This document shows positions 1 to 64,000 of a DNA stretch of 64,000 bases, piece after piece. Every line of letters begins with the position of its first letter. The stretch's first letter is position 1. The position numbers were made by a program, and so were the translations under genes. Under the pieces are notes generated by a model. The model was not told the origin of the DNA. It was given only the letters and a program-made list of their open reading frames with translations, and did no database searches. Source of the DNA: Picochlorum sp. SENEW3 (taxonomy: Eukaryota); the NCBI GenBank assembly GCA_034226945.1, contig CP120455.1:1-64000 (forward strand), in the 5' to 3' direction.

Positions 1-7
1 CTCAGTA

Positions 8-31
8 TACTTCGTTCAGTTACGTATTGCT
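8..31 (+). other. Oxford Nanopore ligation adapter remnant (assembly artefact; marks contig end)
   Basis: TACTTCGTTCAGTTACGTATTGCT matches the 3' end of the ONT ligation adapter top strand. Confidence 0.95.
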
Positions 32-49
32 CCCTATACCCTATACCCT
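32..49 (+). repeat. Possible telomere remnant (CCCTATA)2 CCCT
   Basis: Two perfect CCCTATA units plus CCCT directly after the adapter; one base from plant-type CCCTAAA; very short. Confidence 0.4.
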
Positions 50-109
50 GTGCATACCGTCGTTCCTTGGCAGGAGGGTAATGAGGGTATATATCCACAT
101 ATTGCACCC

Positions 110-1330
110 ACTCCCACCACACAAACAAAAAATAAACACGATTTCTAAATAAAAAATAATAAACTACCCAAAAATAAGAAAATATTCAAAAAATCAAAAA
201 TAAAGCCAAGAAAAAACACCACCAACAAGACCAAAATACCCTAACCAAAAAAACACACCAACCAAAAAAACATCCAAAAACACCACCAAAAGAACCAGAA
301 TATACAATACAATATCAAGAAGAATAATAAGTAGTATAATAACCACCTATACTATATATACAACAACAACAACAACAACAACAAAAGACACGGCATACCA
401 CAAGCTCTGCTACTACTACTGCTCCTCCTCCTCCTACTATTACTACTACAACAACAAGAGAAGACAACAACAACAACAGCAACCAACACAAAAGAAGCAA
501 AGCAAAACCAAAATCAAAAGATACAAATCTCAGAATAATCATAATGACACAACAACAATCTATACTATACTATGCTGTGCATGAATGAAAAGAATCTCTG
601 TCCTTTTTCACAACAACAACAGAAGGACACAATATTAAGTAAGTAAGTAAGTAAGAAGAATACCAATAATAATAATAATAATAATACACACCTATCATTA
701 AAAAAAAACTCCCACAACCAGTGGTGCAAAACACCAAACAGGTCTGGTGGTACTCTGTCTGAAGAAGAGGGAGCATCTCGGAACAACAAGAATGGCGATC
801 TTCCCATCACCCCTTGATTTGACTGGGACCACCAAAAATATACCAACCAAGCCAATACACAAAATAAAAAGGGTGTTGTATAGTATAGTTTTAAAAAAAG
901 CACTCATCAAAGTGTCGCACACCACGTGAAACAACAACTCCTCCTCCTCGGACACCACACACCACAAGATCTGCTACTGCTACTGCTGCTCCAACACGGG
1001 ACAACACACCAACAAAGAAGCAAACCAATCAAAAGAGAAGAAAGTAAATATCTCATAATAGTCGTCGTCGTAATAATGATAATAACATGCACAACAACAA
1101 TCGACACGAGCAATAATACCACCCAATAATAACAGAACAGAACAAAGCACACAAGTCTATCCTGCACACAAGCAGAACCAGGAGCTACCCTACACAGACA
1201 ACATATGAGATAGAAAAGAGAGGTATCATAGTAGTAGTAGCATTTATAAAAAGAATAAAGAGAAGACATGAAACAAGAAAATGAATGAAAAAGATCGTCT
1301 CCTTCACAACAACAACAACCAAGAACCAGG
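110..1330. repeat. A/C-rich low-complexity tract with CAA, CTA, CCT, TAA and TAAG microsatellites (subtelomere-like, probably low coverage)
   Basis: Extreme strand bias and runs such as (CAA)7 near 360, (AAT)n near 665, (TAAG)n near 636; ORFs here are homopolymeric and not credible. Confidence 0.8.
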
Positions 1331-2760
1331 CTGTGGCAAGCTCACTAGAGTGACATTGCACCATTGCTGGAGCAACTAGTATATCAGTATCATCACCATG
1401 CATGGCATGCTTCCTTCAGTTGATTTCATGTGTTGCTGTAATTAGGGTAGCATATAAATGCGACGCTTCGTTGAAAAAATGGGAAGATCTGGTCGTGTTT
1501 CATAGCAAAGAAAGACTGCTTTCACAGCACAGCTCTCCTCCTCCTCCTCCTGACTGCTGTGTGCTCCACATATCCAGGCGCTCCCATCAGAAGGGGTCTT
1601 CCATCGGAGTAGGAGGAAAAACAACAACGAAAAAAGAAACTACCATCATATCTCCGGTCAAATTTCCCTTGTGATGGAAGATGAGAAAAGCACGCTGAGT
1701 GTGGCCGAACGGGTGCCTTAGAGCCGGCTCTAATACCATGGTCGCGCTTTTTTATTGTCTTCATTTACGGACGGACACTCCCGAGAGGAAGAAGGCCGGC
1801 GTCATCAATGTCCCTGCTGTATAAATGGACCATTTGGCACCTTTCATAGTTTCTTTGGATACATTCAACACTTGGTGGTAACACTGCAGATGTGAAACAG
1901 AAAACGCACTCAGCCACTTTCTTGCACACAACGCCTCATGTGGCCTCGGTGATCCCACACCCTTGCCACTCACCGGCAGTGCATAGCAGTATTGGTTGTT
2001 GGTATTGGATGATTGGACAAACACAACAATAATAAAAGGCTATTTCAGTCGGTGCCGAGTCGAATGGATTTCACGAACCGAATGGTCGTCGTTTCCGATC
2101 GCGTCGCGACGGTTGGGACGAAGACGCCGAGAATCGTTCCTTTGTGGGCATATGGGAGCGTCATTCTTGCTTTAAAATTATATATCAGTCGATAGAGCCG
2201 ACGACTGACCACCACGGAGCACAACAGGGTTACAACAACAACCGTTCCACGGGAATGTCATGTCAACAACACTCGCAACGGTGCCAACAGGCCACGACCT
2301 CCTTCTCCCAGGTTTTCCACCCTCTAGTATCTTATATTGATATATCTTTCTCCCTCCATACATCAAAGTCACACGCGTTGCTTTGCCCTGAGATTGTTGC
2401 GAATTCTGTTGTGAACATTGGTGGTGAATGCGACGCGAAATACTCCTGACGCTGGTGAGCGGAGACGCTTTACACTGCTAGTTCCTTCTCATCAAGTCGA
2501 TATGAAATGCCTAAAGTCGGGAGACCACGGGTGAGAGCTTTCAACCTTCGAGTCTGAGGCAACTGCTTGTGCTTTGATTCCTGGCCCATTGCAAAAACAT
2601 GCGGTGGCCAAGGTGGGTCCTCGCCATGTAAATGCGCCATCTGGCTCCTTGCATAGGTTTTTCGGATACATGCAAGGCTTAGTAGCACCACGGACGCTAC
2701 GATATAGTGCTCACGTGCCCACAATCGTATCCCAAGCGTTGGGAAGTGACTCCCAAACAC

Positions 2761-3056
2761 ACCCCTTGCTATCTGGTCGGTCGCCTCGAGTATGGCAAAT
2801 CCGGGAGAGCGCATTTGAGATATTATATATACAAGCCTGCTGAATGCGACAGACCCAGAGGAAGATGTCTCACGCGACCAGAAAAGTGACCCCAAGGGCG
2901 TTGCACTGGTCTTCTCAACCACCCCTCGCTATCTGGTCGGTCGTCGCGAGTATGGCAAATCTGGGAGAGGGCATTTGAGATATTATATATACAAGCCTGC
3001 TGAATGCGACAGACCCAGCAAAACGCCTCTCACGCGACCAGGAGAGTGACCCCAAG
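2761..3056 (+). repeat. Two diverged direct repeats of ~136 bp at 160 bp period
   Basis: ACCCCTYGCTATCTGGTCGGTCG...GCATTTGAGATATTATATATACAAGCCTGCTGAATGCGACAGACCCAG...GTGACCCCAAG at 2761-2896 and 2921-3056. Confidence 0.9.
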
Positions 3057-5384
3057 CCAAAAGTTTGAGGTTCTGAACACCCCTTTACTGCTGTTGCTGC
3101 TCTAGAGGGAGAAACAACGAAACAACGAAGAGAGTAGTAGTAATAGCAATAGCACACAATGTGTGCTCACCCACCATCCACAGACTCAACCAACAAAACA
3201 GCAAAACAGCTCCATACATATCTCCACATACACACACACACTGATTCGTGGATTCAGAAAACACAAGAATAACACGAATGATGAAAAAATATGTTCTAAT
3301 CGATCTATTCTATCGTATGGTAAGTAGGACAACGTGTGAATATAAGGATGGATGTGGACACACACACTTATGCTGCACAGGGATCTGTTGGGAATCATGC
3401 AACACCCCCTGCTGTCCTGACACGCGACTGCTTTTTGAGCAGTGTTTCTAGTAGTATGTCGTATCCTTGTACATCAACAATACAAGAACAAAAGATATAT
3501 AACAGAATCAATCTGGTTTGGATGGAAATGATAAGTGTTGTCTGTCCACCACACACTATTAGGGAATCTGGCCACCACAGGAGCTGCTCTGACCTGGATG
3601 AATGAATGTAGGATCTACAACTACTACAGAAGAAAAAAAAGAAAGGCTTCTCTGCTACACAACGATCAACATTCAAAAGTAAAACATCGAGAACAAAGAA
3701 AATTTATTATCATGCGTTTGTATACCAGTCAACAACATTGAACGGAATGTAATAGAACAACAATACAAAAAGAGCCTGTGACAAGAAAGGAGGTGAGCTC
3801 ACCCTCAATAGGTTGGTTGTTGAATGGGGCTCTACTAGTATTTGACACCTTGTCGAATAGTCGAAATTCAAAAGGCTGCCAAGCAACAAGAACAAGAAAA
3901 GGAGTTGAGAAGATTGGAAGAGCAGGCACAGCCTCAAACCGAGGCAAGAAAAAAAAGAATAAGAAGCCACGAGCCAGGCTCGCAGGACAAATCGATCCAT
4001 CTGTTCGAAAAAGAAAAGAAAAATTAAGAGCGGAAAGCACACAGGGAAAGTGCAACGTTCGACGACAAACAAAGGGGTAGTTTCACCACAAGAGGCCCAG
4101 AGGTGCATCCCACAACCACCCGCTGGCTTGGTTTTCTTTCGTCTGTCGTTTCCTTGACTTGATTCGATACTATTTTTAAATGTTGGATTGACACGTGTAA
4201 TGTACAATCAATACTGCGCAGAGAAATGGTGGGACTCAGGGTCGGTCCACATGAGAGTCCACATGAGAATGGATGGATGTCCACATGCTACACAACACAA
4301 TGGTCCATCTGCCCCTCAGATGGACCGTCCATCCATAGCCTTAGAATGTATGCGTACATTGCCAAACCACCACGATGACACACGATGATTGCATACATAC
4401 CACTAGCAGTGGTACTTACTTACTACTAAAGGTGGTAGAAAAGACCTTGGCCATATCAACCCGACCTAGAGCCATGGGCCATGACACCTCAGTGACCGAG
4501 GTAGTGCAACGAGTAGAAAAAAGTCAGAGCACCATATTTGGCATTAAATATGACCCTCATGATGTATGTAGTGAAATGATACAGGGGTATTCCCGTTTGT
4601 CAATGCGTTGAATGTCCTGTCAACAAGAATTCCGTTCGCGTCACGGCTGTTGAGACAAGGAGGCCTGCAGGTGCCACGAAGGGCCCCGATTGGTATTTGG
4701 ATATATCCAGAATGAGCCAAATCTACCACCACCGTAATATGACCACCACGTCCAGAGAGTGAGAAAGAGAGAGAAAGGGGTCCCCAACAGGTTCACGGGA
4801 ATGCCATTGACAGGTCTGAAGAGCCATATAGACCACGTTCTCCTCCGGGCGGGTTTCTGTACGAATCGATCGTTGATTGTTATTTCACAATATCGCTGAA
4901 TCAAATTAAGGAGACGACAGATTACTCCAAAGCTCAAGGAAGCGAATGGTTGTGAGTGTGTTGGCACGAATGCCAACAACTAATGCCACGCTTGCGTGTT
5001 GAGAGGAGTATCTGTATCTGTGGTTGGCTTGCAAAATTGTGGACACATAAACCATGTAACAGGTTAATGGTGGTGTTTATTACTCTTCAAGAGGAGGAGG
5101 AGTACTTGATGGGAGCGGAGTAGAGGAGAGTCTGTGTGTTGGTCTCACTGACAGTGTCCGGTCCTGGCATCCATTCGACCGGAGACATCACGCCTGGCAC
5201 GCTCGTCGTCTCCGTCCGTAAAAAGACACAATAAAAAAAGGCGACCACGCGACAAAAGTGGACAGTTCTGACACCAGCGTGGAGATTTTTGGCACCATCA
5301 CGGATAGCACAATGGTTCGGTCCGTCGACCCGTTGGATGGTAGTAGAATAAGTCACTTTGACTCAACTCTACTCTTTTCTCTCC

Positions 5385-5559
5385 GTAAATGGGAACAATA
5401 AAAAAGAGCGACGGTGGTCCAGGGTTCGAGCCCAATTTTTTGGTCACAATTTTTTATTGTGTTCAATTACAACAAAAACACTGGGGTGAAATCGTTAAAA
5501 TTGTCGTTAAAGTTGTCGTTAAAATTGAAAGGTCACGATTTTTTATTGTGTTCAATTAC
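5385..5559. repeat. Cluster of 28-bp motifs (inverted pair plus direct copy) with internal 12-bp tandem repeats
   Basis: 5385-5412 vs reverse complement of 5443-5470: 21/28 identical; 5532-5559 is 27/28 identical to 5443-5470; about three copies of TCGTTAAARTTG lie between them. Confidence 0.8.
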
Positions 5560-6369
5560 AGCAGAAAAACACTTGGGTACTTGGGAATGTGTATTTATCA
5601 GTCTGGTGTACAATTGTTGAATATGGGTTATTATACTTGCAAAAACGTCCTGCCGACACCGCAACGAATGCAAGTCCCCATTCAAAACACAGCTGGTCGT
5701 CGTCAATTCCGTTCGCGTCACATTGGTTGGGACGAGGAGGAGGGGCCTGCAGAGCTGTCACCCATGCGCAGGAAGGGCCATTAATTTGATTCATAGATTC
5801 ATAATAAGTCCAATAACACGACCCACGTATGGCCACATTCACAGAGAAGGGTCCCGCACCGTTTCACGGCAATGCCTTGGCAATTACAGTGGACAGAGCC
5901 ACGACGTCCAGGACCTCTCTTTCTCCTGATGCGTTTCTGCACGAATCGTTAATTGCCATTCCAATCAATACTGTTGAATCAAATCAATGAGACGGCAGAA
6001 GAATAAAACCAAGCTCAAGCAGGCGGGTGGCAGTGAGTGTGTTGCGCCAAGAGGAGCACGCTAGCTTGTTCAACCCTGTGGCTCTATCACTAAACTGTGT
6101 CCGCTCCTGTCATCCATTCGACCAGAGACACAATTTCAACAAAACGCTCGTCGTGATATTAGTCCGTAAAAAGATACAATAAAAAAGATGCCCGCACAAT
6201 TGCATCCAATACAATTGTCATGCAATTCTGTTGTCCATTCCGAGAAACTTCCCGAGATGCTACGTCTTTTCTCCCCAAATCACGGGTGAACGATTAGTCA
6301 TCCTTGCATTTCGGATTCGATTCAGTCTTGTTCAGACACTACAAAACATAATTCATCGACGAGACCGAA

Positions 6370-6822
6370 ATGATGATCAAAACCTGTCTCATTCTCTTGA
6401 TGTGCACATTGGCATCAACGCACGCCTCTGTGGCGCCTGCTTGTTCAGGTTCCAGATGTTATCTGTGCTCCAATGGAAACTCTGTCGCGATATTGAATGG
6501 TAACGCGTGTTCTTGTGCGGATGGGACACGATGCGAACTCGTGTCTGGCTCTAGTGAGGGTGCTGCAGTGGTGCCACCAGTGATACTACCAAATAATCTT
6601 CCCGGGGGCGCCAAGCCTACTGGTGCTTCCTCCAGCTCCGGTGCAGAGTGTAGGCAAAGTGCTCCAGGAGAGGGTGGAAGCCGCTGCGGATATCTCCCAG
6701 ACGGCAGGTATCTTGACCTCATTGGGTACTGTGAAGATGAATGCGGTTCGGGTGATTTTGCATGCTGTGAACAGGATGATAAGGGCGAATGGATCCCTAA
6801 CTGCAATGACTGTAAAGCGTAG
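6370..6822 (+). CDS. Small secreted cysteine-rich protein, 150 aa (copy 1)
   Basis: Signal-peptide-like N-terminus (MMIKTCLILLMCTLASTHA), two Cys-rich blocks separated by a Pro/Ser/Gly linker; no family recognised. Confidence 0.75.
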   Translation: MMIKTCLILLMCTLASTHASVAPACSGSRCYLCSNGNSVAILNGNACSCADGTRCELVSGSSEGAAVVPPVILPNNLPGGAKPTGASSSSGAECRQSAPGEGGSRCGYLPDGRYLDLIGYCEDECGSGDFACCEQDDKGEWIPNCNDCKA

Positions 6823-6958
6823 CTTTGGGGGAATGGTGCACCAATGTGATGCAATGCAAATATGATCAGTAACATGGTGCATTCTATAATGGTAGCGGCT
6901 TTTCACCATATTGGTTACGTTCTATTGTATAAAATACAATACATATTATAAATATGTT

Positions 6959-8487
6959 CTATGCAAACCGAAAAGAATATCTCTGCTGTTGAACCGACGA
7001 CGCAGTTTTCGTGATTGGACTGGATGTCTTGTCTTGATCCGATGGCCCAGCCGTGAAGGAAAAGCCAGAATGCACCGATGACCCATTGGAATGGGCAGAT
7101 CCGATGGACAAGCCCCTGACATGAAGGGCCTGTCCATATAACGGCGTCCTCTGTCGCGTGTGCTTGGGCGATATCCTCCTAGAAACCAGCTCCCCGTCAT
7201 TGTCGTGAGAGAGTGCTGCGCGATGAAAGTCGACTACCACGTGATCATCACCAGCTTGCCGTGGCACTTCTCCAGGCCGTAGAAGCACGTCTTGAGCTGG
7301 TGTGTATTCGCTGTCCGTGCTTTCCAACTTTTTGTTTGTGGGCGTATCCGTATGGCTCAGTGCATCTTTCCCTCCCACTGATGTTGCCGAATCGGGCGTC
7401 CCATAGTCTAGATGACCATCATCTTGCGGGTGCGACAACGTGAGCATGGCCAGCCGCCTCTCATATAATGGCCTAATTACCCATGCAAAACATATTGCTA
7501 CGATTGATCCAGCTACTGTAGAGAAGAATCCCAGCCAGAGACCTTGATTGACCCATCCGAATGGACTGAAAGGCACGCTGGCTGCAAGACAGCCAGCTCC
7601 TCCCACCAACAGGGCCGTGGCACACGTGGCATACCATACCAGTTTCCTCCTCAATATAATATTTGTCACAATGTTTTTTAACTTCCAGACCAATCGCCAC
7701 ATCTGAAACACGTACAGTGCACAAAATATGCAGTGGACAATGGCAGATGCAGCTGGGAACACGCACGCTGTGCATGGTTCCAAACCGCACTGGGATGGCG
7801 ATCCAATCCGATACGTCCCTATGAAATATCCCAATACCGATGTAGGGGAGTCTTCCACTGGTTTGCCATCATATGACACTGCCAGGCTGATCCATGCGGC
7901 AACAGATTGCAACCCTATGACCACCGCCAACTGACCTGAAGCAATGGCAACCGCAGCTTTGGATCTCCAAGAGGGCCTTTTCTCATCTTCCAAATTCGTT
8001 CCAATTACTTTCATCGCGGACGCAAAGGTGTGTTGCCTGTATTCGTGTCGGCACAGTGCTCTGAACAAGAACATCATTACCATGGTCTGACAAAGAGGAA
8101 ATAGCAATCCAAGGCACACTGTCAGATACACTCGGCACATCCAACCCTGCGATGTCCATGACGTCACCGTCGATGGGGCTACTACAGAGTACGGTCCCCA
8201 GATGACGTTCAACCTCAATATCTGCACAGCAGCGAGCAAAGCACATACAACGGCTAAATACCATCTGCCCCGAGCTGACCGGCGCGTTCCGTTGGCACAC
8301 GAGAAAGACAGGCTAAACGGGACTCCATACCATCTGCCCCGAGCTGACCGGCGCGTTCCGTTGGCACACGAGAAAGACAGGCTAAACGGGACGAGGGTGT
8401 ATACGAGAACACCCGTGCACAAAGCCACCAAAAGGCCCGAGAGAACCCACACGTAGTATTCGGGTGCCCGAAGCTGTTCACTTCCAT
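6959..8487 (-). CDS. Seven-TM, GPCR-like membrane protein with Ser-rich C-terminal tail (copy 1); start uncertain
   Basis: Seven hydrophobic segments by eye, Cys at the top of TM3 (WMCRVY) and Cys-rich loop before TM5. The likely ATG (MEVNSFRAPEYY) is in frame only in copy 2, implying a 1-nt error at an AGCT here. Confidence 0.75.
8258..8392. repeat. In-frame 69-bp-period tandem duplication inside the 7TM gene (present in all four copies)
   Basis: 66 bp identical at 8258-8323 and 8327-8392; encodes VPFSLSFSCANGTRRSARGRWY twice. Confidence 0.95.
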
Positions 8488-8997
8488 CCCCCCTCAATCA
8501 GGCTCCCATGCTCCCAACCGACCAACACCTCTGAACAAATGCACGGTATACACCTCCCTAGAATTCGATCTAGCCTCTTGGCAACCCGACAACAACGCTA
8601 CGAGTCACTGCCCTCTTTGAACAAGGCTGCAACTCTCATGCCCTGTTCCAACTCTTCCACAACCGCATGAACATGAATGGCATGATCCAATTCTTCTGGG
8701 CATCCTCGTGTGTCTTCTGCATCCTCATTCGCGAGATGCTCTTCGTGTCTTCACCCTACACATCGTATTTCTGGGATGTGACGACAGAAGACCAAAACAA
8801 ACGCTATTATTTCCAGTCCGGTCAAAAGAGTGCTGCAACCGGGGAAACGGATTTGTGAAATAAGAAGGGAGAGGACCACAAATGCTCACAAGGTCACGTG
8901 CGGCATGACTCGGAGGAAAGAGATACATGTATTAAAATTTTGCTGACGCATTGTCGATATCGACTGAATAGGGACGAAGTTGAACGACGTGCACAGT

Positions 8998-10941
8998 ATG
9001 AGTGGGATGCTCGAGAACGGCTTTGGAGGCCACAATGGAGAGTCTCTGAAGCAAAGTCCCAAATCAGATATGTTTTCTACAGAAAGCGACGCGTCGATGT
9101 TGCATAAGACGAGTAAAAAGCATCTGAAGGCATCCCTGAGCAAGGCGTTCCTGTCAAAAGGAATGCCCGTAACCTTCAAGGACGTGGTGTATACGGTAGT
9201 CAACAGTCAGAACAAGAAGGAAAAAATCAATCTTCTGAAAGGCGTCAGCGGATATTTCGAGGTGGGACAGATGGCTGCTCTCATGGGTCCCTCAGGCTCG
9301 GGAAGTCTACCCTACTTGACGTTCTGGCCGGCAGGAAGACGGTGGGAAAGATTAGCGGTGATATCAAATTTGGAGGGGAGAAGCCTTCGCGCAACTTCCT
9401 CCGTCGTTACACGGGCTATGTGGAACAGACTGACACACTGCTACCAATCCTGACGGTGGAAGAGATGTTGTTGTACACGGCAGATCTCAAGAAGCCGATC
9501 TCCGAGTCGAAGAAGAGCAAGATGGATGCAGTGGAGGAGCTCCTCGGTGTGTTGGCGCTGGATTCCTGCAGAGACGTGTTGATTGGGAGTGAGCTGGCTC
9601 GAGGCATCTCTGGTGGTCAGGCCAAGAGGGTCAACATCGGTATAGCTTTGATCACAAATCCGAGGGTGTTGTTCTTGGATGAGCCCACGTCTGGGCTGGA
9701 TTCGTTTACGGCGAATGAAGTCATGTCGGTGGTCAAGTCTTTGGCATTGATGGGCATCACCGTGTGTGCCACCATTCACTCGCCAACACCATATGCATTC
9801 AGTCTCTTTGATCGCCTGCTTTTGCTCCTCCGCGGAGGCACCGCGTATTTCGGAATTAATGGCTCTGTGGCTCTGGAGTATTTCCATAGCGTATCTCCTA
9901 CGGATATCACGGGCTTGCGAGAGGGGGAGAACGAGGCTGAATGGATTGTGGACATCACCACTCTGGCAGACAGACAAGGGCGACAGGATGACTTTGTGAG
10001 GGCCTTCGCCAAGAGCGAGATCAAACTTCAAGGAGACAAAGAAATAGATCATATGCTGCAGAAAACGTCTACATTGGACGAGCAGACGAAGAAAGACCTT
10101 GCAGTCAAGCGTGACACGGTCACCCCCACCTGGTGGGCGCTGAAGACCCTATTCAAGTACAGGACCTCTAAGAATTATCGGTCTCCAGAGTTCCTTGGGC
10201 CTCGCGTGATGGATAAATTGATCTTCTCAATCATCATCTTCACACTCTATTGGGCAATTGGGAACAAGTTGACGCCAGACAACTACATCAATATTGCTGC
10301 CGTCCTCTTTATGTGGTGTACATTGCCTGCCTTTGGTGCGGCATCCTATGTGCCAGCTATCGTCTTGGAACGTCCTTTGTTCGTAAGGGAAAGAAGCGAC
10401 GGCCTGTATAAGGTAGTGACGTACCTGTCGTACAAAATCTGTGAAGAGCTGGTGTTGCCCTGCTGAGCAGTCTGATCTTTTCAATGTCGTGTTCTGGCCG
10501 ATTAAGTTCCAGGGTCAATGGGTGCTATTTTGGCTTGTGTACTATGCGACACTGGGGTGTGGCATTGTCGTGGCTTATTTCGTAGCTGCTCTCTCGCCCA
10601 ACATGGACGTAGCCAATGCAGCACTGCCTTCCTATGTGGTCACCCTGCTTTTCTTTTCAGGTTTCTTGCTGAGATGGTCGGACATTCCAAAATGGTGGCA
10701 ATGGTATGGATACATTAATTTTCTGCGGTATGCCTGGGGCTCACTGATGGTGAATCAATTTGGTGGCTTTGATTCATTGCCGCCTTTTGTGAGCGACCCA
10801 GAGCCCATATCCATCCTTGATTATTACTCTCTTGGAGGTGTGTCCAAGTGGGCTTGGTTTGGCATTGAGCTCGCCTTCTTCGTAGTTTTCTTCTTCTTTG
10901 CATTCCTTGCCTTGACCTATGTCAGACACGTGAGGCGTTGA
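8998..10941 (+). CDS. ABCG (White/WBC) half-transporter (copy 1; apparent 1-nt frameshifts)
   Basis: Walker A GPSGSGKS, signature ISGGQAKR, Walker B VLFLDEPTSGLD, H-loop TIHSP, C-terminal ABC2 membrane domain; frameshifts differ between copies. Confidence 0.9.
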
Positions 10942-11047
10942 ATGCATTTCTTTTGGGATTTGATTCATTCATTCATTGATTTGATAACTGTACTAAATAC
11001 TACTACCAATATTCTTACATGTAATGTATAAAATATCACGACATGAT

Positions 11048-11673
11048 TTAATTATATGAACCATGGAGGAATGGGTCTAAAGGCTTTCCTAAAGAGTAGA
11101 CGACAAATCCAATGTCCCTCAACTTGTCATGATCCAAAATATTCCTTCCATCAAAAATGAAAGCTGGCTTCACCATAGAGTCGTAGATCTTTTGGTAGTC
11201 GTATTCCTTGAACTCGTCCCATTCTGTCAACACACAAATTGCATGAGCTCCAGAGACAGCATCCATTGGATCCTTTGCAATGGTGATGTTCTCCACACCT
11301 GTGGGAGCAGCATGGGCCACCGGGTGGTCCCACTCAAATTTGGGAGTGGTCAGATCTCGTCTGACCTGCTTTTCTTCCACCTTGGGATCATATATGTACA
11401 AATCAGCCCCGTCAGCCATCAGCCCTTTGCACACATCGATGGCTGGCGTCTCACGGGTGTCTCCAGTGTCCTTCTTGAAAGCAAAGCCATAAATGGCAAT
11501 TTTCTTCTTCTTAATCGTGTTAAACATAGCAGAAATGACACGTTCGACAAACCTCTGCTTCTGATAGTCGTTCATGGTGACCACAGAGTGCCAGTATTTG
11601 GCAACGTCGGACAGCCCGACACTCTCACAAATGTACACCAGGTTCAGAATGTCCTTCTGGAAGCAAGATCCGC
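11048..11673 (-). pseudogene. 5'-truncated UDP-glucose 6-dehydrogenase fragment (copy 1)
   Basis: Identical to the 3' third of the full gene at 28847-30580; begins at the repeat junction at GSCFQKD; an in-frame TGA lies just across the junction. Confidence 0.9.
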
Positions 11674-12292
11674 AGAGCTGTCACCCATGCGCAGGGAGGG
11701 CCATTAATTTGATTCATAGATTCATAATAAGTCCAATAACACGACCCACGTATGGCCACATTCACAGAGAAGGGTCCCGCACCGTTTCACGGCAATGCCT
11801 TGGCAATTACAGTGGACAGAGCCACGACGTCCAGGACCTCTCTTTCTCCTGATGCGTTTCTGCACGAATCGTTAATTGCCATTCCAATCAATACTGTTGA
11901 ATCAAATCAATGAGACGGCAGAAGAATAAAACCAAGCTCAAGCAGGCGGGTGGCAGTGAGTGTGTTGCGCCAAGAGGAGCACGCTAGCTTGTTCAACCCT
12001 GTGGCTCTATCACTAAACTGTGTCCGCTCCTGTCATCCATTCGACCAGAGACACAATTTCAACAAAACGCTCGTCGTGATATTAGTCCGTAAAAAGATAC
12101 AATAAAAAAGATGCCCGCACAATTGCATCCAATACAATTGTCATGCAATTCTGTTGTCCATTCCGAGAAACTTCCCGAGATGCTACGTCTTTTCTCCCCA
12201 AATCACGGGTGAACGATTAGTCATCCTTGCATTTCGGATTCGATTCAGTCTTGTTCAGACACTACAAAACATAATTCATCGACGAGACCGAA

Positions 12293-12746
12293 ATGATGAT
12301 CAAAACCTGTCTCATTCTCTTGATGTGCACATTGGCATCAACGCACGCCTCTGTGGCGCCTGCTTGTTCAGGTTCCAGATGTTATCTGTGCTCCAATGGA
12401 AACTCTGTCGCGATATTGAATGGTAACGCGTGTTCTTGTGCGGATGGGACACGATGCGAACTTCGTGTCTGGCTCTAGTGAGGGTGCTGCAGTGGTGCCA
12501 CCAGTGATACTACCAAATAATCTTCCCGGGGGCGCCAAGCCTACTGGTGCTTCCTCCAGCTCCGGTGCAGAGTGTAGGCAAAGTGCTCCAGGAGAGGGTG
12601 GAAGCCGCTGCGGATATCTCCCAGACGGCAGGTATCTTGACCTCATTGGGTACTGTGAAGATGAATGCGGTTCGGGTGATTTTGCATGCTGTGAACAGGA
12701 TGATAAGGGCGAATGGATCCCTAACTGCAATGACTGTAAAGCGTAG
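12293..12746 (+). CDS. Small secreted cysteine-rich protein (copy 2; 1-nt insertion near 12463)
   Basis: Same as copy 1 apart from one extra T. Confidence 0.7.
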
Positions 12747-12882
12747 CTTTGGGGGAATGGTGCACCAATGTGATGCAATGCAAATATGATCAGTAACATG
12801 GTGCATTCTATAATGGTAGCGGCTTTTCACCATATTGGTTACGTTCTATTGTATAAAATACAATACATATTATAAATATGTT

Positions 12883-14411
12883 CTATGCAAACCGAAAAGA
12901 ATATCTCTGCTGTTGAACCGACGACGCAGTTTTCGTGATTGGACTGGATGTCTTGTCTTGATCCGATGGCCCAGCCGTGAAGGAAAAGCCAGAATGCACC
13001 GATGACCCATTGGAATGGGCAGATCCGATGGACAAGCCCCTGACATGAAGGGCCTGTCCATATAACGGCGTCCTCTGTCGCGTGTGCTTGGGCGATATCC
13101 TCCTAGAAACCAGCTCCCCGTCATTGTCGTGAGAGAGTGCTGCGCGATGAAAGTCGACTACCACGTGATCATCACCAGCTGCCGTGGCACTTCTCCAGGC
13201 CGTAGAAGCACGTCTTGAGCTGGTGTGTATTCGCTGTCCGTGCTTTCCAACTTTTTGTTTGTGGGCGTATCCGTATGGCTCAGTGCATCTTTCCCTCCCA
13301 CTGATGTTGCCGAATCGGGCGTCCCATAGTCTAGATGACCATCATCTTGCGGGTGCGACAACGTGAGCATGGCCAGCCGCCTCTCATATAATGGCCTAAT
13401 TACCCATGCAAAACATATTGCTACGATTGATCCAGCTACTGTAGAGAAGAATCCCAGCCAGAGACCTTGATTGACCCATCCGAATGGACTGAAAGGCACG
13501 CTGGCTGCAAGACAGCCAGCTCCTCCCACCGACAGGGCCGTGGCACACGTGGCATACCATACCAGTTTCCTCCTCAATATAATATTTGTCACAATGTTTT
13601 TTAACTTCCAGACCAATCGCCACATCTGAAACACGTACAGTGCACAAAATATGCAGTGGACAATGGCAGATGCAGCTGGGAACACGCACGCTGTGCATGG
13701 TTCCAAACCGCACTGGGATGGCGATCCAATCCGATACGTCCCTATGAAATATCCCAATACCGATGTAGGGGAGTCTTCCACTGGTTTGCCATCATATGAC
13801 ACTGCCAGGCTGATCCATGCGGCAACAGATTGCAACCCTATGACCACCGCCAACTGACCTGAAGCAATGGCAACCGCAGCTTTGGATCTCCAAGAGGGCC
13901 TTTTCTCATCTTCCAAATTCGTTCCAATTACTTTCATCGCGGACGCAAAGGTGTGTTGCCTGTATTCGTGTCGGCACAGTGCTCTGAACAAGAACATCAT
14001 TACCATGGTCTGACAAAGAGGAAATAGCAATCCAAGGCACACTGTCAGATACACTCGGCACATCCAACCCTGCGATGTCCATGACGTCACCGTCGATGGG
14101 GCTACTACAGAGTACGGTCCCCAGATGACGTTCAACCTCAATATCTGCACAGCAGCGAGCAAAGCACATACAACGGCTAAATACCATCTGCCCCGAGCTG
14201 ACCGGCGCGTTCCGTTGGCACACGAGAAAGACAGGCTAAACGGGACTCCATACCATCTGCCCCGAGCTGACCGGCGCGTTCCGTTGGCACACGAGAAAGA
14301 CAGGCTAAACGGGACGAGGGTGTATACGAGAACACCCGTGCACAAAGCCACCAAAAGGCCCGAGAGAACCCACACGTAGTATTCGGGTGCCCGAAAGCTG
14401 TTCACTTCCAT
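12883..14411 (-). CDS. Seven-TM GPCR-like protein (copy 2; ATG in frame, 1-nt deletion near 13180)
   Basis: ORFs 13158-14411 and 12883-13164 join to give the same protein as the other copies. Confidence 0.75.
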
Positions 14412-14921
14412 CCCCCCTCAATCAGGCTCCCATGCTCCCAACCGACCAACACCTCTGAACAAATGCACGGTATACACCTCCCTAGAATTCGATCTAGCCT
14501 CTTGGCAACCCGACAACAACGCTACGAGTCACTGCCCTCTTTGAACAAGGCTGCAACTCTCATGCCCTGTTCCAACTCTTCCACAACCGCATGAACATGA
14601 ATGGCATGATCCAATTCTTCTGGGCATCCTCGTGTGTCTTCTGCATCCTCATTCGCGAGATGCTCTTCGTGTCTTCACCCTACACATCGTATTTCTGGGA
14701 TGTGACGACAGAAGACCAAAACAAACGCTATTATTTCCAGTCCGGTCAAAAGAGTGCTGCAACCGGGGAAACGGATTTGTGAAATAAGAAGGGAGAGGAC
14801 CACAAATGCTCACAAGGTCACGTGCGGCATGACTCGGAGGAAAGAGATACATGTATTAAAATTTTGCTGACGCATTGTCGATATCGACTGAATAGGGACG
14901 AAGTTGAACGACGTGCACAGT

Positions 14922-16866
14922 ATGAGTGGGATGCTCGAGAACGGCTTTGGAGGCCACAATGGAGAGTCTCTGAAGCAAAGTCCCAAATCAGATATGTCTT
15001 CTACAGAAAGCGACGCGTCGATGTTGCATAAGACGAGTAAAAAGCATCTGAAGGCATCCCTGAGCAAGGCGTTCCTGTCAAAAGGAATGCCCGTAACCTT
15101 CAAGGACGTGGTGTATACGGTAGTCAACAGTCAGAACAAGAAGGAAAAAATCAATCTTCTGAAAGGCGTCAGCGGATATTTCGAGGTGGGACAGATGGCT
15201 GCTCTCATGGGTCCCTCAGGCTCGGGGAAGTCTACCCTACTTGACGTTCTGGCCGGCAGGAAGACGGTGGGAAAGATTAGCGGTGATATCAAATTTGGAG
15301 GGGAGAAGCCTTCGCGCAACTTCCTCCGTCGTTACACGGGCTATGTGGAACAGACTGACACACTGCTGCCAATCCTGACGGTGGAAGAGATGTTGTTGTA
15401 CACGGCAGATCTCAAGAAGCCGATCTCCGAGTCGAAGAAGAGCAAGATGGATGCAGTGGAGGAGCCCTCGGTGTGTTGGCGCTGGATTCCTGCAGAGACG
15501 TGTTGATTGGGAGTGAGCTGGCTCGAGGCATCTCTGGTGGTCAGGCCAAGAGGGTCAACATCGGTATAGCTTTGATCACAAATCCGAGGGTGTTGTTCTT
15601 GGATGAGCCCACGTCTGGGCTGGATTCGTTTACGGCGAATGAAGTCATGTCGGTGGTCAAGTCTTTGGCATTGATGGGCATCACCGTGTGTGCCACCATT
15701 CACTCGCCAACACCATATGCATTCAGTCTCTTTGATCGCCTGCTTTTGCTCCTCCGCGGAGGCACCGCGTATTTCGGAATTAATGGCTCTGTGGCTCTGG
15801 AGTATTTCCATAGCGTATCTCCTACGGATATCACGGGCTTGCGAGAGGGGGAGAACGAGGCTGAATGGATTGTGGACATCACCACTCTGGCAGACAGACA
15901 AGGGCGACAGGATGACTTTGTGAGGGCCTTCGCCAAGAGCGAGATCAAACTTCAAGGAGACAAAGAAATAGATCATATGCTGCAGAAAACGTCTACATTG
16001 GACGAGCAGACGAAGAAAGACCTTGCAGTCAAGCGTGACACGGTCACCCCCACCTGGTGGGCGCTGAAGACCCTATTCAAGTACAGGACCTCTAAGAATT
16101 ATCGGTCTCCAGAGTTCCTTGGGCCTCGCGTGATGGATAAATTGATCTTCTCAATCATCATCTTCACACTCTATTGGGCAATTGGGAACAAGTTGACGCC
16201 AGACAACTACATCAATATTGCTGCCGTCCTCTTTATGTGGTGTACATTGCCTGCCTTTGGTGCGGCATCCTATGTGCCAGCTATCGTCTTGGAACGTCCT
16301 TTGTTCGTAAGGGAAAGAAGCGACGGCCTGTATAAGGTAGTGACGTACCTGTCGTACAAAATCTGTGAAGAGCTGGTGTTGCCCTGCTGAGCAGTCTGAT
16401 CTTTTCCAATGTCGTGTTCTGGCCGATTAAGTTCCAGGGTCAATGGGTGCTATTTTGGCTTGTGTACTATGCGACACTGGGGTGTGGCATTGTCGTGGCT
16501 TATTTCGTAGCTGCTCTCTCGCCCAACATGGACGTAGCCAATGCAGCACTGCCTTCCTATGTGGTCACCCTGCTTTTCTTTTCAGGTTTCTTGCTGAGAT
16601 GGTCGGACATTCCAAAATGGTGGCAATGGTATGGATACATTAATTTTCTGCGGTATGCCTGGGGCTCACTGATGGTGAATCAATTTGGTGGCTTTGATTC
16701 ATTGCCGCCTTTTGTGAGCGACCCAGAGCCCATATCCATCCTTGATTATTACTCTCTTGGAGGTGTGTCCAAGTGGGCTTGGTTTGGCATTGAGCTCGCC
16801 TTCTTCGTAGTTTTCTTCTTCTTTGCATTCCTTGCCTTGACCTATGTCAGACACGTGAGGCGTTGA
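14922..16866 (+). CDS. ABCG half-transporter (copy 2; apparent frameshifts)
   Basis: Same motifs as copy 1. Confidence 0.9.
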
Positions 16867-16979
16867 ATGCATTTCTTTTGGGATTTGATTCATTCATTCA
16901 TTGATTTGATAACTGTACTAAATACTACTACCAATATTCTTACATGTAATGTATAAAATATCACGAATCACGACATGAT

Positions 16980-17605
16980 TTAATTATATGAACCATGGAG
17001 GAATGGGTCTAAAGGCTTTCCTAAAGAGTAGACGACAAATCCAATGTCCCTCAACTTGTCATGATCCAAAATATTCCTTCCATCAAAAATGAAAGCTGGC
17101 TTCACCATAGAGTCGTAGATCTTTTGGTAGTCGTATTCCTTGAACTCGTCCCATTCTGTCAACACACAAATTGCATGAGCTCCAGAGACAGCATCCATTG
17201 GATCCTTTGCAATGGTGATGTTCTCCACACCTGTGGGAGCAGCATGGGCCACCGGGTGGTCCCACTCAAATTTGGGAGTGGTCAGATCTCGTCTGACCTG
17301 CTTTTCTTCCACCTTGGGATCATATATGTACAAATCAGCCCCGTCAGCCATCAGCCCTTTGCACACATCGATGGCTGGCGTCTCACGGGTGTCTCCAGTG
17401 TCCTTCTTGAAAGCAAAGCCATAAATGGCAATTTTCTTCTTCTTAATCGTGTTAAACATAGCAGAAATGACACGTTCGACAAACCTCTGCTTCTGATAGT
17501 CGTTCATGGTGACCACAGAGTGCCAGTATTTGGCAACGTCGGACAGCCCGACACTCTCACAAATGTACACCAGGTTCAGAATGTCCTTCTGGAAGCAAGA
17601 TCCGC
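16980..17605 (-). pseudogene. 5'-truncated UDP-glucose dehydrogenase fragment (copy 2)
   Basis: As copy 1. Confidence 0.9.
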
Positions 17606-18225
17606 AGAGCTGTCACCCATGCGCAGGGAGGGCCATTAATTTGATTCATAGATTCATAATAAGTCCAATAACACGACCCACGTATGGCCACATTCACAGA
17701 GAAGGGTCCCGCACCGTTTCACGGCAATGCCTTGGCAATTACAGTGGACAGAGCCACGACGTCCAGGACCTCTCTTTCTCCTGATGCGTTTCTGCACGAA
17801 TCGTTAATTGCCATTCCAATCAATACTGTTGAATCAAATCAATGAGACGGCAGAAGAATAAAACCAGCTTCAAGCAGGCGGGTGGCAGTGAGTGTGTTGC
17901 GCCAAGAGGAGCACGCTAAGCTTGTTCAACCCTGTGGCTCTATCACTAAACTGTGTCCGCTCCTGTCATCCATTCGACCAGAGACACAATTTCAACAAAA
18001 CGCTCGTCGTGATATTAGTCCGTAAAAAGATACAATAAAAAAGATGCCCGCACAATTGCATCCAATACAATTGTCATGCAATTCTGTTGTCCATTCCGAG
18101 AAACTTCCCGAGATGCTACGTCTTTTCTCCCCAAATCACGGGTGAACGATTAGTCATCCTTGCATTTCGGATTCGATTCAGTCTTGTTCAGACACTACAA
18201 AACATAATTCATCGACGAGACCGAA

Positions 18226-18678
18226 ATGATGATCAAAACCTGTCTCATTCTCTTGATGTGCACATTGGCATCAACGCACGCCTCTGTGGCGCCTGCTTGT
18301 TCAGGTTCCAGATGTTATCTGTGCTCCAATGGAAACTCTGTCGCGATATTGAATGGTAACGCGTGTTCTTGTGCGGATGGGACACGATGCGAACTCGTGT
18401 CTGGCTCTAGTGAGGGTGCTGCAGTGGTGCCACCAGTGATACTACCAAATAATCTTCCCGGGGGCGCCAAGCCTACTGGTGCTTCCTCCAGCTCCGGTGC
18501 AGAGTGTAGGCAAAGTGCTCCAGGAGAGGGTGGAAGCCGCTGCGGATATCTCCCAGACGGCAGGTATCTTGACCTCATTGGGTACTGTGAAGATGAATGC
18601 GGTTCGGGTGATTTTGCATGCTGTGAACAGGATGATAAGGGCGAATGGATCCCTAACTGCAATGACTGTAAAGCGTAG
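18226..18678 (+). CDS. Small secreted cysteine-rich protein (copy 3)
   Basis: Identical 150 aa ORF. Confidence 0.75.
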   Translation: MMIKTCLILLMCTLASTHASVAPACSGSRCYLCSNGNSVAILNGNACSCADGTRCELVSGSSEGAAVVPPVILPNNLPGGAKPTGASSSSGAECRQSAPGEGGSRCGYLPDGRYLDLIGYCEDECGSGDFACCEQDDKGEWIPNCNDCKA

Positions 18679-18814
18679 CTTTGGGGGAATGGTGCACCAA
18701 TGTGATGCAATGCAAATATGATCAGTAACATGGTGCATTCTATAATGGTAGCGGCTTTTCACCATATTGGTTACGTTCTATTGTATAAAATACAATACAT
18801 ATTATAAATATGTT

Positions 18815-20343
18815 CTATGCAAACCGAAAAGAATATCTCTGCTGTTGAACCGACGACGCAGTTTTCGTGATTGGACTGGATGTCTTGTCTTGATCCGATG
18901 GCCCAGCCGTGAAGGAAAAGCCAGAATGCACCGATGACCCATTGGAATGGGCAGATCCGATGGACAAGCCCCTGACATGAAGGGCCTGTCCATATAACGG
19001 CGTCCTCTGTCGCGTGTGCTTGGGCGATATCCTCCTAGAAACCAGCTCCCCGTCATTGTCGTGAGAGAGTGCTGCGCGATGAAAGTCGACTACCACGTGA
19101 TCATCACCAGCTTGCCGTGGCACTTCTCCAGGCCGTAGAAGCACGTCTTGAGCTGGTGTGTATTCGCTGTCCGTGCTTTCCAACTTTTTGTTTGTGGGCG
19201 TATCCGTATGGCTCAGTGCATCTTTCCCTCCCACTGATGTTGCCGAATCGGGCGTCCCATAGTCTAGATGACCATCATCTTGCGGGTGCGACAACGTGAG
19301 CATGGCCAGCCGCCTCTCATATAATGGCCTAATTACCCATGCAAAACATATTGCTACGATTGATCCAGCTACTGTAGAGAAGAATCCCAGCCAGAGACCT
19401 TGATTGACCCATCCGAATGGACTGAAAGGCACGCTGGCTGCAAGACAGCCAGCTCCTCCCACCGACAGGGCCGTGGCACACGTGGCATACCATACCAGTT
19501 TCCTCCTCAATATAATATTTGTCACAATGTTTTTTAACTTCCAGACCAATCGCCACATCTGAAACACGTACAGTGCACAAAATATGCAGTGGACAATGGC
19601 AGATGCAGCTGGGAACACGCACGCTGTGCATGGTTCCAAACCGCACTGGGATGGCGATCCAATCCGATACGTCCCTATGAAATATCCCAATACCGATGTA
19701 GGGGAGTCTTCCACTGGTTTGCCATCATATGACACTGCCAGGCTGATCCATGCGGCAACAGATTGCAACCCTATGACCACCGCCAACTGACCTGAAGCAA
19801 TGGCAACCGCAGCTTTGGATCTCCAAGAGGGCCTTTTCTCATCTTCCAAATTCGTTCCAATTACTTTCATCGCGGACGCAAAGGTGTGTTGCCTGTATTC
19901 GTGTCGGCACAGTGCTCTGAACAAGAACATCATTACCATGGTCTGACAAAGAGGAAATAGCAATCCAAGGCACACTGTCAGATACACTCGGCACATCCAA
20001 CCCTGCGATGTCCATGACGTCACCGTCGATGGGGCTACTACAGAGTACGGTCCCCAGATGACGTTCAACCTCAATATCTGCACAGCAGCGAGCAAAGCAC
20101 ATACAACGGCTAAATACCATCTGCCCCGAGCTGACCGGCGCGTTCCGTTGGCACACGAGAAAGACAGGCTAAACGGGACTCCATACCATCTGCCCCGAGC
20201 TGACCGGCGCGTTCCGTTGGCACACGAGAAAGACAGGCTAAACGGGACGAGGGTGTATACGAGAACACCCGTGCACAAAGCCACCAAAAGGCCCGAGAGA
20301 ACCCACACGTAGTATTCGGGTGCCCGAAGCTGTTCACTTCCAT
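18815..20343 (-). CDS. Seven-TM GPCR-like protein (copy 3)
   Basis: As copy 1. Confidence 0.75.
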
Positions 20344-20853
20344 CCCCCCTCAATCAGGCTCCCATGCTCCCAACCGACCAACACCTCTGAACAAATGCAC
20401 GGTATACACCTCCCTAGAATTCGATCTAGCCTCTTGGCAACCCGACAACAACGCTACGAGTCACTGCCCTCTTTGAACAAGGCTGCAACTCTCATGCCCT
20501 GTTCCAACTCTTCCACAACCGCATGAACATGAATGGCATGATCCAATTCTTCTGGGCATCCTCGTGTGTCTTCTGCATCCTCATTCGCGAGATGCTCTTC
20601 GTGTCTTCACCCTACACATCGTATTTCTGGGATGTGACGACAGAAGACCAAAACAAACGCTATTATTTCCAGTCCGGTCAAAAGAGTGCTGCAACCGGGG
20701 AAACGGATTTGTGAAATAAGAAGGGAGAGGACCACAAATGCTCACAAGGTCACGTGCGGCATGACTCGGAGGAAAGAGATACATGTATTAAAATTTTGCT
20801 GACGCATTGTCGATATCGACTGAATAGGGACGAAGTTGAACGACGTGCACAGT

Positions 20854-22801
20854 ATGAGTGGGATGCTCGAGAACGGCTTTGGAGGCCACAATGGAGAGTC
20901 TCTGAAGCAAAGTCCCAAATCAGATATGTCTTCTACAGAAAGCGACGCGTCGATGTTGCATAAGACGAGTAAAAAGCATCTGAAGGCATCCCTGAGCAAG
21001 GCGTTCCTGTCAAAAGGAATGCCCGTAACCTTCAAGGACGTGGTGTATACGGTAGTCAACAGTCAGAACAAGAAGGAAAAAATCAATCTTCTGAAAGGCG
21101 TCAGCGGATATTTCGAGGTGGGACAGATGGCTGCTCTCATGGGTCCCTCAGGCTCGGGGAAGTCTACCCTACTTGACGTTCTGGCCGGCAGGAAGACGGT
21201 GGGAAAGATTAGCGGTGATATCAAATTTGGAGGGGAGAAGCCTTCGCGCAACTTCCTCCGTCGTTACACGGGCTATGTGGAACAGACTGACACACTGCTG
21301 CCAATCCTGACGGTGGAAGAGATGTTGTTGTACACGGCAGATCTCAAGAAGCCGATCTCCGAGTCGAAGAAGAGCAAGATGGATGCAGTGGAGGAGCTCC
21401 TCGGTGTGTTGGCGCTGGATTCCTGCAGAGACGTGTTGATTGGGAGTGAGCTGGCTCGAGGCATCTCTGGTGGTCAGGCCAAGAGGGTCAACATCGGTAT
21501 AAGCTTTGATCACAAATCCGAGGGTGTTGTTCTTGGATGAGCCCACGTCTGGGCTGGATTCGTTTACGGCGAATGAAGTCATGTCGGTGGTCAAGTCTTT
21601 GGCATTGATGGGCATCACCGTGTGTGCCACCATTCACTCGCCAACACCATATGCATTCAGTCTCTTTGATCGCCTGCTTTTGCTCCTCCGCGGAGGCACC
21701 GCGTATTTCGGAATTAATGGCTCTGTGGCTCTGGAGTATTTCCATAGCGTATCTCCTACGGATATCACGGGCTTGCGAGAGGGGGAGAACGAGGCTGAAT
21801 GGATTGTGGACATCACCACTCTGGCAGACAGACAAGGGCGACAGGATGACTTTGTGAGGGCCTTCGCCAAGAGCGAGATCAAACTTCAAGGAGACAAAGA
21901 AATAGATCATATGCTGCAGAAAACGTCTACATTGGACGAGCAGACGAAGAAAGACCTTGCAGTCAAGCGTGACACGGTCACCCCCACCTGGTGGGCGCTG
22001 AAGACCCTATTCAAGTACAGGACCTCTAAGAATTATCGGTCTCCAGAGTTCCTTGGGCCTCGCGTGATGGATAAATTGATCTTCTCAATCATCATCTTCA
22101 CACTCTATTGGGCAATTGGGAACAAGTTGACGCCAGACAACTACATCAATATTGCTGCCGTCCTCTTTATGTGGTGTACATTGCCTGCCTTTGGTGCGGC
22201 ATCCTATGTGCCAGCTATCGTCTTGGAACGTCCTTTGTTCGTAAGGGAAAGAAGCGACGGCCTGTATAAGGTAGTGACGTACCTGTCGTACAAAATCTGT
22301 GAAGAGCTTGGTGTTGCCCTGCTGAGCAGTCTGATCTTTTCCAATGTCGTGTTCTGGCCGATTAAGTTCCAGGGTCAATGGGTGCTATTTTGGCTTGTGT
22401 ACTATGCGACACTGGGGTGTGGCATTGTCGTGGCTTATTTCGTAGCTGCTCTCTCGCCCAACATGGACGTAGCCAATGCAGCACTGCCTTCCTATGTGGT
22501 CACCCTGCTTTTCTTTTCAGGTTTCTTGCTGAGATGGTCGGACATTCCAAAATGGTGGCAATGGTATGGATACATTAATTTTCTGCGGTATGCCTGGGGC
22601 TCACTGATGGTGAATCAATTTGGTGGCTTTGATTCATTGCCGCCTTTTGTGAGCGACCCAGAGCCCATATCCATCCTTGATTATTACTCTCTTGGAGGTG
22701 TGTCCAAGTGGGCTTGGTTTGGCATTGAGCTCGCCTTCTTCGTAGTTTTCTTCTTCTTTGCATTCCTTGCCTTGACCTATGTCAGACACGTGAGGCGTTG
22801 A
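20854..22801 (+). CDS. ABCG half-transporter (copy 3; single apparent frameshift near 21501)
   Basis: ORFs 20836-21540 and 21506-22801 join by removing one A in GGTATAAGCTTTG. Confidence 0.9.
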
Positions 22802-22914
22802 ATGCATTTCTTTTGGGATTTGATTCATTCATTCATTGATTTGATAACTGTACTAAATACTACTACCAATATTCTTACATGTAATGTATAAAATATCACG
22901 AATCACGACATGAT

Positions 22915-23540
22915 TTAATTATATGAACCATGGAGGAATGGGTCTAAAGGCTTTCCTAAAGAGTAGACGACAAATCCAATGTCCCTCAACTTGTCATGAT
23001 CCAAAATATTCCTTCCATCAAAAATGAAAGCTGGCTTCACCATAGAGTCGTAGATCTTTTGGTAGTCGTATTCCTTGAACTCGTCCCATTCTGTCAACAC
23101 ACAAATTGCATGAGCTCCAGAGACAGCATCCATTGGATCCTTTGCAATGGTGATGTTCTCCACACCTGTGGGAGCAGCATGGGCCACCGGGTGGTCCCAC
23201 TCAAATTTGGGAGTGGTCAGATCTCGTCTGACCTGCTTTTCTTCCACCTTGGGATCATATATGTACAAATCAGCCCCGTCAGCCATCAGCCCTTTGCACA
23301 CATCGATGGCTGGCGTCTCACGGGTGTCTCCAGTGTCCTTCTTGAAAGCAAAGCCATAAATGGCAATTTTCTTCTTCTTAATCGTGTTAAACATAGCAGA
23401 AATGACACGTTCGACAAACCTCTGCTTCTGATAGTCGTTCATGGTGACCACAGAGTGCCAGTATTTGGCAACGTCGGACAGCCCGACACTCTCACAAATG
23501 TACACCAGGTTCAGAATGTCCTTCTGGAAGCAAGATCCGC
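22915..23540 (-). pseudogene. 5'-truncated UDP-glucose dehydrogenase fragment (copy 3)
   Basis: As copy 1. Confidence 0.9.
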
Positions 23541-24159
23541 AGAGCTGTCACCCATGCGCAGGGAGGGCCATTAATTTGATTCATAGATTCATAATAAGTC
23601 CAATAACACGACCCACGTATGGCCACATTCACAGAGAAGGGTCCCGCACCGTTTCACGGCAATGCCTTGGCAATTACAGTGGACAGAGCCACGACGTCCA
23701 GGACCTCTCTTTCTCCTGATGCGTTTCTGCACGAATCGTTAATTGCCATTCCAATCAATACTGTTGAATCAAATCAATGAGACGGCAGAAGAATAAAACC
23801 AGCCTCAAGCAGGCGGGTGGCAGTGAGTGTGTTGCGCCAAGAGGAGCACGCTAGCTTGTTCAACCCTGTGGCTCTATCACTAAACTGTGTCCGCTCCTGT
23901 CATCCATTCGACCAGAGACACAATTTCAACAAAACGCTCGTCGTGATATTAGTCCGTAAAAAGATACAATAAAAAAGATGCCCGCACAATTGCATCCAAT
24001 ACAATTGTCATGCAATTCTGTTGTCCATTCCGAGAAACTTCCCGAGATGCTACGTCTTTTCTCCCCAAATCACGGGTGAACGATTAGTCATCCTTGCATT
24101 TCGGATTCGATTCAGTCTTGTTCAGACACTACAAAACATAATTCATCGACGAGACCGAA

Positions 24160-24612
24160 ATGATGATCAAAACCTGTCTCATTCTCTTGATGTGCACATT
24201 GGCATCAACGCACGCCTCTGTGGCGCCTGCTTGTTCAGGTTCCAGATGTTATCTGTGCTCCAATGGAAACTCTGTCGCGATATTGAATGGTAACGCGTGT
24301 TCTTGTGCGGATGGGACACGATGCGAACTCGTGTCTGGCTCTAGTGAGGGTGCTGCAGTGGTGCCACCAGTGATACTACCAAATAATCTTCCCGGGGGCG
24401 CCAAGCCTACTGGTGCTTCCTCCAGCTCCGGTGCAGAGTGTAGGCAAAGTGCTCCAGGAGAGGGTGGAAGCCGCTGCGGATATCTCCCAGACGGCAGGTA
24501 TCTTGACCTCATTGGGTACTGTGAAGATGAATGCGGTTCGGGTGATTTTGCATGCTGTGAACAGGATGATAAGGGCGAATGGATCCCTAACTGCAATGAC
24601 TGTAAAGCGTAG
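24160..24612 (+). CDS. Small secreted cysteine-rich protein (copy 4)
   Basis: Identical 150 aa ORF. Confidence 0.75.
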   Translation: MMIKTCLILLMCTLASTHASVAPACSGSRCYLCSNGNSVAILNGNACSCADGTRCELVSGSSEGAAVVPPVILPNNLPGGAKPTGASSSSGAECRQSAPGEGGSRCGYLPDGRYLDLIGYCEDECGSGDFACCEQDDKGEWIPNCNDCKA

Positions 24613-24748
24613 CTTTGGGGGAATGGTGCACCAATGTGATGCAATGCAAATATGATCAGTAACATGGTGCATTCTATAATGGTAGCGGCTTTTCACCATA
24701 TTGGTTACGTTCTATTGTATAAAATACAATACATATTATAAATATGTT

Positions 24749-26277
24749 CTATGCAAACCGAAAAGAATATCTCTGCTGTTGAACCGACGACGCAGTTTTC
24801 GTGATTGGACTGGATGTCTTGTCTTGATCCGATGGCCCAGCCGTGAAGGAAAAGCCAGAATGCACCGATGACCCATTGGAATGGGCAGATCCGATGGACA
24901 AGCCCCTGACATGAAGGGCCTGTCCATATAACGGCGTCCTCTGTCGCGTGTGCTTGGGCGATATCCTCCTAGAAACCAGCTCCCCGTCATTGTCGTGAGA
25001 GAGTGCTGCGCGATGAAAGTCGACTACCACGTGATCATCACCAGCTTGCCGTGGCACTTCTCCAGGCCGTAGAAGCACGTCTTGAGCTGGTGTGTATTCG
25101 CTGTCCGTGCTTTCCAACTTTTTGTTTGTGGGCGTATCCGTATGGCTCAGTGCATCTTTCCCTCCCACTGATGTTGCCGAATCGGGCGTCCCATAGTCTA
25201 GATGACCATCATCTTGCGGGTGCGACAACGTGAGCATGGCCAGCCGCCTCTCATATAATGGCCTAATTACCCATGCAAAACATATTGCTACGATTGATCC
25301 AGCTACTGTAGAGAAGAATCCCAGCCAGAGACCTTGATTGACCCATCCGAATGGACTGAAAGGCACGCTGGCTGCAAGACAGCCAGCTCCTCCCACCGAC
25401 AGGGCCGTGGCACACGTGGCATACCATACCAGTTTCCTCCTCAATATAATATTTGTCACAATGTTTTTTAACTTCCAGACCAATCGCCACATCTGAAACA
25501 CGTACAGTGCACAAAATATGCAGTGGACAATGGCAGATGCAGCTGGGAACACGCACGCTGTGCATGGTTCCAAACCGCACTGGGATGGCGATCCAATCCG
25601 ATACGTCCCTATGAAATATCCCAATACCGATGTAGGGGAGTCTTCCACTGGTTTGCCATCATATGACACTGCCAGGCTGATCCATGCGGCAACAGATTGC
25701 AACCCTATGACCACCGCCAACTGACCTGAAGCAATGGCAACCGCAGCTTTGGATCTCCAAGAGGGCCTTTTCTCATCTTCCAAATTCGTTCCAATTACTT
25801 TCATCGCGGACGCAAAGGTGTGTTGCCTGTATTCGTGTCGGCACAGTGCTCTGAACAAGAACATCATTACCATGGTCTGACAAAGAGGAAATAGCAATCC
25901 AAGGCACACTGTCAGATACACTCGGCACATCCAACCCTGCGATGTCCATGACGTCACCGTCGATGGGGCTACTACAGAGTACGGTCCCCAGATGACGTTC
26001 AACCTCAATATCTGCACAGCAGCGAGCAAAGCACATACAACGGCTAAATACCATCTGCCCCGAGCTGACCGGCGCGTTCCGTTGGCACACGAGAAAGACA
26101 GGCTAAACGGGACTCCATACCATCTGCCCCGAGCTGACCGGCGCGTTCCGTTGGCACACGAGAAAGACAGGCTAAACGGGACGAGGGTGTATACGAGAAC
26201 ACCCGTGCACAAAGCCACCAAAAGGCCCGAGAGAACCCACACGTAGTATTCGGGTGCCCGAAGCTGTTCACTTCCAT
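24749..26277 (-). CDS. Seven-TM GPCR-like protein (copy 4)
   Basis: As copy 1. Confidence 0.75.
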
Positions 26278-26786
26278 CCCCCTCAATCAGGCTCCCATGC
26301 TCCCAACCGACCAACACCTCTGAACAAATGCACGGTATACACCTCCCTAGAATTCGATCTAGCCTCTTGGCAACCCGACAACAACGCTACGAGTCACTGC
26401 CCTCTTTGAACAAGGCTGCAACTCTCATGCCCTGTTCCAACTCTTCCACAACCGCATGAACATGAATGGCATGATCCAATTCTTCTGGGCATCCTCGTGT
26501 GTCTTCTGCATCCTCATTCGCGAGATGCTCTTCGTGTCTTCACCCTACACATCGTATTTCTGGGATGTGACGACAGAAGACCAAAACAAACGCTATTATT
26601 TCCAGTCCGGTCAAAAGAGTGCTGCAACCGGGGAAACGGATTTGTGAAATAAGAAGGGAGAGGACCACAAATGCTCACAAGGTCACGTGCGGCATGACTC
26701 GGAGGAAAGAGATACATGTATTAAAATTTTGCTGACGCATTGTCGATATCGACTGAATAGGGACGAAGTTGAACGACGTGCACAGT

Positions 26787-28733
26787 ATGAGTGGGATGCT
26801 CGAGAACGGCTTTGGAGGCCACAATGGAGAGTCTCTGAAGCAAAGTCCCAAATCAGATATGTCTTCTACAGAAAGCGACGCGTCGATGTTGCATAAGACG
26901 AGTAAAAAGCATCTGAAGGCATCCCTGAGCAAGGCGTTCCTGTCAAAAGGAATGCCCGTAACCTTCAAGGACGTGGTGTATACGGTAGTCAACAGTCAGA
27001 ACAAGAAGGAAAAAATCAATCTTCTGAAAGGCGTCAGCGGATATTTCGAGGTGGGACAGATGGCTGCTCTCATGGGTCCCTCAGGCTCGGGGAAGTCTAC
27101 CCTACTTGACGTTCTGGCCGGCAGGAAGACGGTGGGAAAGATTAGCGGTGATATCAAATTTGGAGGGGAGAAGCCTTCGCGCAACTTCCTCCGTCGTTAC
27201 ACGGGCTATGTGGAACAGACTGACACACTGCTGCCAATCCTGACGGTGGAAGAGATGTTGTTGTACACGGCAGATCTCAAGAAGCCGATCTCCGAGTCGA
27301 AGAAGAGCAAGATGGATGCAGTGGAGGAGCTCCTCGGTGTGTTGGCGCTGGATTCCTGCAGAGACGTGTTGATTGGGAGTGAGCTGGCTCGAGGCATCTC
27401 TGGTGGTCAGGCCAAGAGGGTCAACATCGGTATAAGCTTTGATCACAAATCCGAGGGTGTTGTTCTTGGATGAGCCCACGTCTGGGCTGGATTCGTTTAC
27501 GGCGAATGAAGTCATGTCGGTGGTCAAGTCTTTGGCATTGATGGGCATCACCGTGTGTGCCACCATTCACTCGCCAACACCATATGCATTCAGTCTCTTT
27601 GATCGCCTGCTTTTGCTCCTCCGCGGAGGCACCGCGTATTTCGGAATTAATGGCTCTGTGGCTCTGGAGTATTTCCATAGCGTATCTCCTACGGATATCA
27701 CGGGCTTGCGAGAGGGGGAGAACGAGGCTGAATGGATTGTGGACATCACCACTCTGGCAGACAGACAAGGGCGACAGGATGACTTTGTGAGGGCCTTCGC
27801 CAAGAGCGAGATCAAACTTCAAGGAGACAAAGAAATAGATCATATGCTGCAGAAAACGTCTACATTGGACGAGCAGACGAAGAAAGACCTTGCAGTCAAG
27901 CGTGACACGGTCACCCCCACCTGGTGGGCGCTGAAGACCCTATTCAAGTACAGGACCTCTAAGAATTATCGGTCTCCAGAGTTCCTTGGGCCTCGCGTGA
28001 TGGATAAATTGATCTTCTCAATCATCATCTTCACACTCTATTGGGCAATTGGGAACAAGTTGACGCCAGACAACTACATCAATATTGCTGCCGTCCTCTT
28101 TATGTGGTGTACATTGCCTGCCTTTGGTGCGGCATCCTATGTGCCAGCTATCGTCTTGGAACGTCCTTTGTTCGTAAGGGAAAGAAGCGACGGCCTGTAT
28201 AAGGTAGTGACGTACCTGTCGTACAAAATCTGTGAAGAGCTGGTGTTGCCCTGCTGAGCAGTCTGATCTTTTCCAATGTCGTGTTCTGGCCGATTAAGTT
28301 CCAGGGTCAATGGGTGCTATTTTGGCTTGTGTACTATGCGACACTGGGGTGTGGCATTGTCGTGGCTTATTTCGTAGCTGCTCTCTCGCCCAACATGGAC
28401 GTAGCCAATGCAGCACTGCCTTCCTATGTGGTCACCCTGCTTTTCTTTTCAGGTTTCTTGCTGAGATGGTCGGACATTCCAAAATGGTGGCAATGGTATG
28501 GATACATTAATTTTCTGCGGTATGCCTGGGGCTCACTGATGGTGAATCAATTTGGTGGCTTTGATTCATTGCCGCCTTTTGTGAGCGACCCAGAGCCCAT
28601 ATCCATCCTTGATTATTACTCTCTTGGAGGTGTGTCCAAGTGGGCTTGGTTTGGCATTGAGCTCGCCTTCTTCGTAGTTTTCTTCTTCTTTGCATTCCTT
28701 GCCTTGACCTATGTCAGACACGTGAGGCGTTGA
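26787..28733 (+). CDS. ABCG half-transporter (copy 4; apparent frameshifts)
   Basis: Same motifs as copy 1. Confidence 0.9.
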
Positions 28734-28846
28734 ATGCATTTCTTTTGGGATTTGATTCATTCATTCATTGATTTGATAACTGTACTAAATACTACTACCA
28801 ATATTCTTACATGTAATGTATAAAATATCACGAATCACGACATGAT

Positions 28847-30580
28847 TTAATTATATGAACCATGGAGGAATGGGTCTAAAGGCTTTCCTAAAGAGTAGAC
28901 GACAAATCCAATGTCCCTCAACTTGTCATGATCCAAAATATTCCTTCCATCAAAAATGAAAGCTGGCTTCACCATAGAGTCGTAGATCTTTTGGTAGTCG
29001 TATTCCTTGAACTCGTCCCATTCTGTCAACACACAAATTGCATGAGCTCCAGAGACAGCATCCATTGGATCCTTTGCAATGGTGATGTTCTCCACACCTG
29101 TGGGAGCAGCATGGGCCACCGGGTGGTCCCACTCAAATTTGGGAGTGGTCAGATCTCGTCTGACCTGCTTTTCTTCCACCTTGGGATCATATATGTACAA
29201 ATCAGCCCCGTCAGCCATCAGCCCTTTGCACACATCGATGGCTGGCGTCTCACGGGTGTCTCCAGTGTCCTTCTTGAAAGCAAAGCCATAAATGGCAATT
29301 TTCTTCTTCTTAATCGTGTTAAACATAGCAGAAATGACACGTTCGACAAACCTCTGCTTCTGATAGTCGTTCATGGTGACCACAGAGTGCCAGTATTTGG
29401 CAACGTCGGACAGCCCGACACTCTCACAAATGTACACCAGGTTCAGAATGTCCTTCTGGAAGCAAGATCCGCCAAATCCAACAGAAGCATTCAAGAATTT
29501 TCCTCCGATACGGGAATCTGTTCCAATAGATTTGGACACCTGCTGAATATCTGCTCCCGTGGCTTCGCAGAGTGCTGAGATGGAGTTCACAGAAGAGATC
29601 CTTTGAGCAAGCATGGCATTGGCAGTGAGCTTGGACAACTCTGCTGACCACAAATTTGTCTTGAGGATGCGCTCTTCTGGAATCCAGTGAGCATACACGC
29701 TTGCTAGGACATCAATGGCCTTCCTGCCCCTATCTGTGTCCTTGCCACCGATGAGCACGCGATCAGGTTTTGACAAATCCTGAATGGCGGTTCCCTCTGC
29801 CAAAAACTCCGGGTTTGAAAGGATGTCGAACTCCACATTGGAATCGGAGCAATTGCGCTTCAAAACCTTCTCGATTGCCTCTGCCGTCTTGACAGGAACT
29901 GTAGACTTCTCCACGATGATTTTGGATGTTTTTGACACGGACGCAATCATTCTGGCAGCTCCTTCCCAATACGTCAGATCCGCAGCCTTGCCGGCCCCTA
30001 CTCCAGATGTCTTCGTGGGGGTATTGACACTGACGAAAACCAAGTCTGCCTCGGCTACGTGCTTCTCCACCTCTGTGGAGAAGAACAAGTTTCGACCCCT
30101 GCATTCCTCCACAACTTCCTGCAGACCAGGCTCGTAGATGGGAAGCTTGGCAGAGTTCCAGGCAGCAATCCTCGCCTCATTGATATCGAGAACAACCACT
30201 TCAATCTCTGGGCATTTCAAGGCTATCATGGCCATCGTGGGCCCACCTGCACGGCAAAAAATAGAACGCCCATTACCTCTCATTCATCCACTGGCGCACA
30301 TTCCGGGGTACCTCCGGGGTGGTACTCCGAGCGTGCTTTGCCAACGCACCGACATAGCCAGCTCCTGCAATCAAATCACACATATAACATGTCAAAAGTG
30401 TTCAAACACCCATGAAAGATACATGGCGGTGCTCCCACAACAAGAAGATTTCTTCCAACCAGACTGATCTCGCACGGTTGTCGATGCAACCAAGCCTGAT
30501 CGAAACAGCCACACCAACCGCCCACAATCAGTTGTATAAAGGTATAACACATCATACGCACCAATGCAAGCAATCTTCAT
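28847..30580 (-). CDS. UGD: UDP-glucose 6-dehydrogenase, full length; exons 30580-30562, 30364-30350, 30246-28847
   Basis: Spliced N-terminus [16 protein letters not shown] (Rossmann GxGxxG), [17 protein letters not shown], catalytic [22 protein letters not shown]. Confidence 0.97.
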
Positions 30581-30912
30581 GTTTCTGTAGGCAACAGCTC
30601 CGCAGATCTACACGCAGGTCCAACCGCACGGGCACAATGAGAGACTCTGGCTCTAACAATGTGGGGTTAAAAAAGGAAGTACAATCCCAAATTCAGAATT
30701 GAATTGAATTTGGCATGAAAGAAGAGGTGAGGCTCCCGTTTGGGTACACCTGCCCTTTGTCGACGCAGCAGTTAGAGTGCTTGGCCGCCCACGGTCCCGT
30801 GGTAAGTACGACGGGAAGACTTTGAACAGACAACAAGTCATCTGCCTTTTTCACAAATGATTGTCGTTACACCACAATGATGAGAAGATATGATGTTATC
30901 AAAACAGGAAAA

Positions 30913-33558
30913 TCAAGTCGTTAAGATTGCTCTGCCGTGGGCCACCCTTACCTCGCCCGGCAGCTCCCTCAGAGCATTTTCAACGTCTCTTTCTGTGATG
31001 GTCCTGGACCCCGTGGCCACAGCCAGAGTGTCCACCAAGTCTGCAATCCTAACTCCGGTTGCCCCAGAATCCTTGGACTCGAGAATTTCCTTGATCATGG
31101 CTGCCATCTGTGTCCTGGCAGTCCTGTCTGCGGCTGATACGCCCGTCTGTATCACATCCATGTCGATCTGACCAGTCTTTGGGTCTATGGATGCTTGCTG
31201 CATAGACACTTGCATCAGGCGTACAGCTTCCAATACATCCTTCTCTTCCACCCACTCGGACAAACGAATCCTTGCACTGCCTTCGGACAGGCGGATGAGG
31301 GATTCCAGCTGCCGTGGAGTAGCACTAACTGTCTTCCTACTCATACCCAGCGCTCGCATATCTGCATATGCATTGGCCAGCTTCTGTGCAGCCTCCGGAG
31401 TCAGTTTTGGATGGCAGGTGGCGCGTGCATAGGCAATATACTCTCTGAGTAATTCTATCGGGACAGGAGCGCTGGTGCTGCTTCCAATTGCGTTAGGATC
31501 CCCGTACAGAGAGATCAAATGGCGCGCGAGCCGTCTGTCAGTCCTCTCATCTGCCTTGTCCAGCAGCAAATAGATCAAATCAAAACGGGACATGAGGGAT
31601 GGAGGCAACTGAATATTCTCAACAACGGACATGGAGGGATTGTATCGGGATCCGACCGGATTGGCACAGGCAAGCACAGAGGTGCGTGCATTCAGAGTGG
31701 CGATAATTCCAGCCTTGGCCACCGAAATTGTCTGCTGTTCCATGACTTCATGAAGAACACTGCGAGCTGCATCGCTCATTTTGTCAAATTCATCGATACA
31801 GCAGATTCCTCTGTCAGACAAAACAAGTGCTCCGCTCTCCAGCACCATGTCCCGCGTCTCTGGATCTCTCGTCACATAGGCAGTCAGACCCACCGCCGAA
31901 GAACCCCGGCCGGAAGTATAAATGCCGCGTGGAGCCAATTTGTGGACATAACTCAATATCTGAGACTTTGAAACACCAGGGTCACCGACAAGCAGTACGT
32001 TTATCTCTCCTCTTGTCTTTCCAGATGGCAAGGATTTTGATACTCCTCCAAAAAGTTGACACAAGAGCCCTTTCTTGACATCCTCGAGCTGCCAGATGGA
32101 GGGCGCGAGGGACATTGCAAGCCTTTCGTAGACATCAGGACTAGATGCAATCTCTTGGAACTTTTGCTTCTTGGCTTGCACCTGCTCAGCAGTCATGTTT
32201 GACGTGTTGGACATGATGTCATTCGGGTGGCTTCTGGTTCCATCTGCTTGGGTCTGAGAGGCCTCATCCATCATGAGCGAAAACAAATCGTCGTGAGCAC
32301 CATCCTTCTCCACATGCATCACATCAATGAACGTCTTGTAGATAGATTTCACCTCCCTGCCACGAGGGTTGACCCTGACTGGCTGAGCTCGATATATTCC
32401 CACAACTCTGACCCTGTCTCCTGGCTTCACGGCATCCACCAGATCCTGTCTGGTAAACATCGTCACAGTGTGAGGCGTTTCCCCCTCTGGAATGTCGTTT
32501 GGAGCTTCCTGAACCTTGAGCATTTGTTTGTCCACGAATGCTGAGCAATTGTAGACCAACTGCATGGTGAATTTAGCTTGACAGGCACCATTTGGGCATT
32601 TCGATGGCTCGTCAATATTCCCTCTGTCATTTCTTGTGATTGCTTCATGGTTACACTTGGTGCATCTGAAGCATGCTAACGACTGGTCCGGAATCACAGA
32701 AGATGCGCGCGTCACCATGCCTGACACAGACACCAGGGTTCCAATGTCTGTCGGGTCCAAATCTCTGATGACCTTGCTTTCCCTCAAATTGTACACCCTT
32801 GTTTGGAGAGGACTATCAAGGGACTCTGGATCCACCACGCCTTCAATCTCGCACGTGATCAGGGCAAGCTGATAGTCAAATATGGGGACAGTCTCCACCG
32901 GAAAAGCCAATGTCCACTGGTACAAGGTCGGGTCAAAGGCAAAAATGTGCCTACCATCGATATTGAACGAAACTTCACCTCTCCTTCGGGACTCAACCAA
33001 GAGCTTCATATACTTTTGCTCCCCAGTGTCCTCCTCCTCAAAGCCTCTGATGAAAGCGTTGAAGCGACTCATGACTCGAGACACCGTCAGGTTGGTTCCC
33101 CAAATGTACGTCGCATCTGGATCTCCATCGACATCTTCACTTGCGACTATTGAGTCAGAAGCAATACTGGCGCGGCGTTGGTTGGACGGAGGGGCACCTC
33201 CGTGAGACTGCAGCCCAAGATATCCACCGTAGAAACCAAGGTCCACCCTCGGGGTCAAGCTCACGGACGCAGATCGCCCTGCACGCCCTCCCGCGCTTTC
33301 TAATTGAGAAAGAGATGCTGCAGGAACTACCCTGCTGGATGGCGTGCCCAAAGCACTCCCCATCGGCGTAGGCTGGCTTCCTCCGTTCAACTGCCGAGGC
33401 TGGGATCCTCCCCCGGATGGTGCTGGCGTTTGCGAGCCAGAGTGCCCTGAAACAACGACACAAACATATGTTTAGGAATATACTGGATATATATAATCGA
33501 TATTTGAGAGCCACGACGCACCTCTACCCAAGGAACCTGGTGAACTGGGGCCGTCCAT
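30913..33558 (-). CDS. MCM4: DNA replication licensing factor MCM4 (short first exon, one intron ~33521-33447)
   Basis: IWGTN N-terminal motif, Zn finger, PEGETPHTV, GDPGVSKSQ, IDEFDKM, SRFD arginine finger, TPRQLESLIRL. Confidence 0.95.
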
Positions 33559-33789
33559 GACAAATCAAACAGGGCTCGTTCTCGTATATGTCCTTTTTGG
33601 CCCTTCAATTTGTCGGAAAGATTTAATTATTATTTCATTGTTTCAAGTGCAGCACGCCTTGCCGAACTCGTACGAGCAGCAGGGATTGAGCGAATCGGCA
33701 AATTTAAATTGGAAGCGCGCTCAATTTTTGAAAACACCCTGCCTGTGTTGTCTGGATCAATTTGTAGCAACGTTACATCTCGGCGCATA

Positions 33790-35476
33790 TTATGATTTCT
33801 TGGTCTTGTTTGGGCGATTACCGTATGGATTGCTCTCACTGAAGCCATGCGGTCCCCTGCCCCGCTTGTAGTTGGCGGCCCTGCCGGTGAGGGAGGACGC
33901 TTTTCTTGTGTGGGCAGCCCTAGATTCAATGTTGATGTTCACCCTCGGGGGGTTGCTGAAGCCAAATGACTTCGCTACAGCTTTAAGGTCCAACGAATGG
34001 ATGTTGAATGCATCCTTGAGCGAGTGCGAATTGTACGCGAGGAGGTAGCCTCGCATGGCATCTTTACCTGCCTGGTGCAGATAGTAGTTCTTTTCCACCA
34101 ACTTTTCCAGCTGCGACTGGACATTGGCAAGCTTGTTCGGAGGGAAATCATATTCATTGAGGGGTATTTTTGCTGCTTTGAGATATTTTAGAAAGCCAAG
34201 TTCCTCCGGGAGGAGCATGAGGAGGGCCCTGCCAGTCCCATCCTTCCCCCTTGCGGTCCTTCCAACCCTGTGAATATACTCTTTGGGGTCGTCAGGAGGA
34301 TCAAACTGGATGATCCAATCTACTGCAGGAATATCTAAACCTCTAGCAGCGACGTCCGTGCACAGTAGGATCCCTTTCTCCGCCTGGCAGAACTCAAAGA
34401 ATGTCGTGGTTCTGGTTCCCTGCTTTTGTTTGCCATGAATCGCCCTGACAGGCATGTCTATATAGTTCAACAGATCGCAGTGATATTTCACCGAACTGCA
34501 AGACGAGAAAAATACCATCACCTTTTTGCCCACATTCTTCTTCAAAAAGGTGAAGAGAAGCAGGAAGCGCTTGTCAGCAGGGACCACGCAATATCCTTGC
34601 TCCAGGCCTTCCCTCGTGGAATCGTCCTCCGTATCGTTCACGCCCACGTAGATCGGCTTTGATTTGAAAGATATGCGAGCCAAATCTTCTACCTTGGTCG
34701 TCTGTGTGGCTGAGAATAGCATGGTCTGCCTATCCTTGGGGAGGAGGCGAATGATCTGACGCATCTCCTCCTCGAATCCGATTTCTAAAATTCTGTCCGC
34801 CTCATCAATCACCAAACATTGTAGATTCCTATATACAAAGCCCTGAGTATTTTGCAAGTGGTCCAACAGCCGCCCCGGTGTAGCAACCAGGAGGTTGACC
34901 CCCTTCACCAATTTCTCTGCTTCGCTTCTCCTGTTTGCCCCTCCAATCACCAGTCCATGGGTCTGGCTGTGGTGCTTCATCACCTCTCGCACTACATTAT
35001 AGATCTGAAGTGCCAGTTCTCTCGTCGGCGAAATAATGAGTGCCCCCGTCCCGTTCCGCGGCATGAATTTGGCTCTGTGGAGCATCTCCACACAGGGCAC
35101 CAGGAAGGCCAGCGTCTTTCCAGAGCCCGTCTTTGCGGCACCCAGCAAGTCTTTACCCAGCAGCAGATGCGGAATGGTCCTTGCCTGTACTTCTGTCATT
35201 TGTTTGAATTCCATATCCTCGATTCCTTGCAGTGTTTGGCTCGTGAGGTCCAAACTTGAAAACTGTTGCTCGGACATGATCCCAGCAACCATACTGGCAG
35301 TCGGCTTATTCGACACAGCCGGTGCATTTTTACCTTCAGATATTTCTCCGTTCCCAGATTTCCTGTCAGCTGCAGGTGAACAATGCAAGGTTAGAATACA
35401 ACCACCGAGCCATGCATGAGACATGTCACGTACAGGAACTCGTCTTCTTCCTCTTTTTCGTCTTGTCTGTGCCCAT
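33790..35476 (-). CDS. HAS1: DEAD-box RNA helicase HAS1/DDX18 (one 5' intron)
   Basis: [45 protein letters not shown]; first exon [14 protein letters not shown]. Confidence 0.93.
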
Positions 35477-35689
35477 AACTGAGATTATTTTGTAAATGTT
35501 TTACAATTGAATCGCCCACTCCTGCAGATGGTACTGCAGTCCAAAATCGATCGTTTTTTTCTTAATCAGGACATCTTTTCAACGTCTCTGAAATCTCAAG
35601 AGACATCTTCTTACGTAGATCGGCGGATCCTGACGCCGGCAGCAATATTGAATATACTAGTGTTTTCATTTGGAAAAGGTTGTATCAGT

Positions 35690-37072
35690 ATGATGAGTTG
35701 CACAGGATCAATTGGGCGACAGTATCGTCATGCAACACGAGAGACTTTTCTCGGAGCCAGTCGTACAAGGCGTGTCCCAGCACAGGTAAGAAATCAAATA
35801 CGAGGTGCTTGTATTGCGATCAATAGTGCGCTGTCGTGAGAAGTCGGTTGCCCGCGGCAATCGACCTCCAGTTTCGCCAGAGCGTCGGCCATTCGTGAGT
35901 GCCCCAAAATTCATTCATGTTTGCCGTGATGGTTGTAGAGATCAAGGGGAACTACAGTGAAGGCTGTCGCAAATCAGCCGTATGGCCGGGTATGGAATTT
36001 CAGCGCAGGGCCGGCGTGTTTGCCACTGGACGTCTTGGAGAGGGCCCAGGATGAGCTGTTGAATTGGGGCGGAAGCGGCGTTTCTGTGATGGAGATGTCG
36101 CATAGGGGTAAAGAATTTCAGTCCATCATTGCAAAAACGGAAGGGGATCTCAGAACACTTCTGAACGTGCCGGATAATTACAAGATTCTGTTTGCCCAGG
36201 GAGGTGCTTCCACACAGTTCTCGTCCATTCCCTTGAACTTGACATCCTCCCAGGACGACACCGTGGACCACATCGTGACAGGATCTTGGTCTAAAAAGGC
36301 TGTGAAAGAGGCTGAGCGGTATGCACGGGTAAATATTGTCGCATCTGGTGACAACAAGTCCATCCCACCTGCTGGGACTTGGAATCTGTCAGAGGATGCC
36401 AAGTACGTGCATTACTGCGACAACGAGACCATCCAGGGCGTGGAGTTTCAAGTGCCTCCTGCTGTTGCAAACAAGATACTCGTGGCGGATATGTCGTCGA
36501 ATTTCTGTAGCAAGCCAATTGATGTCAGCAAATTTGGCATCATCTACGCTGGCGCCCAGAAAAACATCGGGCCTGCTGGCGTAACCATCGTCATTGTAAG
36601 GGAAGACTTGATTGGAGCCGCGAGGGATATTACTCCAACAATGTTGGACTATAAGACGTTGGCGGATGACAATTCACTCTACAACACACCACCGTGTTGG
36701 TCTATTTACATGTGTGGCCTCGTGTTTGAGAAAATGCTGGAAGATGGAGGGCTCACAGCCGTGCATAAGTACAACAAAAGCAAAGCTGGCATTTTGTATG
36801 ACATTATTGACCAGTCCAATGGATTCTACAGCTGCCCCACAGAGCATTCTGTGAGGTCACTCATGAATGTTCCCTTCACCATTCCAGCATCAGCAGACCT
36901 GGAAAAACTCTTCATCGAGGAGGCTGCAAAACTTGGAATGGTACAGCTCAAGGGGCATAGGAGTGTGGGAGGAATGAGAGCTTCGATTTACAACTCCATG
37001 CCACATGAAGGTGTGGTGGCTTTGATGGAATTCATGTTGGAGTTTGCTGAACGGCATGCTACAAATAAATAA
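35690..37072 (+). CDS. PSAT: Phosphoserine aminotransferase with transit-peptide exon (intron ~35786-35938)
   Basis: [29 protein letters not shown] (PLP Lys), [14 protein letters not shown]. Confidence 0.96.
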
Positions 37073-37091
37073 ATTTGTATTTAAAAGTAAT

Positions 37092-37955
37092 TTAAAAATC
37101 TAGTTGACCGAACCACGTCGTATAATATTGACACCGTTCTGGAGAAATAGCACCCCCCTCGTGGCATTCTGTGAACACGGGGCACACGCCACAGGGCACA
37201 GAGGTTAGGGGCGTGCTGGTGAGGGTGGGCGTGTTGGCTTTTCTGTACTTTTCAACGCGTATGCCTTCATGAGAGACTTGGAAAATCTTCTCCAAAACAG
37301 CATCGTAGCAAAGCGTTTTGAGAATACTGGCCACATCCTCCTGCTGGAGGGGCTGACTGCTGACGCCAGACTGTTGTATGAACTGGGCAACCGCCTCCAG
37401 CGTGACTGGGCCGCTCCTCTCTACAAAACTCGACACCACAGTTCTAATTGTCTCGATGAATGCTTTATCGGGCTGCTGGTCACTCCCATACCACGGTCCT
37501 CCGGTGATTTCCTTGGCTGGCTCGAGGGAGCTCAGCATATACACCTTCCTACTTGCATTCTGAATGCTCTTGATCGCCTTCACCAAGCCCCTTTCTTCCA
37601 GCAATTTCAATATCTTTGTTATCTTTCCCTGCGGTAAGTTTGTTCTCTGCTTCATGTCTCGCGTCCATATTCCGACGTTGCCAGCTTGGCTAATGACCTG
37701 ATACACCAACATGTCTTCTGCCCCCAAACCTTTCACTTTGATTGCCTCCTCTCTTGCAAAACCCCGATACCTAGGATTATCAAAATCATTCCCCACCAGC
37801 TGTATCTTCGAAGAGCTAAGGAGCGCGTTAAAAGCATGCGCTCTCTGCTCTGCTGTGGTGTGGGGCAATTCTCGCGCAACGTCGGCATCCGTCACTGATT
37901 CATGCTTCAAAATGACTTCCAGGATCGCCTCATCATCTTTACTCCCAGTCACCAT
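37092..37955 (-). CDS. RPC6: RNA polymerase III subunit RPC6 (C34)
   Basis: AGNVGIWTRDMK winged helix, EITGGPWY, C-terminal PCGVCPVF..C...ISPERCQY cluster motif. Confidence 0.93.
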   Translation of the reverse strand: MVTGSKDDEAILEVILKHESVTDADVARELPHTTAEQRAHAFNALLSSSKIQLVGNDFDNPRYRGFAREEAIKVKGLGAEDMLVYQVISQAGNVGIWTRDMKQRTNLPQGKITKILKLLEERGLVKAIKSIQNASRKVYMLSSLEPAKEITGGPWYGSDQQPDKAFIETIRTVVSSFVERSGPVTLEAVAQFIQQSGVSSQPLQQEDVASILKTLCYDAVLEKIFQVSHEGIRVEKYRKANTPTLTSTPLTSVPCGVCPVFTECHEGGAISPERCQYYTTWFGQLDF

Positions 37956-38256
37956 CGTTTATCTAAAGCCTATAGGCTGCGTCTCTTCTCAGCATGCGGG
38001 AAGAACACCATGCAGCAAAGAGGTGCTATCTAATGTGATATGCGGGCACATCAATATATCTAGATTGTTTATCTTTCATTGAATTAATGGTGATCTGGAG
38101 TATTCTGGGTCACGACAAGAACAATGTTTTTTTTAAACTGTTCAATCACGGATGCAGTGAGTTGTGAGTCGATTGTGGTCCACTGATGCCTTTTGTTGCC
38201 ATCGCAACGAAGGCGACAATATTTAATTATTTATTTAATTATCCAAATCGATAAGG

Positions 38257-40101
38257 ATGGCGGAGGAAACAAAGGTCCGTAAGGCCTTGCCTCACTCTGT
38301 CTCATCCCCTTACTTGCCGTCCGGCCAAGGCGTCCTTGTGAGTTTCAGAAATCTCACCTACGCTGTCAAAGACAGGAACAAGAAGGGAACATTTAAGAAA
38401 TTGATCGATGGAGTGAATGGATACTTGAGGCCAAGCGAACTCTGCATGCTGATGGGCCCCAGCGGCTGCGGAAAGACCACACTTTTGGATATCCTGTCGT
38501 CGAGGAAGGAGGTCGGCAGCCTCGAGGGGGAGGTGAAATTCGGAGGAATCAAGCCTACTCCAATGTTTCTCCGTCGATATACAGGCTATGTGGAGCAATT
38601 TGATACTCTTGTGCCCATTCTGACGACAGAGGAGATGCTTCGGTATACTGCCGAGCTCAAACTGGAAATGCACGTCTCGAGCAGCGATAAGCAGGCTGCA
38701 GTCGACGATGTGATACAAAAGCTTGGCTTAGAGTCGTGTCGAAAAGTGCTGATCGGAAGTAACCTTGCTCGAGGGATATCTGGCGGTCAGGCAAAGCGCG
38801 TCAACATTGGCATTGCACTGATTAGCAACCCAAGGGTGCTCTTTTTGGACGAGCCAACTACTGGACTGGATTCTTTCACCAGCAACGAAGTTATATCTGT
38901 GATCAAATCTTTGTCGTCCACAGGAATCACGGTGTGCGCCACCATCCATTCGCCGTCGGAGTATGCCTTTTCTTCTTTCGACAGGATGCTGTTGCTCCTG
39001 AGAGGCAAGACGGTGTTCTTTGGAAAATGCAGTGAGACGATGGCGTACCTGAAAAATGCTTGCTCCAGCTTCGAGAGCTCTTTGGACCTCCATGTTGCAA
39101 GCGAAGCAGAATGGATCACTGATGTCATCATGATGGCCGACAGGGCCGGCCATTTTGATTCCCTGGTGGATTGCTATAAGAACTCTGAGGCACACGATCA
39201 TGCCATGGGGGAACTCGAGGAACAGATGCAGCAGACAACGCAAGTTTCTGATGAGTTTGCAAAGATTCTTGCCGTGAAGAAAGCCACGACAACTCCAAGT
39301 TGGTACTCACTCTTGATCCTGATGAGATACCGGCTCGTCAAGAACTACTGCACAGGTGTCTTCTATGGCTCTCATGCTGCCCCTTGGCTGATTCAAACTC
39401 TCATCATGTTTTCCACATTCTGGTTCGTGGCTGACAACGTGTCTCCGTCCAGTGTCACAAATGTCACCGGTATCATATTTTTCTGGTGTGTGACACCTGC
39501 CTTTGGGGCAGCAGCCTACATCCCGAGCATCATGCTTGCGAGACCTCTATACTTTAGGGAAAGGAATGATGGTCTGTATCGATCGATCACATTTTTGATG
39601 TATTTGTTATTAGAGGAATTTTTCATTGCTGTACCGGTGACCCTCATCATCAATGTGATTATGTGGTTTGGCATGAAGCTTGCTGGGAACTTTGTGCTGT
39701 GGTGGATCTCCTTCTTCATCACGTACATTGCTGGTATAACAGTGTCATATGCCATTTGCTCGGTGTCCCCCAGTATCGACGTTGCCAATGCAGCCGTACC
39801 AATCTTCGGGGTCATTTGTCTGTTCTTCTCGGGATACTTGATCCGTGCAGATTCCATTGGGTGGTGGTGGAGATGGATGCTGTACCTCACTCCCACGTAC
39901 TATGGTTTTGGAGCCCAGATGAACAATTTCTTTTCAGGGGAGAGGAACTTCCCGTTCTTAGGAAGCCCCAGTGTGACATCATATTTTGGTATGGATTGGT
40001 TGACCGCATGGGAATTCGTGGGGATGCAATTGATCTTCCCATGTGTCTTTTTCTTCCTTGCATGGCTTGGTCTGACATACTACCGGCCGATCGCCCGGTG
40101 A
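38257..40101 (+). CDS. ABCG half-transporter, intact paralogue of the amplified ABCG
   Basis: GPSGCGKT, ISGGQAKRVNIG, LDEPTTGLD, ABC2 membrane domain. Confidence 0.95.
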   Translation: MAEETKVRKALPHSVSSPYLPSGQGVLVSFRNLTYAVKDRNKKGTFKKLIDGVNGYLRPSELCMLMGPSGCGKTTLLDILSSRKEVGSLEGEVKFGGIKPTPMFLRRYTGYVEQFDTLVPILTTEEMLRYTAELKLEMHVSSSDKQAAVDDVIQKLGLESCRKVLIGSNLARGISGGQAKRVNIGIALISNPRVLFLDEPTTGLDSFTSNEVISVIKSLSSTGITVCATIHSPSEYAFSSFDRMLLLLRGKTVFFGKCSETMAYLKNACSSFESSLDLHVASEAEWITDVIMMADRAGHFDSLVDCYKNSEAHDHAMGELEEQMQQTTQVSDEFAKILAVKKATTTPSWYSLLILMRYRLVKNYCTGVFYGSHAAPWLIQTLIMFSTFWFVADNVSPSSVTNVTGIIFFWCVTPAFGAAAYIPSIMLARPLYFRERNDGLYRSITFLMYLLLEEFFIAVPVTLIINVIMWFGMKLAGNFVLWWISFFITYIAGITVSYAICSVSPSIDVANAAVPIFGVICLFFSGYLIRADSIGWWWRWMLYLTPTYYGFGAQMNNFFSGERNFPFLGSPSVTSYFGMDWLTAWEFVGMQLIFPCVFFFLAWLGLTYYRPIAR

Positions 40102-40231
40102 TGATTCTTTTTGCTGCTTCAGTCTCTCGAGAGAGGAGCGTCACATGCACAATATTTGTACTACTACTTATACTAGTATTTCTTTGATTGTTTGAAACTG
40201 CATATAGTGTCTAGCTTGACGATTCGAGTCG

Positions 40232-41428
40232 ATGACGTCCTCGACTGATCAATATGCGTTGTGGCTGGAGACTGCGTGCTCCAAGGGGCCACAACTTGAA
40301 CAGTATTTGGCTCCATCCCGTGAGTTATACAGTAAAAGGCTGTGGCATGAACTCACGACTCTGCTGGAAGAACGAATCACCGATCCGGAATTTGTCAAAC
40401 TCTGCCCTCTCCAGGATCTGTACAACAACTTCATTCAAGGCTTTGCAGATAAAATAAACCCATTGAAGTTGGCCTTGTTTGCTGTCGCTACGAGCAAGGA
40501 AATGGCAGACCCGTACGACGGACAGGCGTTCCTCCAGTCAGTTCTGGACAGCATTAAACTGCACAAGGCAAAGCAGGGAGAATCCCACGTTGACGGCGTG
40601 GCCGATGAAGCATGTTTGTACTTAGAAATGCAGATAGCACAGTATTATTTGATATCGGAGAATATGGCAGAGTGCAAGCAACTCATGGACAGAGGTTCCA
40701 GGCTGTTGGACTCCATGTCTGAAGTGAACCATAAAGTTGCTGCGGCTGTATACTACGTCACCATGCAGTATCACAAGGCCAAGTCTGACTATGCAGCCTA
40801 CTACAAAGCTGCACTCATGTACCTCGCGTACGCGTCGAGCGAAGGCTTGTCAAGGGAATTTGCCGAGGCTGTTGCTGTGGACGTGTCATTGGCAGCATTG
40901 CTTGGAGAAGATGTGTACAGTTTTGGAGAACTCTTGGTGCACCCAATCATGGAAAATCTGCGATCGAGTGGTTCTTTTGGGTGGTTGTATGACCTGTTGG
41001 AATGCTTCCATCAGGGTGACATTGAAAGGTACGACACTCTGTGCACGGTGCATGCCAGTGTCCTGAATGGTCAGCCAGCACTCGTCGCCAACGAAAGAAA
41101 GCTCAGGGAGAAGATCACCGTCCTGTGTCTAGTATCCTATGTCAGCTCATTACCTGCCGACGAGAAGAGCGTGTCGCTGGCGGATATAGGTGCACGAACA
41201 AAGCTGCCCATAGAGAGCGTAGAGTTCCTTCTCATGAAGGCGTTATCACTGCGGTTGATTGATGGAATCATAGATCAAGTGAATGGCTCTGTATCAATCT
41301 CATGGATTGCTCCGAGAGTGTTGACCATGCCCGAAATAGAAGACATGAAGGATAGACTCAACCTGTGGCTTGAGAGGGTAGAAAATAAGTCTGCCGATGT
41401 AGAGGTGCAGTCAATAGGTATTGTATGA
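40232..41428 (+). CDS. RPN9: 26S proteasome lid subunit RPN9/PSMD13
   Basis: LYSKRLWHELT, KINPLKL, YSFGELLVHPI, VEFLLMKALSL, C-terminal PCI domain with WIAPRVL. Confidence 0.95.
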   Translation: MTSSTDQYALWLETACSKGPQLEQYLAPSRELYSKRLWHELTTLLEERITDPEFVKLCPLQDLYNNFIQGFADKINPLKLALFAVATSKEMADPYDGQAFLQSVLDSIKLHKAKQGESHVDGVADEACLYLEMQIAQYYLISENMAECKQLMDRGSRLLDSMSEVNHKVAAAVYYVTMQYHKAKSDYAAYYKAALMYLAYASSEGLSREFAEAVAVDVSLAALLGEDVYSFGELLVHPIMENLRSSGSFGWLYDLLECFHQGDIERYDTLCTVHASVLNGQPALVANERKLREKITVLCLVSYVSSLPADEKSVSLADIGARTKLPIESVEFLLMKALSLRLIDGIIDQVNGSVSISWIAPRVLTMPEIEDMKDRLNLWLERVENKSADVEVQSIGIV

Positions 41429-41434
41429 AAATTT

Positions 41435-42514
41435 TCATGTTAAAATGTCTTTCAATTGCCGTTGAAGATGGTGGGAAAATCCGATGTGGTCCAGGTATTC
41501 ATGCACCCCGCCAAACTTCCTATCAAGGAATTCAAAGGTCTTCTCGAGCACTTCTGGAGGGGCACTGGAAAACATGCTCCTGTCCACGCCTTCGACTTCC
41601 TTCATATTTTCCACTCCGCCCAACGCGACTTCATTCAGTCCATTACTCAATGCGTAGTCTTTCAGAATCTCACTCCTGTCGACATCACAACAGGACAAAA
41701 CCAGTGCAGAAATCAGCCCTGTCCTGTCCTTTCCTAGCTTGCAAAAGATCAGCGTCGGTTGATTATTCTGCAGAGCCTGCAAAATTGTGTCCATGCATCC
41801 TTTCACTTCGTTTTTGGCAGTCTCCAGGATCACTTCATACACCAACGGGAGCCCCAACGCATTCACCTCGGGAAGCAAAATCTCCTTCATCTTGTCGTCG
41901 TACCCAGCAGTCTTCCAGGCCAAGGCGATCAATGTCTTCAACTTCGGAAGTCTCCACAGCAGCTTGGGGATGAATTTCCTCTTCTCCAACAAGGAAAACC
42001 TGTGAAGCTCGCAGTACGGAAGCTCTTCATCCAGCATCTCAATGGCTTCCGTATCTGTGTGCACACCCAGCCTGTCCGAGAAGTGATACGTCTTTATGGT
42101 CCCATTATTTAGCACAGCATGCCACCCATCATCCAACACGTGCTCCTCGGCCGACCGAAGATCTAAGAGATGCTGCACCCGAAAATGTTGTCTGAGTTTG
42201 GTGTAGTCCTCCATGATCGCGCTGCTCGGGTTGCCCGATCTGAACACCCTCCCAGGGCGTAAAGACGTCGCAGTCTCAGCCAGATCTCTTGCATTGGGAA
42301 TACTTGTGAATGCTTCCGAGAATAGCATCTCGTTCTCGTACTTTGTGTCGAATGCCCTGCTCTTTCCAGCTGTTCTGTTCGGGATCCCACGTGTTGGAGG
42401 TTCCAATCCACCAAACCGAGTTCCTAGAGCTCTCATACAGCGATTCATGAGAGAATTGGAATTGTTCTCTTCCTTTGCGGGTGGGAATGGGGAATTTTGC
42501 GGTGTCAAAACCAT
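41435..42514 (-). CDS. Tyrosine phosphatase family protein (IphP/Y_phosphatase3-like)
   Basis: PNARDL, VFRSG, LDLRSAEE, active site FCKLGKDRTG, DYALSN, FGGVHEYLDHIG. Confidence 0.85.
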   Translation of the reverse strand: MVLTPQNSPFPPAKEENNSNSLMNRCMRALGTRFGGLEPPTRGIPNRTAGKSRAFDTKYENEMLFSEAFTSIPNARDLAETATSLRPGRVFRSGNPSSAIMEDYTKLRQHFRVQHLLDLRSAEEHVLDDGWHAVLNNGTIKTYHFSDRLGVHTDTEAIEMLDEELPYCELHRFSLLEKRKFIPKLLWRLPKLKTLIALAWKTAGYDDKMKEILLPEVNALGLPLVYEVILETAKNEVKGCMDTILQALQNNQPTLIFCKLGKDRTGLISALVLSCCDVDRSEILKDYALSNGLNEVALGGVENMKEVEGVDRSMFSSAPPEVLEKTFEFLDRKFGGVHEYLDHIGFSHHLQRQLKDILT

Positions 42515-42629
42515 TTTAAATGTTTATTGACGGAACAATTCCATTGGAATTACAGACGGAATCCTCATATAGCCATGTCTCCCCCTGCTTAGTATGCATT
42601 TAGACACATTATAATACATCGGCTTGAGA

Positions 42630-44954
42630 ATGGCGAAGGTGAAGAAAGGCAGAAAGAGGAAAGCGGTGCCTCCAGGGCATGCAGGTCCAAGCCAGGAGGA
42701 CATGCAGAAAGGTGTGTTTGTGAATCGATTGGATGGATCTCCGTGTAATCATATACATAAAAGTTCGGTAGTACATGGTTTCAATGGTTGTATGGGTGTT
42801 TGCAGTGGGCGAGGTTGGTGTTCCCAAAGCAGTCGAGGAAATGAGTGTCGACGATTTGCTCGGGATGGACGTGTTTGGAGGAATTGACGGTTCACACGTT
42901 GAGAAGGATGACAAGAGTGACTCTGTGGCATCGTCCGATAGCGATGAGGAGGATATTGGGATGACCAAGGAGGACATGGAGAAGTTGAAGGAAACAGACC
43001 CTGAGTTTTACGAGTATCTGAAGGAGACTGACCAAAACTTGCTGGAGTTCGACGTTGATGGTAGCGACGAATCAAGAGGGGATGGAGTCGAAGAAAGTGA
43101 ACAACCTGAGGTGGAGGATGATACGAGGGAGGTGATCACATCAGAGTCTCTCAAGTCATGGTGTGCTGCAGCAGAGAAGAATGCATCCCTGGGAGCTGTT
43201 CGTCAGATGACCAGGCTCTATCGCATCGCCTGCCATTATGGGGATGATGAGGATGAAAGTCTTCGCCTGGCTAGCTCTGCTGTGTATAACAAAATCTTGC
43301 TGTTTATGCTGGGAAAGGCTGACGGTATATTTAGAAAGGCTCTTTCTATAGAGAAAGGGGATGAAGACGTCGACGTAACAGCATCAACTCGCTGGCCCAA
43401 GTTCGAAGTATATATTCGCAGTTATTTGGGAAACACGCTGCATCTATTAGGTACGTTGTCCTTGTGGGCTCTAGTCAAATCCCTGGAACTTGATCATGAC
43501 AAGTTATGGGGAGTCGTAGCGAGCCTATATCGAATATGCCTTGTGGTGACTTATTTTCAGTGCGTTTTCGAGTGCAATGATGATTGATCTGAGGGCTATA
43601 TATCGTTGATTTTGTAGGCAAGGTGACTGATGCTTCCATGCAGAGCTATGTGTTGGAGAGATTGCGACACTCTGTAATCTTTTTGAGAGATTTTGACAAA
43701 ATAAGAAGAAAGCTGATTGCTTTAGCTCTGAAAATTTTCTCTAGTGGTGAAGATGAGGCCAAGGTACAGGCAATACTGTTCATTCGTGCCCTAGCAATTA
43801 AATTGCCTGCCTTGTGTCTTGATAGCTGTCTGAAAGGGACGTACAAATCTTTTGCAAGTGCCGCCAAATTCTTCAATGCCAGCTCTGCGCCCAACATTCG
43901 TTTTATGGCATCATGTGCTGTCGAGATGTATGGTATAGATTTGGCAGCAACATATCAGCACGCATTTGTGGCCATCAAGGATTTGGCCAGTCAAATGAGG
44001 CAGGCGCTCACCAGCAAGTCAAAAGAGTCTTACAAAGAGATCTACTGCTGGCAGACAATTAATTGCTTTGAGCTATGGGCTACTGTACTAGTGACGTACC
44101 CTGATCAATTAGAGCCCTTGTTCTATCCAGTGTCCCAGTTGCTCCTTGGGGCATGCACGCTGATTGGATCACCCTCATTCATACCACTCAGGCTGAAATG
44201 TATTCGAATGCTGAACGAGATAGCTGCTTGCAATAACTTGTATATTCCTGTGTCTTCCCTGTTATTAGAAGTTCTGCAGTGGAAAGACCTCGGGAGAAAG
44301 CCCAAACCAGTGGCAGCAAATACTGTCACAGACATTAATCTTCGTCTACGAGTCGGCTCCACCATATTGAGGGCAGCATCCTTCCAAGATGAGGTAGTTG
44401 ATGTCGTGTTTGAATTACTGAGTGAACACTTGGCGCAGTGGGGGTACCACCCAGGATTTCTGGAAGTATCATATGTTCCCCTGTTGAGGCTGAGAGCATT
44501 TGCAAAGTCAGCAGACAGGGACCGTTTCAAACGAGGAGCAAAGCAATTGTGCCAGGCAATAAGCAGCACCAACGATCTTGTTACTAAGGCTAGAAATAAA
44601 TCCCAGTTCAGTCCAAAGGATTCAGGTGCCATCCGCAAGTTTGCACAAGACCTGGAGGCTGAGGGGCCCACCGCCATTGTCACCCTGGCGAAAAAGCTTC
44701 GGGAGCAGACAATCCAGCGGCTGCAGATGAGGTCCATGGAGGACGCAGTTATAGCCGAGGAAGAAGACTATAGTGGTGGTGACGACGACGATCACGATAG
44801 TGTAGAAGAAGAAGACGAAATGAGGAAGAGGACAAGAGTCAGTGACGACATGCCGCACAATGTTGATGAATTAGAAAATACGCGCGATGGTGAAGATGGC
44901 TTTGGTGGGGAGGACCAAGTTGACGTATATCAATTGTCAGATGACGATGAATAA
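42630..44954 (+). CDS. NOC2: Nucleolar complex protein 2 (at least 3 exons)
   Basis: LKETDPEFYEYL motif, YQHAFVAIKDLA, IYCWQ, PLRLKCIRML, acidic tail. Confidence 0.92.
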
Positions 44955-45002
44955 TGATGATAATAATAATAATAACCCTGCCGATTTTCTTCACCGTTCT
45001 TC

Positions 45003-45480
45003 TCATTTCTCTTTCTCTTTCTCCTCCCCCTCCTCCTTTTCTTGCTGCTGCCGCTCCATCTCACGTTCTTCTTCTTCTAATAAAGGAGCATAATAGTCCT
45101 TGTTGGCTAGCATGCATTCACGGAGAGCTATGGTCTGCAAACACATACATACAGGTCTCAGGAAAAAAAAAAAAAAGCCTGCAGCAACAAGTTGAGCACT
45201 CAAAGATTGTGTCTCGCACCGCTTCTTTGCACGTTTCTGTAAAGTCATTATCTGCACTGCGCTCTGCATCGACGCACGCACTCCATGCCTGCAAACATTT
45301 GAAGGGGCTTAGGGCCACAACCAAGCTCTTTCAACACACACATCTCAGTGCACCCACCTCAAATGCTTCTTTGCATCCTCCTCCCTTCATAAATATACAA
45401 AATCCACAAGTTTCTTCTTCTTCTTCTTCCTCTTCTCCTCCTCCATTGGAAGGTTCAGGGGGAGAATCGTCCTTTGACAT
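45003..45480 (-). CDS. GCK-domain protein, 107 aa; exons 45480-45358, 45288-45220, 45134-45003
   Basis: Spliced product contains CGFCIFMKGGGCKEAFEAWSACV...CKEATIALRECMLANKDYYAPLL; both introns are phase 0 GT-AG. Confidence 0.88.
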
Positions 45481-45580
45481 GCTGAATGATCTAGTCTATT
45501 ACTGCTAGCCGAATATCGAGCTCTATCTAGTTCAAACAGTTTATTAATTATTTAAATTATAAATTAGTTCTGGAGGTGCA

Positions 45581-48500
45581 TCATCCCATCACGTATATGT
45601 CTGAATTTTTTGAATTGCTGCCCCTGGAGCGTCTGTAGCCATTCTCTGGGGCTCCACCAGAATTGCTTCTTCTGGTGGGCGGAAGATTTGCTGCCCTGAG
45701 TTTTGAGAGCAATGCGGGCATGGGATTCGTTCCCGTGCCGGTCACCTGGACCCATGCCTGATCGAGCATTGGGGTGCCGTAAATTTTGGATTCATTCCTG
45801 AATTGCCAAAGGCTCCCAGTCTTCCACATGGAGTCGGGCCTGTTGTCCAACTGTTCCAGCATATCTGGTCTGTCTTTATCTAGGTAATTGGTGGAACCTT
45901 GTTTGAACGCAGACTCAATATCTGGCAGGGAAATTGCTCCGCGTCGTTCAGCAGAGAGTGACGCTGTTGGGTCATTCACTGTTTGCTTGAACCATCCACT
46001 CAATTGGCCCCAGGCGTAGGTGGGGCGGTATACTTTTCGAAGCGCTGGGTTTTTTGAATGCTGTTTCGCGAGGGACTGTGCGCTGGACAACTGGCGCTCC
46101 TCTGGTACACTTGTATCAGCATCACCTCGGTTTAGAAAAAGGTCCTCCAAGTTGATTGGAACCTTGGGAGAGGTTATATTCTTATAATGCCTGGCACAGG
46201 AGAACCACATTCGAGTATGAGCATATAGAGTTCCTGCATCTGCGGCGGCAGTCAGACCACCGCCAATGTCGAGGTCAAGCTGGCGAATGGCAGCACACAA
46301 CTTGATCAGTTTACCTCTTGCTTCATCTGCAGACGATACCCTCTCCCTCACCATACCTGCCAAACGAACCACGTTATCTGGGAAGATGTTGTTATTCATC
46401 ATCTCGGCAACTTTGAAGCCATCTGACATGGTCAGCGCCTCTTTGGGGGCCAGCACATGGGCACATCCCCGAAGCAGCCGTTTGGATATGGATTTTGGCC
46501 CATTCCACAAGTGGTTTACCACCTCTGATTCCTGCAAAATCCGAAGATACGGCTCTTGAGTCTGAGATTGCTGTTTCAAAAACATTCGGACTTTGTCCAA
46601 GGTGATGACAATATTTTGTACTCTGTTGGATACAACCCCTTTTGCTTCTGCTGCAGCTGCAGCCTCAGTGTATCGTTTGTAGGGATCTTTATGCAATAAT
46701 TCCTCCTTCAAGCACACATACTCTTTTTCAAGATATTCACAAATGAGTGAAGCCCATTTCTCTAGCCATGGAGGAACCCTGGAGCCATCCTCTTTGCTTC
46801 CTAGGCAGCTACACCCCAGCCCGAATTTTTTCAGCCTTGCTAAATCTGCCCTTGTGAGAGGCTCCGAGCCGGCACGAATCAATGCCACTTGTCGATGGAG
46901 AATGTTGTGGTTTTTTGACAAAATTTGCATGAAAGCTCTGCTTCCTGTAAAATACAGGTATGACCCACGACACATGTGTGTTCCACACAGGCAAATAGCC
47001 TGCCTGAATTCCTTTTCAGACTCCGTGACAGACGAATAGTCAAACGTCAACTCTTCCCCTGGATGGACGTGTCGAAGAGTATATAGGGCAATGGTCAATC
47101 TTCCATTGCAAGCCATCACAACTGCTTGGCAGTTTGGGGTGCAGGAGTGAGACATGCGGGAGGCAACAGCACCCTTGGCTGCGGCATCGACAAATAAAAC
47201 GTCATATCCGTCTGGGTCGTCCTTGGGGCGCTCCAAAACGATATTGTAGAAATCTGGCAGCTCGCTTCCTGTTATCTTTTTCACTGCATCCTGTAAGCCA
47301 AACCATCTCCATGGTGTGTGAATTTCTCCCAAGTATTCCTCGACAAAAGTGAGTGGTGGTATACCATCCTCTCTCTTGCATACCAGGCCCACGCCTTTAG
47401 GGTGCAGCCTGAAGTAATTTGAGCCCACCTCTTCGAATCGCTGTTGGATAGCCTTTACCGCCCGCACTGACCTCTGATCATCTTGTGCTTCTGCCACAGA
47501 GAGTGTGGATTCGAGGGCACAATTCAAATCCCATCCTCGTGGACCCTGTCTGTTGATGGCCGGCATCAGGGTATACTCAATCCATTCAGAGGCCATTCTT
47601 TGTACAATACCGTCTTTTGGAATGCTGTCGTGTTCTTGGATTCCCTTGTTGGAGGACGGAGAGGGTGCATCGGCTGCAACAGCAGCATGTTGTCCTGCAG
47701 AAGTGGCTGCAGCCATACACGGGGCTGACTCTTTATCGTAATCCGGAATCACGTATTCTCCAAATGCTTGAGACTCTAGTATTGCTGCAAAAATTGTGAT
47801 GATGGGTCAAATCATGGTCACACATGCTTGAAAGTATGCACAGAGTCTGGAATAGCACGCACCATCCTGGATATTTTTTCTCGTGTAACAATCCATTCCC
47901 CAGGAATCTATTTCTTCAACATCGATCCCAAGCTTTACTGCTTGTCGCTTTGTGACCGCTCTATTCAGGCAGTTAGATTCGTCACATTTGCAAGATGGCC
48001 CACATTCTGTGTTTCGCGATAAGCAGTGACAGGAAGAGACAAAACTGTCCTTTTCCAAAGAGTACTCCCCCAAAGTGTCCCTCCGTTTACAGTGTTCTCC
48101 ATCGCATCCACCAGTCTTTTTTGTCGCGAGTTTTTTCGTGATTTCATCCCTTGCAAACTCCTCCACAATATGATAGCTTTCCAGCCTAACATATGGGCGA
48201 GGCTTAAATGGTGTCTTCCTCCAGTTTCCGTGGCGATATGGCTCTCGGTTGAATGCAATTGATTTGGGAAGCTTCACTTTCGGAGTGTTTATATCATGAT
48301 CCGCATATTGTCCATCGTCTGTGCTGGCCTTGCCCCTCTTTTTGGCACCTCGCTTCATTTTCCTCACCCCTGTGACGCCCATGATATCATCCAGCACCTC
48401 TGCGATCAGATTGATGAACGCATCTGCGAATCCCATGATCTTTCCTCGTCTCACCATTGCATTGTCCAAGGACAAGTATATCTGTGCCGCCTCTTTGCAT

Positions 48501-49537
48501 GAGGAATCAAGCTCAGCCATAAACTCCTCTGCATCAACAAAGCCTCCCACTGCGAATACAATACGAGATCACATGAAGTCTATTCTTTCGACAATCCTTC
48601 ACTCGAAAAGTCACCAAAAAGAAAAATGAAACATACCTTCAAGGATTTTGCAGACCCCTTCCAGTGTTGCACCAATAAGTTGCATTCCCTGGCTTGCCCC
48701 GCTATCCCTAACCTTTAATGCCTCTTTCTGAAAGTTTGAGGAAAATGAGCACGTCCCTACATCAGCATGCTCTTGAGACAATGCGACTCGAAGCAAATAA
48801 CACAACTGGCTCTGAATTTTCATATTCCATTGTAGCGAACCATACGCCGCAACAATAGTTTTCTGGCCCTTTGATTGATCTTTCCGCTTCCTTCTTCCAG
48901 GGTTTTGGGAGCTTTGCTTGTCCTGCTGCATCTCCACCACACGCTCATCGACCTCAAACGTCAAAGCTTCTCCAACATCCTCGGGATTCATGTAAAAGTG
49001 CGAGCCCCCATCCTGCTGAGAGACTTCTTGGCTCCCACCAACTTTCTGACACCCAGGAGACAGCAAATCCAGCAACTCACCCAGGTGCCCCACAGTTTCC
49101 TTGTTTCCAGCTTCGAACTCATTATATAGCACATCCCCAACTATTTTGTTCAGGTGGGAGCACACATGGCCGAGATTTTGCCCCAGATCGTGCCTCAACG
49201 ACTCAAGGGCAGGGGTGCTATCATGTCGTTGCTGAGTTTGCAAACTCTCCTCAAGGCGGCGTGTCTCGATAGCTCGTACCAAATGTTCAGGCAACCTTTG
49301 AAAAGATGCTATTATTGCATTCTCAATCAAGTCTGTGCCCCCGGTGTTCTCGTCGTCGGTCCCGGCAACGACAATTCCATTGCTCTGTACCCGTTGACCA
49401 TCATTCTGATTGCTCTTTTTCCCGATACCATGTGTATCAAGTTCATGTGCATTTGTTTCAGCTGTCTTTGACCGGTACAGCATTGTTGAGGCCCGAGGCA
49501 ACCTCGTAACTGCCCTTTTTGGCCCCCTCCGAGGCAT
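45581..49537 (-). CDS. ATXR3: SET-domain histone H3K4 methyltransferase, ATXR3/SDG2-like (multi-exon)
   Basis: KGVGLVC, FYNIVLERPKDDPDGYD, SRMSHSCTPNC, GEELTFDYSSVTESEKE, post-SET CLCG..CRGSYL; upstream exons carry pre-SET-like Cys and WGMDCYTRKNI. Confidence 0.88.
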
Positions 49538-49793
49538 TCTGCAACGTTGGCTTTCGCTGTGCAGATTGGAGCCTATCTAGATTCATTCAAATTGAATATA
49601 ACAAATATAACGTAGTGTCTCTGAGAGAAGGACGTGTTTCATGTCAGTTCCAACATTGACGTTGTTTCAAAAATCCGTCGAATTTTCCTTTGAAGGAATC
49701 TCGGCAAGATGTTGGCCGGGCCATCAAGAACAACTCTGTTCGCCGGCGTTTTTCTCCACTTTTCTTACTTTGATATCGCCTCATGATGGTAGA

Positions 49794-50982
49794 ATGAGGT
49801 TCTCGGGGGTTTTGGTGGATGAAGGTATCCGGCTCTTGGAGAGGTCGTTGCTGCCCGCGTGTCAGAAAACTGGAAAGAAGATTTTCCTGCTCCTGTCAAG
49901 TCATGACGTATTCCTGGTGCAGGATGAAACTGAGGCACATGGTATGCATGTGGTAGCCGGTATCAAAGCGGTGCGTTGGATACTGCTGTCCATTTCAAAC
50001 AGGGCAACTGTTGTTGAGTAAGCATATCACGGCCATTATATTTCTGTAGCACATTCTATTCGACGAAGATCTGTACGTGTGCAAGAGCAAGGTGGATGAT
50101 GTTATTTGTTTGCGTGTGTCGTTGGACGTGTTGCTCAAGTCTTTGAGGTCTGCCAGTGCTCATGACGCTGAGAAGTTGCAAATAGCCCTGCGCCACAGGC
50201 CTCTGAAAGCATCCAACAATGGGGCCGCGGTGCCACTGATCGAGATATGCTGGAGCAACGAATCTATGAACATTAGTCAGGAAATTCCTATAGAGAAACC
50301 ATGTCCATCGTCTGAGGTGACACGGATCAGGGGATTGTGCAGCCAGGATGCAACATGCAATTTTTACCTGGATATCGCCCCAGAATTGAAGGCCATCATG
50401 GTGAGCGGTAACTCTTTATAGTTTTTACGTGAGAAATGTTCGATTTTAGCGCAACGTGGTGTTCTCTTGTCGCAGGGCATCCTTGAAAATTTGAAAATCT
50501 TTAGCAAGACAGCTGTTGTGTGCCTGACACTGGATGGGGATTTTCACGTCATTTCGGAATCTGAGCTGTCCAAAATCGGTGTGGGGTTCCCATCATTTGA
50601 TGTATTTGGCAGCGATGGCACAGCAACGCAGAACCCTAAGGGAACACAGTGCGTTAGATAGGGGATTGTTATCGAGAATGCTTGATGGATTGATTGATCA
50701 ACTTTGTGTTTACCATGCAGGCAGAATGTATCAATCGAGGAACGGCTCGCGGAAGCAAAGAGGCAGGAGAGAGCGTATTTCATGGAAATCAAAGTGGTGC
50801 ACTTGTATCAAGTGCTGAGGAGTGCGCAACTGACGAGTCCTGCACGAGTTCTGTGTGGGATGGCTGAGGATTTTTCACATGTCCATATAGTTTTATCCTA
50901 TAATGATATCTTGGACAACACAAAGGTATCCACTGATCGATCTTTTGATTTTAAAATTCCCAATTTGCTCGAAAATGAATGA
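49794..50982 (+). CDS. HUS1: 9-1-1 checkpoint clamp subunit HUS1 (about 4 exons)
   Basis: N-terminus MRFSGVLVDEGIRLLERSLLPACQKTGK resembles plant HUS1; ISQEIPIEKP; short ORFs separated by GT-AG introns. Confidence 0.75.
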
Positions 50983-50985
50983 ACA

Positions 50986-53202
50986 TCATGTAAAAGAATT
51001 TATCAAAGGCTCTGCCTTGAGTTTCATTTCCAGGTACTCTCCCTCTGGATCAGATTGGACGACAATGGCACCTCCCGCTCCAATCAGAACATCATGGCCA
51101 TTTATAATGGCTGTTCGGATCACTATGTTCAAATCGAACGCTTGATTCCAAGAGAAATAGCCGATGCTCCCGGAATAAATACCCCGAGGGCCCTCTTCAA
51201 GGGTGTCCAGAATTTCCATAGAGCGAATCTTCGGCGCCCCTGTCATCGAGCCGCCGGGGAAACAGGCCTTGACTATGTCTCCAATCCCTACCGATTGTTT
51301 TCTTCTGCCTATGATAGTGCTTACCATCTGATGAACGGTGGCAAACGTCTCAATTTGCATGAGGCCTGTCACCTCGACGGAACCAGTTTCGCAAACTTTG
51401 CCCAAATCATTTCTCAGGAGATCGACAATCATTAGATTTTCTGCCCGATCTTTCTCGGAATGATACAAACAATCAGCTATGCGCGCATCATTCGTGCTGT
51501 CGGTGAGGTCTCTCCGTGCTGTCCCCTTGATGGGTTTTGCCTCTAGCCTACCATTTCGTGTCCCACTTAAAAATCTTTCTGGACTTGAGCAACAGATTTT
51601 GGGACCTTTGATACACTTTGAGAAATCCATATACGCTGAATAAGGCGCGGGATTCACCCGTCGAAGCTTGTTGTACAGTGACAGTGCATCAACATGCTCT
51701 TGCACAGTCGACAACATGTTTGTTAGACACAATTCATACGAGTCGCCTTCAAAGAGTGCCTCCAAGCATTGCTCAATTTTGTTTTGATACGCATGTTTAT
51801 GATGTCGCTCAACAAAATGCACTCCATGTCTCGTATCTGAAACAGGAAAACTGGTTGTGCATTCCTCGACCTGCTCCACAGCATCAGCCATTCTATCAAC
51901 CCATTCTCTTGAATCCTCAGCGTCATTGCACTCATCAGCATACACAGCAATGATATAAATGTCATTGTATTTGTGGTCGATGGCTACGAATCTATCGACT
52001 ATGAAGAAGCAAGAATCTGCATTAGGTGATCTATGCGCTGCTCTGCCTCCCGTTTGGCATTTGAGTTCATATCCCAGATATCCTACCAGGCCACCCCAGA
52101 AATCGAAGGGAAGACAGACAAATTCGTCGTCAAATCCGGTGAATGTAGAGGTTTCGCGCGTGATCCAGTCAAATATAGACGTGCATTCCTCTAGGCACAC
52201 CACGGTCCCATCAGAGGACCACACGGTCAGCGTGCCAGAGCCATCACCACGATCTAGGTTGTACGAAATCCTGCGCCATAAATTCCCACCAGTACTACCG
52301 AAAAATGAGAATCGAGTGCGTTCGGATGTGGAACTGTCGAGCCAGAATAAATTTTCGTCCTTCCCTCCTCGCACAAACAAGGCCTCTACAAGTTCTGCTG
52401 CCCCATCTCTGAAATCTGCAAACTTTCCTCGCAGCTTTCTCTGGTATAAATGCAATGTTTTGTTCAATGAAGGAGCATTCTCGATTGCGAGAGGACAAGG
52501 TCCGACAGTTTTGTGCCCCAGAAGGTCTCCATCATTGCCTTGGTGATGGAGGATGGTCAGTTTCCTGAAATTATCCAACAGTGTACTGCCATACTCGGTT
52601 GCCACCGACTCAGGGTGAAATTGAACACCATAATGAGGATATTGTGTATGCTTTACTGCCATGAGGATGCGAGAATCCCCTGTGCTAGACCATGCAAGAG
52701 GGGCACACACAGAAGAATCAAGGGATTCCTCCTGCACGCACAGAGAATGGTACCTCACCACTTGAAAACTACTGGGTATATTATCGAAAAGAGCATCTTC
52801 CTGATTATGATGCACCACGCTGATTCTCCCATGAACAGGCTCTGGGGCCTTGACAACTCGGCCTCCCCCATGGAAAAGGCAGAGACTCTGGAAGCCAAAA
52901 CATACACCAAACACTGGCATATTCCGGCACCTCTCAAACACCTCCAATGATATACCCGCATCATCGGGTTTATGAGGCGTCCCCGGCCCTGGAGATATCA
53001 CAATATTGTCGATTCCTTCTCTTTGAATAAGGCCCTCAAGTCCCTGACCGTCGAGTTCATCATTCATGATCACAATGGGCGGCATTCCATTGACCGATGC
53101 AATCATTTGATATAAATTATATGTGTATGAATCGTAATTATCGATTAGAAGGGTCCTTACACACCCTCCCGAGGGCTGGGTCCCTTCTGCTCCTACACCC
53201 AT
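50986..53202 (-). CDS. ADCS: Aminodeoxychorismate synthase (PabA-PabB fusion); 5' end unresolved
   Basis: TLLIDNYDSYTYNL, SPGPG, GVCFG, RYHSL, GVQFHPES; SYELCLT, SSPERF, KPIKGT, ENLMIVDLLRND, PGGSMTGAPK. Confidence 0.95.
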   Translation of the reverse strand: MGVGAEGTQPSGGCVRTLLIDNYDSYTYNLYQMIASVNGMPPIVIMNDELDGQGLEGLIQREGIDNIVISPGPGTPHKPDDAGISLEVFERCRNMPVFGVCFGFQSLCLFHGGGRVVKAPEPVHGRISVVHHNQEDALFDNIPSSFQVVRYHSLCVQEESLDSSVCAPLAWSSTGDSRILMAVKHTQYPHYGVQFHPESVATEYGSTLLDNFRKLTILHHQGNDGDLLGHKTVGPCPLAIENAPSLNKTLHLYQRKLRGKFADFRDGAAELVEALFVRGGKDENLFWLDSSTSERTRFSFFGSTGGNLWRRISYNLDRGDGSGTLTVWSSDGTVVCLEECTSIFDWITRETSTFTGFDDEFVCLPFDFWGGLVGYLGYELKCQTGGRAAHRSPNADSCFFIVDRFVAIDHKYNDIYIIAVYADECNDAEDSREWVDRMADAVEQVEECTTSFPVSDTRHGVHFVERHHKHAYQNKIEQCLEALFEGDSYELCLTNMLSTVQEHVDALSLYNKLRRVNPAPYSAYMDFSKCIKGPKICCSSPERFLSGTRNGRLEAKPIKGTARRDLTDSTNDARIADCLYHSEKDRAENLMIVDLLRNDLGKVCETGSVEVTGLMQIETFATVHQMVSTIIGRRKQSVGIGDIVKACFPGGSMTGAPKIRSMEILDTLEEGPRGIYSGSIGYFSWNQAFDLNIVIRTAIINGHDVLIGAGGAIVVQSDPEGEYLEMKLKAEPLINSFT

Positions 53203-53478
53203 GCTGCACCCGACCTTCTCATCCAACCCTTTAATACTCTCCCATGTCCCTTTGAATGGCCTAAAAAATCAATTCAATATGAATGCGATGCATGATTGCC
53301 CAATCAACGACGCATTGCGGCAGAGTTCTGTATTAAAGTAGAATAAAAATACAATAAATTGCTGACACATTCCATCTGCATGCTGAAAGGCACCATAGTT
53401 AATTCACAAATACAATATAGTGGATCTAAAAGGGCAGTAGATGTACCGGTATCGCTGCTGCATTCCACGTACTGCAGC

Positions 53479-55477
53479 ATGCCGGGTTCCTCGTTCTCGG
53501 CATCGACCACTGTGTCAAATATTGTGCTTTCCATCGGATCTGGAATTTACAAGGATATAAGAAAGAGATTTCCATGGTACGAGAGCGACTGGAAGGACAT
53601 TGGGAAGAATAAATTAAGGTACTGAAAGAAAAACGTTTTGTGGCTGGTCAACTCCGTTTGTGTATGGATGAGTCATGCTGGTGCTTCTTGCGTGCAGAGT
53701 GGCTGCTGCATCGACGTACATATTTTTTGCTTCAGTGGTTCCCGCTTTAGCATTCGGGGAACAATTTGCCTCCGAGACTGATGGGTTGATCAATGTAGTT
53801 CATGTGCTGGCAGCCTGTGCTACAACTGGCGTGATGCAAGCTGTTTTTGGAGGGCAGCCATTGCTCATTGTCGGTGTGGCGGAGCCAATTGTTTTGGTGT
53901 ACAAGTATATGTATGATTTTGCCAAGGACAGAGAAGATCTTGGAAGAAATTTGTTCTTGGCTTGGAGCTCTTGGGTTTGCGTGTTCACCGCCATATTTGT
54001 TGCAGTTTTGGCAGTCACTAATGCCTGCGTGTACATTAATAAATTTACTCGATTTGCCGGAGAGGCTTTTGGGGCTCTGATTGCTATATTGTTCATGCAA
54101 CAGGCCATCAAAGGCCTGGTAGAGGAGTTTCAAAGGGAGGAGTTGACTTCCGATGGACGCACAATGAATGGCCTTTGGAGTTTATTTCTGGCCTTTGGTA
54201 TGGTCATTACATCGCTCATGATTAGAAAAGCTCGGAAGTGGCGATTTTTGTTTGCCCCGCTGCGGGCTCTTTTGGCAGATTATGGAGTGCCTCTGCTTGT
54301 AGTGGTCTGGACTGGTCTCAGTTATGCTGTTGATTATCCTGGGGTTCCCGCCAGGGTCCAAACGCCCAACACATGGGATGTAAAGGACTGTTGGAAGGTG
54401 ACGACTGTCATGTCGTCTGTCCCCTCCAAGTACATTGGAGCAGCTGTTATCCCAGCCATCATCATGACGGTGCTCTTTTTCTTTGACCACAATGTCAGCA
54501 GCCAACTGGCCCAGCAGCCAGAATTTAACCTAAAAAAGCCGAGCACATATCATTATGATATGATGCTATTGGCGCTCATGACACTGCTGTGCGGTCTGCT
54601 CGGCATTCCTCCAGTGAATGGGGTGATTCCGCAGTCTCCCATGCACACAAAGAGCCTTGCCTTGGTAGAGAGTGGACAGAGAAAACGGCAGAGCGAACAC
54701 ACCTCCGCCAATGGGATCCGAGAGGGTTCAAAAGGAGAGGATGGCACAACAGAAACACGCACGCCTCCACATGATGGTGGTGCTTACATTCCGCTCAGAG
54801 TTGCAGAACAGCGTGGCTCTGGGCTCGCTCAAGCCCTTGCCATTGGGGCCTGCCTCGGACTCACCCCCGCCATCCGATGGTTGCCAACAGCTGTCCTATG
54901 GGGATATTTCGCATTTATGGCATGCGAATCACTTCCTGGCTCACAGCTGTGGGAGAGAATTCTCCTCCTGCTGACAGATCCTAAGAGAAGATACATGGCA
55001 CTGGAAGAGCAGCATGTTGCATTTCTGGAGACAGTCCCATTCAAGGTGATTGCTGCTTTTACTGCGCTGCAAACAGTGATCGTTCTTGGAATATACGGCA
55101 TCACTTGGGCTGGAGTTGCTGGTGTTTTATTCCCCATTCCCATCATGCTGTTGGTTCCATTCAGGCAGTACATTATGCCTAAAATGTTCAATGCAGTCTA
55201 CCTGGAGGAATTAGACAAATTGACCGAAGAAGAAGCTGGTCCTCTACCTCACGAAGAAGCGATCAGGGAAGCACAAGAGCAAGGTCTGGGCATTGAGGAT
55301 GGGCAGGAGGAAGAAGATATTGAATCTGAAATGGCCCATTTCCGGGTGGTCCATCACGCGTCTCACCGAGAAATCGAGGCCAGGAGATCTTCAATACGCC
55401 ACAGGCACTCAAGGAATAACAATTCCAGTAATAATTCGAGTCATAATGACAATAATGACCAGGGAAACAGCGTGTGA
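53479..55477 (+). CDS. BOR: Boron transporter BOR / SLC4 anion exchanger family (intron ~53619-53698)
   Basis: DIRKRFPWYESDW, YIFFASVVPALAFGEQ, GGQPLLIVGVAEP, FFDHNVSSQLAQQPEFNLKKP, PPVNGVIPQSPMHTKSL. Confidence 0.95.
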
Positions 55478-56154
55478 TGGATTTCTGTAAACTTTCGTCC
55501 TGTCTACTACAGCCTTGGCAAAGGGTCAAAGGGTGGAACGCAACCGCACGTTCCACTCCCAGAATCCTGATTGCACGAGGCGGAAGAAAATATGCTATTA
55601 TTAAATCACATGGAGGAGCTCCTAGGGCCCAAAGTGGTCCAGAGTCGGAAGGACCAAACTCTTTCTTGTTTGAACGGGGAAAGCGCAAAGAGAGCGAAGC
55701 ACACAATTTTAGGCCATCTCTCGAATACTCTCGAGAGGAAGCCATCATGAAGCAGCTCGAGGCGCTGCAGAACAACAACGAGCCTTATCCTGACCACGGG
55801 ATTGAGGTTTTGTATCGTTTTGCCGGGAGACACCTTGATCCGTTTGCGCCCAGCTTTTACTTTGGCAGAAGCCTGGATCTGGGGCAGTTTGAGAGATTTC
55901 GAAGGATCATGAATACCGAATGCTACAGAATTTTGGTCAACCACACAGAGTACACGATATGTAGCGGCCTACAAGTATCTGAGCACGTATGGAAGAGTCG
56001 AGTCAAGGTGAAGAATGCATGGCAAAAACGAGAGGCCATGTTTGAGTTCACCATGGTACGGGAGTTGGGAGGGAGATACGATGGTATCTGGTTTTGCCAA
56101 AGACTCATCTGCCAAGACGATGAAGATGGCCGGCATATTTATGGCGTCATCTAG
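55477..56154 (+). CDS. Conserved hypothetical protein with transit-peptide-like N-terminus
   Basis: 225 aa ORF; basic Ser/Ala-rich leader followed by a globular-looking core (QLEALQNNNEPYPDHGIEVLYRFA...DLGQFERFRR...GRYDGIW). Confidence 0.75.
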   Translation: MDFCKLSSCLLQPWQRVKGWNATARSTPRILIARGGRKYAIIKSHGGAPRAQSGPESEGPNSFLFERGKRKESEAHNFRPSLEYSREEAIMKQLEALQNNNEPYPDHGIEVLYRFAGRHLDPFAPSFYFGRSLDLGQFERFRRIMNTECYRILVNHTEYTICSGLQVSEHVWKSRVKVKNAWQKREAMFEFTMVRELGGRYDGIWFCQRLICQDDEDGRHIYGVI

Positions 56155-56307
56155 GCGGAGCTATTTATGTAGCTTTCTCAAAAGCTTTGCAAAAATCGAT
56201 GAATCCCTCAAAAAGGCAACGGAGGGAGCACTTCCTTCCTTGAGAATGAATTGTATATTATTCAATCAAAAAATTTGAAACATGTCGCATCTATTTGTTG
56301 ATATAGA

Positions 56308-59300
56308 ATGACAGAGTGTCCCACGTTGATAATAGCCGGGTCGTCGACCGCGGTGGGGAAATCCTCAGTCTCTTTGGGACTCATGGCAGCACTCAGGTGC
56401 GGGTGATTTTTGGGTATGAAAATGAGTGATATGGTTATTTAATGGCATTGAATGGATGCAGCGATGGGAACACGTCTGTGCAAGCGTTCAAAGTTGGTCC
56501 AGGTGCGCAACTGTTTTCCCAACCTTACCACTGTTTCTTTCTCGCACATCAGGTACTTATGGGCAATGCCATATACTATGCAGACTTTGTTGATCCTTTA
56601 TATCATGCCCGTGCCACAGGAAGGCCTTCCATTAACCTCGATAGGTGGTTTTCGAGTCCCCGTGGGTTGAGGGACGTGTGGCACAGGCACAGAAAAGATG
56701 CCGATTTTTGCATCGTGGAAGGGACGATGGGCCTTTCGGATGATCTCAAGTGTCCCATTGCAGGCGGATCTGAGGATCTCTTGCCGTTCAGCACCGCCCA
56801 GGTGGCAAAGTGGTTGAATGTTCCCGTGGTTTTGGTGATGGATGGGTCAAAGCTGGAGAACAGCATTGGTGCTCTCGTGAGAGGCTACTGCACGTGGGAC
56901 AAGGGAGTTCGAATAGCTGGAATTATATTTAATAATGTCGGAGAACAGGACGATCTGGTAGACCTCGAGGCCATTGTGAACAATGCTTGCCCGCATGAGA
57001 TTCCTATTCTGGGTGGCATTCCATTTGATGAAGCTTCCCCAGATGGCACCCTGGAGTCTGCGTTCGATTCATCGGTGATCGACAACAAAATATTTAACTT
57101 ATCTTCAGTCGTATGTCAGTATGTTGATGTCAAGGCGCTGGTGGCAATTGCTCGGGAATCACTTGATGCGAGGTGTCCCCCAGGAGACCTCTCTCCAACA
57201 GAGAGGAATGGTGCACAAGCGCAACGGAAATCAAAGAATGCAAAAAGGAGGGAGCGGAGAAAAAGAGCAAAGCAAGGGCAGATGGAGAAGCATGGTAACC
57301 AGGAGCGAAGTGGGAGTACTTCCTCCGACCAAGTCTCATCAGGAGGACATTCTGAGGAGGCCAACGGTCGCAGCCCAGTCTCACGGATAGCCATTGCAAG
57401 GGACAATGCATTTTGCTTTTATTACGAAGAAAATTTAGAGTTGATGAGGATCCATGGGTTAGAACTAGTCTTCTTCTCACCTCTCACCGATCCTCTGCCA
57501 CCAAACATAGCAGCAGTGTACCTTGGCGGTGGGGTACCAGAATTGCATGCGGCCACACTGGCCGACAACAAAGTATTTCGAGCAGGGATGAAAAAATTTG
57601 TCGAATCTGGTGGAGTTGTTCTAGCGGAAGGTGGAGGGTTACTTGCTTTGTGTCAAAGCTTGCAGACTCGCACCGGGTTTCCTCAGCAACCCATGGTCGG
57701 AATCTTCCCTTTTCGGGCCATCATGTCAAGAACACAGGTGATGAAAAGTTACGTAGAAGTCAAGGTCAAAGATAATTGCCCGATATTCACCCCTGGAGCT
57801 ACAATCAAGGGTTATATTTGCAGTGATAGTGAGCTTGTTCAGGAACAGCATATTGGTGGCATTCAGTCGACCGATGAGTGGACCAGCTCGTACGAGGCCA
57901 GAGTTTTCCGCGGCAAGAAGCCCATTGCTCAAGCTTCTGGCATGATAGATGGCTACACTACATCAAATGTGCTGGCTTCGTATGTTCACCATTATTTTGG
58001 CTCCTCGGAAGGTGTATTAAAGACACTCGTGAGCAAATGCCAGGAAGTTAATGTCGGAGCCGTTACTGCAGCAGTTGCAGGGTCTCGTAGGATGGCAGAT
58101 TGTTTGGAGGGCTCGGTAGCATATACACCTCCTTTGACAGTACGTTTTTCATCACTGCGTTGAAATCAGGTGCTGACTGTTCTGATATGATTTGTTGAAT
58201 GTGCAGCCTCTGGGAAATCGTTCAAACTTGGGAATGCTTGGGGTCCACTCCTCACCAGACCTTTCTCGAGCACGCTCAAGGCCACAATCGATGGACTTGA
58301 ATACATACGACTTTAGTGCGATGATAGATTCGAAACAGTTCATGTTGCCAAAGCCACAGAGCTCGGGATCTCTCTGTCACAGGACTGCTTTTGCATTTGA
58401 CCACACGGCATACGACCAGAAATCTTCTGGTGCCGCTTCACCAGTTCAGTTAGGGAGTGCAACAGATCTGAATACTTTGGCTACTTCCCGGCGCAACTTG
58501 ACGCGCATGCAAGGTGGCGGCATGGCTCAAGATGCAGACTACAAACAGCACGGTGCAAGGGTGTCACACGAGCGCTATGGGTTGCAGCACAGAGTGTCCA
58601 ACAATTCAGAATCGCAGTCAGTTCTTTCGAGCGAAGGGTCGGAGCTAATGGAACGCTACCAGAATCCTCCTGCGTTTGGAAAAAAGAAGATCGAGAGTGT
58701 TCACACAGCACCCCGGTATCCTGACCATGGGGGTCAATATCTCAAGGAGGCTGCCCAGTATTTGGATGTTAACCCGACAGGTTTGGCGAATACGACTGAA
58801 AATAAATCAATAGGTGTCTGTGATGCTGGTATCCGAGATATTTTGCAAGCCTTTGACATCACCTCCAGGGTGATTGATGTGTCACGGCATGGGCTGGGAC
58901 CTGCCATCATGACAGATGGGTCAGTTGGCATGCTTCAGAGCAAATCAGTTCAAGCACTTCAGCATTTTCATTCGAGGCGTAATAGTAGCGATGCGGGATC
59001 TGATTCTGCCTTTGGGGACGCTCTTCTCGAAAATGCAGTGAAAATGCCCTTTGGAAGAGTGGGTAGTACAGATATTGACTACGAAGTTGTGGCCCAGGTG
59101 CAGCCCGACCTTATCCTCATGCTCATCCCTGAAAAGATTGGCTCCAGCAAGATACAGAAGCACGTGAGAGAAAAGATCTACAGAGCTTCTCGGCGAACCA
59201 AGCTGATCGAGTTCACATCCCATTCTCTAGCAGACGTACTGCAGCACATTGTGGACATTGGTGATGCTATTCATGAGAGGGACCAAGCGGTCGCAATCGT

Positions 59301-59859
59301 GAAAAAGGTCAGAGAGCGCCTAAGAAAGGTTGTTATGTACTCACAGAAAGCCAAGTTGACATCTCCCAGCATGCCCGCGGTACCCAAGATTGCCGTCTTG
59401 GGATCGTTGCACCCTCTCACTGTGGAAGGAGCGTGGGTCCGAGATTTGGTCGAACTAGTCGGGGGCCAGCCCCTGCCAACGCGCGGCCGTAATAAAATGA
59501 TCATCTCCTGGGATGATCTGGTCGCCTTTGCCCCTGACTATCTAGTGATCTGTGCGCCAATCATCAACAGCGGGGATAAGAGTGCCAAGGTATTTAATGA
59601 CCTGTGTGACATTGCCTCCCAACCTGGATGGTGGCAGCTTCCTGCCGTGCGAGATGGCGTCGTCGTCATATGCGAAGAGGCTCTCTTGTGTCGGATGGGG
59701 ATTCGCCTGATCGACGGAGCAGAAGCGCTCACAAGAATCGTGTACGGCGACAATGTCCCAACATGCTGCCTCCCCAGATCAGCATTCAAACTGAAATTGA
59801 GACCTGGACAGCGGGTGAGACCCCGCCTCTTACCCAATTATTTCATGGCGTATGCATAG
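56308..59859 (+). CDS. CbiA/CobB (cobyrinate a,c-diamide synthase)-like protein fused to a C-terminal BtuF-like binding domain; exons 56308-56396, 56462-56502, 56584-58139, 58207-59859 (~1112 aa)
   Basis: IIAGSSTAVGKS P-loop, VQAFKVGPDFVDP, IVEGTMGL, STAQVAK, GIIFNNVG, RIAIARDNAFCFYYEENL, YLGGGVPEL, NVLASYVH; then QPDLIL, SLADVLQHIVDIG, AWVRDLVELVGG, ISWDDLVAFAPD, LPAVRDGVV, RMGIRLIDGAEAL. Confidence 0.85.
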
Positions 59860-59911
59860 ATTCTAAGGCATTATTTATTATTATTGGCACCAATAGCCCT
59901 GTGAAAGTAGA

Positions 59912-60684
59912 ATGCTTCGGCAGAGTCTGAACCTCCTCCGTCGCCACGCAGCACGGACAGCAACTCGAGCCTTGCGGACCATCCCACCCAACCTTGCCGT
60001 GGGAGAAGACCCAATGCTAATTGTCATGGCATCGCGTTATGTCACATGGAGCCAGATGGTGGCCTCCCACGGAACCACACCTGCTCTCCCTGGCAAGACG
60101 GGTGAGCGACGACGTCTCTCGACAGGGAATGAGTACGCATCGCTCTCGTATGCTGTTACAATGGCTATGTAATGACAATGCACCATCATACTGCAGGGAT
60201 GAGATTGATGACGTTCGCTATCACAAGGAGGCAGACCACGCCTTGGAGTATCTTGTAGAGGCTTTTGAAAACCTGTTAGATGACATAGAGGCCGACGATG
60301 CCGACGTCGAGTTGAGCCAAGGCGTTCTAAATTTGAACTTGGGATCGATTGGGACGTATGTGATCAACAAGCAGACTCCCAACAAGCAGATATGGGTGTC
60401 CTCGCCAGTAAGGTATGGTATGCATTCCAACCCAACCTCACACATCATGTGCTGCAACCCCACACCAATTCATGCGTGACCCCTACTATTGCCTTCCTTG
60501 CAGTGGACCTGTGCGCTACGATTTCGTGAAAGGGTTCTGGACGTACAAGAGGGATGGTCACCTCTTCCACCAGCGGCTGGAGGAGGAAATCAAGGCCCTG
60601 ACTGGAGTGGACATTGATCTAAATCCGTGCAGTCATTGCGGCAAACGGAATGCCTGTGCTGATAACTACGAATGCGTTAAATAA
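59912..60684 (+). CDS. FXN: Frataxin with mitochondrial presequence; introns ~60133-60197 and ~60413-60503
   Basis: YHKEADHALE acidic helix, [44 protein letters not shown]. Confidence 0.95.
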
Positions 60685-60851
60685 ATTTATATTGATTGAT
60701 GGATTAATACCACGATGCTGTGCGGCGTACTCGGCTGCAACTCTTGTCACGCAACTGTCGGTAACCGGCGAAACCGGCTCAAGTCGGTAGATTTGATGCT
60801 TATTTTATAAGCTGTTGATACAAGGGAGTAGGTAAAAGAAGCTGCGGGTGG

Positions 60852-61799
60852 ATGAGGAGTCAGTTTGAGCCACTGCGCCTTCGGGTCTTGCGCTCGAGCC
60901 AGAGCGACGCTGCTCAGCTGGACGAAGAGCTTCTTGGGTTGTTCAAAGACTATTTGAACGCTTGTTTGGGCACTTTTCACTCGGGATTCATGAGTTCCAA
61001 CTACGCAGAGATTTTGCTGGCGCTGAAGACAATCATCTTTGGGTTGACTGTGGCTCAGGGACAGCCAACACCTGGCATGTCCTTGTTGAATCTGCGGTAC
61101 AGGGACGAGCGGAGTGCATCCTCTGGAAAGGTCAGAGCTATTTCAACAGGGCAGAGGACGCTGCTGTATGTGGGGAGTATATTGTTGCCGTATGTATGGG
61201 GGAGAGTGTCCTCGCGAATGGTCCGGCAGATTGATTTGAACACCAGTCTACGTGCCGCAAGAATACCATTTTTGTGTACTCCTGGAAGGTTTTGGAAAAG
61301 CATGCAGCGAATAGAAAGTCTATGGACGCTTCTGGAGGCCCTGAATTTTGTCATCTATCTGAGGCATGGCACATACAGACGATTACTGGAACGTTGTGTG
61401 GGGGCTCGGGTGGTGTACAGCCACGTCGGCGCGTCACGGCAGATAAGCTTTGATTACTTAAATAGGCAGCTAATTTGGAGTGAAATCAGCGATTTTGTCT
61501 TGTTTCTCCTTCCCCTGTTGAATCTCAGCTCTGCAAGTCAGGTGCTCAGCAGGTACCTGCCGATGAACACATTAATTGTTCGAAGGGGCTTGGCACATCC
61601 TGACGGCGACTCATACTGTCCCATTTGTCGCACGAAATCACAGAGTCCGTTGTATTGTAGAGTGATGCCGTGTGGACACGAGTATTGTTACTATTGTATT
61701 GCATCAAGGATTGCACAGAGAAGGGGCTACACCTGTCTCCTTTGCTCGCAAAATGTTCGTAGTGTGCGTATGTTACATTCAAAGAATGAATCCTTTTAA
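60852..61799 (+). CDS. PEX2: RING-finger peroxin PEX2
   Basis: SQSDAAQLDEEL, PTPGMSLLNLRYRDER, ISFDYLNRQLIW, C-terminal RING CPIC...PCGHEYCYYC...CLLC. Confidence 0.9.
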   Translation: MRSQFEPLRLRVLRSSQSDAAQLDEELLGLFKDYLNACLGTFHSGFMSSNYAEILLALKTIIFGLTVAQGQPTPGMSLLNLRYRDERSASSGKVRAISTGQRTLLYVGSILLPYVWGRVSSRMVRQIDLNTSLRAARIPFLCTPGRFWKSMQRIESLWTLLEALNFVIYLRHGTYRRLLERCVGARVVYSHVGASRQISFDYLNRQLIWSEISDFVLFLLPLLNLSSASQVLSRYLPMNTLIVRRGLAHPDGDSYCPICRTKSQSPLYCRVMPCGHEYCYYCIASRIAQRRGYTCLLCSQNVRSVRMLHSKNESF

Positions 61800-61811
61800 A
61801 TAGATAGGATA

Positions 61812-64000
61812 TCAATTTCCTTTCGCCTCTGCCATGGCGGAGGATGTTGCTGCTGCAATGGCTTGATCAGATGCATTTGGTAAGTAGTAATAGTTTCCGT
61901 TGGCCGCTTTTGCAATCTCTTCTGCAAATCCTGTCGACACAAATTTATTTTCTGTATCGATCACGAGCAACTGCAGCCCCTCGGCGTTCAACCTCTTTGC
62001 CATGTCTAAGACTTCCTCTCGCAATTGTTCTTGTGTTGGCTTTGGGGCATCCTCAGCAAGTGCATCAGGGTCCTCATTTGATTTTCCCAAGCTAACGTTT
62101 GCCCTTCCATCCGTCAGAAGGACCACCATAACACGCCCGACGTCTCCTCCTTGTCTAGCCTGTGTACCGAATCTGACGGCCAGGGAAAGTCCGTGGGCCA
62201 AAGGTGAGCCTCCACCACATGGCAATGAATCGAGGCGTCTTCTAGCCATTGCAATGGATTTTGATGGGGGCAAAAGTACCTCTGCCTTGTCTCCATAGAA
62301 TGGAATAAGAGACACGAAATCGCGTGACGTATATGACTCTGCCAGGAGGCGCATGACGGCACCTTTAGCTGCTGACATTCTGTTCAGGGCCATACTGCCA
62401 GAGGCATCCACCACGAACATGACCAAGGCTCCCGCCTTTCGGGCAAGCCGTTTGCTTCTCATATCACTCCTTTCCACATACACGGGCTTGTCCGGCCCTC
62501 CACGCTCAGCTTGTCTCCTTCTACGGGGCCCTTGGTATGGGGCAGCAGTTCGCAATGTAGCATCAACTGCAAGGCGTCTCACCTTTCCTTTTGGAAGCAT
62601 AGGTTTGACATAGCGTCCTCTTTCCTCGCTGAATATGAGAGTTTTAGCTTTTCCTGTACGGCCCTGGGCTCTCTGCTGCTGTTGAGCAAACATGAGGACG
62701 GATGGATCGAGAATGACACCCTCAGACTCAAACATGAATTCCTCTGGGATCTGATCTGGCTCGTCTTCCTGATCCTGATCATCGTCTTCGTCGTCTTCTG
62801 GATCTTCCTCTTCCTCCTCGTTCTCCTGATCTTCCTCCTGCTGTTGATCTTCTGGTGGAGGAGGAGGTGGGGGTGGGGGCGGTTGCTCATCCTGGTCCTC
62901 TGGAGGCGGCTGGTCTAACAGCACTGATCTTGGCAGGATGACTAATTGGACTGCTTTCTGCAAATCTTCTGGCTCTACCTTATCTCTACCATCTAGCGCA
63001 GCTGATGCCTTTGCTACTCGAACTGCAAAAATCTCAGACCTATGGCCCATCACTCCTCCACGCCTAGCCTCTTCGACCAAATACTTGACCTGCTTATCGG
63101 AAATTTCAACCTCTTCGAGATATTCTCTCGCAAAGATGACGCTAGACCTGAGCGCATCGGTGGTCTCTTCTGCCTGCTTGAGCACGTCCAGAGGAGAGTC
63201 CTGGAACCTTGTTGCTGCCTCCACAGCATCAACTCTTGTCTCGAATGTGTATGGCACATCTGCCGACAAAGTTATTGCTATTCTGTCCAACAAGTGCTCT
63301 CTCAAGGGGCCTTCCTCAGGATTATATGTTGCAAGAAGCAGCGGTTTGCAAGGATGCGAAATTGAAATACCTTCACGCTCGACGACATTCACTCCATCGG
63401 AAAGGATAGAAAGCAGCAAATTTGCAATTCCATCATCCAGCAAGTTGATCTCATCCACGTAGAGAATTCCTCTGTGGGCTTCTGCAAGCAATCCTGGCTG
63501 GAAGACTGGCTTGCCTGCCTTCATGGATGCCTCAATGTCTACCGTACCCACCAAGCGATCTTCGGTCACTCCAAGAGGGATCTGAATGAATGGCGGGTCC
63601 TTAATCTGCGTGGGGATCTTGTCCACCCCCGCAAGCTTCTCAGCCAGCCCGTCCTCCCACTCATCCTGGTTGTTGGGATCCGCATTGCACATACTGCCCT
63701 TGATAACCTCAATCGGTGGCAACAGTGCGTGCACTCCTCTTGCCATAATAGACTTGGCTGTACCTCTTCTCCCCGCAATGGCAATGCCTCCCAACCCATT
63801 GTCCACAGCTCCCAGCAGGAGTGCCTGCTTGATGTGATCCATACCCACCACCTCTGTGAGAGGATAGGTTCTCTGCATCCTCACAGACTTTGTGGGCTCG
63901 TAAGCAGCATCTTGCTCTGCCTCCATTTTCATCGCATCCAAAGCTGCATAGCAAATACATAGAGTCGGTCACGCTGTCCCAGTGGAGACGGTGTCTCACG
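61812..64000 (-). CDS. CHLD: Magnesium chelatase subunit D (5' end beyond window)
   Basis: [11 protein letters not shown]+, [10 protein letters not shown], Pro/acidic linker, v[25 protein letters not shown]. Confidence 0.97.

Follow-up and report, generated by a model that had tools for sequence, protein, structure and literature searches.

An intron-containing gene of the green alga Picochlorum fuses a CobB-type amidotransferase module without its glutaminase cysteine to a signal-less binding-protein domain: a candidate corrinoid-handling protein

To our knowledge, eukaryotes are held not to make vitamin B12, and we know of no B12 pathway in the Picochlorum host of the gene described here. 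BtuF binds vitamin B12 in the periplasm for the BtuCD importer. The chemistry of the CobB family, in which the a- and c-acetates of (hydrogeno)cobyrinic acid are amidated with ATP and glutamine, is set out in PMC7242693. The sole solved relative of its GATase_3 domain is GatD of MurT-GatD, in which C94 and H189 are described as essential and whose Cys-His dyad architecture is shared with CobB and CobQ (PMC5871853). Among algal proteins, CBA1 is reported to be needed for B12 uptake and to have a predicted BtuF-like structure (PMC10828217). Picochlorum is a facultative user of B12, with METH, METE, MUT, MMAA and MMAB reported for P. tauri (PMC12458973). The gene analysed in this study encodes a CobB-type module and a binding-protein domain in a single predicted protein.

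The gene lies in a 64-kb stretch of DNA that was analysed as a whole (the window), among unrelated eukaryotic genes for frataxin, Pex2/12, ChlD and an HCO3 transporter; an Rfam scan of the entire window matched no family. The first-pass annotation had proposed that two ORFs are parts of one gene, joined through a phase-0 intron of 67 nt and preceded by two small 5' exons, and this model holds. The four exons of this nuclear gene, listed in Table 1, join to 3339 nt of open frame encoding 1112 aa, with intron phases 2/1/0 and a single, terminal stop, and the boundaries of intron 3 read ACA/GTACGT...GTGCAG/CCT at 58139/58140 and 58206/58207. The two ORFs appear separate because intron 3 carries an in-frame stop (58161-58163), which is the sole stop between them. 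The predicted product begins with MTECPTLIIAGSSTAVGKSS...FKVGPDFVDP and shows 0 mismatches over 1112 aa to WPT13888.1, "Cobyrinate a,c-diamide synthase [Picochlorum sp. SENEW3]". A public record of this gene model thus exists, and two proteins of equal length from Picochlorum sp. BPE23 differ from the product at 13-14 positions. Splicing across 58139/58207, the RNA check suggested at first pass, is seen in one 2507-nt contig of an RNA-derived run (X2) from a strain ~98% identical; this contig omits exactly 65, 81 and 67 nt, all GT..AG, and matches over 255+ letters on either side of intron 3, joining exons 3 and 4 contrary to a two-gene outcome. The introns are present, unspliced, in contigs of run X1, which are labelled as probably DNA. 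A metatranscriptome contig from another study (X15) begins at 58207 with a 13-letter loose end that matches the 3' terminus of exon 3 save for one mismatch, and this may lend weak second support to the same splice, and contigs of run X7 cover parts of the gene and cross none of the three introns. A single full-length transcript is beyond the proof of such contigs.

It could be argued that two separate genes are only seemingly joined here by transcripts assembling across neighbours in a compact genome, as the X2 contigs also extend into the upstream and downstream neighbour genes and the gene of Picochlorum renovo is modelled as two halves (Picre1 35939 and 35940). However, the 67-nt intron is removed exactly where the frame stays open, the only stop is intronic, no fewer than 28 further records, as well as two more Picochlorum genomes, have the fusion called as a single protein, and the linker is conserved over the joint, with LEGSVAYTPPLTP straddling the junction, so that we consider two genes exceedingly improbable. 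A bacterial contaminant is ruled out by the spliceosomal introns, the eukaryotic neighbours and the chromosome-scale records, and a plastid or mitochondrial location by the lack of any N-terminal extension ahead of the P-loop. Indeed, the P-loop begins at about residue 8-10, in register with the N-termini of bacterial CobBs, and the protein is therefore predicted to be without a signal or transit peptide.

Table 1. Exons, introns and predicted domains of the fusion gene, with positions counted in the window
Feature	Position	Strand	Remarks
Exon 1	56308..56396	+	Start codon and P-loop IIAGSSTAVGKSS (aa 8-20), which aligns with bacterial CobB; 3' end used in the spliced X2 contig
Intron 1	56397..56461	+	65 nt, GT..AG; absent from X2 contig, kept in DNA-like X1 contig
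Exon 2	56462..56502	+	41 nt, …DGNTSVQAFKVGP; from frame and X2 contig
Intron 2	56503..56583	+	81 nt, GT..AG; absent from X2 contig
Exon 3	56584..58139	+	Remaining synthetase domain, basic insert, GATase_3, start of linker; Pfam and NCBIfam matches
Intron 3	58140..58206	+	67 nt, phase 0, GT..AG; absent from X2 contig, kept in X1 contig
Exon 4	58207..59859	+	Linker, binding-protein domain, stop TAG (59857-59859)
CobB/CbiA synthetase (ATP-dependent amidoligase) domain, aa 1-235	56308..57158	+	Spans introns 1 and 2; GKSS, GPDFVDP and VEG kept
Clade-specific insert, aa 236-305	57159..57368	+	Basic run KNAKRRERRKRAK (aa 261-273); from 9-protein clade alignment
GATase_3 domain, aa 306-535	57369..58058	+	Pfam 94.3 bits; without nucleophile Cys
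Codon GGT (Gly393)	57630..57632	+	Position of the CobB/CobQ/GatD catalytic Cys; AECGG to AEGGG
Linker, aa 536-759 (~220 aa)	58059..58797	+	Ser-rich composition; spans intron 3
Class III Peripla_BP_2 binding-protein domain, aa 760-1112	58798..59856	+	Without signal peptide
Disordered insert in binding domain, aa 801-856 (56 aa)	58921-59088	+	Conserved LQSKSVQALQ…SRRNSSDAGS

The domain content anticipated at first pass was recovered in the Pfam scan, which matched AAA_26 (2e-7) and GATase_3 (1e-26) on the exon-3 ORF and Peripla_BP_2 (7e-9) on the exon-4 ORF, in agreement with a CobB/CbiA module followed by a Ser-rich linker and a class III fold; the protein is intracellular and of bacterial type, as the first-pass annotation had it. 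Like CobB/CbiA, the predicted protein has an amidoligase plus GATase_3 module that passes the NCBIfam CobB equivalog NF002204 (283.6 bits versus a cut-off of 254), even though exon 3 was scored alone, without the first 44 residues; the same piece falls just below the cut-off of the subfamily model TIGR00379 (258.4 versus 261.4). The amidoligase motifs GKSS (17-20), GPDFVDP (42-48; GPDF(I/V)DP in the comparison) and VEG (88-90) align with those of 9 bacterial CobBs, the patterns tested being GxxGxGK[ST] for the P-loop, GPD[FY][IL]DP and [IV]EG. The His of the catalytic dyad is also retained, as SYVHHY (509-514) sits opposite YVHLHF in the consensus and YFHGPI in GatD. The alga's gene differs from those of CobB/CbiA in being eukaryotic and intron-containing, in its fusion to a binder and in a basic insert between the domains. 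It further differs in that the nucleophile Cys of the ECGG elbow is replaced by Gly393 (AEGGG), a loss that the first-pass annotation did not mention. In the profile-to-PDB alignment, which matches 6fqb_E at 7.7e-8, the CobB string yaEcGGlmyL lies over LAICGGFQLL of GatD, placing the Cys column on the catalytic Cys of GatD, and the GatD His is matched by that of YVHxxF; a phmmer search of PDB sequences with exon 3 found no match, and GatD and BioD were reached only with the profile. Unlike the alga's domain, which is fused and without the Cys, GatD forms a subunit of its own and has peptidoglycan precursors (lipid II) as its substrate. Among 152 proteins the elbow residue is Cys in 126, Gly in 17 (all Picochlorum-type) and Phe in 1, with no motif match in 8, and in 25 aligned rows EGGG occurs five times, always in the Picochlorum clade, and ECGG 19 times. 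Of 85 columns conserved to 92% or more among 26 other CobBs, the clade has lost 10, namely the nucleophile and nine more near-universal residues. Because the Cys and these other invariant residues are replaced, a glutamine-dependent CbiA reaction of the normal kind is unlikely in this lineage.

Glutamine amidotransferases with a mutated Cys can use free ammonia. The Picochlorum protein may possibly still be an enzyme, an ammonia-dependent corrinoid a,c-amidoligase to which the binder would deliver substrate and in which the dead glutaminase would serve as a structural partner or ammonia entry. This is consistent with the intact GKSS, GPDFVDP and VEG motifs, with the equivalog score above its cut-off and with the conservation of the GATase_3 domain within the clade (66% mean identity, 40% invariant columns). 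However, the synthetase domain carries the changes R136N, H167D, G112F/Y and A139G at residues kept in 24-26 of 26 other CobBs, as well as an insertion after GLSDD, which together suggest a changed substrate site, and we regard such an enzyme as possible though unlikely. CfbB amidates Ni-sirohydrochlorin, and in parallel the substrate of the whole family might be a tetrapyrrole other than a corrin, one that eukaryotes produce or take up themselves (sirohydrochlorin/sirohaem or haem, for example). This seems to us distinctly improbable, since the CfbB model gives 240.9 bits, far under the 560 required, and the cut-off of the CobB equivalog is exceeded, and since the nearest prokaryotic relatives of the binder, discussed below, associate not with haem genes but with cobalamin riboswitches, with receptors of BtuB type, with CobQ and with an adenosyltransferase of PduO type.

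The same fusion of CbiA/AAA_26, GATase_3 and Peripla_BP_2 is found in Trebouxiophyceae, streptophyte algae, an oomycete and a dinoflagellate, far beyond the chlorophytes in which the first-pass annotation had thought it might exist. Records include WPT13888.1 (Picochlorum sp. SENEW3), KAI8107965.1 (Picochlorum sp. BPE23) and proteins of Nannochloris, Micractinium, Mesotaenium, Polarella and Aphanomyces. Most of 28 related proteins, 980-1534 aa in length, have both GATase_3 and Peripla_BP_2 (the Pfam re-scan was done on 7 of the 28), 1128 matches include many long proteins whose binding domain is C-terminal, and two Atlas clusters with 57 and 55 members are each 100% Eukaryota. A eukaryotic CobB clade is separated both by FastTree (split 99, 34 versus 106 rows) and by IQ-TREE (split 98, 16 versus 24 rows). 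The trees show the predicted fusions as one eukaryote-wide clade whose halves are both prokaryotic in type. The Picochlorum protein has exactly the architecture of this family and, for either domain, falls in the family's single clade; it differs in that most non-Picochlorum members retain ECGG and the Cys-Asp-Tyr-Pro of the binding domain, and its stem branch is long in both trees (1.01 for CobB, 1.05 for the binding domain). The family is annotated in GenBank and JGI, and our literature search found no paper characterising a CobB-binder fusion, in line with the earlier statement that no protein of such architecture had been characterised. What is new here, as judged from sequence comparison, is the Gly393 replacement with the other residue losses in the Picochlorum clade and the apparent origin of the binding domain from signal-less prokaryotic proteins.

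The C-terminal domain has the class III Peripla_BP_2 fold. Unlike BtuF, it is internal, at the C-terminal end of a predicted cytosolic protein, with no signal peptide and with a disordered insert of 56 aa; it also differs from CBA1, which by its published description (PMC10828217) has a signal peptide and ER targeting and no enzyme domain. The corrinoid link proposed at first pass was not supported as written. The BtuF model NF002894 (cut-off 234 bits) gave no match at E<=0.01 to the alga's domain and 18.4 bits for the Micractinium relative. The best NCBIfam match of the domain is IsdE (1.3e-5), far under its cut-off. Foldseek and VIA-align on a predicted model did not separate haem, siderophore and B12 binders, haem binders being higher by fold, and none of 30 stand-alone relatives of the domain reached any NCBIfam cut-off, so no ligand call was made. 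These relatives bear generic source names ("iron complex transport system substrate-binding protein"), apart from a single "cobalamin-binding protein". The link did gain support from the genomic setting of prokaryotic relatives, gathered with 6 closer binding-domain rows. By phmmer and tree, the closest stand-alone relatives are signal-peptide-less prokaryotic Peripla_BP_2 proteins that start MRIVSLLPSATE… and are ~24% identical to the alga's domain, and for which "cobalamin-binding protein" is the name in some records; cobalamin riboswitches scoring 86-121 bits were detected at 6 of the 22 loci scanned, and it is from these relatives that we infer candidate corrinoid binding. The six loci carry genes for a TonB-dependent receptor, FecCD and ABC proteins (BtuB/BtuCDF-type uptake), CobQ and a PduO-type adenosyltransferase are close by in locus L011, and no cobalamin riboswitch was present in the 11 loci of the second batch. 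CobB adjoined or was fused to the binding protein in 0 of 80 prokaryotic loci kept, and hence these loci offer no prokaryotic precedent for the pairing. In the binding-domain tree, where, as in the CobB trees, the "prokaryote" label of some rows is assumed from length and domain content, 15 eukaryotic binding domains group as one clade (98) that lies within the signal-less prokaryotic binding proteins and joins row P0303 (95), and periplasmic-type binding proteins from the same loci are split off by a branch of 98 and length 1.36. This topology shows a descent of the eukaryotic domain from signal-peptide-less, presumably cytoplasmic, prokaryotic binding proteins. Like these proteins the alga's domain is without a signal peptide; they differ in standing alone and in having HECDYP after strand 2, often with CxVC, both of which are absent in the Picochlorum clade (HECDYP in 0 of 9 rows, with SRHGLG there). 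In the other eukaryotic fused rows the motif Cys is kept in 12 of 12 and Cys-Asp in 11 of 12. With the Cys-Asp-Tyr-Pro pocket motif lost, the alga's ligand may have changed or been lost.

Alignment of nine clade members shows that the predicted Picochlorum protein is still conserved across the clade in all of its domains. Members are 52-70% identical overall, the three folded domains have 63-67% identity (63% on average for the synthetase domain) and 37-43% invariant columns, and the linker has a mean identity of 49% with 20% invariant columns. Conserved short Ser/Arg/Pro motifs of the linker include, besides that at the junction, GVHSSP(D/E)L, RSRPQSxDLN, QSSGSL, SGAASP, HRxSNNS and SSxGSEL. 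The clade-specific insert is only 25% identical overall, yet its basic run, which we take to resemble a nuclear-localisation signal, is kept in 9 of 9 proteins; Micractinium, Mesotaenium and bacteria are without this insert in the alignment. The loss of the nucleophile, of nine other invariant residues and of Cys-Asp-Tyr-Pro, together with the long stem branches, could point to the decaying remnant of an enzyme that was useful in the past and has no present function in Picochlorum. This is highly improbable, because the frame of 1112 aa is open, spliced and expressed, the folded domains are more alike than the members overall, the linker motifs are conserved, and the 31 listed strain differences comprise 20 synonymous and 11 non-synonymous changes. 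We have also considered, as a long shot, that the Picochlorum fusion, in a facultative B12 user with both METE and METH, is a non-enzyme intracellular corrinoid sensor controlling B12-responsive genes such as METE. In such a sensor, ligand binding at the C-terminal domain would be read out via the CobB module, catalytically dead as it is, and via the linkers with their many phospho-motifs, and the protein would be sent to the nucleus via the KNAKRRERRKRAK insert, or its partners would be changed. If true, this would supply a missing B12 sensor for algae without B12 riboswitches. A milder reading for the whole family would be that eukaryotes perform one corrinoid side-chain amidation step, in salvage or repair.

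The most likely explanation of these comparisons is that the Picochlorum product is a cytosolic corrinoid-handling protein that, in this lineage, no longer hydrolyses glutamine. In the family as a whole, the binding domain would hold imported corrinoid in the cytosol, and the CobB module, with ATP and glutamine-derived ammonia, would amidate acetates a and c of corrinoids that are not fully amidated or have been de-amidated, a role in salvage or repair and not in de novo synthesis. Against such a role for CobB, known B12 breakdown mostly de-amidates the propionamide chains, and it is CobQ that amidates these, not CobB. The Picochlorum protein itself would be either an ammonia-dependent amidoligase or a non-catalytic scaffold binding a tetrapyrrole or corrinoid, the scaffold being a little more likely; the conserved RxxS and SP motifs in its linkers suggest that phosphorylation controls it. 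To this whole account, a corrinoid salvage or repair fusion with a Picochlorum copy that has given up glutamine hydrolysis, we attach about an even chance. Green and streptophyte algae, an oomycete and a dinoflagellate all keep a CobB-type corrin amidotransferase fused to a cytosolic B12-type binder. What algae do with corrinoids after uptake, and whether they remodel, repair or sense them, is a question of phytoplankton ecology for which the fusion family offers a concrete candidate that can be tested. The copy in Picochlorum can be seen as a natural experiment, in which the architecture is the same, the nucleophile and the pocket motif are removed, and the protein is still conserved; its contrast with the Cys-bearing orthologues of Nannochloris or Micractinium could separate a catalytic from a binding or signalling role.

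On the prokaryotic side, the signal-less binder in cobalamin-riboswitch operons and its DUF5522 neighbour flag what may be an unstudied bacterial cytoplasmic B12-handling protein. A literature search found no paper on DUF5522. The oomycete and dinoflagellate fusions carry extra Kelch repeats and DUF5522, and in bacteria DUF5522 adjoins the signal-less binding protein.

The four exons of the gene join into 3339 nt and an open frame of 1112 aa with a single terminal stop, interrupted by three introns of 65 nt (phase 2), 81 nt (phase 1) and 67 nt (phase 0), in a eukaryotic window of about 48% G+C. The first-pass annotation had proposed that two ORFs are joined in frame by a 67-nt phase-0 intron, read here as ACA/GTACGT…GTGCAG/CCT, and that two small 5' exons precede them; both proposals are borne out, the upstream exons being bordered by GT..AG introns and giving an N-terminus that starts with the P-loop. 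Among public sequencing runs, 22 contain all or part of the stretch, and four were compared with the gene model. In run X2, from a strain about 98% identical to the window whose residue changes agree with proteins of Picochlorum sp. BPE23, one 2507-nt contig matches the predicted splicing precisely, with all three GT..AG introns missing, and a second contig reaches the end of the gene. Contigs of X1, a run rated as probably DNA, retain the introns and read through them, so the joined form is not genomic in that run. A contig of X15, a metatranscriptome from another study, starts at 58207 and carries 13 loose letters that agree with the final bases of exon 3 at all but one position, which lends weak backing to splicing of intron 3. 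The rival view that the locus holds two separate genes can point to Picochlorum renovo, whose orthologue is annotated as two neighbouring models, Picre1 35940 and 35939 (protein records P0029 and P0210; 525 and 384 aa), and contigs of this compact genome also extend into neighbouring genes, so that they cannot prove one mRNA. The skipping of intron 3 across the exon-3/exon-4 joint nevertheless is strong evidence for one coding sequence, because the only stop between the two ORFs lies in the spliced intron and the frame stays open; the P. renovo annotation probably reflects a gene model broken near intron 3, not a true fission. Three 1112-aa GenBank proteins fall in one cluster with the exon-3 product. 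Our model has 0 mismatches to record P0209 (WPT13888.1, 'Cobyrinate a,c-diamide synthase [Picochlorum sp. SENEW3]'), and 13 and 14 to two 'hypothetical proteins' of Picochlorum sp. BPE23. Around the gene, an X2 contig extends into it from a 231-aa ORF directly upstream that has no Pfam family, a nine-codon upstream ORF (MSHLFVDIE) whose TGA stop overlaps the main ATG at 56308 may be due to chance or be a translational control element, and the 64-nt GT..AG intron of the frataxin gene is spliced in contigs of X2 and of another run, X7.

Features of the window and of related prokaryotic loci (L-numbers; coordinates within each locus)
Feature	Coordinates	Strand	Remark
Stop-to-stop ORFs of the fusion gene	56430-58163; 58186-59859	+	ORF listing
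Exons 1 to 4 of the fusion gene	56308-56396; 56462-56502; 56584-58139; 58207-59859	+	gene model
Gly393 codon	57630-57632		position of nucleophile Cys
Nine-codon upstream ORF	56282-56311
231-aa ORF	55459-56151
Frataxin gene	60021-60684		flanking gene, two exons
Frataxin intron	60133-60196
HCO3-type transporter gene			flanking gene
Pex2/12 gene			flanking gene
Mg-chelatase ChlD gene			flanking gene
Tandem array	~2700-28300		unit ~5.93 kb
69-nt double repeats	8258; 14181; 20114; 26048		in tandem array, identical
ABC-G-type ORFs	e.g. 9117-10463, 21503-22798		in tandem array units
Cobalamin-riboswitch operons	L038:2270-9639; L011:3796-6942		both Peripla_BP_2 types
Small DUF5522 genes	L006:6921-7265; L003 ~7239; L005 ~3190; L009 ~3343		directly after signal-less binder

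A Pfam scan agrees with the domains predicted from sequence, exon 3 matching GATase_3 (1e-26) and AAA_26, and exon 4 matching Peripla_BP_2 (7e-9; 35.9 bits versus a cut-off of 27.5), and a Ser-rich linker of 219 aa lies between the CobB module and the binding domain. The claimed absence of a signal peptide also holds, since the P-loop opens the protein and lines up with the N-terminus of bacterial CobB, leaving no targeting peptide. A rival reading takes the substrate to be a non-corrin tetrapyrrole. On the side of a corrinoid, exon 3 alone reaches 283.6 bits with the NCBIfam CobB equivalog NF002204 (cut-off 254), and the CfbB model gives 240.9 bits, not reaching its cut-off of 560. On the other side, the C-terminal part has no BtuF match in NCBIfam and its best match there, IsdE (1.3e-5), falls far under the cut-off; an AlphaFold2 model of residues 755-1112 (pLDDT 82.7) has the class III two-lobe fold, with model residues 43-95 disordered, and the top Foldseek matches are haem and siderophore binders, so the fold is not specific for B12. 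The gene neighbourhoods of its relatives speak for B12. Among stand-alone proteins, the binding domain is closest to prokaryotic ones of about 300-320 aa, which start MRIVSLLPSATE and thus have no signal peptide; they carry generic names, one being a 'cobalamin-binding protein', and none reaches an NCBIfam cut-off. A scan of one prokaryotic genome per species gave 592 relatives, from which 80 loci were kept, with gene neighbours examined in 18 and RNA families scanned in 22. Cobalamin riboswitches (86-121 bits) are found in six loci (L006, L011, L012, L016, L030 and L038), which also contain TonB-dependent receptors and/or FecCD together with an ABC ATPase and a second, periplasmic-type binding protein; no riboswitch was seen in any of the 11 loci of a second batch, so that the rate is 6/22. 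L011 and L038 have the riboswitch, the receptor and the signal-less binder arranged head to tail on the same strand, and L011 additionally encodes a PduO-type adenosyltransferase and CobQ. The order is riboswitch, TonB-dependent receptor, (496-aa ORF), signal-less binder, periplasmic binder, ABC ATPase and FecCD. Such operons suggest that the signal-less protein is a cytoplasmic B12 acceptor in bacteria. The 15 eukaryotic binding domains group in our tree as a single clade (branch support 98), which is nested within the signal-less proteins and lies apart from the periplasmic-type binders encoded at the same loci; this riboswitch-locus ancestry of the window's binding domain is new. A DUF5522 gene adjoins the signal-less binder in at least 4 of the 80 loci (identified by Pfam in L006, 3.2e-16, and by motif match in L003, L005 and L009), and the same domain is fused C-terminally in Kelch-bearing eukaryotic CobB-binder proteins, which ties DUF5522, not mentioned in the searched literature, to the same process. 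CobB adjoins the signal-less binder in none of the 80 prokaryotic loci, and the fusion therefore appears to be a eukaryotic invention.

The suspicion that the fusion exists in other chlorophytes proved right, as the family is seen across eukaryotes. A search limited to longer proteins gave 28 relatives of 980-1534 aa, mostly GATase_3 plus Peripla_BP_2, including a Picochlorum-type clade with 52-62% identity to the window's exon 3 and proteins of Nannochloris, Micractinium, Mesotaenium (Mesen1), the dinoflagellate Polarella and the oomycete Aphanomyces, the last two with additional Kelch repeats and C-terminal DUF5522; a CobB-type model is also present in Chara. Two ESM Atlas clusters with the fusion's domain set have 57 and 55 members, each 100% Eukaryota, and are commonest in Chlorophyta and Streptophyta, respectively. 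Queried with the binding domain, a full phmmer search gave 1128 matches; after the close relatives, the top-scoring ones are long proteins that carry the domain C-terminally. In the CobB-domain trees a well supported branch sets the eukaryote-type rows apart (FastTree, 34 rows versus 106, support 99; IQ-TREE LG+C20, 16 versus 24, support 98), the 'prokaryote' label of unnamed rows being assumed. The gene is already annotated and the family is present in databases. It is absent from the searched literature, which did not extend to subscription journals and supplements, and there the claim that no protein of this architecture has been characterised still stands. A haptophyte transcriptome paper merely mentions a CobB-like protein (PMC4057078), and a term look-up in the available text of three papers on B12 in algae (PMC11439496, bioRxiv 10.64898/2026.08.07.738727 and PMC10828217) gave neither CobB nor CbiA.

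A second new finding is that the Picochlorum lineage has lost the nucleophile and a pocket motif. Of 25 aligned rows, 19 (10 eukaryotic, 9 bacterial) have AECGG at the nucleophile elbow, one has AEFAG, and five have AEGGG, namely the window and four Picochlorum-clade proteins. Among 152 family proteins this position is Cys in 126, Gly in 17 (all Picochlorum-type) and Phe in one; eight have no match to the pattern, four of them C-terminal pieces. When the CobB profile is aligned to solved GatD, the elbow Cys falls on its catalytic Cys and the His of YVHLHF on its His. GatD C94 and H189 are reported as essential, and CobB/CobQ reportedly have only this Cys-His pair in common with triad amidotransferases (PMC5871853). 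Compared with GatD, the window protein keeps the dyad His (SYVHHY, 509-514), whereas its nucleophile Cys is replaced by Gly393. Of 85 columns with 92% or higher conservation in 26 other CobBs, the clade has lost ten, amidoligase-domain losses including R136N, H167D and G112F/Y, and the Cys-Asp-Tyr-Pro motif of the binding domain is missing in all nine clade rows, its Cys being kept in 12/12 other eukaryotic rows. The clade sits on a long stem branch in each domain tree (1.01 for CobB, 1.05 for the binding domain), compared with 0.17 for Nannochloris in the CobB tree. Such losses would fit a relic, a rival against which the conservation has to be weighed. Across nine clade members the three folded domains show 63-67% identity and 37-43% invariant columns, and the 31 listed differences of the X2 strain comprise 20 synonymous and 11 non-synonymous changes (27 further differences exist). 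Short motifs are also conserved in the linker and the disordered binding-domain insert (LEGSVAYTPPLTP, RSRPQSxDLN, HRxSNNS and LQSKSVQALQ…RRNSSDAGS), which by their pattern are putative kinase sites, and a basic run, KNAKRRERRKRAK, a putative nuclear signal, is kept in a clade-specific insert between both CobB domains.

For the family, the binding domain may hold a corrinoid in the cytosol while the CobB module would use ATP and glutamine to amidate the corrinoid's a and c acetates, the reported CobB chemistry (PMC7242693), in a putative role in corrinoid salvage or repair. The Picochlorum protein is predicted not to hydrolyse glutamine and could be an amidoligase that uses ammonia, or else a phosphorylation-controlled binder or scaffold without catalytic activity. 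METH, METE, MUT, MMAA, MMAB and B12-free growth are reported for Picochlorum tauri in a paper whose available text has no word starting 'cobyrin' (PMC12458973). The METH/METE set and growth without B12 make Picochlorum a facultative B12 user, to which B12 sensing would be useful.

Elsewhere in the window, the tandem array is periodic in composition, and its units contain the ABC-G-type ORFs (ABC_tran plus ABC2_membrane) and minus-strand ORFs of 512-545 aa without a Pfam family.
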